Assembly (NCBI GenBank): GCA_963665235.2
Contig: CAXXLX010000002.1
Coordinates: forward strand, 480,001 to 544,000
Length of the DNA: 64,000 nt
Direction: 5' to 3'
Source of the DNA: Candidatus Poribacteria bacterium
GTDB lineage: Bacteria > Poribacteria > WGA-4E > WGA-3G
Positions within the stretch are counted from its first letter, which is position 1. Each line of letters opens with the position of its first letter. Under the pieces are notes generated by a model. The model was not told the DNA's origin, ran no database searches, and was given only the letters and a program-made list of their open reading frames with translations. The translations under genes were made by a program, and so were the position numbers. Shown in pieces: positions 1-64,000 of this stretch.

Positions 1-559
1 CGGAAAGCGGTATGCCTTGAAGGTCATCCAACGCCTCATTTAAGGCGTTCGGAATGTTTGTGTTTTCCCCCTCCGCGTTTGCTAACACGGCATGCGGAAT
101 CCGTTTCGACCCCGTATCAAATCCGAACAATCTGACTTTGAATTGGTTGTCTCTGAGTTTTTCAAGGAGCCCCCCGCCAGCCTCAATGTCTTCACCAAAA
201 AGCAACCGATTGACCCGTTCCAGCCGCGGAGTACCGTCGATAGAATCGGTAATCTGCATACTCTTAGACCGGTCCACCATTACCAGAAGGTAGGAGTCAT
301 CAGGATTGTTCTGATAAATCGTCAGGAAAGGTTTGAGTAGGCAGAAGGCGAGGAGACACAGTATAACCGTTCGGAGAACGATGAGAAACCCTCGGAATCC
401 CCGTCCTGTCCGTCCCCTTGTACTCCGATATGCCCAAATCGTAGCGGCAATAAGTGCGGCCAATAGGACAAGGATAAGAAGCCCCGGTAACGGTATCCCG
501 AACGCGAAATCCCCCTCCCGAAAAACGTCAATCGGGTGCCTCATGAGTGTTTCAAACAT
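1..559 (-). CDS. Membrane-anchored vWA-domain protein, 5' part (runs off the window start); paralog of 33214..35502
   Basis: Not in the ORF track. Manual translation MFETLMRHPIDVFREGDFAFGIPLPGLLILVLL...YLLVMVDRSKSMQITD...NTNIPNALNEALDDLQGIPLS; two TM segments, MIDAS-like DxSxS, GAGGA RBS upstream. Confidence 0.8.
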   Translation of the reverse strand, partial: MFETLMRHPIDVFREGDFAFGIPLPGLLILVLLAALIAATIWAYRSTRGRTGRGFRGFLIVLRTVILCLLAFCLLKPFLTIYQNNPDDSYLLVMVDRSKSMQITDSIDGTPRLERVNRLLFGEDIEAGGGLLEKLRDNQFKVRLFGFDTGSKRIPHAVLANAEGENTNIPNALNEALDDLQGIPLS

Positions 560-635
560 AATCATTTCCTCTCTAAATCATCTAATGCCTTGCGGTGCAA
601 GGTGGTGTGTCTATCTGCTTGTGCTATATATTATT

Positions 636-759
636 CAGGACTTACGCGCCATGCAATGAGTAAGAATAGCAGGCGAAAGTCATTAAAAACCATCAGAAAA
701 CTGACTATCGACTGCTAATAGCCATGCCCGTGATTTATCACTTGTTCGCGTAAGTCTTA
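636..759. mobile_element. MITE-like element, family C (CAGGACTTACGC ends)
   Basis: CAGGACTTACGCG at 636 and CGCGTAAGTCTTA ending 759; flanks TTATT/TTAAT (4/5 match). Confidence 0.55.
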
Positions 760-805
760 TTAATATTATACACTAGTGCGTTGAGTCAAGTCAACGTTTT
801 TTTTA

Positions 806-1299
806 TGGGGTGTATAGTTTTTGCCATGGGAATAGGGGAGGAATTGTTACGCATCTTAAAATCCGCGAAATCTGTGTCCTCCGCGATAATCCGCGATTTG
901 CGGCGTACTCGCCCAAATGCGACGTGCATTCAGACAAAAACGCACAACTCTCTCAAACACCCCCTTTTCTCAAATTGACACCCCTGTGATGGCCCTACAC
1001 TATGTTTATAGACTGGGTTTCTGTCCGCCTCAAAAAAATTCAAGGATTGTTTCATAGACCGGGCCGTGGGCGCAAACCCGCGTTCGCACCCAAATCGCCC
1101 GACAAAACTATAATCACAAACCTTCTATTGTTACGCATCTTAAAATCCGCGAAATCCGATAAATCCGCGATAATCCGAGATTCAGACAACACACACGAAA
1201 TCCCCTCTTCCATCCTTCCCCTCTTCCAACCTTCCATTCTTCCACCCTTCCACCTAACTTTGGACAATCCTAAAATTGTCCAAAGTTTAGTAAGTCCTG
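806..1299. repeat. Composite intergenic repeat region
   Basis: Degenerate family-A end at ~806; AATCCGCGATTTGCGGCGTACTCGCCCAAATGCGACGTGCATTC module shared with ~6540 and ~39950; ATCCGCGA and TTCCATCC iterations; near-perfect inverted repeat 1254-1290. Confidence 0.7.
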
Positions 1300-1351
1300 C
1301 TGTGTTAAGCTATCTCTTTTGGAGTTCAGTTTTTACATGGGCGTAGGAAGT

Positions 1352-2335
1352 TTAACCGGGCAATTGGATTCGCTGTCCAGTGTGTGCAGATTCGTGCAAC
1401 GCGTCAATAGCGTGCATATTCCCGAGCGCATCCGAAATTGGTAAACGCAGCGGCGTGCCGTTTGCTACCGCTTCACACAGATTCAATATCTCAGCCGCGT
1501 AAGGGTTCACGCCTGTCACACTGAAGGTTTCCCCATTCACACTGAAGTGAGATTCCCCCTCACCGTTCCCCCATGCAGTCTGGACAAATAGGGTGCCCTT
1601 TGTTCCAGCAACTTCGTAACATTCACGCCAGGTCCAGCCGAAGCTACAATCCAATTGTCCAGTGACACCCTCACCAAAATCCAATGTGCCAATCAATGTT
1701 TCCCAGACGTTGTTAATCGGTTCAAATTTGCCAGTTGCCCAGGCGGCTTGAGGTTCCCGGCCGATGAGGTAGCGGATGATGTTAATACAATAACAGCCGA
1801 GGTCCATAACGGCACCGCCGCCGAGGTCGCCCCGGAGTCGCCAGTTCTGTCTATCGGTGAGACCAGTTGAAAAGGATGAACGGACATAGCGGACCTCCCC
1901 GATTGCTCCCTCTTCAACCTTCTGCTTTACTGCCAACGTCAACGGATGGTGTCGATACATAAACGCCTCCATTAATCGGATGTCAGCCCCATCTGTAACC
2001 TGAATCATCTGCTCAAGTTGCAAAGTTGTGACAGCAATCGGTTTTTCAACGAGAATTCCTTTGATACCACACCGGACAGCTTCCAGCACATTCTTAAGAT
2101 GGCTTGAGGGCCACGTTGCAACGACTAGCACATCGGGTTTCTGTTTTTCCAGCATCTGCCGAAGGTCGTTGTAGGTATTTTGCACGTTATATTCAGTGGC
2201 AAAGCGCGAGAGTGCGTCAAATTTCTCGTCACAGGCACCGACAATCTCTATTTCCGGTACTGCGCGCCATGCCCTTCCATGTGCATGTGAAATACCGCCA
2301 CATCCAACGATTGCCACGCGATATTTTTTCGACAT
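1352..2335 (-). CDS. Gfo/Idh/MocA family oxidoreductase
   Basis: VAIVGCGGIS Rossmann motif, EKP motif, GGGAVMDLGCY. Confidence 0.93.
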   Translation of the reverse strand: MSKKYRVAIVGCGGISHAHGRAWRAVPEIEIVGACDEKFDALSRFATEYNVQNTYNDLRQMLEKQKPDVLVVATWPSSHLKNVLEAVRCGIKGILVEKPIAVTTLQLEQMIQVTDGADIRLMEAFMYRHHPLTLAVKQKVEEGAIGEVRYVRSSFSTGLTDRQNWRLRGDLGGGAVMDLGCYCINIIRYLIGREPQAAWATGKFEPINNVWETLIGTLDFGEGVTGQLDCSFGWTWRECYEVAGTKGTLFVQTAWGNGEGESHFSVNGETFSVTGVNPYAAEILNLCEAVANGTPLRLPISDALGNMHAIDALHESAHTGQRIQLPG

Positions 2336-2353
2336 AATTTTTCCACCTTAGCG

Positions 2354-3325
2354 TTAGAGCGAAGCGATTTCTACGAGCCTATTCTCTTGAGCAGAGAGGT
2401 TTGCAGCCAGTGATATTGCAAGCGTTTTGACAGCGTCGCTATACGGGCTTAAAATCGGAGATGCATCGCCGCTACGGACTGCGTTCACAAAAACTTCGTC
2501 AATGCTGGGACCGGGTTCTGTTTTATCCACCCATTCGCCATCTTCCTTCACAGAGACTCTCGCGGGATTCCAGTTTAACAACTCACCATCATATAAAATA
2601 TCTAAAACATTGGCATTGTTCCAACCGCCTGCATAAGCCCATGCAGCTGTCATTGAACCGACAACGCCATCACTAAATTGGAGCGTCACACAATTGCTAT
2701 CTGGACAGTCAATCTGTTTTAGAAACCGGTTCGCTTGCATTGCGTAAACAGTCTCTACCTCACCGATGAGATTCCGCATCATATCAATTGTATGTGTGGC
2801 TTGTTCCACCAATTGCCCGCCGGACTTGTTCATCTGTCGGAGCCACCCTTCCGGGTTACCGCGTCCGCTGCCGCACCAATACTTACCGACAACCATGTTA
2901 ATTGTCCTGTCTGCCAAGATGTCTTGTGTTATCCGTGTTGAACCGAGATAGCGGAGTTGATAACCGACACAGGTTATCAGCCCTGCTTTTGTAACGGCTG
3001 CTTCAACCTCACGGGCGATGTCCATATTGATAGCGACCGGTTTCTCAACGAAGAACGGTAAACCGCGTTCGATGACATCTAATTCAGGTTGACCGTGGAC
3101 AAAAACGGGAAGACTCAAATAAATAGCGTCAAGGTCATCCCGTTCCAACATTACGCGATGCTCTGTATATGGGGCTGCGTTGTGTTTTTCCGCTGCATTT
3201 TGTGCCTTTTGCGGAACAATGTCGCACACCGCAACGACGTTCGCACCTTCCATTCCGGATAGCCGGTTCATGTGACCGTTCGCATTGCCACCAGAGCCGA
3301 TAAAACCAATTTTAATTTCTTTCAT
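2354..3325 (-). CDS. Gfo/Idh/MocA family oxidoreductase
   Basis: IGFIGSGGNA, FVEKP, SGGQLVEQATHTID. Confidence 0.93.
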   Translation of the reverse strand: MKEIKIGFIGSGGNANGHMNRLSGMEGANVVAVCDIVPQKAQNAAEKHNAAPYTEHRVMLERDDLDAIYLSLPVFVHGQPELDVIERGLPFFVEKPVAINMDIAREVEAAVTKAGLITCVGYQLRYLGSTRITQDILADRTINMVVGKYWCGSGRGNPEGWLRQMNKSGGQLVEQATHTIDMMRNLIGEVETVYAMQANRFLKQIDCPDSNCVTLQFSDGVVGSMTAAWAYAGGWNNANVLDILYDGELLNWNPARVSVKEDGEWVDKTEPGPSIDEVFVNAVRSGDASPILSPYSDAVKTLAISLAANLSAQENRLVEIASL

Positions 3326-3354
3326 TACTTTTTTCCTTTCTAAATGTTTGGATA

Positions 3355-3570
3355 CTATAACCTATTTCCAGAATACGGTTTCTGTGCCGGTTTATTCAGT
3401 TTCGCACATGTTTCCAGATAATCTTCTACAGCTTCTTCAAAAGCCTCTCGGAGTTCTGGGACAGTGTCCGCGTGAAACCCGACGATATCGGTGATTCCTG
3501 CAATATGACCGACAAGACATTTATCTTTTTCGCTGTACTCGACACGCGCGCTATACCCTTTGGACTTCAT
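3355..3570 (-). CDS. hicB: HicB-family antitoxin, C-terminally truncated, no adjacent HicA
   Basis: MKSKGYSARVEYSEKDKCLVGHIAGITDIVGFHADTVPELREAFEEAVEDYLETC...KPYSG is the HicB RNase H-like domain; GGAGGAGG RBS; stops before the DNA-binding domain. Confidence 0.8.
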   Translation of the reverse strand: MKSKGYSARVEYSEKDKCLVGHIAGITDIVGFHADTVPELREAFEEAVEDYLETCAKLNKPAQKPYSGNRL

Positions 3571-3625
3571 GGAATTATTCCCGCCTCCTCCAGGAAACGC
3601 TGCGTTGTTCGCTGTCCGACTCGCG

Positions 3626-4840
3626 TTACCGTGCCTTAAAATTAACCTGTAACGCCTTTTCAATATCTTCACGGGGATGAATCCCGAACTGTTCCTCAAA
3701 ATTCCGATCAAAAGCGTCTTCTTCTGCTGCATCCGGTAGCAGCGGCAGTTGAACCGGTTGCCGATTGTTGCGGATAGAACGTTGTGCAGCGATAACCATT
3801 TCTTGGTCGGCTCTGCCCATTTCTCCTGTCCAGAGGGGCGATGTGTCTTCTCGTACCGCTGTTGCGATACCGTCGAGCATTGTTGCAAGTGAAATTCCGC
3901 CTTCGGAGATTTGCATATCTCTATACGGATTGAGCCATTCAACCGTGCCGCCAAGAGATTCGGGGAGTTCCACAAAGATACGTTGCAGCACCTTATTATC
4001 ACGGTATTCCCTCTGAAATTCGTAAGTTTGCGCTCTTCCAGCGTTCTGGCGAATATCTTCATCTGTGCAAACGTTGACCGTTTCGCCACCGGAGGCACCT
4101 TGATTGCCGTTCGTGATAATTGTACCGCGTTCACCACACGTCTCAAAACCGACCAGTTTATTACGTCCGAGGCACCCATTCTTGTTGCCTACCATCGCGA
4201 TACCGAGTCCACCGTTGTCAAAATCAACGGCGTAAAATTCAAGTCTTTCTGAACTAAAATCGCGTTTAGCACGGTCGACGTAAGGCACAACAGACATCAT
4301 GTGTCCGATACTGCTTACGGATGTAGGAGCAGCATTCATCCGACACCTTATTGCTGCAAGTCCATGATACCCGGTTGTGGAAAACAACCGATAGCATTTA
4401 TGCACCTTGCCGATTACACCTTCCTGAATGAGTTTGCAAACAAACTGTTCTACGGGGACAAACGGAAAGTTCTCTGATGTTTGCAGTTGGACACCATTTT
4501 CAGCTGCATCTGCTATCATCATATCCATCAAACCGAGCGTCGGGGCGAGTCCTGTTTCAACGTTATGTGAGATACCGCAACGTGACAGGTAGCAAGAAAC
4601 GATATGATGCAATGGGGCAGGCACAACAACATCGCAAACATCAGGGGCCATTTCGTCAACAAGTTTTCGGACATCGGTATATGCCTTAACACCGACCCTT
4701 GCTGCGCCTGCTTCTGCTGATTCCTGATGGGCATCACACACCGCAACAATTTCAAAGGTCCCCTTTAGCGCGGCAGCGGTTGACAGATGTGCTGAGCCGC
4801 GTCGTCCGTGACCGATTAATGCATATTTTAAACGTGACAT
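3626..4840 (-). CDS. Gfo/Idh/MocA family oxidoreductase (divergent)
   Basis: YALIGHGRRG, IVAVCD; ETG in place of EKP. Confidence 0.85.
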   Translation of the reverse strand: MSRLKYALIGHGRRGSAHLSTAAALKGTFEIVAVCDAHQESAEAGAARVGVKAYTDVRKLVDEMAPDVCDVVVPAPLHHIVSCYLSRCGISHNVETGLAPTLGLMDMMIADAAENGVQLQTSENFPFVPVEQFVCKLIQEGVIGKVHKCYRLFSTTGYHGLAAIRCRMNAAPTSVSSIGHMMSVVPYVDRAKRDFSSERLEFYAVDFDNGGLGIAMVGNKNGCLGRNKLVGFETCGERGTIITNGNQGASGGETVNVCTDEDIRQNAGRAQTYEFQREYRDNKVLQRIFVELPESLGGTVEWLNPYRDMQISEGGISLATMLDGIATAVREDTSPLWTGEMGRADQEMVIAAQRSIRNNRQPVQLPLLPDAAEEDAFDRNFEEQFGIHPREDIEKALQVNFKAR

Positions 4841-4860
4841 TTTTCCCTCAAAATTAAAGA

Positions 4861-5131
4861 CAGGCCTTACGCAAATTTAGGCGATAGTCTCGTAGGGGCG
4901 AGGTTTCCTCGCCCGTTAGTTTTGTTCTAAATCGGATTGAGGCCTTACGCAAATTTAGGCGGTAGTCTCGTAGGGGCGAGGTTTCCTCGCCCGTTAGTTT
5001 TGTTCTAAATCGGATTGAGGCTTTACGCGAATTTAGTCGATAGCCTCGTAGGGGCGAGTTTTCCTCGCCCGTTAGCTTTGCTTCTAAATCCCATTATCAC
5101 ATCGACTTATCAACGGGCTGCGTCTGTCCTG
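4861..5131. mobile_element. MITE-like element, family C, with three tandem 78-bp units each holding a GTAG-REP hairpin
   Basis: Ends CAGGCCTTACGCA / TGCGTCTGTCCTG; exact 5-bp TSD AAAGA (4856-4860, 5132-5136); units start 4862, 4940, 5018; REP GTAGGGGCGAGGTTTCCTCGCCC. Confidence 0.8.
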
Positions 5132-5164
5132 AAAGATAGGAAGTACGCGCCGCGCGCTGGCATA

Positions 5165-6112
5165 CTAGTTCGTGCACTGATAACCGACCTCCTCAAGACT
5201 TACACGAATTCTGTCTATCTCGGTTTCAGAGAGTTGCCGGAGCGGTCGCCGCATCGTCATAGATGGAAACCTACCCATCAACCATCTGGCACACTTCATG
5301 CGTTGATGTGCATCGCTGCTCGGTTCACCGAAGTTATAAACAATCCGCGCTAAGGTATCCACCTGATTACGTGCTTTGCGTGCCCCTATCAAATCGTTGT
5401 TGAGTGCCGCATGTACTACTGCCACCATCAATTCAGGAACAAATCCGGCAAAACCGATGAGCGCACCGTCGCTGCCCTCCAAAAGCGAAGCGAGCAGATA
5501 TTCGTCATGACACGTTAAAATAGGCACATGCGGGGCTGCTTCTTTCAATTGTTCATAATCCCATCGCCAACGTGCCATGTCGCGAGTGCCCATTTTGATA
5601 CAGACAACTTGCGGAATTTTCACCATCTCCAACATCTCTTCAAGGGAATATCCCGCCTTTGTCCATGCGGGATATTGATGTACAATAATCGGTATATCCG
5701 CGCCTTCGGCGACATCTTGAAAATAACCGACTGCGGTTTCAGGTGTACGCCCGAACCGTAACCAGTGGTGCGCGGGCATTAGCAGAATCGCATCTGCTCC
5801 TGCTTCTTTCGCAGCGAGCGCATCGTCAATTGCCGGAAGACTGCCCTCCGCGCTAACGCCTGAAACAACTTTAACCTTATCGCCAACGGCTTCAGCGGTG
5901 ATTCGTGTGACGCGCTGCCGTTCCGATAAACGGAGAGACATGATTTCACCGGTGTGACCGTTACAGACAACCCCTTTTATGCCTTCAACGCTGGCCAATT
6001 CCTGCATATATTGACGCAAACCGGCTTCGTCAATTGATTCATCCGGATGAAACGGACAAAGGGTCGCCGGAAAAACCCCCGCCCACGGATGATGTTCCCA
6101 ATTTAAATTCAT
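5165..6112 (-). CDS. Dihydrodipicolinate synthase (DapA)-family aldolase/dehydratase
   Basis: GVFPATLCPF, NGHTGE, GADAILLMP, conserved Tyr and Schiff-base Lys (CIKMG). Confidence 0.88.
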   Translation of the reverse strand: MNLNWEHHPWAGVFPATLCPFHPDESIDEAGLRQYMQELASVEGIKGVVCNGHTGEIMSLRLSERQRVTRITAEAVGDKVKVVSGVSAEGSLPAIDDALAAKEAGADAILLMPAHHWLRFGRTPETAVGYFQDVAEGADIPIIVHQYPAWTKAGYSLEEMLEMVKIPQVVCIKMGTRDMARWRWDYEQLKEAAPHVPILTCHDEYLLASLLEGSDGALIGFAGFVPELMVAVVHAALNNDLIGARKARNQVDTLARIVYNFGEPSSDAHQRMKCARWLMGRFPSMTMRRPLRQLSETEIDRIRVSLEEVGYQCTN

Positions 6113-6174
6113 TTTTTCCCTTATTGTAGCATAAACTTCCAGTTTGTGCCTTTCTTCGTTTCATTTCTAACAAC

Positions 6175-6691
6175 GGGTGTGTAAAGTTTTTGTACAAACA
6201 GTCCGATGTCTTATGTAGGAGTGTGCTTCGCACGCGACTGGCACCCCTCGACCTGTCTGGAATCCCGACATTCATCTTATGTAGAAACCTGCTTCGCACG
6301 CGACCTCCTAACGTAACTTGAGGGGAACAGTCGGCTCTTAGCCCCAGCGGGGCGGTATCTTTATAGAAAACCCAAACAAAACACAAAATAGCCCCAGCGG
6401 GGCGATATGTTTATAGATTTTAGCCAAACCCCGCTTCTTTCTGCCTCCGCCGCGTCCTCTGCACCTTCCTTGATTCAGCAAAAAATGCACAGATGTTAGC
6501 AAAAAACCTCTTTTCCGCGTTCTCTGTGTCCTCTGTGTAATCCGCGATTTGCGGCGTACTCGCCCAAATGCGACGTGCATTCTGACAACACACACGCTAA
6601 ATTCACTCTGCCACTCTTCCATCCTTCCACCCTTCCATGCTTCCACTCCTCCATCCTTCCCTCTATCATAGTACAAAAACTTTACGCACCC
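6175..6691. mobile_element. MITE-like composite, family A
   Basis: GGGTGTGTAAAGTTTTTGTAC at 6175 and GTACAAAAACTTTACGCACCC ending 6691 (20/21 IR); no TSD retained; cargo of REPs and TA-GCCCC hairpins. Confidence 0.7.
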
Positions 6692-6876
6692 TATGTCTTT
6701 TCTTTCTTCTCTTGCCAATTGCCAATCGCCAATTGCCAAAAAAAACAAATAAACACGGAATTCCGTAATAATTTTCAATTTAACGTTATTTTAACTTGAT
6801 TTTCAATGCAAAGTCAAGTATTATTTTAAATAACGAATTTATTCTATCCTCATTTTTTTGGACGGAGGCGGTTCAG

Positions 6877-7332
6877 ATGGAACAGAGAAGACTGAAAATT
6901 ATCGCTGCGAGTGCTATTTTGCTCACCACTATGGCAGTTTTGGTGGTGGCGGGGATTAAAAAAACGAGTATACAGTATTTTACACCTGCTGACCTAGTGG
7001 CGAACGCGGCCACGATTAACAATAAAAGGGTACAGGTCGATGGTGCCGTTTTGGAGGGCAGCTCACATTGGGATGCAGCGAATTTTAAGTTGACCTTTGC
7101 TGTACGCAACCGCGACACTGAAGATGCTGCGAACGCCACAGTCAATGTAATCTTCGCGGACCGGCTCAAACCGGATAACTTCATGGATGGCGGCAGTGTT
7201 TTTGTGGAAGGCAGATACGATGCGGACCGAAATCTTGTCATCGCTACGAAGGTAATGACCAAGTGCGCTTCCAAATACGAGAGTGCGGACAGCACGACAA
7301 CGGACAGTGATACTTCGTATCTCGAGCAATAA
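6877..7332 (+). CDS. ccmE: Cytochrome c maturation heme chaperone CcmE (CxxxY type)
   Basis: N-terminal TM, PDNF..G..VFVEG, C-terminal TKCASKY; GGAGG RBS before ATG 6877. Confidence 0.92.
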   Translation: MEQRRLKIIAASAILLTTMAVLVVAGIKKTSIQYFTPADLVANAATINNKRVQVDGAVLEGSSHWDAANFKLTFAVRNRDTEDAANATVNVIFADRLKPDNFMDGGSVFVEGRYDADRNLVIATKVMTKCASKYESADSTTTDSDTSYLEQ

Positions 7333-7364
7333 GAGGTTTCCGACGAACGTTCTTTTAGGGAGGT

Positions 7365-9467
7365 ATGAAACAGATGACTGCTGAACTCGGACAAGCCGCG
7401 ATATGGTTGTCTGTCCTTTCTGCGTTGTGGGCAATTGTTTTTCTCTGCATCGGATTGCGGCAGAGAAATCGGAACGCTGTACAGAGCGGTAGAAACGCTG
7501 TTATCGCCACATTCGTTCTCATCAGCATTGCAACTGGCGCGTTAATCTTCGGATTTGTGACCGACGATTTTTCCATGCGTTACGTCGTTGAGGTATCCAG
7601 TGAAGCGCAACCCCTCCTCTATAAAATCACCGCACTCTGGGGACGCATGTCCGGTTCTCTCCTATTTTGGCTCTGGCTGCTTACTGTAGCAGGGGCAGTC
7701 GTCGTTTTGCAAAACCGACGTGCCACCGACACCCTTGCCGATTATGCACTGATTCCAATTACCGTTGTACAGCTCTTTTTCATCGTTCTTGTCACCGGGT
7801 TAATTGAGGGGGTTTATAACCCGCTTGCCCGATTTCCGGGCGGACAGGTGGCACCCGATGGAAGCGGCATGAACCCGCTCCTTCAGACACCAAGCATGGC
7901 GTTCCACCCGCCAACGTTATATATCGGTTGGATTAGTCTAACGGTGCCGTTTGCGTATGCTGTCGGCGCGCTTGCCTCCGGTAGAATCGGAACCGATTGG
8001 ATATACCGTTCACGTAGATGGATGCTATTTTCATGGATTGTGTTGACTGTCGGCATCACCCTCGGCGGAAATTGGGCATACCGCGAACTTGGGTGGGGAG
8101 GCTACTGGGCCTGGGATCCGGTTGAAAATGCCTCTTTTATGCCGTGGCTTCTGGGCACCGCATATCTGCACTCCGTGATGATTCAAGAGAAGCGGAATAT
8201 GCTCAAATTGTGGAATATTCTGCTTATTACGTTAGCCTTCCAGTTCACGTTATTGGGGACGTTTATTACGCGAAGTGGCATTATCACTTCGGTGCATGCC
8301 TTCGCGCAATCCGACATCGGTGGATATTTCCTCAGCTTCATCTTAGCCTCAACAGGGGGTGTCATCGCGCTTATTGTGTATCGCTGGAAGCGGCTTAAAA
8401 GTGCAAATCGGCTCGAATCGCTGCTCTCCCGCGAGAGCGCGTTTGTTCTGAATAACTGGCTCCTGGTCGGCTTAACCTTGATTATCCTCTGGGGGACGTT
8501 GTGGCCTATTGTCTCCGAAGCGATTAACGGTCAAAAATCGTCTGTCCCGGAGACCTTCTTTAACAAGGTTGTTATTATTCCAGGGTTATTGCTTCTCTTT
8601 TTGACCGGTGCCGGCCCTATCATTTCTTGGAAAAAGATTACGCCTAACAATTTTCGCCGCATGTTTTTATGGCCCCTGTTAATCGGTTTGATAGTAGGGG
8701 CAGCAACCTGGGTATTTTTTGCTGTCAGAGCACGGACCGCTATAGCGAATACTGAAGCTGCCGATGCTAATTTGTTTACGCAGGCGTGGGCATTTCTTAC
8801 TTTCAGCGGACAACCGATGCCAATCTATTCAGCACTTTGTGTTTTCGCAGGCGTTTTCGTGTTCGTTGCGATTTTTAGCGAATTTTATCGCGGTGCAAAA
8901 CTTCGAGCAAAACGGCAGGAAACGAGCTTTTTTGAAGGGTTAGGGCTTCTCATTCAGCGGAACAAAAGACGTTATGGCGGTTATATTGTCCATATCGGAA
9001 TTGTTATCGTCTACCTCGGCATTATGGGGTCAAAAGGGTATTTTCTACTTGAGTCTGCAAGCTTAAAACTTGGCGAGTCAATGCAGGTCGGCGAATATCA
9101 GCTGACGATGAAGGACACATTTCAGGAGGAACACCAAAATTACCTTCGCGCAGGCGTTGTTTTTGATGTTCAAAAGGATGGAGAACCGCACGGCACCATG
9201 GAACCTGCTCGCCACTTCTATTATAAAGCAGGGCAGGGTGAACAGGATACCATTGAATCCGCAATACGTCATTTCGGGGTGAACGACCTTTATATCGCCC
9301 TCGGGCCCTTGCCATCAAATATCGGGGCAGACACCCATGTCAACGTCCAAGCCTATCACAATCCGCTAATCAGCGTGGTTTGGATTGGGGTCGCTATAAT
9401 GGTGATAGGCGGCATTGTCGCCATACTGGAGAAGTACGAACCTAAACCACGTTCCCAAATAGGATAA
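7365..9467 (+). CDS. ccmF: Cytochrome c heme lyase CcmF
   Basis: GMNPLLQ, FHPP, WGGYWAWDPVENAS (WWD motif), SVHAFA. Confidence 0.97.
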   Translation: MKQMTAELGQAAIWLSVLSALWAIVFLCIGLRQRNRNAVQSGRNAVIATFVLISIATGALIFGFVTDDFSMRYVVEVSSEAQPLLYKITALWGRMSGSLLFWLWLLTVAGAVVVLQNRRATDTLADYALIPITVVQLFFIVLVTGLIEGVYNPLARFPGGQVAPDGSGMNPLLQTPSMAFHPPTLYIGWISLTVPFAYAVGALASGRIGTDWIYRSRRWMLFSWIVLTVGITLGGNWAYRELGWGGYWAWDPVENASFMPWLLGTAYLHSVMIQEKRNMLKLWNILLITLAFQFTLLGTFITRSGIITSVHAFAQSDIGGYFLSFILASTGGVIALIVYRWKRLKSANRLESLLSRESAFVLNNWLLVGLTLIILWGTLWPIVSEAINGQKSSVPETFFNKVVIIPGLLLLFLTGAGPIISWKKITPNNFRRMFLWPLLIGLIVGAATWVFFAVRARTAIANTEAADANLFTQAWAFLTFSGQPMPIYSALCVFAGVFVFVAIFSEFYRGAKLRAKRQETSFFEGLGLLIQRNKRRYGGYIVHIGIVIVYLGIMGSKGYFLLESASLKLGESMQVGEYQLTMKDTFQEEHQNYLRAGVVFDVQKDGEPHGTMEPARHFYYKAGQGEQDTIESAIRHFGVNDLYIALGPLPSNIGADTHVNVQAYHNPLISVVWIGVAIMVIGGIVAILEKYEPKPRSQIG

Positions 9468-9618
9468 CCTAAGTTGCCACATAGTAGCATAATCTTCCAG
9501 ATTGTGCATATTTGTGTGCAAATTGGAAGTGAACGGGACAAATATTAGCTAATTATCAGCATATTTTCATTAAAGACGGTTTTTCCAAGTCTAAAAACTT
9601 ATAAGTAGCAACTTGGGT
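9467..9618. mobile_element. 152-bp MITE, family D, between ccmF and ccmH
   Basis: ACCTAAGTTGCCAC / GTAGCAACTTGGGT inverted ends; TAGGATA duplicated at 9460-9466 and 9619-9625; REP hairpin GTAGCATAATCTTCCAGATTGTGC inside. Confidence 0.8.
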
Positions 9619-9634
9619 TAGGATAGGTGTTCTC

Positions 9635-10156
9635 ATGAAAATCCGAAATTTGCGATGTCCACTAACACTCTGTGTTGTTTTTTCTATGCTATTTGTCTGC
9701 ACAGCCATCGCACAGGAACAAGTAGAGGCAACCATCCCTCTCAAACCAGCAGAGATTGACTCCGGATTAAACGAGTTGATGACGACAGTTTACTGTCCAT
9801 GTGGATGTGTCCGAGAAACAATCAAGGCGTGTGTATGTGCCACGGCGCAGCAAATTGAGGCTGATTTTCGGAACGTATTGACCGCTGGTGGAATTGTTCA
9901 TGAAATCCGTACTGCTTACCTTCAAAGACACGGACCGCAGTTTTCTGCTGTTATGCCCGCAAAAGGTATCAATCTGCTTGCGTATCTGATGCCTATAGGC
10001 ATTCTCATCGCCCTGGGGGCGGTAGTTGTCGTTGTTTTGCGTAGAGCGCGTAATAATGATAATTGGGCACCCCTAACACAACCCGATACGCAGATTTCTA
10101 ATGAACTTCAGCAACAGGTTGAATCGGAACTCGAAAAGTATAAAAAACAAAATTAG
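9635..10156 (+). CDS. ccmH: CcmH-like cytochrome c biogenesis protein
   Basis: Signal peptide, YCPCGC...CVC motif, C-terminal TM; follows ccmF. Confidence 0.75.
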   Translation: MKIRNLRCPLTLCVVFSMLFVCTAIAQEQVEATIPLKPAEIDSGLNELMTTVYCPCGCVRETIKACVCATAQQIEADFRNVLTAGGIVHEIRTAYLQRHGPQFSAVMPAKGINLLAYLMPIGILIALGAVVVVVLRRARNNDNWAPLTQPDTQISNELQQQVESELEKYKKQN

Positions 10157-10166
10157 GAGACGCGCT

Positions 10167-10502
10167 ATGTTTTCTTTTGTGATTCTGTGGTTATTCATTC
10201 TCGGCGTTGCCCTTTTTGTATATCTCGCTTTTCCGCTTTTTACGAAACAACACGTTTTTGAAGAGGTTGACCCTACAGAAGTGCGCAGGCAAGCCTTCTT
10301 TATCGAACGGGAGCAGAGCTACGCCGCTTTAGCGGAACTAGACGAAGATTATGAAACCGGTAAACTTTCAGAAGCAGATTACAAAGAATTACGGACCGCC
10401 CTTTTGCAGGAAACGGCACAAGTTGTTAGTAAACTTGAAGCTGAGGCGAAGGCGGATGTTGAAGATGAAATCGAAAAATATAAACGACAGAGACGCGGAT
10501 AA
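10167..10502 (+). CDS. CcmI/CycH N-terminal-like small membrane protein
   Basis: TM then LAELDEDYETGKLSEADYKELR motif; AGGAG RBS. Confidence 0.7.
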   Translation: MFSFVILWLFILGVALFVYLAFPLFTKQHVFEEVDPTEVRRQAFFIEREQSYAALAELDEDYETGKLSEADYKELRTALLQETAQVVSKLEAEAKADVEDEIEKYKRQRRG

Positions 10503-10514
10503 TGGAGATATATT

Positions 10515-11774
10515 TTGACACACCCGAAAACCGCTAAATGCCTCGGTGGACTTCTCGGAGTATTGCTCACATTTTTTTTCTCGCTTCCGACCGCCTATTC
10601 CCAAAATGAGACAGGAACCATCCACGGCAAACTGATGGACAGACAGTTAGCCAAACCTATCGCCAATCACCCTGTCACCCTTAATATTCATAAGGCAGGG
10701 GACATCACAACACAGGAAACAACAACGGATGAAAATGGGCACTATCGCTTCGAAAATCTGCCGATTGATGTTGAAACACACTATTCAATCTCTACAATTC
10801 ATGAAGGCACGGAACGCGTAGAAAAAGATATAGTCCTAACCTCATTCGTGCCAGACATTGTTGTTGACATTAGCGTTGGGGTGACGACTGATGCATCCCA
10901 GATTCGGATAAAATCACATAATATTGTCATCGGATTCCCGCCTGAAGACCACCCGCAAGATGGTGCCGTGTCAATTATTGAAGCGTATAACGTTGAAAAC
11001 AGCGGAGATTTGCCGTTTCAAACGAAGTATAAAAACGAAAAAGCTGGGCTCTATTTAGCACTTCCTGAGGGGCATTCCATGTTCGAACCACGTGCCCCTG
11101 CCACCTTAAAAATTAATGCTGCGGCCGATCATGTTATCTTGACGGACATGCTACAACCTACCCCAGCAACCGAGCTGTTACAGTTAGGATATACATACAT
11201 CTTTCACGCCAAAGGACATAAACTTAATCTATCCCGTCCCGTGCGTTTTCATACGGAGCAAATTTCAATTTGGGTACCTGAAGGTATTAACCTTGTTCCG
11301 AAATCAAAGCTTTTTAAGCCGGTGACACGTGAGCCGGTTCATAATACAATTTACAATATTTATCAAGCCGCACCAGCAGATGGATTTCCAATAGGTACGT
11401 CCGTTGACTTGCGTTTGGCGGTTCCGCAGCCGAAGTCGAATGTCGGTCAAATGGTGTTTATTGCAATTGCTTCCGCTTTAGCGGGGGGTTTACTCGTGGC
11501 CGCAATTTACCGGCTCCGGCAGGAACGGCGTGCCGCTGCTGCTGCCTCCGATGCCTCGGAAACTATCACACATGACGCGGGATGGCTCCGTAAACTTAAC
11601 GATGCCGATATTGCTGATGCCCGGACTGCTCGACTTGAATTTATAGCACAACTTGACGACATGCACGAAAAACAGGAAATTTCGGAACGCGTCTATAACC
11701 GATTACGGAAAGAACAGACCGAACGTCTTACCGAGATTCTCGACCAGCACAAAGAACGCGGATTAGATAATTGA
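10515..11774 (+). CDS. Exported carboxypeptidase-regulatory-like domain protein with C-terminal TM
   Basis: Signal peptide, GTIHG...TTTDENGHYRFENL, TM, IAQLDDMHEKQEISERVYNRLR. Confidence 0.75.
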   Translation: MTHPKTAKCLGGLLGVLLTFFFSLPTAYSQNETGTIHGKLMDRQLAKPIANHPVTLNIHKAGDITTQETTTDENGHYRFENLPIDVETHYSISTIHEGTERVEKDIVLTSFVPDIVVDISVGVTTDASQIRIKSHNIVIGFPPEDHPQDGAVSIIEAYNVENSGDLPFQTKYKNEKAGLYLALPEGHSMFEPRAPATLKINAAADHVILTDMLQPTPATELLQLGYTYIFHAKGHKLNLSRPVRFHTEQISIWVPEGINLVPKSKLFKPVTREPVHNTIYNIYQAAPADGFPIGTSVDLRLAVPQPKSNVGQMVFIAIASALAGGLLVAAIYRLRQERRAAAAASDASETITHDAGWLRKLNDADIADARTARLEFIAQLDDMHEKQEISERVYNRLRKEQTERLTEILDQHKERGLDN

Positions 11775-11789
11775 AAAGGATATGATGAA

Positions 11790-12398
11790 ATGGACACTGA
11801 AGAACAGATTGCTGAATTGATTGAAGATTTCGCCGAGTTTGACGATGATGCACGCGACGCTGCTAAAGCGGCATTAATCGATATCGGTGAACCCGCAATA
11901 CCACAATTGATTGAGGCACTTGCCGATAATCTATGGGAGGTCGCCGATCAGGCGGCTGATGTCTTAGCCGCTATTGGTGAACGGGTAATACCGGCACTCA
12001 TGGAAGAGCTGGAGGTTGCTCCAAAACATCAGGCACTGGCTCTAAGCGACACGTTTACCCGTATGGGTGAAACGGCAATCCCTGCCTTGGTTGAAGCATT
12101 AAACAATAGACTAAATGAAGACCTCCGAGAATATGCTGTTCGCGCACTCGGTGGGATGGGGGTTACGGCAATTAACGCGATACCCGCCCTTATTCAAGCT
12201 TTGACCGACCCCGCCGATGAGGTGCGTACCTATTCTGCTTATGCCCTCGCTAAAATGGAATCGGCAGCTGCAGCTGCTGTACCCGCTCTTATCGAGGCAC
12301 TTGAAGATGATTCTGAACGGGTCCAACAGCATGTCGCTTTCGCATTAGATAAAATTGGAACGCCAGAGGCACAGGAAGCACTTAGAGCCTTATTGTAG
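11790..12398 (+). CDS. HEAT-repeat (PBS lyase-like) protein
   Basis: Repeated AIPALIQAL.D....VR..AA.AL. Confidence 0.9.
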   Translation: MDTEEQIAELIEDFAEFDDDARDAAKAALIDIGEPAIPQLIEALADNLWEVADQAADVLAAIGERVIPALMEELEVAPKHQALALSDTFTRMGETAIPALVEALNNRLNEDLREYAVRALGGMGVTAINAIPALIQALTDPADEVRTYSAYALAKMESAAAAAVPALIEALEDDSERVQQHVAFALDKIGTPEAQEALRALL

Positions 12399-12419
12399 AG
12401 AGGAAGAGGGAGAGAAGTC

Positions 12420-13977
12420 ATGTCTGAAATAGAAGAGAAAGGTAGCGAGATAAAAAAGGCGAATACGCCCCGGAAACGTGCCAATGAACTCGATGGGAAG
12501 ACGTGGTTGCGATACTCAGTATCCGTATGGAGCGATATCCGGAAAACGAAAGAGGAGGTTGCGCTAAAACACCCTGCAATGTTTCCAAGCGCGCTAGCGT
12601 TTAACGAGCTGCTTGAAGTTATTGACTCTGGTATCGGATTAGTTGGTTCATAACGTATGGAGCGATATCCGGACAGCATGTCCCAGCAACTTAAATGATT
12701 AGATAAAATTGCGGACCCGCCTACACCCAGTTTCAAGGCATTGCAGGTAAAGATTTGAAAACCTAGAGCGTTCCGACACCGAAGTCGAGTATTGAGTGAT
12801 TGCAATCTTTCGGTTTGCTCGAGAGAACGCTTCCTGTTAGCGGAAAAGATGGAGTGACTCGCATATCTCACGAGAAATACGAGCCGATGTGCTGAAAAAC
12901 GAGACCTTGGAGCAATTGTAAGGTAGCGCAGCGATGGAAAAAAAGCGTCCACAAGATACCAAAAATCCGGATTATGATGAAACGTAAACAACACCGAAGC
13001 TTTTTCCCGAAACGCTGCCGCTATGAACTCGATGGGATGAGACCAATTTGTGGATTTGCGATACTCAGCCTTATCCGTGGATGTCCATGGAGCGATATCA
13101 ACACACATTAAAACCGAAGCTTTTGAACGATTGCGAAAAGACCTCGAGTTTCACTATAGTAAAAGGTTGCGCAGTTGCAGCTTCTGTACCCGAATAAAAC
13201 ACATGTCGCGGCTGCTTTCAAAGCGGATGTTTCGACCCAACGTGGATAGAAAGTTTACAACTCGATGCACGTATAAAACTCAAAAAACTAAAACACCCCG
13301 CAATTCGCTGCGCGCTAGCGCGTCGACTTATTGAGTGTTTGGCACGGCCTGAAGCCACTTTAATTCTTGATCCTTTCGCCGGAGTTGGTTCTACGCTGCT
13401 CGCTGCGAAGGAGTTGGGCAAGCCATCTATCGGTCTAGAGATTTCTCCGGAATTCGCGCAAATCGCTGAGGGACGCATAAGTCAAATGCTACCGTTTTCT
13501 GGACAGGTAGATGCAAAAGTTCATGCTGCTGATAGCCGCGAACTTTATCGGTACGTTCCGCCAAACAGTGTGGATATGGTAGTGACATCACCGCCGTATT
13601 GGGATATTCTGTTGCAAAAAAGAACCGCGGATAATAAACCGCAGCGCGATTATGGGGACTCAGCAGCAGATTTAGGGAAAATCCGGGATTACGAAAAATT
13701 CCTACTGGAACTTCGCAAAGTTTTTGAGCAGGTTTATGCCGTAATGAAGTCCAAAAGTTATTGCTGTGTTATTGTTATGGATTTGCGAAAAAAGAACCGC
13801 TTTTATCCGTATCATCTCGACATTTCACAGTTGATGGTGGATATCGGTTTCATTTTTGATGATACTATTATTTGGAATCGAGCACAAGAATACAACAACT
13901 TAAGACCGTTAGGATATCCGAGTGTTTTCCGTGTTAATAAAGTTCACGAGTTCATTTTGATTTTTCAAAAACCGTAA
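12420..13977 (+). pseudogene. N4-C/N6-A DNA methyltransferase interrupted by a 721-bp scrambled duplication (12600-13320)
   Basis: Joining 12420-12599 to 13321-13977 gives an in-frame 278-aa ORF: VW..HPAMFP..ARRLIE..ILDPFAGVGST..VTSPPY..HEFILIFQK. Confidence 0.85.
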
Positions 13978-14060
13978 GAAACCTTCATATCTTCTAGGAA
14001 ATGTCAAAATTAGGTTCCCCAGCAAACATTGTGGCAAATTTGTGAAATTTAAAGAAAAAT

Positions 14061-14089
14061 TTGAAAATGCTATGAAAATGTGGTATAAT
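14061..14089 (+). promoter_or_regulatory. Sigma70-type promoter for korAB
   Basis: TTGAAA-17-TATAAT with extended TG. Confidence 0.65.
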
Positions 14090-14207
14090 TAAAAAAAGTG
14101 AAGTTTTGAATTTTCCACATAAGAAATTTCATGACCCTCGTTGAAAAATCTGAATTTGAGAGAAGTCATTAACAAATAAATTTGATTACAATCAGAAAGG
14201 AGCCAAG

Positions 14208-16001
14208 ATGGCAAAATACGATTTTGTAGTCGCCATAGGAGGGGCACCTGGGCAAGGTATAGACACGCTTGGGCTCAGTCTGGGTCGAATCTGTGCGCGG
14301 TATGGTCTACATGTTTTTACTTATAGTGCCTACCAATCCCTTATCCGCGGCGGCCATACCTTCCTTACCCTCAGAATTAGTTCTGAACCTGTTGCCAACC
14401 ACGGCGACGAGATAGACCTTATCATAGCCCTCGATCGAAACAGTATAGAAACGCATCTACCGCACGTCAGACCCGGCGGCGCACTTATCTATAACAGCGA
14501 TGATGTCAAACAAGCACCGGAACGGGACGATATCCAGTTGTGTCCTATTCCTTACAAAGAGTTCTCCAGCAGCATTGAAGATAGAACGTTACAGAAAAGG
14601 TGTCTAAATACGTGCATGCTTGGGGCGACTTTGGGGATTGTCGGGGCGGACTTAAAGGTGCTTGAGGAGATAATCATCGGCGCGCTTCTCAAACGCAAAG
14701 GCCAGGAGGTTGTGGATGCCAACATCATGGTAGCGACCGCGGGTTATGAGCAAGCTGTCGAAAACTTTACGCCATTTGATGCTAAGTTTGAGAAACAGGA
14801 GCCCGCGCTTGCGTTCGTTGATGGCAATGGAGCGATGGCAATGGGCGGGGCCGCCGCAGGTGTTAAGTTTTATTGTGCCTATCCAATGAGTCCGTCGACG
14901 GGTGTCCTCCATTGGATGGCGGCGAATGCACGAAATCTGAACATTATGGTGCGTCAGTGTGAAGACGAAATTAGCGTTATCAACATGGTTATCGGTGCTG
15001 CACACGCGGGATGTCGTGCGATGTGTGCTACATCCGGCGGCGGATTTGCACTTATGTCGGAGGCAATTGGCAGTGCAGCCATGATGGAAATTCCTATCGT
15101 AGTAATCAACGTCCAGCGGGGTGGCCCCTCTACAGGTTTACCCACAAAAACTGAGCAAGGCGATTTATGGCAACTCCTCGGTGCCAGCCAAGGCGACTTT
15201 CCAAAGATTATTGTCGCGCCCACCAGTATCATGGATGGGTTTGACACTATCCCCGAACTTTTCAATCTCGTTGATAAATTTCAGTGCCCCGGTATGGTGC
15301 TGTCAGATCTGACCCTATCCATGGGGTATACGACGTTTGTTCCTGATTCTATTAACTGGCAACCCGAAATTGACCGCGGTGAATTGATAACGGACCTTGG
15401 GCAAATGGATGAAGAATATCTGCGGTATCAGATTACCGACAGCGGTATTTCACCCCGGGCACTTCCAGGCACCCCAGGTCACATGCACGTCGTCGCGACC
15501 GATGACCACGACGAGGATGGCGGTCTAATTAGTGACGAATTTACGAACCCGCATAAACGACGCGACATCATGGAGAAGCGGCAACGGAAGATGGCCGGTA
15601 TCGTTGAACTTCTCCCACCGCCGACACTTGAGGGCCCTGAGGATGCAGAAGTTACCCTCATTGGATGGGGATCGACACACGGTGTGATTAGTGAGGCTGT
15701 GCAGTTGCTAACCGAAGAGGGTATTACAACGAACCATATTCAGTTCAAATGGCTCTATCCGATGGATGAGGATGCGGTAAACGAAGTCTTGGCCAAATCG
15801 GGGCATGCTGTTATTGTTGAATGCAACTACACCGGTCAGTTCGCCCGGTTCCTGCGAGGCGAAACAGGTTTTAAGGCGGATGGACATATCCGAAAATACG
15901 ACGGTGAACCGTTTATGCCGCACCATATCGCTGACGGTATCCGTGAACTTTTAATCGGCAAAACCGACCTCTATGTTCCATATCAGGAAATTGTTGTCTA
16001 A
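14208..16001 (+). CDS. korA: 2-oxoacid:ferredoxin oxidoreductase alpha subunit
   Basis: GGAPGQG, YPMSPST, ATSGGGF, QRGGPSTGLPTKTEQGD. Confidence 0.95.
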   Translation: MAKYDFVVAIGGAPGQGIDTLGLSLGRICARYGLHVFTYSAYQSLIRGGHTFLTLRISSEPVANHGDEIDLIIALDRNSIETHLPHVRPGGALIYNSDDVKQAPERDDIQLCPIPYKEFSSSIEDRTLQKRCLNTCMLGATLGIVGADLKVLEEIIIGALLKRKGQEVVDANIMVATAGYEQAVENFTPFDAKFEKQEPALAFVDGNGAMAMGGAAAGVKFYCAYPMSPSTGVLHWMAANARNLNIMVRQCEDEISVINMVIGAAHAGCRAMCATSGGGFALMSEAIGSAAMMEIPIVVINVQRGGPSTGLPTKTEQGDLWQLLGASQGDFPKIIVAPTSIMDGFDTIPELFNLVDKFQCPGMVLSDLTLSMGYTTFVPDSINWQPEIDRGELITDLGQMDEEYLRYQITDSGISPRALPGTPGHMHVVATDDHDEDGGLISDEFTNPHKRRDIMEKRQRKMAGIVELLPPPTLEGPEDAEVTLIGWGSTHGVISEAVQLLTEEGITTNHIQFKWLYPMDEDAVNEVLAKSGHAVIVECNYTGQFARFLRGETGFKADGHIRKYDGEPFMPHHIADGIRELLIGKTDLYVPYQEIVV

Positions 16002-16019
16002 CGAAGGAGGAAAAATCAG

Positions 16020-16913
16020 ATGGCAAAAAAAGAGAGACCTATTCAAGGCGCGCCTACCGCGAAAGATTTTAGAGGCATCAAACCAGATTGGTGTCCGGGT
16101 TGTGGTGATTTTGGGGTGCTCAATGCGTTACAAAACGCGTATGCAAAACTCGGCCGTGGCAATCACGATCATCTCACCGTTAGCGGAATCGGATGTTCCT
16201 CTAATCTCCCTGGCTACATTCGGACTTATGGCATGCATACCCTGCATGGGCGTGCACTCCCTGTAGCAACGGGTGCTAAACTCGCCAACCACAATTTAAA
16301 TGTCGTCGTCACTGGCGGTGATGGAGATGGATACGGCATCGGCGGAAATCATTTTCTTCATACCATGCGGAAAAATGTTGACCTTCTCTACATTGTTATG
16401 AACAATGAGACTTACGGGTTGACCGTTGGGCAAGCCTCCCCCACTACCATTGTAGGGGAAAAGACGAAAAGCACACCGTTCGGTAATATAGAAACCCCTC
16501 TCAATCCGGTTGCTATGGCAATTGTCGGGGGAGCCACGTACGTCGCCAGAGCCTATAGTTCTAAAGGTGCACAACTTGCCGAATTGATGCACGACGGGAT
16601 GAAACACAAAGGATTCGCGTTTATTGATGTTATCAGTCCGTGTGTTACGTGGAAGGGCGGAAGTGATGAAATTTTCCCGTATTGGAAGGAACGGCTCCAA
16701 GACCTTGAGAATCATGACACAAGCGATAAAGCGGCGGCCCTTGAACAAGCCGTTAAGACCGATTATGAAACGCAGATTGGGTTATTCTATCACGATACAA
16801 GTCGCCCCTCCTTGGATCAGATGGAACCTGTTTTGGAAAATGGGCCGATGGCGCATCAACCCCTCGGTATTACGCAGGAACAGGGTGACGCGATTGTCCA
16901 ACGTATGATGTAA
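16020..16913 (+). CDS. korB: 2-oxoacid:ferredoxin oxidoreductase beta subunit
   Basis: WCPGCGDF, SGIGCS, GGDGD TPP motif, SPCVTW. Confidence 0.95.
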   Translation: MAKKERPIQGAPTAKDFRGIKPDWCPGCGDFGVLNALQNAYAKLGRGNHDHLTVSGIGCSSNLPGYIRTYGMHTLHGRALPVATGAKLANHNLNVVVTGGDGDGYGIGGNHFLHTMRKNVDLLYIVMNNETYGLTVGQASPTTIVGEKTKSTPFGNIETPLNPVAMAIVGGATYVARAYSSKGAQLAELMHDGMKHKGFAFIDVISPCVTWKGGSDEIFPYWKERLQDLENHDTSDKAAALEQAVKTDYETQIGLFYHDTSRPSLDQMEPVLENGPMAHQPLGITQEQGDAIVQRMM

Positions 16914-17006
16914 AACGGAACCGTAAGGGAGCGGGTACAACAGTTCGGGTTGCAGGTTTTCCACTACTTCGCAATAGGTATCAACAAGGAGGTTGGGATT
17001 AACGTT

Positions 17007-17723
17007 ATGCGGCTTCGTGCCTCGCAGCTCACAAAAAATTTTGGGCACAGTACAATTGTCAAAAACGTCGATATCGCAGTTTCCCCTGGGGAAGTGGTTA
17101 CGATTTTCGGACCGAATGGTGCCGGCAAAACGACGCTGCTCAAAATTCTTGCAACCCTCCTCCGGCCGACATCCGGAGGTTTTGATATTGAAGGCATAGA
17201 TGCCGTTGCAGAACCGTTGAAAGTGCGTAAGGCACTTGGCGTAGTCCTCCATGAACCTTTAGCTTACCCGGCTCTGAGCCCTTATGAAAACCTCAAATTC
17301 TTCGGACATCTGTACGGTGTCGCGCGATTAGCGGAGCGATGTACAACGCTCCTTACCGAGGTGGGGTTAAGCCGTTTTGTGCATGAACCCTTGCACATTT
17401 TCTCACGCGGGATGACGCAGCGTTTTATGATAGCCAGAGCCTTACTCCACGAGCCTGTCGTGCTGCTATTTGATGAACCGTTCTCAGGACTTGACACGTC
17501 GGCCAAACAGTTTGTCTTACAGCGCATCGCACAGGAACAGCAGCGGGGAAAAGCGATTATCGTCACAACACACAATATAGAGCTAGGGTATCTTGTGGGC
17601 TCTCGCTTCTGCTTTATGCACAATGGGCAGCTTCATGCTGGTCCAAATAAGTCAGACGTTAATTCAGAAACGTTGTCCCAGTATTACGAGGAAATTTTGA
17701 GCACAACCCCTTCAGCGGCGTGA
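17007..17723 (+). CDS. ccmA: Heme ABC exporter ATP-binding subunit
   Basis: GPNGAGKTT, FSRGM, LFDEP; followed by ccmB. Confidence 0.88.
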   Translation: MRLRASQLTKNFGHSTIVKNVDIAVSPGEVVTIFGPNGAGKTTLLKILATLLRPTSGGFDIEGIDAVAEPLKVRKALGVVLHEPLAYPALSPYENLKFFGHLYGVARLAERCTTLLTEVGLSRFVHEPLHIFSRGMTQRFMIARALLHEPVVLLFDEPFSGLDTSAKQFVLQRIAQEQQRGKAIIVTTHNIELGYLVGSRFCFMHNGQLHAGPNKSDVNSETLSQYYEEILSTTPSAA

Positions 17724-17729
17724 TTCCTT

Positions 17730-18425
17730 ATGAAGGTCCTACGGCAAATTGGATGGCTGATTCGCAAAGACCTTGCTCTGCAATGGCGGGCAAAGGAGAC
17801 ATTCGCGTTAATCTTCGTCTTTAGCATGCTGGTTGTCCTGATTTTCGCTTTCGCTTTTGGACCCATTTTTCCGGAAGAGAAAAGCGAACGTGGCAAACTT
17901 GTCGCCAGCATTCTCTGGGCAACCTTCGCTTTCGCGGGAATTATCACCCTGAACCGTTCGTTTACCTTGGAGCGTACCAACGCTGCCTTGAATGGTATCC
18001 GGCTTACCGGTGTCGATGCCAGCAACTTTTATCTTTCCAAGGTCATTAGCAATCTCATCGTTTTGTCCGTATTAGAAGTTGTGATTACCCCTATTGCGCT
18101 GCAATTCTTGGATTTGCTGGATGCTGTACCTGTAGCCGTATTATTCAAATTGATTGGGGTGCTGTCTATCGGTACGCTCGGTTTTTGTGCTGTCGGGGTG
18201 CTATTAGCGGGCATGTCAACGACCACAAGCGGTGGCGAAAGCCTACTCTCTGTCATTCTATTCCCCCTTGTCATACCCATTATTATGGGCGGTGCGAAAT
18301 GCACCGTCTCGCTCTTGGTAAACGGGACAGTGGATGACAAATTCTGGCTGTATCTGTTAATTGGGTATAGTTTCGTCTTTTTAGCAGCTGCGTATCTACT
18401 CGCTGAGGCTGTTATAGAAGAATAA
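17730..18425 (+). CDS. ccmB: Heme exporter permease
   Basis: KDL.LQWR.KE, six TM, LNRSF..E, ILFPLVIP. Confidence 0.9.
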   Translation: MKVLRQIGWLIRKDLALQWRAKETFALIFVFSMLVVLIFAFAFGPIFPEEKSERGKLVASILWATFAFAGIITLNRSFTLERTNAALNGIRLTGVDASNFYLSKVISNLIVLSVLEVVITPIALQFLDLLDAVPVAVLFKLIGVLSIGTLGFCAVGVLLAGMSTTTSGGESLLSVILFPLVIPIIMGGAKCTVSLLVNGTVDDKFWLYLLIGYSFVFLAAAYLLAEAVIEE

Positions 18426-18482
18426 GTTTGATGACATATATCCCGCCGTCACATATCTACAACCATGTTTGATAGTTGCTAG

Positions 18483-19799
<1,317 letters not shown>

Positions 19800-19866
19800 A
19801 TCCTTGTGTGCCTATTGGGGCAACCCGTGTGTTGTCCCAAAACGTTTTTTTTCAAAGGTATACCTT

Positions 19867-20154
19867 ATGCACATTTTTCGGTTCATTTTATTTCTCATCG
19901 CGCTTGCCCTGCTTTTCGTTAGCGTCACCCAGCTCAGGAACGGATATAGTGATTGGCAAGAGGCACAAGTGCTCAAACAGCGGTATAATGATGAGCTCCA
20001 GATGCTTGAAGTCCAACGCACCCAGCTTAAGCACCGCGTTGAGATGCTGAAAAACGATAGGTTAACCAAGGAGCGTCTCGTCAGAAAACGGTTCGGTTAT
20101 GTCAAACCGGGGGAAATCAAAATTAAGATTGTCAAACCTATTCGTTCTGAATGA
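19867..20154 (+). CDS. ftsB: Septum formation initiator (FtsB/DivIC family)
   Basis: TM plus coiled coil plus RKRFGYVKPGE; typical position after eno. Confidence 0.8.
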   Translation: MHIFRFILFLIALALLFVSVTQLRNGYSDWQEAQVLKQRYNDELQMLEVQRTQLKHRVEMLKNDRLTKERLVRKRFGYVKPGEIKIKIVKPIRSE

Positions 20155-20188
20155 GCTTGCACATTGAGACGTAAGCCGATCTTCTTCT

Positions 20189-20268
20189 GTAGGCGCGAGC
20201 TGGGCTCGCGATAGTAAGGCGCGGTCTGGGCTCGCGATATTTCTGTAGGCGCGAGCTGGGCTCGCGAT
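20189..20268 (+). repeat. Three tandem GTAG-REP hairpins
   Basis: GTAGGCGCGAGCTGGGCTCGCGAT x2 plus one degenerate middle copy. Confidence 0.8.
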
Positions 20269-20462
20269 ATTTCTGACACTTTATGGGTTATTCCCCTCCC
20301 CTCTGTTCCGCTACTCCGCGCGGTTTTTCCAACAAACGTCTTGCAAAATACGAAGATATCTGTTAAAATTGTAGACAGTTTATAGAGAAACGGCCTCGGG
20401 GGTACGTCCCCCTACGTCAAGAAATCTGCGCGCCTACCGGCACGAAATGGAGCGTTAATTTT

Positions 20463-21866
20463 ATGTATAGAGAAAACAACAAGCGAGGACCTTTATCGAA
20501 ATTGATTATCATATCCGCCCTCCTTGTGCTTTTCATTTTGGTTATTAATGCCTTACGCGTAGTTGAGCGGAATGTATTTCAGTCACCTTCACCGCAGGAT
20601 GCGTTTCGTGCATCCCCGTCGCGGGATGCGTTTCAAGTTTCTCCGACGCAGGATGCGTTTCGTGCATCTCCGTCAGAGGTTGATGGGAAAGAGATGCTCC
20701 CCGCATCTGTCCGGCGCCGTGATGCGTTGCGGACAAAACGGTGGCCGGAGGGTTTCCGTCTCCACTGTTATTGGTGGGTCGGCGGAGCGGCAGTTTACGT
20801 CGCGGAGATGGACCGCAAATCGGTACATCTGAAATTTGACGTGGCTCTTGCCAATTCCCAAATTCTCACGCGTGAAACTGTTAGCAGTGCTACACGGAAG
20901 CTTATGAGAAAAGGAGTGCTCCCGTTAGCGGGGGTCAACGGAAGTTTCGGCATTCGCGATGATGGCTGGAGACGAGGCGGTATGATTTTCAATCTCCACA
21001 TTCAAAAAGGGGAGCTCGTTAGTATTCCGAAATTAATTGATAGATGGGGTTATTCACCGCCTTCTCCTTGGGGTGAAACCAGTTTTGGCGTTACACCCGA
21101 TGGTGAGTTTCTCTTGGATGCGGTTCAATTGAACGGAAAACTCTATATCAACGGCGAGATGCTTGCAATTGACGCTATCAACCAGATTTGTGATTCGTCG
21201 TGTCCCGTTGTGCTTTATACCCCTCGGTTTGGCAAAACGACTCTAGCACGTAGGGGTTACGAGTTCACCCTTGAAAACCTTGCCCTTCCGCTCAGAGGAA
21301 AATATGAGAGTCAGTTTGTTGTTACTGATGTCAATCGGAGCGGCAATAGCAGCATTCCGCGCAATGGTGTTGTGCTTGCGATAGAACGCCGCAAGGCACA
21401 AAGGTGGCAAAAGAAGCTCGCTGAAAACACAAGGGGTACCCTAAAAATTGCCCTCACCCCCGAAAAGTGGCAAACAGTTCCCGATGGAATAGGCGGAAAC
21501 CTACGGCTCTTACGAGATGGCGAAATTGAACCGGAATTGGTTGAATTTGCACGTACTGGCGGCAGAAGTGCTTACAATCATTCAAACGCTGCCCGCCGGA
21601 ACCCCCGGAGTGCCCTCGGATTTAACGATGAAAAACTCTTCCTAATCGTTGTTGATGGCAGAAGCCCCGGGCACAGCATGGGGATGTCCCTCTATCAAAT
21701 GGCAGATTTTTTCAACGACATCGGCATCAAGCACGCCATTAACTTCGATGGCGGCAGCTCTTCTGCCTTGTGGGCATTAGGCAGTGTTGTCAACAGATAC
21801 GCTCACCCTCATGAGCGTCCTATCTTCAACGTAGCTATGATTTGTGCAAGAGAAAATAAAAAATGA
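20463..21866 (+). CDS. Phosphodiester glycosidase (NAGPA-like) family protein
   Basis: N-terminal TM, GVNGSF, NPRSALG, VVDGR, AINFDGGSS. Confidence 0.85.
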   Translation: MYRENNKRGPLSKLIIISALLVLFILVINALRVVERNVFQSPSPQDAFRASPSRDAFQVSPTQDAFRASPSEVDGKEMLPASVRRRDALRTKRWPEGFRLHCYWWVGGAAVYVAEMDRKSVHLKFDVALANSQILTRETVSSATRKLMRKGVLPLAGVNGSFGIRDDGWRRGGMIFNLHIQKGELVSIPKLIDRWGYSPPSPWGETSFGVTPDGEFLLDAVQLNGKLYINGEMLAIDAINQICDSSCPVVLYTPRFGKTTLARRGYEFTLENLALPLRGKYESQFVVTDVNRSGNSSIPRNGVVLAIERRKAQRWQKKLAENTRGTLKIALTPEKWQTVPDGIGGNLRLLRDGEIEPELVEFARTGGRSAYNHSNAARRNPRSALGFNDEKLFLIVVDGRSPGHSMGMSLYQMADFFNDIGIKHAINFDGGSSSALWALGSVVNRYAHPHERPIFNVAMICARENKK

Positions 21867-22273
21867 AACGAAGATATGCGTTAGGATTAATCTTATTGCT
21901 ACTTGCATGTTCAAATAGGAATACGCCGCGAGCTGTCGCTGAGGATTTCATCTATAATTACTACCAGCACGCTGACCAAGAAGCTGCCCTGCTACTTAGC
22001 CACGGGCTCGCTGCTGAAAAGTTAGAGGATGAAATTGCACGGGTGCAAAGCATACGCGGAACCGACCAGCCGATTCGCAAAATGCCGCAAATTGAGTATA
22101 AGCAGATTGGCGCTGACACCACAAGCGAAACTGAAAACGGAACACACGTGTCGTTCAGTTTTCAATTGGCGATTAAAAACCGCAATGGGACAGCAACCCC
22201 TACCCGAAAGGTTGTGATTACTACAGAAAACATCGCTGGAAATTGGAAAGTTGTTAATTTTGATGAGTACTAA
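21863..22273 (+). CDS. Hypothetical lipoprotein
   Basis: Lipobox LLAC; ATGA overlap with upstream gene. Confidence 0.75.
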   Translation: MKRRYALGLILLLLACSNRNTPRAVAEDFIYNYYQHADQEAALLLSHGLAAEKLEDEIARVQSIRGTDQPIRKMPQIEYKQIGADTTSETENGTHVSFSFQLAIKNRNGTATPTRKVVITTENIAGNWKVVNFDEY

Positions 22274-22345
22274 TGTCGAATTAACGGCAGTATTCTGTTA
22301 TTCATAACTTGGTTTTCATGCATGTTACGGAAGAGGAGTAAACTT

Positions 22346-23085
22346 ATGTCGACTCACATAACAACAGAGCGCATCCGCTATGTTCCAACAGATGTGGATG
22401 ACCTATACCCAGAAACGGATGGTAAACCGATGGCAGCAACAGATATACATAGAAGAATTCTAATATGGGTTTTACAAGTCCTTGAGGCACACTTTGCAAA
22501 GAAGCTGGTGTATGTCTCTGGAGACATAATGATGTATTATGTTCTTAGCGAGTCGGAGACTATTTCGGTGTCTCCAGATGTGCTTATTACCTTCGGGATA
22601 GAACCAAAAGCGCGCCGGGCGTATTGGGTATCTAAACAGCATAATCCGCATCCCGATTTTGTGATGGAGTTCACAAGCAAAGGGACCCATACAGACGATA
22701 CGTAAGATGGAGATTTAAGAACTATTTCCTATATGAAAGGGGTATCTTCCCACGCCGTTGATGGGTTTTGAGTTAGTAGGTAATCGGTATGTCCGTATTC
22801 CTGAGGGTGTAGATGGTGGTATTCATTCCTCTGCCTTGGGTTTAGATTTTCATCTTCGGGATGAATCAGGTTTAGGTATTTATGACCCAGTATTGTCGGA
22901 GTGGCTTAGGACTCCCGCTGAAGCGGCGATTGCGTGCGGAACAGGAAGCTGCACGTGCTAATCAGGAAGCCGCACGTGCTGCGCAGGAAGCTATTGACCG
23001 GCAGGCTGCCGAGACGCGCGCTGCGCAGGCAGAAGCAGAAGTTGCAAGTCTCCGAGAAGAGCTTGACCGCTTGCGAACACGCTAA
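22346..23085 (+). pseudogene. Uma2-family endonuclease, frameshifted
   Basis: LYPETDGKPMA, VYVSGD, SPDV, PDFVMEFTS; coiled-coil tail AEQEAARA..LREELDRLR in other frames. Confidence 0.8.
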
Positions 23086-23628
23086 TACGGAAGAGGAGTA
23101 AACCGACTCACATAACAACGGAGCGCATCCGCTATGTCCCTACAGGTGGATGACCTATACCCAGAAACGGATGGTAAACCGATGGCAGGATATACACAGA
23201 AGAATTCTAATATGGGTTTTACAAGTCCTTGAGGCACACTTTGCAAAGAAGCTGGTGTATGTCTCTGGAGATATAATGATGTATTATGTTCTTAGAGTCG
23301 GAGACTATTTCGGTGTCTCCTGATGTGCTTATTACCTTCGGGATAGAACCAAAAGCGCGCCGGGCGTATTGGGTATCTAAACAGCATAATCCGCAGATTT
23401 TGTGATGGAGTTCATGAGGATGATCTTCTGGGATGAATCGGAAGGGTTTAGGTATTTATGACCCAGTATTGTCGGAGTGGCAGTATTTAGAACTCCCGCG
23501 GAGGCGGCAACTTTGCGTGCTGAGCAGGAGGCTATTGACCGACAGGCTGCCGAGGCACGCGCTGTGCAAGCAGAAGCGGAAGTCGCACGTCTCCGAGAAG
23601 AGCTTGAACGCTTGCGAACACACCGATA
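23086..23628 (+). pseudogene. Second, deletion-ridden tandem copy of the Uma2 gene
   Basis: Near-identical DNA to 22327-23083 with many small deletions and one large deletion. Confidence 0.75.
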
Positions 23629-23742
23629 GCACACGATATAACGGCAATATTCTATAGAATGCAAGAAGTGCACTATGAAAACTGGAAGAGTTGCTGAATA
23701 CCAAATTAACGGCAATATTCTATAGAATGCAAGAAGTGCACT

Positions 23743-24852
23743 ATGAAAACTGGAAGAGTTGCTGTCTTCACACAACCGGAGACCCCACTATCATTCCGTG
23801 AATACCCAATCCCATCTGTCGCAGCGGACGACATGCTTGTGCGTATCCGAATGTCGAATATCTGCGGCTCCGATTTGCATTTTTGGCGGGGCCACGGGCC
23901 TAAAATCGAAAGTGACATTCCGCAGGTGCTGGGCCACGAAATGATTGGCACTATTGAAGCGATGGGACGAAATGTTCGGACCGATAGCCTCGGTCACCGC
24001 TTAGTCGAAGGGGACAGAATCGTTTACTCCTACTTTAAACCGTGTCAGCACTGCTGGGTGTGCCTTAACGGAAAACCGGGATGTCCCAACCGCTACCGGG
24101 ATTGGCTCGGCGTTTCGAGCGAACAACCACCGCACTTCCACGGTGCGTACGGCGAATACTACTACATGAAGCGAGGGCATTGGGTTTTCAAGGTGCCCGA
24201 TGAACTGCCGGACACGCTTGTGTCACCGATTAACTGTGCCTTGTCGGAAGTCATCTATGGGCTCAACCAAATCGGCATCACCCTCGGTGACACGGTTGTT
24301 ATACAAGGAGCGGGTGGACTTGGCCTTTACGCCACTGCGGTTGCAAGGGAGATGGGGGCGGGGCAAATCATCGTCCTCGACCGCCTACCAGCGCGGCTAA
24401 CACTCGCGCAGGAGTTTGGCGCGGACATCACACTCAACGTCGACGAAATAGATATGAAGGCACGCGTCGATTACGTTTTGGAACAGACGCAAGGTATTGG
24501 GGCAGACCTGGTTGCAGAGTTTGTCGGCTCTCCGCGTGTCCTCAGTGAAGGCGTAGAAATGCTCCGATGGGGCGGCCGTTATCTCTGGATTGGAAACATT
24601 AACATCGGGTTTCCAACCGAAATTGACCCGGGCAATATCGTGCGGTGTAGCAAAACCATTCGCGGGGTCATCGTTTACGAACCGTGGGTTATCCCGCGTG
24701 CACTCAATTTTTTAAGCCGCACTCGACACAAATATCCGTTCCACAAAATCATCTCTAATACCTTCCCGTTTGATGAGATTAACGAAGCCTTTTCTTATGC
24801 GGATAGCGGCGCGGCGATTCGGGTCGGATTAGAATTTGACGCGGTTTGTTAA
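23743..24852 (+). CDS. Zinc-binding (MDR) alcohol dehydrogenase
   Basis: ICGSD, LGHE, CxxCxxC...C, QGAGGLG. Confidence 0.92.
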   Translation: MKTGRVAVFTQPETPLSFREYPIPSVAADDMLVRIRMSNICGSDLHFWRGHGPKIESDIPQVLGHEMIGTIEAMGRNVRTDSLGHRLVEGDRIVYSYFKPCQHCWVCLNGKPGCPNRYRDWLGVSSEQPPHFHGAYGEYYYMKRGHWVFKVPDELPDTLVSPINCALSEVIYGLNQIGITLGDTVVIQGAGGLGLYATAVAREMGAGQIIVLDRLPARLTLAQEFGADITLNVDEIDMKARVDYVLEQTQGIGADLVAEFVGSPRVLSEGVEMLRWGGRYLWIGNINIGFPTEIDPGNIVRCSKTIRGVIVYEPWVIPRALNFLSRTRHKYPFHKIISNTFPFDEINEAFSYADSGAAIRVGLEFDAVC

Positions 24853-24855
24853 AAC

Positions 24856-25980
24856 ATGGCATCCTCTGTATACATACACATCCCTTTTTGCACGACGAAA
24901 TGCTACTACTGCGCCTTCAACACCTATGTTTTCAACGCGGAGCAGGCGGAGGCATACCTACGAGCCCTTCGAGCGGAGATGGCACTCTACGTCTCAGACA
25001 CTATCCCGTTGAAGACGGTTTTCATTGGTGGCGGCACCCCTTCAATTCTTTCCGCAAACGCATTGACACAGCTCTTTGCGGACCTGCACACACACTTTGA
25101 GATTGGACCGGACGCTGAGATTACTGTAGAATGTAACCCGGGCACCGTTGACACAGCGAAATTAAAGGTGATGCGGACCGCTGGAGTCAACCGCCTCAGT
25201 TTCGGGCTGCAAGCGATGCAGGATGAGATGCTGAGGCAGCTCGGCAGGATTCACACTGTAGCGGAATTTCTTCACAGTTATCGCCTCGCCCGCGAATCCG
25301 GTTTTGATAACATCAACATCGACCTGATTTTCGCGCTGCCGAAGCAGACAGGGACAGCCTGGGGCTATACCTTACACCGCGTCCTTTCCCTCGCGCCTGA
25401 ACATATTTCGGTCTATAATCTCGTCATGGAGGAGGGAACGCCTTTTTATGAACAGTGGAAAGCCGGGGAGCTGCACCTTCCCGCTGAAGAAACCGAGGCA
25501 GATATGTTCCAGGATGCCATTGATACCCTAACCTCACACGGTTACGAGCATTATGAAATCAGCAATTTTGCCCTGCCGACCCGCAGGGGAAGACACAATC
25601 TTGTTTATTGGAACAATCAGTCGTGTATCGGTTTAGGGGCGGGCGCGTCCGGGTATGTAGATGATGTGCGTTATACCAACATTCGGGGTATTCTGTCTTA
25701 TATCAACGCGCTTCGGCATCACAACAAACCGATTGCCAACGCCGAACGCTTAACAGGATACACAAAGAAGGCAGAAACATTAATGCTTGCCCTTCGCAAA
25801 CGCGAGGGTATCTCGCTCGCAGCGTATCAACGCCGTTTTGGAGAGGAGCTTGATGTTACGTTCGGAAATATGCTTGAGAAATGGCATGGCTATCAGTTGT
25901 TAGAACGGACTGCTACCCATCTGCGGCTCACTCCCCGTGGGCTCTTCCTCGCCAACGAGGTTTTTATGGAATTGCTATGA
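24856..25980 (+). CDS. hemW: Radical SAM heme chaperone HemW
   Basis: YIHIPFCTTKCYYCAFN, GGGTPS, YEISNF, HNLVYW. Confidence 0.92.
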   Translation: MASSVYIHIPFCTTKCYYCAFNTYVFNAEQAEAYLRALRAEMALYVSDTIPLKTVFIGGGTPSILSANALTQLFADLHTHFEIGPDAEITVECNPGTVDTAKLKVMRTAGVNRLSFGLQAMQDEMLRQLGRIHTVAEFLHSYRLARESGFDNINIDLIFALPKQTGTAWGYTLHRVLSLAPEHISVYNLVMEEGTPFYEQWKAGELHLPAEETEADMFQDAIDTLTSHGYEHYEISNFALPTRRGRHNLVYWNNQSCIGLGAGASGYVDDVRYTNIRGILSYINALRHHNKPIANAERLTGYTKKAETLMLALRKREGISLAAYQRRFGEELDVTFGNMLEKWHGYQLLERTATHLRLTPRGLFLANEVFMELL

Positions 25981-26041
25981 GGGCATTGGCAAATGGCGGG
26001 TGGCAACTTAGGTTACAAATAGTCCATAGCCGTTCCGCCTA

Positions 26042-26902
26042 TTAATCATCGGATTTCGGAATCGATAGGATGTCGCGTTCGACTTCGTGGACCTTGTCGG
26101 GGAATGTCTCGCCGCGAATCCACATCACAGGTTGGCCCCACCCCGCTGCTTCGGGACGCGCCCATTCTGCCTGAGCACTCAGATAATGTGAAACATAGCA
26201 GCGGCGGAACCGTAGACTGTGATTGTCCATGCTCTTATGTAGGAGATGACTGTGAAACCAGATTACAGCGCCGGGCGGCACCTCTACTGCGACACCATCT
26301 TCATCTCGTACACCGCGTGCTAATTTGAACTCTCGTTGTTGTGAACCTTCAAGGTCATCATGCTCAAAGATATCGCCTTTGTGACTGCCGGGGATGACGT
26401 AGAGACAACCGTTCTCTTTATTTGCTGCATCAATCGCTGTCCACGTCCCGACGGTTGTTTCTGTGTTAAATCGCCTGCGGAAGTAAAACTTATCTTGGTG
26501 CCAGGGAAAACCGAGCCCAATCTTAGGGGATTTCCAGATAAACAGGTTGTTAATACCGAGGATATCCGGACCGAGTAGGTCAACGAGAGGGTCGGTGAGA
26601 CGCGGGTCACGGACGCGCGCAAGGAATTCTGGGCAGTAGCAGCTCGGATGATGAATCTTATGCATCGCATAGATGCCGGACTCCTCCACTTTCCCATCCC
26701 TGACGAGGGCATTCTGATCGATATGGGCGGATGGAAACGGACGTTTTCCATCAACGATGTCTTCTGCAACTTGCCGGAGTATATCGTTTTCTTCTTCGGT
26801 GAACACGTCTAAGCGAATCAGATAGCCGTTCTCGTTCCAGTGTGCAAGTTCGTCCGGGTTCAACCTGAAATCCTGTGTTTGTGACATTGATTCTGTATTC
26901 AT
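26042..26902 (-). CDS. Phytanoyl-CoA dioxygenase (PhyH) family protein
   Basis: WHQD, NGCL..IPGSH, HKS..N.S...R; GGAGG RBS before ATG 26902. Confidence 0.92.
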   Translation of the reverse strand: MNTESMSQTQDFRLNPDELAHWNENGYLIRLDVFTEEENDILRQVAEDIVDGKRPFPSAHIDQNALVRDGKVEESGIYAMHKIHHPSCYCPEFLARVRDPRLTDPLVDLLGPDILGINNLFIWKSPKIGLGFPWHQDKFYFRRRFNTETTVGTWTAIDAANKENGCLYVIPGSHKGDIFEHDDLEGSQQREFKLARGVRDEDGVAVEVPPGAVIWFHSHLLHKSMDNHSLRFRRCYVSHYLSAQAEWARPEAAGWGQPVMWIRGETFPDKVHEVERDILSIPKSDD

Positions 26903-26933
26903 AAAAACCTCCTGTTTGTTCCAATTTACCTTT

Positions 26934-28559
26934 TTAAGGAATTGTAACGGGCAGTTTTCCTGTTGCCTGTCTTTTGCCGAATAATACCTCCATAGCAGCG
27001 ACAAGAGAATAGGTGTTTCCATTGTAGGCAGCGATAGCGCAGGCAACATCAGGACATTTGCCAAGTAGATATGGCGATGTGATAGAAACAACTACAATCG
27101 GAACGCCAGTTTTTTGGCTTAACTGGTGAATCAGGTTAGCTTGCTGCACATTGGCAATTCCTGCCACAATAACCGAAGTTTTCGTTTGTAAGAATTCATG
27201 TATTGTCTTCTGTGCGTCCGCTTGAAGTGGAAGCAAAACATCTGATATGTTAGTGAGGTCAGTATGTGCCCTGAAGAAAGCTTTTGAAAACGCCCGCGAT
27301 GGACTGATAAGTAAAACCTGTTCCTGTGGTGCCTCCGCTAAAGGAAGGAGCCCGTCGGTGTTCTTAACAAGAGTTATTGCCCGTGTTGCAATAGTTTCCG
27401 CGATTTTTCTATGTGCTGTACTTCCGACACGTGAAAGGTTTTCATCGCCAGATGTGCGTTCAAAAAGTCCCCAGGTGTTTTTAGTTTTTAAGATACGGCG
27501 GACTGCGGTGTTGAGGTGCGTTTCGGAAATATCTCCGCTCCGGACCGCCTGGCGGAGTGCGTTATAAACGCGCTGCTGTTTTTTCAAGGTGCCGGACATG
27601 AGTACGATATCGGCACCTGCCTGAATAGCTAAGACCGCGGCGTTGCCGATTTCGTATTGGGCATCAATCGCCTGCATCTCCATATCATCGGTAATGATGA
27701 GCCCTTCAAAACCGAGCTGTTGGCGGAGGAGTTTTGTAAGTATTTTGTGTGAAAGCGTCGTTGGCAGTTCATCGTCAAGCGCGGGGTAGAGGATATGTGC
27801 TGACATAATCGCCGCGACCCCGGAGGCAATCGCTGCACGAAACGGAACAAGTTCAACGGTGCTGATTCGTTCCTTTTCATGTGTAACAATCGGCAGATTT
27901 TTGTGCGAGTCAACGTCGGTATCCCCATGTCCGGGGAAATGTTTAGCTGTGGCCATGACTCCGTTGCGTTGTAGTCCTCGGATGTAGGCTTTGCCAAGTT
28001 GGGAAACAAGTGTGGGGGATTCACCATAGGCGCGAACGCCGATGACCGGGTTGCGTGGGTCCGTGTTGACATCCATCACTGGAGCGAAATTGAGATTAAC
28101 GCCAACGGCTGCTAATTCAATAGCGGTGAGTTCACCCGCTTTTTCTGCCAGTGCCTGCGAACCGGTTGCACCTAATGCAAGATTGCCAGGCAGTACTGTT
28201 GCACCTTTCTCCAACCGGACGACATTTCCGCCCTCTTGGTCTATTGCCATAAATAGCGGAATAGCGTTCGGGGTCTGTTGTGCAACCTGCTGGAGTCCCG
28301 CTGTCAGCGCGGCTACCTGTTTCGGAGTTTGGATATTCCTTCCGAAGAGGATAAATCCGCCTACAAATCGTTTGGTGATATGTGCTTCAGCTACCGAACT
28401 TACCTGTTTCCCACCGATACCGACGATAAGGAGTTGCCCAATCTTTTCGGCTACGGACATTCTATTGAGGCGCATATCTATTTCTGCATCGGTAAGGGCG
28501 CGGGCAGGCATTGCAACGCAAAGGATTAAGAATAGAGATAAGAGAAGTTTGAAGTTCAT
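26934..28559 (-). CDS. nagZ: Exported GH3 beta-N-acetylhexosaminidase
   Basis: DQEGG, KHFPGHGDTDVDSH, ITDDMEM; signal peptide. Confidence 0.92.
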   Translation of the reverse strand: MNFKLLLSLFLILCVAMPARALTDAEIDMRLNRMSVAEKIGQLLIVGIGGKQVSSVAEAHITKRFVGGFILFGRNIQTPKQVAALTAGLQQVAQQTPNAIPLFMAIDQEGGNVVRLEKGATVLPGNLALGATGSQALAEKAGELTAIELAAVGVNLNFAPVMDVNTDPRNPVIGVRAYGESPTLVSQLGKAYIRGLQRNGVMATAKHFPGHGDTDVDSHKNLPIVTHEKERISTVELVPFRAAIASGVAAIMSAHILYPALDDELPTTLSHKILTKLLRQQLGFEGLIITDDMEMQAIDAQYEIGNAAVLAIQAGADIVLMSGTLKKQQRVYNALRQAVRSGDISETHLNTAVRRILKTKNTWGLFERTSGDENLSRVGSTAHRKIAETIATRAITLVKNTDGLLPLAEAPQEQVLLISPSRAFSKAFFRAHTDLTNISDVLLPLQADAQKTIHEFLQTKTSVIVAGIANVQQANLIHQLSQKTGVPIVVVSITSPYLLGKCPDVACAIAAYNGNTYSLVAAMEVLFGKRQATGKLPVTIP

Positions 28560-28713
28560 GAAAAATTGCACCTCCCTAATAGGTGTTATCGGTAATTAGA
28601 TTGGCAATTGGCTGTTGGCTTCGCTGGTTATTGGAAACCTATGGAAACCGTTAGAAACTGTTAGAAAGAGAAGAGGTCTCCTATATTTCTTGCTAATTGC
28701 TAATCGCCAATCG

Positions 28714-31700
28714 CTAATTGCTAATTTTCGAAAGTGCTTTGAAGTACTGCCGAAGTTGTTCCCTATATTGGAATGGGATGTTCTCTATCTCCTTGGCGTT
28801 GGGTGTAGCTTCTAACTTGCGTACGATTTCCAGAAGTTCGGGGTGGAGCGGTGGCACCTCTTGTAAAGGGACAGACGGCTTTTTAGCGGCTTCTGCCCTC
28901 CGTTGTCTACCGACATCCCGTTTCTGCAAAGATTTCAAACTGTCAAGCATACGGGTCAAGATACGTTGCTGCTTATCAAGCACTTGGTCATCAAGTGTGC
29001 GTTGTGCCAGTTTTTTCTCGACATCCTCCATTTCTTCAGCAATATTTTTTAAGCTACCGAGCACTTCTGCTGCCTGTTCCGCCATTTCAGCGAGTCGTTC
29101 CATCGCCTCACGGATACGTTGTTGTTGTGAAGCGAGTCGTTCGAGTCTTTGTTGGAGGTTAGGCGTTTGTCCCTGTTCCCGCATCTGCTGGCTGAGGGTT
29201 TGTGCCATTTCATTCAGCTGTTCCTGGTTTTGGGCGAGTTGTTGCAGCTGCTCCATCATATTTTGTAGACCGCTACCGCCCATCTGTTGGTTCATTTGTG
29301 CCATAGCGGTAAGGAGGTCGTCCACTGCCTGATTGATGTCAGCAAGCCCACTTTTTTGAATAGGGAGCGCGAGCCCTGGTTCTCTATCCTCTAAGGCGCG
29401 TGCGGCGCGGGTGAGTGCATCGCTTGAGGTATTGAGTCGCCAGACAATCCGGGGCTCTATTTGCATCTGCTGTTTTCCAAGTTCCCACAGTTTTTCGGCA
29501 AGTTGTGTAATTCCTTTCGCCGCGCTAAGTTCTGCAGCAGCGAGCTGTTGCAACTGCTTAATCTCATTCGGGATGTAGTCATTGAAGGTTGCAGCACCGA
29601 GAAGGTCATTCGTTTGATTGATGACGTTTTCATGAAGGTGCGAGAGGTGGAGCCCGCTTTTAACAGCCTCGCGCATTGCGGTCAGTGCTTGGTCGGCATT
29701 TGCCCCCTCCATGAATTCCAGGGCGTTATCTAACCCCTGTGCAAGTGCACTCAACGTGTCCTCCGCCTTTCTACCGGTTTGTAGTGCGTCCTGCTTTTGA
29801 GCGTTGCGTAGATTTTCGCTGGTATCTTGTAGTGTTTCGGAAAGTTTTTCGTCGCGTGCGAACTGGTTGAGCCGCTTGACTTCATCGGCAATTCTTTGCG
29901 TTTGCGGTGCGGCGGTCTCTTGCGACTCGGCTAATTCAGACATTTTATTACCGAGCGTGTCCAATTTTTCGCTGAGTTTATCAGATTCCTGCTGAATTCG
30001 GGTCTCCTTTTGTGCAGCATCTGATAGTTCAGCCTTTTCGGATAGTGCGGTGTTCTCAACATTTTCCGAGGCGGGTGTAGTATCCACTTTGTCCATTAAT
30101 TGCTTTTGCTGCTCCGCAAGTGCTTTTGCCTGTTTTGCCGAGGCTTCCAATTCCTGTTGCAGGAGAAGTTGTTGATAGAGCGATTTCATACGTTCTAACT
30201 GCTGTAAGAACTGTTCCTGATTGAAATTGGCTTCTGTCATAGCACTTTCCTGTTCGGTCAATTCCTGTTGTGCGAGGGCTTCCGCCAATTTTTTCAAAAT
30301 TTCTTTATGTTCTTCAGAGAGTGCTTTCTCCATCAATTCCTGAAGTTCTTGATATTTCTGAACGGTTTCAGGTTCAAAGAGTTGGTTTTTCTGCATTTCG
30401 GTGGCGGTCTGTTCCATCTCTGTGATGAGTTCGTTTGCTTTCTGCTCAATTTCTTGCTGTGCGTCGACGACCTGCTGCATCAGTTTTTCGTCTGTGAGCG
30501 TCAGTTCTTTAGATTTTCGGATTTTATCGAGGAGTTCATCGACTATTCCGGTAGCGTCAGCTTGTTCGTCAAAGATTTCATCAAACCCGCGTTGTTCCGC
30601 TTCCTGTTCAGCGGCGATGGAATCGTATAATTCATCCAGGGTCGGAAGACGCAACGTGTATGTGCGCGATTTTCCGATGTTGGGGCCGGAGACGTTATCC
30701 ACGTCAACCGCTTGCACATAATAGGAGACTGCCTCACCAGGGAAAAGCCCAATCGGGTCAACGTCCCATGTATATTTAAGAGAGATTAAGGTTTGCAATG
30801 GAGCGGGGGAGGCAGCGGTGCCGATAGGCATCCGTTTTAGCGGAATAGTGACAGGGTCAAAACCTTCTTTCTGTATGCGATAAACTAATTGGACCCCGTG
30901 AATGCCGTAATCATCTGTCGCTTCAACGTCTAATTTTACCTGCATAGCATTGTCTAAAACGATGTCTTTGCTAGGTTCAATAATTTCAACTTGCGGGGCA
31001 GTGTCTTTAAAGACATTGAGCGTATAGTCGGGCGGCGCAGGGTTTGTCAATCCATCTGTGTCAAGGAGCTGAATGTTGTAAGTTCCCGCCTGTTCTGCGA
31101 TAAAACTGCCTACCATGTGCGTTGTCTCTCTGATTGTTAGTGGAATCGGTGTACCCGAATCAAAGACTATATGTGCTTCGGTGAGCGGTTTGTTGCTTTC
31201 TCCTGTAAACACTACCTCTGTTCCGAGGAGCACTTGGATATCACCGGTGTTCGCTTCAAGCGTCTGTGTAGGCAGTTGCGTATAAGCCGGGTAGCTAAGT
31301 TGGAGTTGAAACGTTTTGAGTAGCGGTTCATGGCTCACCGCAATTTGGTAATGCGCGGAGGTTACGTCTTTCGTTTTGACATAGTATTGCAGCGAACGGT
31401 CAACGGTTTCAAGTGTCGCTTGATATAAAATGTCAGTCGGTTCACGTTGCATCGGTAGCGATTGCCATATTTCTTCCTCCGCTGTAGGGGGTGGTTGCTG
31501 TGGCACGTTATCCGGTTGTGCAACCCGATAGTAGAGGGAAACAGGGGCTCCGAGGTGTCCGCTGACTTTCGCAGTTATGCTAACATCTGCCCCCTGTTTG
31601 ATTTTGACGTTCCCCGGGTGTATCTCTTCAATTTGTGCAGTAAAGCCTTCTTGTGGTGTTTTGGGTAATGTCTGGAAGGCTTGTGTGAATCCGTTAAGTG

Positions 31701-32238
31701 CGGTGGGCAAAAGAAGGGTAGTGAGCAGGAGAAGTCCCACAGCAAGCACTGCAATACCTGCATTCCGCTTAATCCCCACAAATTCGCGTTGAAAAACCTG
31801 TTTCAATTGAATAGCCTCAATATCGTGCTGCGTTTGAAGAATCAGTGCCTCAATGAATTCTGCTGCGTATCCGAATCGGTTATCCGCGAGTGTGGGCTTG
31901 AGTTGGATAGCACTGAGTATGCGGTTTTCGTAGCCCGGATAGGTTTTCTCAAGATAAGCAGCGACTCTCATATCGGTCAATTTCTGTGCTATGGGATAGA
32001 TGAGGTAACGAAAGGTGGTATAGATAACGCCGCCGATGAAAAGGAGAACGATAGCGATATCAATAAAGCGGTGCGCGAGGAGTTGAAAGCAGAGTAGTGC
32101 TATCACTGCTATAAGGGCGACGGTGCGAATCCATGTGAGTAAACTTTCAGATACGATGAGCCATCGCCACGTTCGTCTAACAGTGCGAAGTCGAGCAATG
32201 AGTCGTTGATAAATCTGATTGACGTTTTGGTTTTGCAT
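28714..32238 (-). CDS. DUF4175-like membrane-anchored long coiled-coil protein
   Basis: Three N-terminal TM, Ig-like region with ATDDYG, Gln/Glu-rich coiled coil, C-terminal PFQYREQLRQYFKAL. Confidence 0.8.
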   Translation of the reverse strand: MQNQNVNQIYQRLIARLRTVRRTWRWLIVSESLLTWIRTVALIAVIALLCFQLLAHRFIDIAIVLLFIGGVIYTTFRYLIYPIAQKLTDMRVAAYLEKTYPGYENRILSAIQLKPTLADNRFGYAAEFIEALILQTQHDIEAIQLKQVFQREFVGIKRNAGIAVLAVGLLLLTTLLLPTALNGFTQAFQTLPKTPQEGFTAQIEEIHPGNVKIKQGADVSITAKVSGHLGAPVSLYYRVAQPDNVPQQPPPTAEEEIWQSLPMQREPTDILYQATLETVDRSLQYYVKTKDVTSAHYQIAVSHEPLLKTFQLQLSYPAYTQLPTQTLEANTGDIQVLLGTEVVFTGESNKPLTEAHIVFDSGTPIPLTIRETTHMVGSFIAEQAGTYNIQLLDTDGLTNPAPPDYTLNVFKDTAPQVEIIEPSKDIVLDNAMQVKLDVEATDDYGIHGVQLVYRIQKEGFDPVTIPLKRMPIGTAASPAPLQTLISLKYTWDVDPIGLFPGEAVSYYVQAVDVDNVSGPNIGKSRTYTLRLPTLDELYDSIAAEQEAEQRGFDEIFDEQADATGIVDELLDKIRKSKELTLTDEKLMQQVVDAQQEIEQKANELITEMEQTATEMQKNQLFEPETVQKYQELQELMEKALSEEHKEILKKLAEALAQQELTEQESAMTEANFNQEQFLQQLERMKSLYQQLLLQQELEASAKQAKALAEQQKQLMDKVDTTPASENVENTALSEKAELSDAAQKETRIQQESDKLSEKLDTLGNKMSELAESQETAAPQTQRIADEVKRLNQFARDEKLSETLQDTSENLRNAQKQDALQTGRKAEDTLSALAQGLDNALEFMEGANADQALTAMREAVKSGLHLSHLHENVINQTNDLLGAATFNDYIPNEIKQLQQLAAAELSAAKGITQLAEKLWELGKQQMQIEPRIVWRLNTSSDALTRAARALEDREPGLALPIQKSGLADINQAVDDLLTAMAQMNQQMGGSGLQNMMEQLQQLAQNQEQLNEMAQTLSQQMREQGQTPNLQQRLERLASQQQRIREAMERLAEMAEQAAEVLGSLKNIAEEMEDVEKKLAQRTLDDQVLDKQQRILTRMLDSLKSLQKRDVGRQRRAEAAKKPSVPLQEVPPLHPELLEIVRKLEATPNAKEIENIPFQYREQLRQYFKALSKISN

Positions 32239-32308
32239 TACAGTTCTCCTTGGAACGGTTATCGGTCGTCAGTTAGCGGCACACGGCGCGTGCCTACTCC
32301 TTTAATCT

Positions 32309-33016
32309 TCAGTGCGTTAGGACGTAAACGGCGATGTTAACCGCCATCTTTGCTGCGAGTTCGCGAACTTGGGGTGTGTCATCTGGGTGGACCCTTGGGT
32401 CTTCTAGACCGTCGCCAATATCCGCGCTATAGGCATAGTAGAGTACCATGCGTCCATCGTGAAAAATGCCGAATCCTTGTGCTGGCTCTGAGTCATGTTC
32501 ATGGATTTTAGGGAGCCCTGGCAGGTCATAGAAACAGTGATAAATCGGGTGTGAGTTAGGTATAGGTTGCAATTCCTGTTCGGGAAAAACCCTGCGTATT
32601 TCACGTCTGAAACTCTTATCCAATCCGTAGTCATCATTTGCGAAGAGAAACCCCCCCTGTGTCAAATACCGCCGCAATGCCTCAATCTCGCTATCTGTCA
32701 AGCGAATATTTCCGTGCCCCACTAAATAGAGCATAGGATATTGATAGAGGGCATGGTCGGTAAGTTTGAGAATAACCCTATCATCTGCTGTTTCAATATC
32801 GGTGCGCTCTCGGAGTATCCGTAACCAATTGCCGATAGCAGAGGGGTCTCCGTACCAATCGCCACCCCCGCTATATTGGACTTGTGCTATGGTGAAAGGT
32901 TCGCCTGCATTCTGTGTGCCAATTGTTAGCCAAAACAGCAAACAACAAGTGACGATGAGATGGATTCGCGAAGGCGGGGTTTTCAATAGTTTAGATAATC
33001 TATAAAGTTTAGACAT
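32309..33016 (-). CDS. DUF4159 domain protein
   Basis: GGGDWY, YLVGHG, YLTQGGFLFANDDY, PKIHEHD, NIAVYVLTH. Confidence 0.88.
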   Translation of the reverse strand: MSKLYRLSKLLKTPPSRIHLIVTCCLLFWLTIGTQNAGEPFTIAQVQYSGGGDWYGDPSAIGNWLRILRERTDIETADDRVILKLTDHALYQYPMLYLVGHGNIRLTDSEIEALRRYLTQGGFLFANDDYGLDKSFRREIRRVFPEQELQPIPNSHPIYHCFYDLPGLPKIHEHDSEPAQGFGIFHDGRMVLYYAYSADIGDGLEDPRVHPDDTPQVRELAAKMAVNIAVYVLTH

Positions 33017-33027
33017 CGCTTTACTCC

Positions 33028-33195
33028 CAGGGTGATTTGGTTCTCCATATTTTCAAGTGCTCTCTTCTGTAGGAGCGAGCTTTGCTCGCGACCGAGTGCC
33101 ATCAGTGCTTTCCGCGTCATCTCTTTCGGTCTTCTGTAGGAGCGAGCTTTGCTCGCGACCGCCACTGCAAAAATGCTGAAAACTAAATAGCCCTG
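33028..33195. mobile_element. 168-bp MITE, family B, with two REP hairpins
   Basis: CAGGGTGATTTGGTT / AACTAAATAGCCCTG ends; exact 10-bp TSD GCTTTACTCC (33018-33027, 33196-33205). Confidence 0.85.
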
Positions 33196-33213
33196 GCTTT
33201 ACTCCTTTATGGA

Positions 33214-35502
33214 TTAGACTAACCCAATCCGTTTTCGTATAAACCATTCTGTCCCTAACAGCCCGACCACCGTAAGGAGGATGAGTGGGTTTGCCCATAA
33301 ATCACGTTCCTCATCAACGAAGATAGGTTTCTGTTCTATCTTAATTTTTTCATGGAGCGATTGTGCCTCCGCCATAGTGAGATAGGTGCCGCCTGTTCGT
33401 TCTGCGAGCTGTTTGAGTAGCGTTTCGTTGAGTTGCGGCGATTCCAGCTCTGCAAGTTGCGGATGCACGTGGATATTAATTTCATCTTCCCCTAACGGAA
33501 CATTGTCTGCGATGCCCGTAGCCCGAATTCGGTAAGTGCCCTTTTCGTCAACTGTCAGTTGTGCAGTATAGATACCCGCGTTCCTGTTCTCTGTTTCTGT
33601 CGTTTCAATGTGTGTTCTCAGTGGAAACGTCGCGCCTTTCGGGGTTGTGACGGACACCTGAATTTCGGCATCGGTTTGTGGCTGAAAGGTTTGTGAGTAC
33701 GCTCTTATAGTGAGTTGTGCTGTATCTCCCTGTGCATAGGTCGGTGCTGTGGTAGTGAGATATATCCTATTCACATCTGATTGTTGCCCCATCCATCGGA
33801 GGGTTTGTGCCCAGAAACGGGGATATACTGTTTGATATGCGGTATCTCTGAAAGCACCCACGCCGAAGTGCCAATTCCATACACCTTCAGCGGCGATGAG
33901 GAGGCTTTTCCCGAGCCCAACACGTTGAAAAAGGAGAATTGACTCTCCGCCCTCGCTTTCAATCAATGAGGTGGCCCCTGCCCGCAACTGGAATCCGCGA
34001 AAAACGCGAGAGACTGGGGGCAGGTTTTGCCAAAGCTTGGTATTACGTTCATAAGTGTCGCTGAGCTGGAGTATCGGGTGAAACGCACCGGCTTGTGTGA
34101 GGGACAGCGCGAAATCCGCCTTCTGTTCGCGACATCCGTTTGCTGGAATTTGAATAGGCAGCAGTCTTGAGAGTGTGGTATTTCTGAAGCCGTTTCTGCC
34201 AAGTGCGTTATGCGATGGCAGAAAAATAATCGCTTTTCCATGCATTTCCACGAACTCAATAATCATCTCCTGTTGTGCCACGGTCAGATGTTCTGCTGAA
34301 AGGTCACCTAAAATCAGCACATCATATTTGAAGAGTGCCTCACGGGTTTCGGGGAACCGGGGGGGCTGCCCCGGAGTTTCCTGTGGATAATAACTCCTGC
34401 TTTGGTTTAGCAGAGATTCCGGGCGCGCCTTTGCCGATAGCACAGTCGTAGTGGTTTCAAGGTCCGGGTCCCGTTCTAAAACGCGTTTGAGGAATGCATA
34501 TTCCCAGCGGGGTCTGCCTTCCAAATAAAAAACTTTGAGTTTCGCTTTCACGACCTTTAGCGAAAAGGTTTTCTGATTATTTGCGTCAGTTAGTTCACCT
34601 GTCAGCGTTGGCAGCATGACCTTATACTGAAAATTCCCCTCTGTTTCGGGAGTCATTTTTAAAGTCACCACGTGTTTCGTGCCTTGTGCTGTTTCGGGCT
34701 CTGTTGCATCAGGTGCAAAGGTAAGCATTGCCGCATCAACGAGGCGGTTGCTATCTGCTTCACGCATAGACACGCGAGCGGATTCTGTCGTATATCCCGT
34801 TTGCACAACCGTGACCCGAATGACGTTTTCATGCCCAGTATAGACAATAGGTGCAACGTCGACGTTCTGAATTTGAATGTCTTTCGGGGGGTGTGTTGAG
34901 CCGAGCCCGATAGCATGAACGGGTGTTTCCAGCGCGACGATGTCCTCTATCTGGAAATTTGAGCCGTTATGTGCCCCGTCGGTAATGAGTACAACGCCTG
35001 CGGTGGGTTGTCCTTTCCACGCGTGCGCTGTCTCCTGAAGCGCAGTTCCGATATCGGTGAGGTTGCCCATCGGCTCAAATCCTTCCGTTGGGATTGTACT
35101 TTGGTAAAGTCCCGTATCAAAGCGGTAGAGGTGAAGTTTATATTTGCTCTCCAATGTTTGCAAAAATTGGCTCGATTCATCGAACAGGAGATGATTCACT
35201 TTACTAATACGTGAGCTGTCGGTTTCACCGGCGGGTGTATCTTCTAGTGCCATACTTCGGGAGGTGTCCACTAAGATAGAGAGGTGCGTCGGCGGCGTAA
35301 CGTCCTTTTTTTCCATAATGACCGGTGCAAGTAAACATCCGAGTAAAATCGCGGCAGCGAGGATTCGGAGTGCAATAAGTGCAAAACGGTGTGTGCGCTG
35401 CAGCGGCCGTTTTAGTTGAAAATATCCGAAAATGGTGATACCCGCCACGATGCCAATTCCGAGGGCAACTGCCCAGGCTGGTAAAAAATATGTGAATCGC
35501 AT
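33214..35502 (-). CDS. Membrane-anchored vWA + class I glutamine amidotransferase-like domain protein
   Basis: LVDTSRSM, LITDG, EGRPRWEYAFLKR, YDVLILGD, C-terminal TM plus EWFIRK. Confidence 0.85.
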   Translation of the reverse strand: MRFTYFLPAWAVALGIGIVAGITIFGYFQLKRPLQRTHRFALIALRILAAAILLGCLLAPVIMEKKDVTPPTHLSILVDTSRSMALEDTPAGETDSSRISKVNHLLFDESSQFLQTLESKYKLHLYRFDTGLYQSTIPTEGFEPMGNLTDIGTALQETAHAWKGQPTAGVVLITDGAHNGSNFQIEDIVALETPVHAIGLGSTHPPKDIQIQNVDVAPIVYTGHENVIRVTVVQTGYTTESARVSMREADSNRLVDAAMLTFAPDATEPETAQGTKHVVTLKMTPETEGNFQYKVMLPTLTGELTDANNQKTFSLKVVKAKLKVFYLEGRPRWEYAFLKRVLERDPDLETTTTVLSAKARPESLLNQSRSYYPQETPGQPPRFPETREALFKYDVLILGDLSAEHLTVAQQEMIIEFVEMHGKAIIFLPSHNALGRNGFRNTTLSRLLPIQIPANGCREQKADFALSLTQAGAFHPILQLSDTYERNTKLWQNLPPVSRVFRGFQLRAGATSLIESEGGESILLFQRVGLGKSLLIAAEGVWNWHFGVGAFRDTAYQTVYPRFWAQTLRWMGQQSDVNRIYLTTTAPTYAQGDTAQLTIRAYSQTFQPQTDAEIQVSVTTPKGATFPLRTHIETTETENRNAGIYTAQLTVDEKGTYRIRATGIADNVPLGEDEINIHVHPQLAELESPQLNETLLKQLAERTGGTYLTMAEAQSLHEKIKIEQKPIFVDEERDLWANPLILLTVVGLLGTEWFIRKRIGLV

Positions 35503-35536
35503 TCTTTTTCTGTTGTTTCTTGTGATATATTCTAAA

Positions 35537-35566
35537 ATTATAGTCTATGTCAAGGGGAGTTGTCAA
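35537..35566 (-). promoter_or_regulatory. Sigma70-type promoter for the vWA operon
   Basis: TTGACA-18-TATAAT on minus strand. Confidence 0.6.
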
Positions 35567-35612
35567 GACAATTTTAAAATTTCGCAGCGTTTGTCAAGAA
35601 ACATTTTTAAAG

Positions 35613-35646
35613 AGAAAGGCAGGCACCCAAAATTGGATACCTGCCT
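35613..35646 (-). terminator. Probable intrinsic terminator after the Cys/His-rich gene
   Basis: AGGCAGGTATCCAA / TTGGGTGCCTGCCT stem followed by pyrimidines. Confidence 0.6.
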
Positions 35647-35674
35647 ATTGCGTTCAAAGTTGAATGTTCTGCTA

Positions 35675-37033
35675 CTATTGGGCCCAATGCCACGGATGCG
35701 TTCCCCAGTTGCTGTTACAGGTGCCGTTGCTACAAAGTGTGAAGGTCACACTACACCCAGGGCGACTACACGTGAAAACTGTCGTATGGTTGTGCGTTGC
35801 TCCCGAAATGCAGGTCCAATACGTATGTCCGGCACTACAGGTCTGGCGATGTTCAAACCGGTTGCTCACCTGCTGACTACAAGCTTGCCGCGCACACGAA
35901 ACGGTAGGAGCGGGATAGACGTGCGTGTGTGACTCACATGCATAGAAACTAGTGACTGTACAGGTATTTCCATTGGAATCAGTTTCGGAACAGCTTGCTT
36001 GGAGAGAGTGCTCGGTACCATCACATTCGTAGTGTGCATGATAGGATGAACAACTCTCATACACCCATTCGTGGTCTGATGCGTTGATTTGACACAGGTA
36101 TCCGACATGTGTATTATCGCCACACGGTGCGGTGCCCCATGCGTGGTTGCTTGCCTCACTATTTGCGTAGGTATGTCCACAAGCACCGGTGGTTGGACAC
36201 GCGGAACACCCGTCGGTGCAGAGATTGCAGTCGGGGGTGTTATCGGTAGTTAGGACGAGGAAGTCTAAATTGATTATATTCCGGGCATTATTAGCTTCGT
36301 TTCCTTGTTCCGGGGCACACTTATGTCCCTTCGCTTTCGGAGCGCACTTCGGCGTGACACTCACCATGGGATCCCCAATATTCTGCTGTAACGCTTTTTT
36401 GGCAGTTGCCTCAAGGGTTACTTTCGCCCACGGATTCGCGTCCAAAGGTGTGGGGGAGGTCGTAGATACATCAATTTTTTTCACAGAAATATAGAGGTCA
36501 AAGGAACGTTGCTTCTTTCCTTCACCGAAGACACTATGTTTTTTCTTGACCGCTTTTGCTTTTGCTTTCCCATCTGGACTTGTTTTGACGATTTCGCCAT
36601 ATTCATAGGATTTACTGTCCGGAGTATGGCTGGTCTTCATCACAACATTCGTATAGTCAGGTGCCTCGATGGAGCCCTGGTCGCTGGTAAGTTCCGCATA
36701 CGCATACGCATTATAGTCTATAGTTTTACCTCTCACAGCAAACGGCTGTGCAGACACACTTATCTCCGCCAGGCCTTCTAGACTATAAATCGTTCCAAAA
36801 AAATCGTTTAGCCCTTTGAGAATGTCTGCGTATTTGCGGGAACTGACATGGAATGGGTTATCGACGACAACCTTGTTTCCCTTGCCAACGTTAACAGGAT
36901 AGTCTGGGGCAGGTTCAATCCAATCATGTAACACGGTTTTGCTGAGTATTTTGACAGGCCCCCCCAGTGGATGCGTGTATGATACAATACCCGCGAAGAA
37001 AAGTGTTAAAAAAAACAAAGATAAATGTCTCAT
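35675..37033 (-). CDS. Secreted protein with Cys/His-rich repeat C-terminus
   Basis: 452-aa ORF, signal peptide, DNTPDCNLCTDGCSAC then C-x3-4-H-x2-3-(Y/W)-x-C-x4-7-H units. Confidence 0.8.
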   Translation of the reverse strand: MRHLSLFFLTLFFAGIVSYTHPLGGPVKILSKTVLHDWIEPAPDYPVNVGKGNKVVVDNPFHVSSRKYADILKGLNDFFGTIYSLEGLAEISVSAQPFAVRGKTIDYNAYAYAELTSDQGSIEAPDYTNVVMKTSHTPDSKSYEYGEIVKTSPDGKAKAKAVKKKHSVFGEGKKQRSFDLYISVKKIDVSTTSPTPLDANPWAKVTLEATAKKALQQNIGDPMVSVTPKCAPKAKGHKCAPEQGNEANNARNIINLDFLVLTTDNTPDCNLCTDGCSACPTTGACGHTYANSEASNHAWGTAPCGDNTHVGYLCQINASDHEWVYESCSSYHAHYECDGTEHSLQASCSETDSNGNTCTVTSFYACESHTHVYPAPTVSCARQACSQQVSNRFEHRQTCSAGHTYWTCISGATHNHTTVFTCSRPGCSVTFTLCSNGTCNSNWGTHPWHWAQ

Positions 37034-38055
37034 TGCTTAGAAACCTCCTGTGTGTAGGGATTGATGTTATAATCCCATCCACTGAGTTTTGATAGTTCTT
37101 CATCGGATGTCTGGTTTAAGTGGATTCTAATCAATTCAGCATCTCTGCCGGAGTGTCCTGTCCGCATGACCGTGCGGTTGCCGACCCAATTTCCATGTTT
37201 CAGTGCCACAGGAACCTCGCGCTCAATTTCATCATATATGAACTCATAGTAGTATCCTGTTTTTTCGCGAAACGTGCGACCGTCCGGCAGCGTGATTAGG
37301 TTCCAATTGGGGCTATCCTTCCCAAGGTCCACCCTCAGTACATCTATAAATCTGTCAAAATCCTCGGCCCAAAAAGTCATTGCTTCCGGGTAATCCAGAG
37401 TGTTTTGAAGTATCCAATCCATTCTATCAGCACCTATCCCAGGGCTCCCTTGAATAATGAAAGGTTTCTGAGGTCCATCACGGACACCAATCATCACGGT
37501 TATGGGTACATCATTTTCTTGATAGAATTTTTCGGATTCAATAAACTTCGGCCAGATGTCGGCAATAGGGCGTTTTGGGTTATACGTTTCTATTATCTCG
37601 AAGAGAATCGCCTCAAATGTCTCTATCTCCGCTTCAGAGACATCAGCTCGGTAAACGCCAATCCATTTTTGTGGGCATTTGAGGTGTTCAGGAACTCCAT
37701 CCGCAAAGAGTGGATTTGAGGATGTCTGTCCACTGGGATAAGGGATGTCGGTGGGCGGTTCCGCCAGCTCGCGTGGCGTATTCGCTGTCTCTATTGCACC
37801 TGGTGATGTTTTGTGCCAGTGGTCCCCGTGCCAGTATCCACTTTCCTTCGTTTCACCGGGCGGCGGGGGTTTGGCAGCATCCTGTGTGTTCCGTTCCGCA
37901 ATGTCCGCCTCCATCTTTTGGATGACTTCATCGGATGGCGGCTCAAAAACAACCTCGGGTTTCGTATCGATGTTCTGCTGTGTGAACAGAAAAACACCGA
38001 CGGTTATAAGTAGTAGAATGAGGACAGCGAGTCCGCAAAGCATTTTTCGTTTCAT
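37030..38055 (-). CDS. Membrane-anchored protein with PPPPGET..GYWHGDHWH motif
   Basis: AAGGAG RBS, N-terminal TM; N-terminus homologous to 42372..43295. Confidence 0.82.
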   Translation of the reverse strand: MKRKMLCGLAVLILLLITVGVFLFTQQNIDTKPEVVFEPPSDEVIQKMEADIAERNTQDAAKPPPPGETKESGYWHGDHWHKTSPGAIETANTPRELAEPPTDIPYPSGQTSSNPLFADGVPEHLKCPQKWIGVYRADVSEAEIETFEAILFEIIETYNPKRPIADIWPKFIESEKFYQENDVPITVMIGVRDGPQKPFIIQGSPGIGADRMDWILQNTLDYPEAMTFWAEDFDRFIDVLRVDLGKDSPNWNLITLPDGRTFREKTGYYYEFIYDEIEREVPVALKHGNWVGNRTVMRTGHSGRDAELIRIHLNQTSDEELSKLSGWDYNINPYTQEVSKQ

Positions 38056-38083
38056 GAGAACATTCTCCTTATTGAAAGGCTGC

Positions 38084-38503
38084 TCACTTTGCACCACTGT
38101 CGTCTGATAGCGGGCAATGTGATTCCGGTTGTGAGTTTGGACACGGCGATTTTTCCGGCCGCTCCTTATTACACCCCGGCTGTGTCCATCCCATACAAGC
38201 GGGAGTGTCTGAGTCTCTCTGTGTCGCAGCAATCATTTTGATTGTGCCAAACAACAGACACCCACTCATCAAAACAATCAGCGCCGTGGTGAAACCTATC
38301 TTGCGCCAGCGGTGCCTTTTCGACTGTGAGGTGTCCTGACGTTTTAGGAACAAGAATCCCCATAACGAAATAGCAAAGGCAACGACACTGAGGCGGAGCC
38401 CGTGCTGTGCAAAAAAGAGTGCACAAAACATGCTAACGATGAGGCCTCCGAATGCAGCCACGGCGGCTATATTGACGTTTGTCGTTAAAAGTTTCGTTTT
38501 CAC
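38084..38503 (-). CDS. Small three-TM protein with four-Cys tail
   Basis: GGAGG RBS before GTG 38503; hydrophobic segments; CMGWTQPGC..CP..HC. Confidence 0.6.
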   Translation of the reverse strand: MKTKLLTTNVNIAAVAAFGGLIVSMFCALFFAQHGLRLSVVAFAISLWGFLFLKRQDTSQSKRHRWRKIGFTTALIVLMSGCLLFGTIKMIAATQRDSDTPACMGWTQPGCNKERPEKSPCPNSQPESHCPLSDDSGAK

Positions 38504-39198
38504 GATTATATATCCTCCGCTAAAATCTGTCAAGTCACATCGAAGTGTTAATCGTTCTGTTATAGCTTATCGTTGTGCATAATAAGCTTTCGCACCAAGA
38601 ATAACCACATTTCCCCCCGCTTGCGGGGGGATAAAGGGGGGTCTTAATGCATTGAAGCATGCGCCACTGCAACGAAAAAAAGCCCGTGACACGAGACACG
38701 TCGTGTGAGACGAAGTGCCTGTCCGGGCGCGAAAATGTGGCAGCGACCAATGCCTGCGATGTGACTTTGTCCACTGAATAAATTAACGAATGTGAAATAG
38801 GGGGGGCTGATAGTTAAAACACATCGGAAGTAGTACGCGCAGACTCATCCTATTGCTGTGCGGGAAACGGGTAGCAGAGGTAATGACATTCTCAAATGTG
38901 GTGTTCGTACATCGGTTTTGCATTATCAATTCCCCCGTGCGGTAAAATGTGATTCGCGGTAGTGCAACTGTCCACTTCTTTGCAATGTTATGTTACACGC
39001 GTGTCCTATTCCCAACTATCCTAAATTACGTCTGTTTTGCGTGCAAGGTTTCAAAAATTTCATCTTTTCAGGACAGACGCGGCGCGTTGATAAGTCCTTA
39101 TGTCATTGGAAACCATTAGCAATTAGCGATTGGCAATTAGCAAGAGAAAGAAAAGAGGGCTCTTATATTTCTTGCCAACGGTTTCCAACAGCCAAATA

Positions 39199-39354
39199 TA
39201 GTAGGATTTAGAATTAATTGGACATTTTAAGCATCTCGGATACGAAACCGCACTTACCGGGGATGTTGTCCAACAAACTTTTAGCTTGTGGCCGCACCCG
39301 CACAAACTGGAAAGTTTGTGCTACGAAATGTTCCAATAATTATATGCTTTACTA
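39199..39354. mobile_element. MITE with TA flanks, family E (IS630-like ends)
   Basis: TA|TAGTAGGATTTAGAATTAATTGGACA ... TGTTCCAATAATTATATGCTTTACTA|TA; holds REP GCACAAACTGGAAAGTTTGTGCTAC. Confidence 0.65.
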
Positions 39355-39371
39355 TAATACTTGACTTTGGA

Positions 39372-39590
39372 CAGGGCCATTTAGTTTTACAACTTCACTT
39401 TATATATGTGTATATGTTCCCCTAGTATTCGGGAAACCAACAGCACGCGCCTTAATATCGCGTGCACAGCACGCTCCTACAGAAGAGAACGCTTGAACCT
39501 ACGGGGTTTCAATATCACGTGCACAGCACGCTCCTACAGAAGAGGTTTGTTGAACACCCGGCGAAAAATATGGAGAACTAAATAACCCTG
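39372..39590. mobile_element. 219-bp MITE, family B, opposite orientation to the 33028 copy
   Basis: CAGGGCCATTTAGTT / AACTAAATAACCCTG ends; exact 10-bp TSD TGACTTTGGA (39362-39371, 39591-39600); two REPs inside. Confidence 0.85.
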
Positions 39591-39603
39591 TGACTTTGGA
39601 AAG

Positions 39604-40134
39604 GGGGGCGTAAAGTTTTCGTACACCCGTTCAGTATTCGGGCAAACGGTTTCCCGCTCCTATAGTAGGGCTATTCAGCACCCGTCGGGTTGCATAGGGT
39701 TATGATGTGCAATGGGGTTTGCTACTACAAACCGTTTTGTGACGGGCAATAAATGGTTTCCCTACTACGAGCACCGCTCTGATGAGCAAGGAGTCACACT
39801 GTAGGCGCAGACCGTTTTAAACATCAATAGATTAACTTGATATAGAAACTTTACATACCCGACATTATGTAGGAGCGTGCTTCGCACGCGATACCTTTTT
39901 AGATAGGCAGACACTCTTAAACTCCGCGTCTTCCGCGTTCTCCGCGACAATCCGCGATTTGCGGCGGACTCGTCCAAATGCGACGTGCATTCAGACAAAA
40001 AAACGCTAAAACTATAATCACAAAACTTGGATTGTTACCCATCGGACAATCCGCGAAATCCGTGTAATACGCGAAATCCACCCTTCCCCTCTTCCATCCT
40101 TCCATTTATCATAGTACAAAAACTTTACACACTC
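39604..40134. mobile_element. Family A composite element(s)
   Basis: Left end GGGGGCGTAAAGTTTTCGTAC; right-type ends at ~39860 and 40134; same cargo modules as the 6175 and 58229 copies. Confidence 0.6.
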
Positions 40135-40187
40135 CTTGACTTTTCATGCAACCTATTATAAAATCTTGCTAGCCAAAGGAGGGCATC

Positions 40188-40466
40188 ATGACACAAAAAT
40201 TCATTCTTATATTTGCGTTAATAGTTCTCATCACATTCGTAGGGTGTGTCCCTGGGGATGGAAAACACACCAGCAACAAACCCGCTGGATTTCTCTGGGG
40301 AATTTGGCACGGGTGGATAGCACCAATTTCGCTCGTTTGGCACCTATTTAATCCAGATATCCGCATCTACGAACCCTATAACACAGGCGGATGGTACGAT
40401 TTCGGGTTCTATACTGCCGTGATTAGTGGGTTTGGCGGCCTCTCCCTTTTCCGGAGGGAAACGTGA
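40188..40466 (+). CDS. Small membrane lipoprotein
   Basis: GGAGG RBS, lipobox FVGC, PAGFLWGIWHGWIAP..IYE..NTGGWYDFGF; upstream TTGACT-17-TAAAAT. Confidence 0.8.
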   Translation: MTQKFILIFALIVLITFVGCVPGDGKHTSNKPAGFLWGIWHGWIAPISLVWHLFNPDIRIYEPYNTGGWYDFGFYTAVISGFGGLSLFRRET

Positions 40467-40540
40467 AACAGAACTTCGTTGGTAGTAAGAGAACCATTCA
40501 TTGCTCGTTCAACACTTAAACCAGAGGAGAAATTCCAAAA

Positions 40541-41533
40541 ATGAAAGTCTTAGTCATCGGCGGAACAGGCAACATCAGCCGCGGGATTGTTGCCGCATTA
40601 CAAAATCGGAACTATGAAGTCGTCCTATTTAACCGGGGACAACACATCGACCCGCCCCCACCAGATGTCCGCGTAATCCACGGCAATCGGCAGCACCGCG
40701 ACGATTTTGAAGCGAAAGTCGGCACGGAACGCTGGGATGCTGTCATAGATATGATTAGCTTCAACGCAGACGATGCCGCATCCGTACTCCGCGCATGCAG
40801 GGACCGTGTCGGACACCTCGTCCACTGTTCAACGGTCATGACTTATGGCCCGCCGTTCAGCGGCATCAATCTTCCAGAGACAGCCCCGTTGCAAGGCACA
40901 TCAGGCTACGGGCTCGGTAAAATTGCAGCGGATAACCTGCTCCTATCAGCACATGACCGTGACGGATTTCCTGTAACTATTTTCAAACCCTCCTATACAC
41001 ACGGCCCCGGTATGAATCTACACCGACAGGTAGGTGGAGATGGAAGTTGGCTCGATAGGCTACGAAAAGGGAAACCGATTCTCTCCGCAGGCGATGGACT
41101 GAACTATTTTCAATTTCTATCCTCACGGGACGCGGGCGTTGCCTTTACAGATGTGCTCGGTAAATCACAGTGCTTCGGTGAAATATATAACCTCGTCCAC
41201 CCGCAGGCGCGCACCTGGGACGAATGGCACCGCGCAGCAGCCGATGCCCTTGGCGTTGAAATAGAGCTCGTGCATGTATCGCAAGAAACGCTTATCGCAA
41301 TGGCGCCAGAGCGATTCAGCGGTTTACGGGGGAACTTCGGACACACACAAATCTTCAGTCATGCCAAACTCGCAGCCGCACTGCCCACGTTCGAACCGAA
41401 AATTCCGGTAACCGAGAGCGTGGCAGAAAACATTGCTTGGATGGATAAACACAATCGGATACCGGACAGTGATGCAAACGATTTAGAGGACCGGATTATT
41501 GAGACGATTCGCAACCTACCCCGTATCCAATAG
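40541..41533 (+). CDS. NAD-dependent epimerase/dehydratase family
   Basis: VLVIGGTGNIS, YGLGK. Confidence 0.9.
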   Translation: MKVLVIGGTGNISRGIVAALQNRNYEVVLFNRGQHIDPPPPDVRVIHGNRQHRDDFEAKVGTERWDAVIDMISFNADDAASVLRACRDRVGHLVHCSTVMTYGPPFSGINLPETAPLQGTSGYGLGKIAADNLLLSAHDRDGFPVTIFKPSYTHGPGMNLHRQVGGDGSWLDRLRKGKPILSAGDGLNYFQFLSSRDAGVAFTDVLGKSQCFGEIYNLVHPQARTWDEWHRAAADALGVEIELVHVSQETLIAMAPERFSGLRGNFGHTQIFSHAKLAAALPTFEPKIPVTESVAENIAWMDKHNRIPDSDANDLEDRIIETIRNLPRIQ

Positions 41534-41548
41534 AGCAGAGGTGACACT

Positions 41549-42361
41549 ATGATACACATTAAATCCGCATTAAATTCAGAGAGATTGGACCGCGTTGAAC
41601 ACGACCTGCGCGAAACCGGTTTCCATATCATTGAGCACGTGATTACGGCTGACGAGGCTGACGAGGCGCGCGAAGCGATTTGGGAGATGGTCAAAACAGA
41701 CATCGCTAACGGATACGACCACAGCTACGGCGATGGTAAAATCCGCCGGGTCTGGGCAATCGTCGGAAAATCGCCTATCTTCCGACGACTCATTCAGCAC
41801 CCGACCGTTGTGGCAGTCTGGAAACGGATGCTGGGAGAGGATATGATTGCTTCTACCTTCACTGCCAATATTGTCGGCCCTGGCGCGCCAGCAGGCGGAT
41901 GGCATATTGATTACCCGTATTGGGCGATGCAAGCCCCATTTCCATCGGGCTCGTTGACAGGACAAACGGTATGGATGTTGGACGAGTTCACCGCAGAGAA
42001 CGGCGCAACCGCATGCATTGCCGGTTCACACAAAACGCTGCGCCGCCCCGAATTAGGAGAAGCGGAGGGGCTCGAGATGAGCGTCGCTGTCGCCCCGAAG
42101 GGCTCTATCCTATTCACGAACGGCGCAATCTGGCACCAGTGTCTTCCTAATGTTACAGATGCACCGCGCGTCGGGTTGCTCGGTATGTATAACCGCTCCG
42201 TCATCTACCCGCAAGAGGATATGCCTCGGCAGTTAACCGATGAGGTATTAGTAGATGAAAGCGATGTGCTGAAACAGTTGTTGGGCAGAAAAATTCCGTT
42301 CCGTGACCCTGACCATGGACAAAATTGGCATCGGACAGATACAGGCTTCCGCCAAGCATAG
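41549..42361 (+). CDS. PhyH family dioxygenase
   Basis: WHID, FTAENGAT..IAGSH, IWH. Confidence 0.9.
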   Translation: MIHIKSALNSERLDRVEHDLRETGFHIIEHVITADEADEAREAIWEMVKTDIANGYDHSYGDGKIRRVWAIVGKSPIFRRLIQHPTVVAVWKRMLGEDMIASTFTANIVGPGAPAGGWHIDYPYWAMQAPFPSGSLTGQTVWMLDEFTAENGATACIAGSHKTLRRPELGEAEGLEMSVAVAPKGSILFTNGAIWHQCLPNVTDAPRVGLLGMYNRSVIYPQEDMPRQLTDEVLVDESDVLKQLLGRKIPFRDPDHGQNWHRTDTGFRQA

Positions 42362-42371
42362 GAGTGATAAT

Positions 42372-43295
42372 ATGTCATATTTGAAAAACAACTACCATTG
42401 GCTACTCTTCATCATAGTTATTTTCGGAAGTATTGGGGCTGTCGTGTTTACACAACAGGACACTGACACCGAACCGAACGTTATTTTTGAGCCGCCATCC
42501 CCGGAAGTCCTCCAGCAGATTAAGGACGACATCGCAGCACGGAACGCGCAGGACGCGGTCAAACCCCCGCCTCCCGGTGAAACCGCGGAAACAGGATATT
42601 GGCATGGTGACCACTGGCATAGAACTGCCCCTGCGGAAACGCCCGTAGATATGCAGCGCAATGAGGATCAGTATGGAGTCACACGGCAAGGCACGCGGTA
42701 TCTCAAGAACCCTGACTGGGCAGACCGTACCGAAGCACATGCAATCCCCACAGGCCCACCCCTCAATCTGAATTGGGCAGACATTAACACTAGGAACACG
42801 GCGAACTGGTATGATCCGCGCGTATGGGAATCTTATCGCAACTTCTGGGGATTTGATCGCCCCAAGGCGAGAACGGATGGGACTGTCCCGTATCGTGCCA
42901 GATTAGATAACTATGGGACACCGCTTCAACAGTTTGAAAATGTCTCACTGGTGGTCAAGTGGAGCAAGCGTAGAGGTTTTCGTCCGACACCTGAGCAGTT
43001 CGCTGAACACCAAGCACTGACTGCACGCTACGACACGGCACTATCATTGGGAGACGATTCGACAGCCGAGTCCTTACGGAGTCAGATTGCTGAACTTGAG
43101 GCATCCGCGCAAGGAGAACTGCCCGACCCGACCTCCTATTTCTCGACGTCCTATGGGGACCCCTACCCGGATTGGGAGAACCTCTCTGACATTGAAAAAA
43201 GTAGGATGAATAAGGAAGAGGAGGCAGTCGGCATCAGAAACCTTTACAAACGATTGGGTATTGAACATCTGTATGAATATTATGAAAAACCGTAA
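42372..43295 (+). CDS. Membrane-anchored protein with PPPPGET..GYWHGDHWH motif (paralog 2)
   Basis: AGGAG RBS; N-terminal ~85 aa homologous to 37030..38055, unrelated C-terminus. Confidence 0.82.
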   Translation: MSYLKNNYHWLLFIIVIFGSIGAVVFTQQDTDTEPNVIFEPPSPEVLQQIKDDIAARNAQDAVKPPPPGETAETGYWHGDHWHRTAPAETPVDMQRNEDQYGVTRQGTRYLKNPDWADRTEAHAIPTGPPLNLNWADINTRNTANWYDPRVWESYRNFWGFDRPKARTDGTVPYRARLDNYGTPLQQFENVSLVVKWSKRRGFRPTPEQFAEHQALTARYDTALSLGDDSTAESLRSQIAELEASAQGELPDPTSYFSTSYGDPYPDWENLSDIEKSRMNKEEEAVGIRNLYKRLGIEHLYEYYEKP

Positions 43296-43504
43296 CTTAC
43301 GCCTGCCCGTGAATACCACAGAAACACACAACACCATACCTCTTAGCCCAGTATGGGCGATATGTTTATAAAAACAATCGTGTCAAAAACTTTACACCTC
43401 CACATTTTTGAAATTTGTTGCAAATTCCCCCGTAATCCGTTATACTTTAAGAAAATGAAAGTGTTGTTTGGAGGACACATTCTGTCACCTTTGAGGAGAA
43501 ACAC

Positions 43505-44089
43505 ATGACTTATGTTGCAGTCCAAACGCAGCTGACTCCCGAGGAATATCTCGACTGGGAACGGAAGGCAGCGACGAAACATGAGTATCACAACGGACAG
43601 ATAGTCGCAATGTCCGGGGCAAGTTATGAGCACACGCTTATTGCAGCGAATATGGTAGCTGAAATCCATGCCCAATTGAAAGGGAAACCGTGTACGGTTC
43701 ATGCAAGTGATATGCGCGTAAAAACGTCATCAACGGCCTCCTATTTCTATCCGGATGTCGTTGCCGTTTGTGGTGAACCACAATTTGAGGATAACTCCTT
43801 CGATGTGCTTCTCAACCCGGTGCTTATAGTAGAAGTGCTTTCCGCCTCAACTGCTGCTTACGATAGAGGCGAAAAGTTTGAGCACTACAAGCAAATCACG
43901 TCGTTGCAAGAATATATCCTCGTTTCACAGGATAGGGTTCATATTGAACATTATCGTTGTCTCGGTGCTGAGTGGATATTAGCTGAATTTCGCTCGCTTT
44001 CGGATATGCTTTCCCTCCCTTCCATAGAATGTGCACTGTCTCTGCGGGACATCTATGCACGGGTCAAAGTAACCCGCGATAATCCGTGA
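43505..44089 (+). CDS. Uma2-family endonuclease
   Basis: TPEEYL, KHEY.NG, YPDV, IVEVLS.ST..YDRGEKF. Confidence 0.93.
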   Translation: MTYVAVQTQLTPEEYLDWERKAATKHEYHNGQIVAMSGASYEHTLIAANMVAEIHAQLKGKPCTVHASDMRVKTSSTASYFYPDVVAVCGEPQFEDNSFDVLLNPVLIVEVLSASTAAYDRGEKFEHYKQITSLQEYILVSQDRVHIEHYRCLGAEWILAEFRSLSDMLSLPSIECALSLRDIYARVKVTRDNP

Positions 44090-44090
44090 T

Positions 44091-44258
44091 TCAGATTTTC
44101 AGTGCCGGGTGCAGTTCCACAAGATACGGTGTAGCATCAGTTAACGTTTTATGTGCATCGGGCAATTTTGCAAGTTCCAACTTTGCATGATGCTGAATGT
44201 CCCATACTGATGGGAACTTATAAACTAACTCACCATTTTTGACAATCGGAATTAAGAG
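44091..44258 (-). pseudogene. pncB: 3' remnant of a nicotinate phosphoribosyltransferase
   Basis: Manual translation LLIPIVKNGELVYKFPSVWDIQHHAKLELAKLPDAHKTLTDATPYLVELHPALKI* resembles the NAPRTase C-terminal domain. Confidence 0.6.
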
Positions 44259-44452
44259 TGGAAACGCCCGTAGACATACAGCAAAATGAGGGGCAGTATG
44301 GTGTCACACGCCAAGGCACGCGGTATCTCAAGCACCCTGATTGGGCAGACTACCCTGAAGCACAGGCAATCCCCGCAGGCCCATCTCTCAATCTGAATTG
44401 GGCAGACATCAACACCAGGAACACGGCGAACTGGTACGATCTGCGCGTATGA
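44258..44452 (+). pseudogene. Internal fragment of a paralog of 42372..43295
   Basis: Colinear with 42633-42827; many synonymous differences; TGG changed to TGA at the end. Confidence 0.8.
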
Positions 44453-44690
44453 TAAATGCTTCTACGAATAGCCCAGCCAAAAACGATGAATTACCCCTAT
44501 CGCATCCTTTACCCCCCTAACCCGCGATAGTCAAATCAACGTCCGACCTAGACAGCGAGCTGTTTTTCCACCCTTCCAATCTTCCAATCTTCCATCCCTC
44601 CCCCTAACTCTTCGCGATGTATTTATTGCTTTGCAGATAAATTCATGCTATAATTCATCACAGAAATCGATATTACAGAAAGAGAGACTT

Positions 44691-45713
44691 GTGAAAATAC
44701 TAGGTATTGATACATCTTGTGATGAAACTGCTGCAGCGGTCGTAGCGGATGGCCGTGAGGTCCTCTCAAATGTGGTTGCCTCACAGATTGAAACACATCA
44801 GGCTTACGGTGGCGTTGTCCCGGAGTTGGCATCGCGTAAACACATTGAAGCAATCAACTATATCGTCAATAACGCGTTGACAGACGCGAACGTCACGTTT
44901 GACACCTTAGATGCTATTGCAGTGACAAACCGCCCGGGCTTAATCGGCGCGTTGCTCGTCGGGGTGGCGGCAGCGAAAAGTCTCGCCTACTGTCATAATC
45001 TTCCGTTGCTCGGCATTAATCATATTGAAGGGCATATTTACGCCAATTACATGGTGCATGACACCTTGACTTTTCCGCATATCTGTTTGACTGTCTCCGG
45101 TGGACATACGTTGCTTGTGGAGGTCCATGAAGGTTGGAAGTATAAAGTTCTGGGAACGACCCAAGACGATGCAGCGGGGGAGGTCTACGATAAGGTCGCG
45201 AAATACCTCGGACTCGGTTTTCCCGGCGGCAGAATTATTGATGAACTGGCACAGGAGGGTAATCCTACGGCGATAGATTTTCCACGCCCGATGCTCCGTA
45301 GCGGCAATTACCAATTTAGTTTTAGCGGTATCAAAACAGCTGTGCGGTATTTTATTGAGGAAGCGGAACGGGCTGGCACAGTGGATAGCGGTGAAATTCT
45401 CTTGGAAGATGTCGCCGCTAGTTTTCAAGCAGCGGTGGTCGAAGTGCTTGTCGCAAAGACGGTTCATGCCGCGAAAACGACAAGCGCACGCACCATCACC
45501 TTGACAGGCGGAGTCGCCGCGAACAGTCAACTGCGCGCCTCCCTGGAGACTGCCGCCGCCGAAATTGATGCAGCTGTCTATTATCCTCCGATTAAACTGT
45601 GTACAGATAACGGTGCAATGATAGCGGGCATCGCTTACGAAAAATATCAGCAAGGACTTCGGGACACGCTTTCTCTCAATGCTGCCGCGAACGGTTCAAT
45701 AGTTGATGTCTAA
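44691..45713 (+). CDS. tsaD: tRNA N6-threonylcarbamoyltransferase TsaD
   Basis: ILGIDTSCDET, GGVVPELASRKH, HIEGH, SGGHT, DNGAMIA. Confidence 0.98.
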   Translation: MKILGIDTSCDETAAAVVADGREVLSNVVASQIETHQAYGGVVPELASRKHIEAINYIVNNALTDANVTFDTLDAIAVTNRPGLIGALLVGVAAAKSLAYCHNLPLLGINHIEGHIYANYMVHDTLTFPHICLTVSGGHTLLVEVHEGWKYKVLGTTQDDAAGEVYDKVAKYLGLGFPGGRIIDELAQEGNPTAIDFPRPMLRSGNYQFSFSGIKTAVRYFIEEAERAGTVDSGEILLEDVAASFQAAVVEVLVAKTVHAAKTTSARTITLTGGVAANSQLRASLETAAAEIDAAVYYPPIKLCTDNGAMIAGIAYEKYQQGLRDTLSLNAAANGSIVDV

Positions 45714-45727
45714 ACGGGGGAACACAC

Positions 45728-46354
45728 GTGGAATCTGATTTACGGATAAAAGCAGCCGCCGATTGTCTAAAATCGGGCGGAATTATTGCAGTCCCTACCG
45801 ATACGGTATACGGGTTGGGGGCGGACCCATTTAATGCCGAGGCGGTCCAAAAACTGTATACCCTAAAAGGGAGACCAGAAGCGAAACCGATACCCCTGCT
45901 CCTCAGTTCCGTTGAAGATGTAAAACAGGTTGCACAAAACCTCCCAGGCCTCTTTTTTCAGCTGACAGATAGGTTTTGGCCGGGGGGGTTAACAATCGTT
46001 GTGGAGGCAAAAAATCTGCTACCGCAGCTGACAGCGGGTGGCACTACTGTCGGGGTCCGTATTCCGAATCAACCGCTACTCTTGGAGATTCTTCAGGAAT
46101 TTGGGGGAGCTATGGCAGTGACCAGCGCGAATTTGTCAGGACACCCCGCAGCAACTGCTCCCGACGAATTTGGCGCGGAGCTCATCTCCCGAATTGATGT
46201 GATTGTAGATGGCGGGAAAACACCCGGCCCGATTCCGTCAACCGTCTACGACATTTCTGTATCCCCGCCACAGATTCGCCGACACGGCGTAATTTCTGAA
46301 GAAACACTTACCGAGGCACTAATGTGTTACAGCAGACGTTCAAACAACTCCTGA
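45728..46354 (+). CDS. tsaC: L-threonylcarbamoyladenylate synthase (YrdC/Sua5 domain)
   Basis: PTDTVYGL, KGRP, FWPG.LT, TSANLSG. Confidence 0.95.
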   Translation: MESDLRIKAAADCLKSGGIIAVPTDTVYGLGADPFNAEAVQKLYTLKGRPEAKPIPLLLSSVEDVKQVAQNLPGLFFQLTDRFWPGGLTIVVEAKNLLPQLTAGGTTVGVRIPNQPLLLEILQEFGGAMAVTSANLSGHPAATAPDEFGAELISRIDVIVDGGKTPGPIPSTVYDISVSPPQIRRHGVISEETLTEALMCYSRRSNNS

Positions 46355-46908
46355 AATTTCTCGCCACACCCACCGGAAATTGGGTCATACTTGGGCTAGC
46401 ATGTGTGGTCATTTTGGCGGTCGTTTACCACAGATGGCGGCAAATTCAGGGATTGACGGTGGCGGTAATTCAGGAGGATACCTATTTTATCACCCGAGAC
46501 GATAACAACCGATTGGCGATTGTCGTGTCCCTGCATCTCATCAATAAATCCAGCACCCCAATTCAGTTTCGCACATGTAAATTGAGTGGCTACTCCCCTA
46601 AACTACCACCCGAGCGATTGTTTTTAGAGGGATATGATAAGACCGTCGAACTGCCCTATCCGGAATACGACTCGTTTTCGGAAAGCGCGGAAAAATCGGA
46701 CAACCCTAAGGCAGTGTACGTTCTCAATCCGTACACAGAGCAGCGGATGTGGGTCTATTACGAGTCCGGTATTGTGACATTGACCAATAGATTGCGTGCA
46801 CCGATTGTGCTAAAGGATACAAATCGCAAACGGAAATCTATCCAGGTCGCCGTGCCACGCAATATGGAGCAGATTCAGCTGTATCGGGAGGCAGCAATGC
46901 GGTGGTGA
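46324..46908 (+). CDS. Hypothetical single-TM protein
   Basis: 194-aa ORF overlapping the tsaC end. Confidence 0.65.
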   Translation: MLQQTFKQLLKFLATPTGNWVILGLACVVILAVVYHRWRQIQGLTVAVIQEDTYFITRDDNNRLAIVVSLHLINKSSTPIQFRTCKLSGYSPKLPPERLFLEGYDKTVELPYPEYDSFSESAEKSDNPKAVYVLNPYTEQRMWVYYESGIVTLTNRLRAPIVLKDTNRKRKSIQVAVPRNMEQIQLYREAAMRW

Positions 46909-46916
46909 GTTTAGCA

Positions 46917-48788
46917 CTACGATGCTCGATTCATCTCAATCAGATGCGCGTCCGCTAATCCTGCCCGTACCTCTTCATCGTAACTTGTCACGACTACCTG
47001 ATGCGCCTTGGCTAGCTCAGAGATAAAATCCATCATCGACGCTTTCCGTTCACTATCTAAATGCAAAGTCGGGTCATCGAATACAAAGAAACCGGGGCTC
47101 CCCAACACCTTAGCAAGTGCCACCTTGAAACAGAGGTACAGAAACATCTTCTCGCTTCCACTGAGCAACATCAAACTCCTATCAACACCGTCTATTGTGA
47201 GGGAGGGAAGTAGGTGCTGGCGTTGTAAGTCAATGCGTGTGCTTCCAAAAAGGTCTATATGTTCGAGCCAATTGTGTAGCGCGTCTTCTGCCGGTTTAAG
47301 GATTTGACGTTGGAGCGTTTCAATCGTCTTGTCAACACCGGCACAGGCGAGCTCTAAGCTAAGCCGGGTCTTCTCAAGCTGTACCGCGTTTTTATTGATA
47401 CGTTGCAATGTCTGAAATCTATCTACTCGCACCGCTTCCGCCTGTCTAAGCTTGTCAAGTTTTGCACGCTCGTTATCAATTTGCGTCTTTAGTTGACGTT
47501 TATCTGGCACCGGGGCGGTAACGTTTTTTAACCCCTCACTAGCGGGAGTCGGCCCGTCTAGCGGTATACCTTTCTCGGTTAACCGCGTCGTGAGGGTCTG
47601 AAGTTGCGTTTGAATGTCCCCCATATCTCGCTCCAGCTGTTCCAATCGAGTTGCGTTTATTTGCAATGTCTGAAGTCGCTCTTCAAGTTTACGGCTGCTG
47701 TCTAAGTTTTCGGTTTTTTCGGCTAACGTTTTTTTGTGCTGTGCCAATTCAGTTTGCAGTTGTGCTGTCTCGGTCTGTTTTTCCTCTATTATCCGCTGTA
47801 CCACCTCCTGTTCAACTGTCTGGTGGCAGGTTGGGCAGTGGCTTTCGTCGCTGTCGAGGAGCGTTCGGAGGGTGTTACAGACGTTTGTCAACGCGGTAAT
47901 TTGGGAGTCAACACTGCCGATTTTTTGGATAAGCTGTTCACGACTTTCTGCCAAGCCTCCAGTATCCTTAAGGCTGTTCTGAATTTTTGCTATCATATTG
48001 TGGATGTGTGCGATATCGGTGAACCCTGTCAAGGTTTGAACGCGCTCGCGTATGAGGGTCTCCAATTGTGTTTGCAGTCGGTTTCGAGTTTGCATCCACT
48101 CAGCAATTAAGTCCGTATCCCCTGTTTCAGCGGTGTATGCTGCCTCTAATCTTTTCAATTTCGCCTCGATTTTTTCAATGTCGGCTTTATGTGTGTTCTG
48201 TGCATTGAACCGGAGGCTCTTTTGGTGGGATTTCACCCGGTTTTCCTCGCGTTTGGCGATGCGCCGTGCGTCGATGAAACGTTCCCGGACATCTATCAAT
48301 CTGTCAATGCCGAGGAGTGCGTAGAGAATATCGCGGCGGGTTGCGGGTTGTCGGGCAAGAAATTCGAAGATTTCCCCCTCCCGCAGGAAGGTTGTCAAGG
48401 CGAGTCGGTCGTGCATAATCCCGAATCGCTTTTGCAACTCGATTTCAGGTGCCTTGACGCGTGTTTCATCGAAATCGATATACCACTTACCGTTTTCCTG
48501 ATGTCGGAGTTGGATCCGTTTTTTGGTTGCCCGGTAGAGCATGTACCGTTTTCCATCTTCGACGAATTGTAGCCCGGCTGTTCCGCTATAGGCTTCAGGG
48601 TTTTTCATCGCTGACGCGTCAACACGTGGCACAATCGGTTTGCCCGTTAGTGTGAAAAAAATGGCGTTGACGAGCGTACTTTTCCCGCTGAAGTTGGGAC
48701 CAAAGATAAGATTGATACCATCAGACAGATCAAAATCTTGCTGTTCAAAACAGCCAAATGTCTTGAGACGTATCCGTTCTAAACGCAT
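46917..48788 (-). CDS. Rad50/SbcC-like SMC-family ATPase
   Basis: Walker A GPNFSGKS, coiled coil, CPTC hook, LSGSE signature, FVFDDPT Walker B. Confidence 0.88.
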   Translation of the reverse strand: MRLERIRLKTFGCFEQQDFDLSDGINLIFGPNFSGKSTLVNAIFFTLTGKPIVPRVDASAMKNPEAYSGTAGLQFVEDGKRYMLYRATKKRIQLRHQENGKWYIDFDETRVKAPEIELQKRFGIMHDRLALTTFLREGEIFEFLARQPATRRDILYALLGIDRLIDVRERFIDARRIAKREENRVKSHQKSLRFNAQNTHKADIEKIEAKLKRLEAAYTAETGDTDLIAEWMQTRNRLQTQLETLIRERVQTLTGFTDIAHIHNMIAKIQNSLKDTGGLAESREQLIQKIGSVDSQITALTNVCNTLRTLLDSDESHCPTCHQTVEQEVVQRIIEEKQTETAQLQTELAQHKKTLAEKTENLDSSRKLEERLQTLQINATRLEQLERDMGDIQTQLQTLTTRLTEKGIPLDGPTPASEGLKNVTAPVPDKRQLKTQIDNERAKLDKLRQAEAVRVDRFQTLQRINKNAVQLEKTRLSLELACAGVDKTIETLQRQILKPAEDALHNWLEHIDLFGSTRIDLQRQHLLPSLTIDGVDRSLMLLSGSEKMFLYLCFKVALAKVLGSPGFFVFDDPTLHLDSERKASMMDFISELAKAHQVVVTSYDEEVRAGLADAHLIEMNRAS

Positions 48789-48843
48789 AGTCATAGTACC
48801 CACTACCTAAAGGTGGGGGCTTGTGCTTCCTCGACAACAGCGT

Positions 48844-49995
48844 TTATCCCTGGGGGACAACCCGTCTTATGTCGTCTCCACTTAGGGCAGCTAAGCCTGC
48901 CCGTTTGATGTTGATTGCAGCGTTGACATCTCTATCGTGGTCTGAACCACATTCAGGACATGTCCACTGCCGATCTGAAAGAGTTAGTTTTTTGTTATGG
49001 TATCCACAATCACTACAAGGTTTCGTAGTTGCTGTCCATTGACCGATTTTCTGAAACGTCTTCCCGTGCTTAGCACACTTCTGTTCCAGTATCAGCAATA
49101 ACTGGTAGAAGGCATTATCAGAGACTTTGCGTCCCCAAAGGCGTTTCATACCGTCAATGTTTAGCGTTTCAAAAATGAGTATGTCAAACTCTGTGCAAAG
49201 TTCAGTAGCAAGTTTCCATTGCCAATCGAGGCGTTGGCGTGATATTTTCCGATAGAGCCTTGCTAATGTGAGCCTCACACGATACCAATTACTTGAACCT
49301 TTGACTTTGCGACTCAATGCCTTGTGCAGAGACCGCAACGTGTTGAGTGATTGTTTTAGAAAATGTGGTGATTCTATCTTCTGTCCCTCGTTGCTTGTGA
49401 GTAATGTTTTGTTTCCGTAATCAAACCCTGCGCTCTTACCCGTCATGGGTTTCGGTTCGGAACCGTCAACATTATCGCACGAAAAGCATATCCAATAGTC
49501 CCCGCATCTGTCGCGTTTGAGGGTGATCGTCTTGATAACACCTTGAATCTCACGATGGTTGTGAAACGAAAAATAGGTGTCTATACAGTTGATTTTGATA
49601 CGATGCTCTTCAAGCGTGTAACCCGCTTGTGTGAAAGTCATTGAGTTGTATTTGTGGCGAGACTTGATTTTCGGTCTACCCACCCGATGCCTCGTTTTGC
49701 CTGCTTTGCGGTCTTTGATATTATCAAGAAAAGCGTCTTGGGATTTGCCATAACGCAACACAACATCTTGAATCACTTGACTCGGTAAATCCGACCAATG
49801 GGGTTTGGTCCTTTTCTTCAGTTTCGTGATATGTTTATTTAGACGCGACGTGGATATATTCTTTCCGTAGAGGCGATAATAACGACGGGCTAAACAGACA
49901 ATATGCACGTGGATATGCCACATATCGTCAATCAAATTGCCAATCTTTATCGTGTTAGATTGGTCCTGAAATTTGAACTTGTAAGATTTTCTCAT
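48844..49995 (-). CDS. tnpB: RNA-guided endonuclease TnpB
   Basis: RuvC-I GFDYG, RuvC-II IFETL, CSDCG/CPECG zinc finger, RuvC-III HDRDVNAAINI. Confidence 0.95.
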   Translation of the reverse strand: MRKSYKFKFQDQSNTIKIGNLIDDMWHIHVHIVCLARRYYRLYGKNISTSRLNKHITKLKKRTKPHWSDLPSQVIQDVVLRYGKSQDAFLDNIKDRKAGKTRHRVGRPKIKSRHKYNSMTFTQAGYTLEEHRIKINCIDTYFSFHNHREIQGVIKTITLKRDRCGDYWICFSCDNVDGSEPKPMTGKSAGFDYGNKTLLTSNEGQKIESPHFLKQSLNTLRSLHKALSRKVKGSSNWYRVRLTLARLYRKISRQRLDWQWKLATELCTEFDILIFETLNIDGMKRLWGRKVSDNAFYQLLLILEQKCAKHGKTFQKIGQWTATTKPCSDCGYHNKKLTLSDRQWTCPECGSDHDRDVNAAINIKRAGLAALSGDDIRRVVPQG

Positions 49996-50130
49996 TGTCC
50001 GCTTTGACCTTCAAGGTAGTCTTTGATAACCTTCAGTGTTACACTGCCACAAGAACTTACAAACTTCGAACGGGTCCACAAAGTGAGTTGTTCGGTAATC
50101 ACGCTTTTTGTTAGAGATTTTCAGTGGCAT
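49992..50130 (-). pseudogene. tnpA: IS200 TnpA remnant
   Basis: MPLKISNKKRDYRTTH joined out of frame to TLWTRSKFVSSCGSVTLKVIKDYLEGQSGQ*; HUH motif region missing; TGA overlaps tnpB ATG. Confidence 0.8.
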
Positions 50131-50163
50131 AATATATTACCTGTCTATTAGAGTGTATAGGAG

Positions 50164-50192
50164 ATTATACCACATTTTGATTAGATTGTCAA
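50164..50192 (-). promoter_or_regulatory. Consensus sigma70 promoter inside the IS left end
   Basis: TTGACA-17-TATAAT with extended TG. Confidence 0.75.
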
Positions 50193-50264
50193 GTCTTTTT
50201 TTATATCACGCACTTCGCCGTCTACATCCCGCAAGCTAAAGCATGGGGATTTGACAGGGGAGTG

Positions 50265-50471
50265 TTAATCGCCTTGCTTTTCGTGGATAAGGTCGTAAAG
50301 CATCTGGGCTCTCACGTTTTCTCGCCCATTCGTCAACGTAAATTCGAATGCGTGCACGATTGCTTCAAGTTCGGCAATGCCGAGCGTCTTATACTTCGGG
50401 TCGCGCTCCAGCAGTGCCTCAATTTCTGCCTTATAGATTTCTTGTGTGTCGTATTCAAGGGATGTGTCCAT
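50265..50471 (-). CDS. Small hypothetical protein
   Basis: 68-aa ORF with AGGAG RBS, operonic with the aminotransferase. Confidence 0.65.
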   Translation of the reverse strand: MDTSLEYDTQEIYKAEIEALLERDPKYKTLGIAELEAIVHAFEFTLTNGRENVRAQMLYDLIHEKQGD

Positions 50472-50490
50472 ATCCGCCCATCTCCTATTT

Positions 50491-51684
50491 TTAAATTTTT
50501 GCCCTAATTTTCATCAGCCGTTCACTCGCTTCTATCAGAATGTCATCGGCTATGCTGAACATAAAACGGAACTTTGTCTTGCCAAGGTGCGGGTGGCTAT
50601 AAAAGCTAGACCCCGGCACCCCGCCTACGCCAATTTCTTTGACTAACCAGTGTGCAAAGGCGGTATCATCGGGAAAACCGAAATCGGTGATGTCTGTCAT
50701 AATGTAGTACGCCCCCTCTGGGCGCGCACATTTAAACCCCGCTTCGGTGAGTGTGTTCACAAGCCGTTTCCGGTTTGTGTCGTATTGTGCAACTAAACTT
50801 GTGTAGTAGCTCGGGGGCAAGTTGAGAGCAGCGATGCCAGCACGTTGCAACGGATGCGGCGCACCGACCGTCAAAAAATCGTGCATCTTTCGGATACCAT
50901 CCGTTAAAGCGGCAGGTGCCACGACATATCCTAAACGCCAGCCTGTCATTGAATACGCTTTACTCAACCCTGACACGGTGATAGTCCGCTCCCGCATGTC
51001 GGGCAAAGAGCCGATGCTGATATGCAATTTCTCATCGTATATCATGTGCTCATATATCTCATCGGTGATAGCGATACAGTCATATTCACAGCAGAGCTCG
51101 GCAATCTTTTGAAGTTCGGTTTGCGTAAAAACCTTGCCGAGCGGATTGTTAGGTGTGTTAACAATAATCGCCTTTGTCTTACTAGAGAACGCATTTCGGA
51201 GAGCAGTTGGGTCGTAAGTGAACTGCATCACACCCTCGGCACTGTGTGTCTCTTGAAGTGCAACATACACCGGCACTGCACCAGAGATAATCGTATCCGG
51301 CCCGTAGTTTTCATAGAAAGGTTCAAAAATGATAACCTCGTCACCGGGATTGATAATCGCAAGTAGTGCCGACAGCATGCCTTCCGTTGAACCGCAGGTG
51401 ACGGTAACGTTTTCAGCAGCATCGGTCGGAATACCGTTGAAGGTCGTCATTTTATGGGCAATTGCCTCTCGGAACGCAGGCTCGCCCCACGTAATGCTAT
51501 ACTGATTGTACCCGTCTTGGATTGCTTCAATTGCTGCAGCTTTCACCGCATCCGGGGGTTGATATGCTGGAGTCCCCTGTGACAGGTTTATCGCATTGTA
51601 CCGCAAACAGAGCTGCGTCATGCCCCGGATAACTGATTCCGTGAAACGGGTAGATTTTACTGAGAGTTTGGATTGTAGGGAAAT
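50491..51684 (-). CDS. Class I/II PLP-dependent aminotransferase
   Basis: INLSQG, NTPNNPLG, DEIY, SKAYSMTGWRLG; start uncertain (ATT 51684 or ATG 51621). Confidence 0.92.
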   Translation of the reverse strand: MSLQSKLSVKSTRFTESVIRGMTQLCLRYNAINLSQGTPAYQPPDAVKAAAIEAIQDGYNQYSITWGEPAFREAIAHKMTTFNGIPTDAAENVTVTCGSTEGMLSALLAIINPGDEVIIFEPFYENYGPDTIISGAVPVYVALQETHSAEGVMQFTYDPTALRNAFSSKTKAIIVNTPNNPLGKVFTQTELQKIAELCCEYDCIAITDEIYEHMIYDEKLHISIGSLPDMRERTITVSGLSKAYSMTGWRLGYVVAPAALTDGIRKMHDFLTVGAPHPLQRAGIAALNLPPSYYTSLVAQYDTNRKRLVNTLTEAGFKCARPEGAYYIMTDITDFGFPDDTAFAHWLVKEIGVGGVPGSSFYSHPHLGKTKFRFMFSIADDILIEASERLMKIRAKI

Positions 51685-51953
51685 TTTGGATGTCCTTTTG
51701 TTTTACCTTATACTTTGGTTCTATAACTTAATCGGTTTTTGCTCTTTTCTGTCCCAACTCTTAGTCCCGTAGGGACGATATCTTTATAGGGGTTAGTGCA
51801 AACCGACATTTATTATCAAACTCACGTTAAAATTAACGTTCGTAGGTCGGGTTGATGGCGGATTGCTTTAAAAATAGTAGCACAACTTGTATTGTCTTGT
51901 CAAGAAGAATAGCAATCAGGCCGTGATAAGACAATTCATCGTTTGTCGTTCCG

Positions 51954-52792
51954 TTATCGCTGAAACAGCTGCCAACTTCTGCCAGGGAGATCGGCGCGAA
52001 ATACCTCTACATTTCCACGATCTGCCATCGTAACATAGCAGGTGCATCCATCCGGGCCGCCGAAAGCGATGTTGGAACAGAGTTTACCTGTTAGCTCAAC
52101 CTCTAATAACACCTCCCCTTCGGGTGACAATTTCGCCACCGTGCCTTTGCCGTGCCGAGTGACATAAAGATTGCCTTCAATATCGCACCGCATTCCATCC
52201 ATATTGAAATCTGGAAACTGAATTAATAACCGCTTATTGCTGATGTTCCCTTCAGACGATAGGTCGTAAGCCCAGATGTTCCGTTGCGTCGATTCGTTGA
52301 CATACAGCACCTTTTCATCGGTGCTCACCTCAATACCGTTTGTAGTGCCCATATCTGCTTCCAAAAGGGTTACCTGTCCATCTGTCCCACTCGCCAGAGT
52401 TGTCCAGTTGATTCCCCCCAATTCGGGTCGCTGGCGTAGAGGATATCGTTCGCGCCAATAGCGAGGTCATTCGGTTGGTTCATCTTCGGTTCGTGTGCGT
52501 GTACACTAATCTCCCGCGTTTCCATATCCACCTTAAGTACATTGTGGTTCGTGTAGTCGGCGATGAACATAAAACCTTCGCTGTTGAAACGGATACCGTT
52601 GCCGATGCTTCCGGGCGGCAGTTCAATAAAAACGCTGGCAGTGCCGTTCGGTGTCACCTTACCGATGGTATGTTGTCGTTCGTAGTTGACTGCATAGAGG
52701 TTGCCATTCGCATCACAGGCGGGCCCCTCTATTCCGGAAGTAAACCCGTTGACAGGTGTAAATTCGGTGCTGACAAAAAGTTCTTCGTTCAT
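51954..52792 (-). pseudogene. SMP-30/gluconolactonase family protein, one frameshift near 52387
   Basis: EGP, PNDL, NGI, DGMRCD.EGNLYV; one extra G in GTGGGACAG restores QLWRVGTDGQV. Confidence 0.85.
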
Positions 52793-52973
52793 TTTTTTTT
52801 CTCCTCCTCGCTTTTTATTAAAGAATGTTGCAAACATATCAATATTTTACCACACAAACAGATAAAAATAAATAACCTTGTAAATTTGACGTAAGCGCAA
52901 AAATAGCATATAATTGGGATATAGCACGTTTCGGTTTTATGATACACCCCCTCAAACACACAAAGGAGTAAAT

Positions 52974-53759
52974 ATGTTAGGTGCGATTATAGGCGACATA
53001 GTTGGCTCCATCTACGAATTCGCCGCCCTTCCATTTAAGAGCAAGGAATTTGAATTTTTCAACTCACGCTGTTTTTTCACGGATGATTCGGTGTGTACTG
53101 CAGCAGTGGCGGATATTCTGTTGCAAGACCTCCCTCCAGCACAGACGATGCAGGCGTGGTGCCGCCGCCATCCGGGCAGAGGCTACGGCGGCTGGTTTAG
53201 ACAGTGGATTTATGTTAATGAACCTGAACCCTACGACAGCTACGGCAACGGTGCAGCGATGCGGGTTTCGCCTGCGGCGTTCCTATATCGTGATGACTTA
53301 GACGCAGCCCTCGCCGCTGCTGACAAGGTAACCGAAATCACCCATAATCATCCGGAAGGTATGAAAGGCGCGCGGGCAACAACACACGCCATCTACCTTG
53401 CGTTTCAAGGTGAAGATCCGGACACTATACGCCACATCATCTCTACCGAATACAACTATGACTTAACCAAAACAGTGGACGACATTCGACCCAATTACTC
53501 TTTTGACGTGACAAGCCAAGGCACAGTCCCGGAAGCAATAACGTGTGCGTTGGAATCGGTTAGTTATGAAGATGCTGTCCGTAATGCTATCTCTCTGGGG
53601 GGGGATGCTGACACCCTCGGTGCAATTGCGGGTCCCATTGCGGAGGCACTACACGGCATTCCCGATGCGTTCATAGAACAGGCAGAGACCCGTTATCTTG
53701 CCGATGCCCCAGACATTCTCGAGGTTATACAAAAAATGTATCAGGTGGGTAGCAATTAG
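52974..53759 (+). CDS. ADP-ribosylglycohydrolase family protein
   Basis: GAIIGDIVGS, FTDDS, GNGAAMRVSP, GGDADT. Confidence 0.93.
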   Translation: MLGAIIGDIVGSIYEFAALPFKSKEFEFFNSRCFFTDDSVCTAAVADILLQDLPPAQTMQAWCRRHPGRGYGGWFRQWIYVNEPEPYDSYGNGAAMRVSPAAFLYRDDLDAALAAADKVTEITHNHPEGMKGARATTHAIYLAFQGEDPDTIRHIISTEYNYDLTKTVDDIRPNYSFDVTSQGTVPEAITCALESVSYEDAVRNAISLGGDADTLGAIAGPIAEALHGIPDAFIEQAETRYLADAPDILEVIQKMYQVGSN

Positions 53760-53765
53760 TTTATT

Positions 53766-54842
53766 TTACTTGGAATCGGTATCCAATACTTGTAGGAATG
53801 CGTCAAAGCTGTGTATCTTCATAGCAGTGATTAGGAGTTGTGTCAGGCGTTCGGTATTGTGAATAGTTTCGAGTTGCTGCTTTGCGGTTTCGGTATCACT
53901 ATTAGGAAATCGTTCTGTGAGTATTGCTACGATATTCTTGATAGTGCCTTGTTCGATACCTTGTTCGATACCTTGTTCGATACCGCGTTCCATCAGGTTT
54001 TGTGCTATTGTTTGAGCCATAGGGTCTACCTCCAAGTTGTGTGTGTGCCTATCAACAAGTCCTATTAACTCTTCACGTTCCGCCGGTGAACGACGATGCA
54101 TGATAAGCGATAGAATATAGAAAATCGCTTCTCGTTTTTGGGCTTCCTGTCCCTCAGGAAGCTTGTCAGCGTGCTTTAGCATATCGACTAACGCACGACT
54201 TAGCTCTGCTGTGCTTGCGCGCTCTTTTTGCAGCACCGTAAGTAGCCAGCCTATCAGATGCTCTGTCTTCGTCAGAGTTTCCACCTCTGTCTCTTTGACA
54301 CTCAGAAACAGCGTCTCAAACTGTGGAATGAACCGTTCCAGCTCCTTCGGGAGATCCATGAGTGCTTGTAGTGTCAGCGGGACGGTCCATCGCCGGTCGC
54401 CTGTGTAAAAGACTATCGGCAGAATCGGTGACAAGCGACGTTCACTTTTGGGAACCTTGTCTGTCTTCCATCGTCTGATTTCTGCGTCCCATACTAACAT
54501 CATGTAGAGTAGAACGCGAAAGCCCATCGTCTCATCCACCGTAGATTGATGTTCAAGTAGAATATGGACTATCACATCATCTGCTTTATCCGCTGTTTCA
54601 AAAGGCACGCGATACAAAATGTCCGCTTCCCGTTCCCGTAAGTCTTCAGGAATAAAACTACTGCTAAGCGGCTCAAGCCGACTAAAATCCATAAATTTCG
54701 CAAGATCGCCGGCGATGATTTTTAACAAGCCCACTATGTTTTCCTTGTTTAGAAATAAGCGGCGGATACTCCTATCAGAAAAGTGTTCAATATGTTCATC
54801 TGGTAAATCGTGAGTGTTCGTCTCTTTCGTTTCCTCTGTCAT
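53766..54842 (-). CDS. Rpn-family (transposase_31, PD-(D/E)XK) nuclease
   Basis: READILY, LLEHQS, PIVFYTG, GIEQ x3 repeat. Confidence 0.9.
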   Translation of the reverse strand: MTEETKETNTHDLPDEHIEHFSDRSIRRLFLNKENIVGLLKIIAGDLAKFMDFSRLEPLSSSFIPEDLREREADILYRVPFETADKADDVIVHILLEHQSTVDETMGFRVLLYMMLVWDAEIRRWKTDKVPKSERRLSPILPIVFYTGDRRWTVPLTLQALMDLPKELERFIPQFETLFLSVKETEVETLTKTEHLIGWLLTVLQKERASTAELSRALVDMLKHADKLPEGQEAQKREAIFYILSLIMHRRSPAEREELIGLVDRHTHNLEVDPMAQTIAQNLMERGIEQGIEQGIEQGTIKNIVAILTERFPNSDTETAKQQLETIHNTERLTQLLITAMKIHSFDAFLQVLDTDSK

Positions 54843-55005
54843 TTTACACCTCAGTTCCTACCGCTAACAACATCATTCTTTAATACCCTCAATTGAAATT
54901 AAACAATATTGTCACGGTAAAATAGACACGTTAAGTATAACACTGTTTGACAAAACATAGCAAACTTTTTTTGTGTTGTCCAATTTGCACCTAAATGAAA
55001 TTGTT

Positions 55006-55034
55006 TTGACAAATTAAGCTGGGTATGTTATACT
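55006..55034 (+). promoter_or_regulatory. Sigma70-type promoter for the mrr pair
   Basis: TTGACA-17-TATACT with extended TG. Confidence 0.65.
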
Positions 55035-55069
55035 GCCAACATATTTCTAAATGTAAGAGAGATTTTTTT

Positions 55070-55921
55070 ATGGAAACTGTATGGAGAACGGCAATTCATC
55101 CAGAGACAAAGCTTGAATATAAGATTGAAATGCAAGCACTTAAGGAAATTAGACAAGCCATTCTTAAACTCGATTTTCCGCCTGCCGGAATGACGATTAA
55201 GAATGCGGTAGAGATATTGGCGGAAAATTTTGAACTGTCTGAAGAACAGAAGAACGCGGTTTACAAGTCTGGAACTAACATTTTTTACTCTATGGTCGCT
55301 CACACATTTGGGGTTCTTCTTAAGAAAGATAAGTTAAAACAGCCAAAAGGCAAAAAAACACCGTTTTTTCCTGCTGATGCACCTGTTGATGAACCTCCTG
55401 GATTTTTTCCGGGAGATACCCTAATCCCAGAATCTATTGAGGAATATTACCAAAAACTTAGAGCCAAATTGGCTAATGAACTTCTACAGCAGATTAAGGA
55501 GACCCAGGCCGCTTTTTTTGAAAAACTCGTTCTCGACCTGCTCGTAAAAACCGGATACGGTGGTTCGCGTGCAAATGCCGAAACGGTCGGACGAAGTGGC
55601 GATGCTGGAATTGACGGTATCATTTCTGGAGGCAGGCCATGGCTTGATACCATTTATGTTCAAGTCAAACGTTGGGAAAAAAATGTAAGCCGTCCTGAAA
55701 TTCAGAAGTTTGCCGGGGCATTGCAAGGTCAGAGTGCACAGAAGGGAATCTTCGTCACAACATCGAATTTTAGTAAGAACGCCAGAGAGTACGTGAAAAA
55801 AATCGATCAAAACGTCATATTAATTGATGGTGCGGAACTCGCGCAGCTAATGATTGACCACGGCTTTGGCGTTTACACTGCGAAAAACGAGGAAATCAAA
55901 TCTGAAATTATTGTAGCATGA
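55070..55921 (+). CDS. mrr: Mrr-family restriction endonuclease (divergent N-terminus)
   Basis: FFEKLVLDLL..GYG, GDAGIDG, YVQVKRW, GIFVTTS.F, LIDG. Confidence 0.88.
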   Translation: METVWRTAIHPETKLEYKIEMQALKEIRQAILKLDFPPAGMTIKNAVEILAENFELSEEQKNAVYKSGTNIFYSMVAHTFGVLLKKDKLKQPKGKKTPFFPADAPVDEPPGFFPGDTLIPESIEEYYQKLRAKLANELLQQIKETQAAFFEKLVLDLLVKTGYGGSRANAETVGRSGDAGIDGIISGGRPWLDTIYVQVKRWEKNVSRPEIQKFAGALQGQSAQKGIFVTTSNFSKNAREYVKKIDQNVILIDGAELAQLMIDHGFGVYTAKNEEIKSEIIVA

Positions 55922-55962
55922 AAAGCAGCAAAAGAAATTTTAATTGATATTCGGAGATAAAA

Positions 55963-56772
55963 ATGCCTATACCCACTACTGACGAAATGGTGCTACCCGT
56001 TCTTCAGCACATAGCTGATGGTCAAGAATACCGTCGCCTGAGTATTATAAAAATGCTTACCGAACATTTTTCGCTTACCGAGGATGAAAGGAGAAAACTA
56101 AGTAAAAGCGGAAAGATGGAACGGTCTTTGAGTCGTGAGGGACTCATAGAGCGAGCCAGAGAACGGCATTACCGAATAACAGCTCTCGGGCGTAATTTCT
56201 TAAGTCAAAGCCCGGAAGAAATTCCTGCGGAAGGTGGAGAAGGTGGCCAACGCCCTGAAAAATCCATTGACGAAAATTACCAGCAAATCAGAAAGGAATT
56301 AGCAGAGGACCTTTTAGAGAAGATTAAGGGTAACTCCCCTGATTTTTTCGAGAAATTGGTTGTTGACCTCCTCGTCAAGATGGGATATGGTGGCTCCCGA
56401 GAGGATGCTGGAAAGGCTGTAGGTGGCAGTGGTGATGGTGGGATTGACGGTATTATTAATGAAGATCGGCTTGGCCTTGATGTAGTTTATGTTCAGGCCA
56501 AACGGTGGGAAGGCAGTGTAAGTCGTCCCGAGATTCAGAGATTTGCGGGTGCCTTGCAAGGTCAACGTGCACGTAAAGGGGTCTTCATCACAACATCGAA
56601 TTTCACCAGAGATGCTGAAGAATATGTTGATACGATTGATTCTAAGATTGTTCTTATTGATGGAAAGCAACTGACAGAGTATATGATCGACCATGATATT
56701 GGTGTTTCCACGACAAAGACCTACGAAATCAAGCGCGTAGATTCCGATTACTTTGCTGAAGGTGCCGAATAG
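55963..56772 (+). CDS. mrr: Mrr-family restriction endonuclease
   Basis: MPIPT, GDGGIDG, EDRLGLD, YVQAKRW, KRVDSDYF. Confidence 0.93.
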   Translation: MPIPTTDEMVLPVLQHIADGQEYRRLSIIKMLTEHFSLTEDERRKLSKSGKMERSLSREGLIERARERHYRITALGRNFLSQSPEEIPAEGGEGGQRPEKSIDENYQQIRKELAEDLLEKIKGNSPDFFEKLVVDLLVKMGYGGSREDAGKAVGGSGDGGIDGIINEDRLGLDVVYVQAKRWEGSVSRPEIQRFAGALQGQRARKGVFITTSNFTRDAEEYVDTIDSKIVLIDGKQLTEYMIDHDIGVSTTKTYEIKRVDSDYFAEGAE

Positions 56773-56841
56773 GATAAAACGTCACAATGGACGGGTTGTG
56801 TGAACCGCAGAAATTTGAGATTCACACAATCAACCGTTGCA

Positions 56842-58023
56842 TCAAATAACTTCCATCCACACCCCCGGCACGAACCTCGGATATTTTCCCTCACTGAACG
56901 CGGGATAATAGACCTCCTCTCCTGGGAAATCGTGAACTGTTTCGCCACCATCGGGATTTGGAATGTGCACCCTACAAATATACTCACTTTCGCGGAAATG
57001 CTGCTGCGGTGTCGGGGCAGATTTTTCAACGCGATATTCCGATAGGGCTGCTTCATCCACTGAAACACCGAGACCCGGTGACGTTGGCACCTGAATTGTG
57101 CCATCCACCACATCGAGACGCGTTTCCAACAGATCCGATTCCCATAACTCATGGCAGGTAATTGCAGGCAACTCGGCTTGCGATAGCACTGCACCGAGAT
57201 GCACACAGTATGCGGTTGTAATGCCGGTACCGACCATCTGGAGCCAGAAGGGTTGGCCAAACGATGAACAGAGCGCGTTGGTTCGCCGCAGCGAGTTGAC
57301 ACCCCCGCCAACAACAAACCCACCACAACAACGTTCATGTAAACAGGATTCGTTGAAATGCTCCACAATACGTTTCTCTATAGCATCCTGCAACCGCTTC
57401 GCGCCTTCTGTATCTGTTCCGAGGTAGAACGGACTCTCGTAGATGGCCACATTCGGATGCTCGTCTAATTTCTGTAAAACGGGGATAGCGTCGTCTGCTG
57501 TTAGCAGGAAGCCGTTGAAGTCAATGTCGAGCCGATAGTCTGCTGGTACAGCGTCCCCGACCGCGTCAACCTGTGCGAAGATATCTCGCCAAGGCCGCGC
57601 CTTCAGTTTGGCGGAAGTATACCCCCGTTTAACGGATTCTTCTACCTCTGCCACCCAATCTTCAGGGGGCATGTCAATGTCCCACCATGAAATGGGGCAC
57701 CGTTCGCGAACCTTCGGGCCCATCAGGTCGGACGCAGGGACACCGACCGTTTTGCCAACGGCATCAAAAAGCGACATCTGGATACCGAACCCGACCCCAT
57801 CATCGTTCATACATGCGAACGGGTTTTGCCCAACGAGCCGTTCAATATTGCCTGATTCGTCATATAAATTTTCGCCATATCCTACAATTCCGTTGCTCAG
57901 TTCCACGCGGTAAACGTAGACTCGTTCGCCGTGCGTCGCTGCACGGTGCATGTGTCGACTGACGCGGTCACAATAAAACGGAACGTTCAACGGAATTACT
58001 TCGAGGTGTTTTATGCTAAGCAT
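56842..58023 (-). CDS. Mandelate racemase/muconate lactonizing enzyme family
   Basis: GYGE, LFDAVGK..GVP, KLK, D.N, ESP, VPTSPGLGV. Confidence 0.88.
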   Translation of the reverse strand: MLSIKHLEVIPLNVPFYCDRVSRHMHRAATHGERVYVYRVELSNGIVGYGENLYDESGNIERLVGQNPFACMNDDGVGFGIQMSLFDAVGKTVGVPASDLMGPKVRERCPISWWDIDMPPEDWVAEVEESVKRGYTSAKLKARPWRDIFAQVDAVGDAVPADYRLDIDFNGFLLTADDAIPVLQKLDEHPNVAIYESPFYLGTDTEGAKRLQDAIEKRIVEHFNESCLHERCCGGFVVGGGVNSLRRTNALCSSFGQPFWLQMVGTGITTAYCVHLGAVLSQAELPAITCHELWESDLLETRLDVVDGTIQVPTSPGLGVSVDEAALSEYRVEKSAPTPQQHFRESEYICRVHIPNPDGGETVHDFPGEEVYYPAFSEGKYPRFVPGVWMEVI

Positions 58024-58228
58024 GATGTCTCCTCCAATTCTCGGATTATCCTGAGCTGAATTGTAGCACATTCCACAAATTATAGGTTAAAAAATTCTGA
58101 CAATCTTTCCTCCTCTGATGAAATTTGACAATCAAATCGGTAGTTGGATACGTAGGGGTTGGGTTCCCCAACCCGCTTGGCTTTTGAGCTTTCCCAGCTC
58201 GGGCGTGGAAACCACGCCCCTACGATAC

Positions 58229-59031
58229 GGGTGTGTAAAATTTTTGTACTTAAACGTGAGTTTGAAAATAAATGTCCGTTTTCTCTATAAATATATCGTC
58301 CCTACGGGACTATGGGTTGTGGCAACATCTGCTTCTATAAATATATCGTCCCTACGGGACTAGGCGTATCGGGGCGACATGTTTAATGTGAACGCCAGAC
58401 AATCTAGCCCCATCGGGGCGGTATATTTATAGAAAACACAACAACACAACACAATCTAGCCCCATCGGGGCGGTATATTTATAGAAAACACAACACAATC
58501 TAGCCCCATCGGGGCGGTATATTTATAGAAGCACAAGGGCCAGACAATCTAGCCCCATCGGGGCGGTATATTTATAGAAAGACAATCTAGCCCCATCGGG
58601 GCAACACAACACAATCTAGCCCCATCGGGGCGGTATATTTATAGAAAACACAACAACACAACACAATCTAGCCCCATCGGGGCGGTATATTTATAGAAGC
58701 ACAAGGGCCAGACAATCAGCCCCAGGGCGGTATATTTATAGAAGCCAGACAATCTAGCCCCATCGGGGCGGTATATTTATAGAAAACACAACACAATCTA
58801 GCCCCATCGGGGCGGTATATTTATAGAAAACACAACACACTAGCTCATAATCACAAACCTTCTATTGTTACGCATCTTAAAATCCGATAAATCCTATTGA
58901 CTTTGCCTTCATTTGATAAATCCGCAATTCAGACAACACACGCGCGAAATCCATCCTTCCCCCCTTCCAATCTTCCAATCTTCCAATCTTCCATCCTTCC
59001 CTCTATCATAGTACAAAAACTTTACACACCC
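58229..59031. mobile_element. Family A element with 9-bp TSD
   Basis: GGGTGTGTAAAATTTTTGTACT / AGTACAAAAACTTTACACACCC; TSD CTACGATAC at 58220-58228 and 59032-59040. Confidence 0.88.
58399..58828 (+). repeat. Array of ten 36-bp hairpin repeats with short recurring linkers
   Basis: ACAATCTAGCCCCATCGGGGCGGTATATTTATAGAA; eight exact, one partial, one degenerate. Confidence 0.9.
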
Positions 59032-59205
59032 CTACGATACCCAACTTGAACTTCAAAATTCATTAGGAGCGAGCTGTGCTCGCGATATTTTTTTCAATCT
59101 TTCCTCCTCTGTAGGAGCGAGCTGGGCTCGCGATAATTTTTTTTGAAGAAAATTGGGACGGTTTGCAACTAACATGACGATGGCACGCTATTTAGCGAGC
59201 TGGGT

Positions 59206-59235
59206 TTGACACCTAAAGCGTTTTGGTGGTATAAT
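59206..59235 (+). promoter_or_regulatory. Sigma70-type promoter
   Basis: TTGACA-18-TATAAT with extended TG. Confidence 0.65.
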
Positions 59236-59266
59236 TCTGTCAAGACATCGCTAACTTAAGGAGAAT

Positions 59267-60133
59267 ATGGTGACACAAATTAAGCCTTTTACTGTTTCAA
59301 ACGAGCTGTTAGCTGAACCGGTTAAGCTGCAAGAACAGGCACAGCAGGACGGGTATCTCTACTTCCGCGGTTTGATTGATGCCGAATCAATTTACAACCT
59401 GCGTCAAGATTTCTTGGAGATTTGCCATCGACACGGTTGGGCTGAAGGCGGCGACACACTGATGGACGGCATCCGAATAGGCGGCCCCTTCATGGAAGGG
59501 GATGATGGATATTGGCCGGTGTTGGACGAATTCCAATGTTTGGAATCGTTTCACGCCTTTGCACATCACCCCGCAATTTTGGAGGTGTGTGACACGTTGT
59601 TCGGTGAAAAGACGTTGGTGCATCCCCGAAATATTGGCAGAATTATGTTCCCTGAAAACACGAAATACACAACACCCGCACATCAGGATTATATTCACAT
59701 TCGCGGGACGGAGGAGACCTATACAGGCTGGATTCCGCTCGGCGCATGTCCCGAACATTTGGGGGGATTGACAGTGTTGGCAGGCTCACATCGGTTTGGC
59801 ATATTTCCGGTGAAACCGGCACATGGTGCCGGCGGACTCGGTATCGACACCGCGCCTCTAGAGGCAGATGGACTTACATGGGTTGCAGGCGATTACGACA
59901 TAGGCGATGCTATCTTCTTTCATAGTCATACCGTTCACAAAGCACTGCCGAACCAGAGCCCCAATAGGATACGGCTTTCAGTAGACTATCGTTATCAGGG
60001 CTGCTCAAAACCGGTCACGCAAGGCTCGCTGTTACCGCATTTCAATCGGATGCCCTGGGATGAAATCTATAGCGGATGGAAATCCACAGAATATCAATAC
60101 TACTGGAACGCGTTTGACCTAAATCGGGTGTAA
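59267..60133 (+). CDS. PhyH family dioxygenase
   Basis: PAHQD, WIPLG, LAGSH, HKALPN, RLSVDYR. Confidence 0.92.
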   Translation: MVTQIKPFTVSNELLAEPVKLQEQAQQDGYLYFRGLIDAESIYNLRQDFLEICHRHGWAEGGDTLMDGIRIGGPFMEGDDGYWPVLDEFQCLESFHAFAHHPAILEVCDTLFGEKTLVHPRNIGRIMFPENTKYTTPAHQDYIHIRGTEETYTGWIPLGACPEHLGGLTVLAGSHRFGIFPVKPAHGAGGLGIDTAPLEADGLTWVAGDYDIGDAIFFHSHTVHKALPNQSPNRIRLSVDYRYQGCSKPVTQGSLLPHFNRMPWDEIYSGWKSTEYQYYWNAFDLNRV

Positions 60134-60140
60134 TTAATTG

Positions 60141-60959
60141 ATGAAAGTCGGATTGATATTTCTATTGTGTGGCACTATCGGTCTTACAACCGGCCTCATA
60201 TCGCAAACACACAACGCCACGAAGACCGAAACGGTGCACGCTACTATGGTCCTGATTCCGGCAGGTGAGTTTCAGATGGGAAGTGCTCGCGGAGAACGTG
60301 ATGAAAAACCTGTTCATACTGTCTATCTCGATGCGTTCTATATGGATATACATGAGGTAACCGTCGGTGAATACAAGCGGTTTATTCAAGCTACCAGCCA
60401 CCGGGCGTTACCCGCTTCAGTCGCTCGGTGTGCTCCGACCGACAAGCACCCCGTGGTCGGGGTGAGTTGGCACGATGCAATGGCGTACGCGCAGTGGGCA
60501 GGCAAACGGCTGCCAACGGAAGCGGAGTGGGAAAAAGCAGCACGCGGCGGCTTAAATGAACAGAAATATCCGTGGGGAAATGTCATCGATGCCAGTAAAG
60601 CAAACTACGACAAGAACACAAAATCCGGCACCCATGACGAGCATACAACACCTGTGGGCAAATATCCTGCGAACGGATACGGTTTGTACGACATGTCAGG
60701 GAACGTCGCGGAGTGGTGTCTTGATGCGTATCAGAAGAAGTTTTACGCCAATTCGCCGCGGCGTAATCCTGTGGCGGGGGCAGCACATATTCAGCAGGTC
60801 ATCGATAATTTCACAAATACTCAGGAACGGCGGGTCGTGCGCGGCGGGTCGTGGAGTTTCAACGCGAAAAGCGTCCGCGTCGCAAATCGCCTCGGCGAGA
60901 AGCCTTCGCTAGTGAGCAGTGATGTCGGTTTCCGCTGCGTCAAGGATATAGTGCCTTAG
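60141..60959 (+). CDS. Exported formylglycine-generating enzyme (FGE-sulfatase) domain protein
   Basis: FQMGS, RLPTEAEWEKAARGG, NGYGLYDMSGNV.EW, GFRC. Confidence 0.92.
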   Translation: MKVGLIFLLCGTIGLTTGLISQTHNATKTETVHATMVLIPAGEFQMGSARGERDEKPVHTVYLDAFYMDIHEVTVGEYKRFIQATSHRALPASVARCAPTDKHPVVGVSWHDAMAYAQWAGKRLPTEAEWEKAARGGLNEQKYPWGNVIDASKANYDKNTKSGTHDEHTTPVGKYPANGYGLYDMSGNVAEWCLDAYQKKFYANSPRRNPVAGAAHIQQVIDNFTNTQERRVVRGGSWSFNAKSVRVANRLGEKPSLVSSDVGFRCVKDIVP

Positions 60960-60961
60960 TC

Positions 60962-62164
60962 TTGACAGGCGAGGAAACCTCGCCCCTACAAAGGATTCAG
61001 AAAGCATTGATTAACTTAAAACACCTTATACGTCTTGGATGCTATTATAGCAAAATCCGTAATTATCTATGTCCTGCCGTAGGTGCGATTTCAAACCGTA
61101 CCGCTAAGGCAGTATTCCTTGTACTCATTGCAGGCTTTTATTTGATTTGTTTGTCGGTGCACGCGGAGAACTACGCCGGGGATTTCTTGACGAACGGTGT
61201 AGGCGGACGCGCCCTCGGATTAGGCGGTGCGTATGTTAGCATCGCAGACGATGCCACCGCCACCTATTGGAACCCAGCAGGTATTGCAGGCGTTTCCAAC
61301 GATTATCAACTCTGTTTGATGCATGCTGCGCGTCGCTCCGGCCTAGGCGCGTTCAACTATATCAGTGCTACAGGACAACTCCTGCCGAAACTCACCGTGG
61401 GACTATCGTGGATACGCGCAGGTATTGACGATATTCCTATCTATGAAGAGATACCCGCCTTCGATCCGACGATTAGCGCGGAGCAACGCAAACATAATGC
61501 TAAATATAGACCGACAGCACAAGACTTTAACCCCGCCGGTTATCTCAGCGATAGTGAAAACGCATACTTTTTGACACTCGCGACGCACCTAAAGGTCAGT
61601 CAGGCTTGGTGGGATAACTTCGGGAGAGATTCTAAATCACCGGAATTTCTATTCGGGGTCAATGCGAAATGGCTCTTACAACGACTGCGGGACGATACCG
61701 ATTCTCAAACCTACGACCGCGGAAGTAGTGGATACGGGTTTGACGCGGGTATGCTGATTCGGCTGCCTGACCTGAACGCGCTTTTCGGCTTAGACCATGT
61801 TGGCAGCTTCGCACTCGGTCTAAATCTCCAGGACATTTCAAATACGACCTTGACCTGGAACACCGAGTCCGCTGTCAAAGAATCAATTCCAGCGAATTTC
61901 AACCTGGGCATCGCATATACCAATCCCAACATCTTTAACCGCGAATTGATTCTCTCGTATCAGTGGCAGCAACGGTATGGCGGACAAACACACCTCGGTA
62001 TAGAGTATCGTATTACCCCCCCGTTGGCGTTACGCGTGGGGTATCGAGATAGCCGGTTTACAAGTGGTATCGGTATCCAGCTAAAACAGTTTCGCCTCGA
62101 TTACGCGCTCCTCATAGGCGAACTACTGAGCACACATTTTTTGAGCCTGTTATGGGCTTTCTAA
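60962..62164 (+). CDS. PorV/PorQ-like outer-membrane beta-barrel protein (start uncertain)
   Basis: GVGGRALGLGGAY..IADDATATYWNPAG, alternating beta strands, C-terminal Phe. Confidence 0.8.
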   Translation: MTGEETSPLQRIQKALINLKHLIRLGCYYSKIRNYLCPAVGAISNRTAKAVFLVLIAGFYLICLSVHAENYAGDFLTNGVGGRALGLGGAYVSIADDATATYWNPAGIAGVSNDYQLCLMHAARRSGLGAFNYISATGQLLPKLTVGLSWIRAGIDDIPIYEEIPAFDPTISAEQRKHNAKYRPTAQDFNPAGYLSDSENAYFLTLATHLKVSQAWWDNFGRDSKSPEFLFGVNAKWLLQRLRDDTDSQTYDRGSSGYGFDAGMLIRLPDLNALFGLDHVGSFALGLNLQDISNTTLTWNTESAVKESIPANFNLGIAYTNPNIFNRELILSYQWQQRYGGQTHLGIEYRITPPLALRVGYRDSRFTSGIGIQLKQFRLDYALLIGELLSTHFLSLLWAF

Positions 62165-62182
62165 GTCGATAGTAATTGACAC

Positions 62183-63409
62183 CTATGGGGTTTTTGACAG
62201 ATCAGGTTGTTTACGGAGGAAAATCAGAAGCGGTGCAATCAATAACGGCAGCATCACCAATCCATCTAACGCAATGGCTAAGCCGTACTGATCTGCCAAA
62301 GCTCCCACTATTAGAGTGAGGAGACCGCCGACACCCCACGCCGCGCCCATCATAAAACTGGAGGCGATGTTCTCATGTCCCCGTAAAATCATCTGTGCTA
62401 AGATAATGTTAATTGTCACTGAACTAGAGAGGACCATGTTCCCTAAAAAGAGAAACACGAGAAAAACGATGCCCTGTGTGTGAAGTGCTGCATAGAGTAG
62501 CGGGGGGGACACAACCAGCGAAAACAGCAATAGCCGATATGTGTTCACCCGAGTTAAAACCCAACCGCTCCCCATAATACCTATTGACCCCGCAAAAATA
62601 AATAGCGCGATAACTAAGGAACGCGCCAGATCTGAATAGTTCTGTTCCTTCAGATAGAGTGACAGGAAGTTTTCGAACCCGACTGCCGTGACAGTTCGGA
62701 AAGACGCAATCACAAAAAGCACAATCAGGGGTAGCAGGTGCGGTCTAGCCACATGCCAAAAAGAGTCTCGCGGTGTTTTTTCACCGTCCGATAGGACACG
62801 CGCGGAGGCGGTCAGGTCAAGTTCATGCTCAAATTTCAGCACAATTGGCACCAACGCAGCGACAAGCAGCCCCGGTAGCATCTCCCACAGCAGGTGTCCG
62901 TATCCGAAGCGGTACGGAATGACCAGAAGTGCAAGGGGCCCTAGGGCACGACCGATATTGCCACCTGTAAGAAAGATAGAAATTCCCATCCCTCTCGTTT
63001 CAGCGGCAAGCGCGCCAGCATAGGTTGTCGCCTGTGGGTGAAAGGCGGCAATCCCGATTCCACCGACAGCTAATAATAGAAAAACTATTGGGATTGAAGG
63101 GGATAGGATTACAAGGCTTAAGCCGATTACGGTGAAAGCAACCCCAAGCGTTAGAAAATGCACCGTCCGAACCCGATCGGATAGCCAACCGAAGAATATC
63201 TGACCGAGCGAACTGAAGATGCTATAGAGTGAGATAAGAACTCCGGCAAAACTGTTCTGGACCCCAATTGCAGCAAACCTTTTCACTAATATGGGTTGTA
63301 GATGTGGAAAAAGCGTCGCGTAGGAGTCAAGGACAGTATGCGCGAACGTGAGAAAAATGAACTGGTTGCGTTTCGATGCGGTTGCGGATTTTGGCGCGTT
63401 TTTTTTCAT
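62183..63409 (-). CDS. MFS transporter (Fsr-like)
   Basis: GWLSDR, AAFHP, GGNIG.ALGP, ~12 TM. Confidence 0.9.
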   Translation of the reverse strand: MKKNAPKSATASKRNQFIFLTFAHTVLDSYATLFPHLQPILVKRFAAIGVQNSFAGVLISLYSIFSSLGQIFFGWLSDRVRTVHFLTLGVAFTVIGLSLVILSPSIPIVFLLLAVGGIGIAAFHPQATTYAGALAAETRGMGISIFLTGGNIGRALGPLALLVIPYRFGYGHLLWEMLPGLLVAALVPIVLKFEHELDLTASARVLSDGEKTPRDSFWHVARPHLLPLIVLFVIASFRTVTAVGFENFLSLYLKEQNYSDLARSLVIALFIFAGSIGIMGSGWVLTRVNTYRLLLFSLVVSPPLLYAALHTQGIVFLVFLFLGNMVLSSSVTINIILAQMILRGHENIASSFMMGAAWGVGGLLTLIVGALADQYGLAIALDGLVMLPLLIAPLLIFLRKQPDLSKTP

Positions 63410-63484
63410 TAGAGAGCTGGAAGTGTGCTTTCCCCAGCATGACCTTCTTTGTTCTTAGATTTAGCATCTATTTTAGCACAATTT

Positions 63485-64000
63485 CTATTTTCGGGCATCC
63501 TCTTTTTTCAATTTCCTTCTCCCACGCCAATATAGGAACTGCCGATAATAATACCGCGAATTTTTCGGAATGTTCTCAAACTCCGGCACAAAGGGACACC
63601 GTCCTCCAAGGACGACCAGCTTCGCTTTTGCCCGCGTCAATGCCACATAGAAAACGCGTCGCTCCTCTGTGAGTTTGCTATCGTGCCGGGGAAATTGCCG
63701 CTCCAACGTATTGTGAATGAGGATAACCTTCTCCCATTCGCGTCCCTTCGCTTTGTGAATTGTTGACACCTCCGCATGTTCTGTTTTTATAGCAGCGGAG
63801 AGCATTTTTTCAACCTGCTCAACTTCATAGTTCGTTCTGACGAGGATTGCGGTCTCCTCCGGTAAGGTGATTTCGTGTAAGAGGCGCGCTTTTACGGTAT
63901 CAGGTGTCGTCTCCACAACACGTATCTCGGATTTGATAGGGTTATGTGCCTGTAGATTTTTCCGAATGCGGGGGGTGTTCCGTTCGATTAAGGCTCTGGC
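63485..64000 (-). CDS. UvrD/Rep superfamily I helicase, 3' part (partial)
   Basis: AILVRTN, STIHKAKGREW, EERRVFYVALTRAK; frame open to the window end. Confidence 0.88.
   Translation of the reverse strand, partial: ARALIERNTPRIRKNLQAHNPIKSEIRVVETTPDTVKARLLHEITLPEETAILVRTNYEVEQVEKMLSAAIKTEHAEVSTIHKAKGREWEKVILIHNTLERQFPRHDSKLTEERRVFYVALTRAKAKLVVLGGRCPFVPEFENIPKNSRYYYRQFLYWRGRRKLKKEDARK

Follow-up and report, generated by a model that had tools for sequence, protein, structure and literature searches.

In the 64,000-nt stretch of Candidatus Poribacteria DNA analysed here (the window, numbered from its first base), an enolase-superfamily gene and a PhyH-family gene stand in divergent orientation on either side of a spacer of 1195 bp (~1.2 kb). 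This spacer holds three layers of small mobile DNA nested one within another: a GTAG-type REP unit (REP-A), a 134-bp palindromic element that we call F and, within F, an 803-bp MITE (Table 1). The initial annotation had held that the locus could be peeled back exactly, layer by layer, and our reconstruction agrees with it almost to the base, in the coordinates as well as in the order of the layers. Both the nesting and the junctions are directly observed. The stack is real and its parts belong to known kinds, namely an ISKra4-family MITE, GTAG REPs and a REPIN-like doublet; some interest attaches only to the scar-free landing of the middle layer inside another repeat.

Table 1. Features of the nested spacer and its flanking genes, in window coordinates
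Feature	Position	Strand	Evidence or remark
Enolase-superfamily gene, mandelate racemase/muconate lactonizing enzyme C-terminal domain	56842-58071	-	Pfam PF13378, E 2e-26
REP-A unit 1, 5' part, 17 nt, ending ...CTCTG; split from its TAGG... half by the insertion	58101-58117	+	exact 17/17 repeat of 59095-59111
F left part, 111 nt: left arm 58118-58151, REP-B hairpin 58152-58179 (+), spacer, inverted REP-B hairpin 58196-58223 (-)	58118-58228	+	
MITE target-site duplication, copy 1, CTACGATAC	58220-58228		9/9 against 59032-59040; overlaps CTAC of inverted REP-B
Non-autonomous ISKra4-family MITE, 803 bp	58229-59031		ends common to 1469-bp IS in locus L057 (21/21)
REP-D hairpin repeat (TCTATAAAyATAyCG + 4-5-bp GC stem), two copies in one orientation, inside MITE	58284-58363	+	fourth hairpin repeat
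REP-D array inside MITE, 8 intact hairpin repeats, opposite orientation	58391-58836	-	periods 44-52 bp, super-period 168 bp
MITE target-site duplication, copy 2, CTACGATAC	59032-59040		9/9 against 58220-58228
F right arm, 23 nt, ending ...TTCAT	59041-59063	+	
REP-A unit 1, 3' part (TAGGAGCG hairpin + T run), without G before TAGG	59064-59094	+	
Intact REP-A unit 2, uninterrupted paralogue showing the empty site ...CTCTG^TAGG...	59095-59142	+	46/48 against rejoined unit 1
Sigma-70-like promoter, consensus 12/12 with TG extension, 5' of PhyH gene	59206-59235	+	downstream of the whole stack
PhyH-family dioxygenase gene	59267-60133	+	Pfam PF05721, E 1.7e-18

As the whole stack lies upstream of the consensus promoter of the PhyH gene, this gene need not be disturbed by it. 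No Rfam family reached its gathering score anywhere in the window, and between 57900 and 59400 the Rfam matches were at chance level only. A scan of a genome collection with a 17-nt degenerate pattern of the MITE end returned at least 93 stretches, the majority being fortuitous matches in phyla unrelated to this one, and ~19 usable Poribacteria loci, which together with the window make up a sample of ~323 kb (including ~18.6 kb of overlap between loci L057 and L058). Among the matches listed, every locus carrying the full 21-nt end belonged to a Candidatus Poribacteria MAG, and three gene segments of the window shared 72-83% nucleotide identity with Poribacteria loci that carry this end. The pair of racemase and PhyH genes was absent from all fetched loci, in which only an FGE-sulfatase homologue (L008) and a distant PhyH paralogue (L003) were matched.

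The inner MITE and its autonomous partner

The innermost layer had been described as an element of 58229-59031 with 22-bp inverted ends and a target-site duplication, and so it proved: its two ends, 58229-58250 and 59010-59031, can pair at all but one of their positions (21/22), the two copies of CTACGATAC are identical (9/9), and removal of the element leaves 134 bp. The MITE is non-coding, its longest ORF reaching at most 81 aa. Neither of the two ORFs scanned (58118-58363 and 58897-59049) matched a Pfam family, and a tblastn search of the window with the transposase of the autonomous element in L057 recovered no transposase remnant. Besides its intact REP-D copies, the array in the interior contains two apparently damaged ones, recognised by reading (58583-58602 and 58725-58745).

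In another Poribacteria genome (L057:9997-11465), a 1469-bp autonomous IS is bounded at both ends by the sequence of 59011-59031, identical at 21/21 positions. Its single ORF of 439 aa (10024-11343, minus strand) scored 233 bits against the NCBIfam model for ISKra4 transposases (NF033572, cut-off 205) and 27.8 bits against Pfam UPF0236 (cut-off 24.3), providing the transposase gene between shared ends for which the initial annotation had advised a search. This IS is flanked by a perfect 9/9 duplication, GAGAAGATT, and splits a PLD/SNF2-type helicase gene into ORFs of 625 and 469 aa, whose domains (PLDc_2, Helicase_C) and summed length equal those of a single 1094-aa ORF in L043, the comparison being one of domains and lengths. 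L031 carries, at its edge, the end of a second autonomous copy, with 84% identity across the final 37 aa. What lies innermost in the window is a conventional ISKra4-family MITE, and both its identity and its autonomous partner are directly observed. The transposases of this family belong to the prokaryotic Mutator-like group 'p-MULT 4'. Guerillot et al. (2014; PMC3942029) describe the group as having inverted repeats of 18-39 bp that carry a C at the terminus, and direct repeats of either 8 or 9 bp; the window MITE fits in the length of its inverted ends, its terminal C and its 9-bp duplication. It differs from the autonomous IS of L057 in being non-coding and in its interior, a short hairpin-repeat array that the IS lacks.

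Target duplication was scored from the 9-nt flanks of ten paired MITE copies, nine of them scorable (the copy in L038 runs into a contig end). Flanks matched at 9/9 positions for the window copy at 58229 and for the copy in L057, at 8/9 in L068, at 9/9 in L055 once the register was shifted by 2 nt, and at 6/9 in L086, rising to 8/9 when shifted; the copies at window positions 6175 and 39604 and those in L008 and L009 matched at no more than 3/9, leaving four of the nine scorable pairs with no duplication. The duplication in the window begins on the CTAC of the right-hand REP of F, as had been noted, and this CTAC is seen at 58220-58223. The other duplications (GAGAAGATT, T/AGTCACTAT and CCCCAATAA) are unrelated to GTAG and have no motif in common, and among the 31 end flanks of the family (12 nt each) only two contained GTAG or CTAC, both of them belonging to the window copy at 58229, so that the position of this MITE on CTAC looks like chance. 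The broader proposal that GTAG ends serve as landing pads for several non-autonomous families is not supported: it fails for the MITE, with these two flanks of a single copy, and for F there is a total of two copies (three ends) in ~323 kb, too few to call F a family.

Two further kinds of target preference were considered for the MITE. Some ISKra4 members prefer to insert upstream of sigma-A promoters; no such insertion was seen at the two sites inspected by eye (that of the window copy and that of the L057 element, which lies inside a gene). A likeness between the MITE end (CACACCC) and the REP stem (CACGCCC) might likewise have guided insertion, and this idea was rejected, as inspection by eye revealed no such likeness just outside the duplications in L057 and L068.

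The palindromic element F and its REP-A host

Three GTAG-type REP classes occur in the window: REP-A (GTAGGAGCGAGC..GCTCGCGA), REP-B (GTAGGGGCGAGGTTTCCTCGCCC) and REP-C (GTAGCACAAACT..AGTTTGTGC). The REP-A unit is laid out as ...CTCTG-TAGGAGCGAGC-loop-GCTCGCGA followed by a T run, and both this unit and the REP-B hairpins of F carry GTAG directly 5' of a short, GC-rich imperfect palindrome. REPs of this type are generally abundant and mostly extragenic, and a cognate RAYT gene, usually with its REPs on either side, is expected in the genome. Across the sample of ~323 kb, drawn from several genomes, we counted 39 sites at which TAGG is joined to a hairpin, and the base before TAGG was G in 37 of them; the exceptions were the F junction at 59064 and a variant with an extended stem (L003:5559).

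Removing 58118-59063 joins 58101-58117 to 59064-59094 and yields a 48-bp unit that agrees with its neighbour at 59095-59142 in 46 of 48 positions. The junction of F falls at G^TAG (the caret marking the point of insertion) inside the GTAG of this unit, with no base duplicated, exactly as the initial annotation had it: a near-copy of the intact neighbour is recreated and F lies within GTAG. With A as its first base and T as its last, F allows no other placement of the junction, which is unambiguous. The 17-mer that ends in CTCTG has two sites only in the window (58101 and 59095), where 0.12 matches would be expected at up to three mismatches. The host had been described as an array of 36-bp hairpins; that it is a repeat stands, and the array becomes a tandem pair of 48-bp units with one REP hairpin each. 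The tandem phase of these units starts at CAATC (58101) and not at G^TAG. Readings of the junction as that of a TA-duplicating (IS630-like) element, of a serine recombinase or of an IS110-type 'core dinucleotide' were rejected, since AT does not occur in CTCTG^TAGG and the two sides of the junction have no base in common.

F itself (58118-58228 plus 59041-59063) is the palindrome of 134 bp that remained after a script had removed the MITE and one copy of its duplication. Read from an ungapped alignment, its outer arms agree in 17 of 23 positions, and GTAG stands at the 5' foot of both of its hairpins. Folded as DNA, F has an energy of -31.7 kcal/mol (z = -7.2); 300 mononucleotide shuffles gave -13.2 +/- 2.6, and not one was as low. 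The REP-B stems of the window come in three variants, two in F and a commoner form elsewhere, that differ by compensatory pairs, a pattern to be expected if recognition of the hairpin depends on its structure. F resembles a REPIN, for its two inverted REPs and their spacer can fold together into a single hairpin. A direct repeat, GATAC, occurs on both sides of its REP dimer and could mark a possible fifth layer or, equally, an imperfect palindrome. F had been thought to insert free of duplication despite terminal inverted repeats, of which the first part survives; its inverted ends are the arms of a REP-doublet palindrome and not demonstrated DDE-type repeats.

Imperfect inverted ends of this kind would also be compatible with F as a common DDE-type MITE that never had a duplication or no longer has one, and the exact 17-mer repeated directly on either side of F plus 31 nt would suit a larger mobile unit, consisting of F and the 31-nt REP-A half, that made a 17-bp duplication (CAATCTTTCCTCCTCTG). 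We consider either version improbable. A duplication of 17 bp would be far beyond the usual sizes, and the junction has no room for one of 1-3 bp. Moreover, the 31 nt that follow F on its right agree at 29 positions with those behind the second 17-mer. The agreement includes a T run absent from other REP-A copies and makes a tandem unit of 48 bp the simpler reading, and the only other copy of F that we found shares CTCTG with the window and not the whole 17-mer.

Recurrence of F and its CTCTG flank

That other copy is represented by one end. Within the window the left end of F is unique at up to three mismatches, and it recurs in another Poribacteria genome at L003:1-41, with 92.7% identity over 41 columns (93.5% over 46 columns with the flank counted in), where the contig stops inside the REP-B hairpin. 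The 5 nt outside F are identical in the two genomes (CTCTG^ATGAA), a match with a chance of ~1/1024, so CTCTG flanks two of two left ends; the gene beside the L003 end differs from that in the window, which makes it an independent site. The initial annotation had named F ends found nowhere else, or with random flanks, as evidence against its proposal, and the search thus recovered one more end, next to the same flank. A search for further copies by way of spurious ORFs in a protein collection (with stretches of 44 and 81 aa from the window) gave no candidates, a result uninformative on copy number because such small ORFs are rarely predicted.

In the window, CTCTG is the 5' flank of the REP-A unit, and most REP-A copies have the similar TTCTG. 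The L003 copy may therefore sit in a REP-A as well, its other side lying beyond the contig end. Judged from these flanks, the shared CTCTG may point to an insertion that is site-specific and leaves no duplication, as with enzymes of the HUH/RAYT or IS200/IS605 type.

A contig that ends inside a REP-B hairpin also indicates that assemblers do break at such repeats, and the region in the window is made of multi-copy repeats. Both observations would fit a locus that arose through no series of transpositions at all, but through REP-mediated recombination, gene conversion or mis-assembly across repeats. We regard this as highly improbable, because three independent exact features fit insertion and not chimeric joins: the 9/9 duplication around the MITE, the rejoined unit that agrees with its neighbour at 17/17 and 29/31 positions, and inverted ends that recur unchanged on an autonomous IS in another genome.

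A proposed history of successive insertions and its likely enzymes

We favour a history of successive insertions, to which, as an explanation of the spacer as a whole, we assign a probability of roughly 60%. A 48-bp unit with the GTAG-type REP-A would have been duplicated in tandem; F would have entered unit 1 exactly between G and TAG, with no target duplication; and the MITE, a Mutator-like DDE element, would have entered F by staggered-cut transposition, leaving the 9-bp duplication, whose start on the CTAC of a REP would be a coincidence. The last two insertions could have occurred in either order. For F, the most likely mechanism would be single-strand cut-and-join by an HUH tyrosine (Y1) enzyme acting in trans, either a RAYT or a TnpA of the IS200/IS605 type, that would recognise the hairpins and choose a short, constant target, here either the position 3' of CTCTG or one within GTAG. 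Exact, duplication-free insertion of a GTAG-headed hairpin element beside a short fixed sequence is what HUH tyrosine enzymes do.

The roles of REPs as RAYT substrates and as IS targets, on which the initial annotation drew, are both in print (PMC3333891, PMC1525189). In the work of Ton-Hoang et al. (2012), the RAYT of E. coli requires GTAG and a hairpin, acts on single strands, carries out strand transfer and can cut inside CTAC (CC^TAC) (PMC3333891). The cut implied for F, at G^TAG (CTA^C on the other strand), differs from the C^T site mapped there (PMC3333891). Searched by tblastn with E. coli RayT, the window and the 19 Poribacteria loci gave no match, the only one being in an Acidobacteriota MAG (L052). 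Likewise, no Y1_Tnp or IS110-type Pfam family was found among 283 ORFs scanned (54 + 80 at E<=1e-5, 149 at E<=1e-8), a sample of only ~5% of any one genome, which makes the negative for RAYT and Y1 enzymes a weak one. Two mobile-element proteins did appear in these scans, a TnpB standing alone (window 48844-49995) and a YhgA-like protein (53766-54842); by eye, the ends of the TnpB element contained neither a GTAG hairpin nor F-like sequence.

Like members of the IS200/IS605 family (PMC3333891), F lies without target duplication and has subterminal hairpins; the CTCTG beside it, seen at two of two left ends, too few for a rule, may correspond to the short fixed sequence next to which that family inserts. 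That family, however, lacks inverted ends and carries both hairpins as direct copies on one active strand, whereas F is symmetric and its hairpins are inverted; a membership defined by absent terminal inverted repeats and by LE and RE hairpins on the same strand therefore does not extend to F. Non-autonomous derivatives of IS200/IS605 elements are named palindrome-associated elements.

F also has counterparts among REP doublets. As in the unorganised REPIN clusters described from Pseudomonas fluorescens SBW25 (PMC3116915), it is inserted into another REP. It differs from the SBW25 REPINs in that arms of 23-34 nt extend outside its REPs, that only two copies were seen and that no RAYT was located in the sampled loci, and its host belongs to Poribacteria and not to the proteobacteria. 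REPINs form replicating populations of near-identical copies within a genome; the sample contains one copy of F in the window and one end in another genome. A similar architecture is known from Anabaena variabilis, where GTAG-15 REP dimers lie centrally in a longer palindrome that, in the account of Di Nocera et al. (2013), was never seen without the dimer (PMC3733652); by eye, the arms of these dimers and of F have only short AT-rich words in common. More specifically, F could be a working REPIN that an enzyme of the RAYT type aims at a single phosphodiester, namely the one at G^TAG in another REP class, which is also the one 3' of CTCTG, a suggestion that we advance tentatively and consider rather doubtful.

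IS110/IS1111 is the IS family best known for insertion into REPs at a fixed position with little or no duplication. A DEDD recombinase of this type could, in principle, have mobilised F in trans, for F likewise lies at a fixed point of a REP and has no duplication. Elements of the IS110 family interrupt REPs at constant positions, where a 2-bp repeat may or may not be present (PMC1525189): ISPa11 is inserted between bases 6 and 7 of the REP with no direct repeats, and ISPpu9 and ISPpu10 also occupy a fixed REP position (PMC1525189). We nevertheless judge mobilisation by such an enzyme unlikely. F has no ORF, and hence no DEDD transposase of its own, and its 134 non-coding bp offer little room for a long guide region; F starts and ends with AT, which the target CTCTG^TAGG does not contain, so that there is no shared core dinucleotide; and the 283 ORFs included no IS110-type Pfam family. 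The wider group of REP-targeting ISs (ISPa11, ISPpu9/10, ISPsy8 and ISRm22) resembles F in that the REP is interrupted at a single precise position, and fusing the two fragments restores the target (PMC1525189). Those elements, however, are autonomous members of the IS110, IS3 and IS4 families, and F is a non-coding palindrome.

To our knowledge, no REP/RAYT system has been described in the phylum Poribacteria. The literature still treats the spread of REPs and REPINs as an unsolved question (PMC3116915, PMC8266576), and Corneloup et al. (2021) term their dissemination poorly understood (PMC8266576). A REPIN-like element caught in a REP, with exact junctions and an unfilled twin adjoining, supplies concrete substrates for a cleavage and strand-transfer assay as well as a search pattern for genome-wide tabulation. 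Were F indeed aimed by a RAYT, the locus would be a clean natural footprint of REPIN integration, its empty site kept 48 bp away, and REP classes would seed one another ('REP-in-REP homing'). The remainder is routine annotation, with an ISKra4-family IS and its MITEs identified in Poribacteria. At least four families of hairpin repeats pile up in the intergenic spacers of the Poribacteria genomes sampled, which matters for assembly and gene calling in these uncultured organisms.

Hairpin-repeat families

Alongside the GTAG-type hairpin classes REP-A, REP-B and REP-C, we observed a fourth hairpin-repeat family, REP-D, in which TCTATAAAyATAyCG precedes a GC stem of 4-5 bp that encloses a 3-nt loop, with CTAr coming next. 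REP-D stem variants were compensatory pairs (TCCC/GGGA, CCCC/GGGG, CTCC/GGAG and CCCA/TGGG), both within one genome and across genomes. The 803-bp non-autonomous ISKra4-family element nested in F (the inner MITE) contains a REP-D array of eight intact and two damaged copies, the damaged ones recognised by reading, and two further copies in the orientation opposite to the array. By score, each of these copies is a weak terminator-like site.

REP-A hairpins also formed short tandem arrays, the longest, in locus L039, reaching up to five copies with a 38-bp period. Tight inverted REP-A doublets of 40 nt were found in L008, L009 and L065, all contigs from a single MAG (JAAXHO01).

Positions of repeats, MITE copies and genes (window coordinates unless a locus is named)
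Feature	Position	Remarks
REP-D, in window	58284-58836; 6338-6417; 43372; 51790	
REP-D, outside window	L043, L055, L064, L068, L086	
REP-A tandem arrays	20185-20275; 33069-33160; 39456-39537; L039:10098-10250	all same orientation
REP-B tandem array	4862-5090	three 78-bp units (94% matches), one hairpin per unit
ISKra4-type MITE copy	6175-6691	517 bp, good ends, no duplication
ISKra4-type MITE copy	39604-40134	left end diverged; additional internal end-like sequence (39846-39862), REP-A adjoining
ISKra4-type MITE copy	about 900-1255	right part only, decayed, without end
CTTCCAyC simple repeat	1201-1254; 6611-6664; 40080-40100; 44573-44594; 58950-59000	
AATCCGCGA repeats	1143-1181; 40048-40079	accompany CTTCCAyC
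TnpB gene	48844-49995 (-)	IS605 OrfB / Cas12f-like TNB
YhgA-like and Mrr-type genes	53766-56772	
Sigma-70 consensus	59206-59235	TTGACA, 18 nt, TG, TATAAT
Interrupted helicase gene	L057:8146-12911	

ISKra4-type copies

Since the 517-bp MITE copy carries REP-A hairpins in its interior, the nesting of REPs and MITEs runs in both directions. The CTTCCAyC simple repeat lies near the right ends of MITE copies, with one occurrence elsewhere. In L057, an autonomous ISKra4 copy interrupts a PLD/SNF2-type helicase gene that neighbours genes for an Eco57I-like methylase and for a TIR protein of the cNMP-binding (Pycsar-like) type. The region looks like a defence island struck by an ISKra4 insertion sequence.

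Possible further layers at element F

Within F, the 134-bp REPIN-like element, GATAC abuts the REP-B dimer on either side (58147-58151 and 58224-58228), and removal of the dimer and one GATAC leaves a neat small palindrome, GTTGG-ATAC-CCAAC. The GATAC pair could represent an additional insertion layer, or simply an imperfect palindrome. Host DNA immediately left of the interrupted REP-A unit (58093-58105) resembles the F left arm (58121-58133) at 11 of 13 positions (repeat D9), a likeness that could reflect chance or a relic of an older F end.

Neighbouring genes

The TnpB gene lacks an adjacent tnpA, and about 40 bp separate its end from the point where the adjoining SMC-like gene starts. Three genes lie directly left of the racemase gene: first one of the YhgA-like (Transposase_31) type, then two Mrr-type restriction endonuclease genes side by side. 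The PhyH gene is preceded by a perfect sigma-70 consensus, 31 nt upstream of its start.
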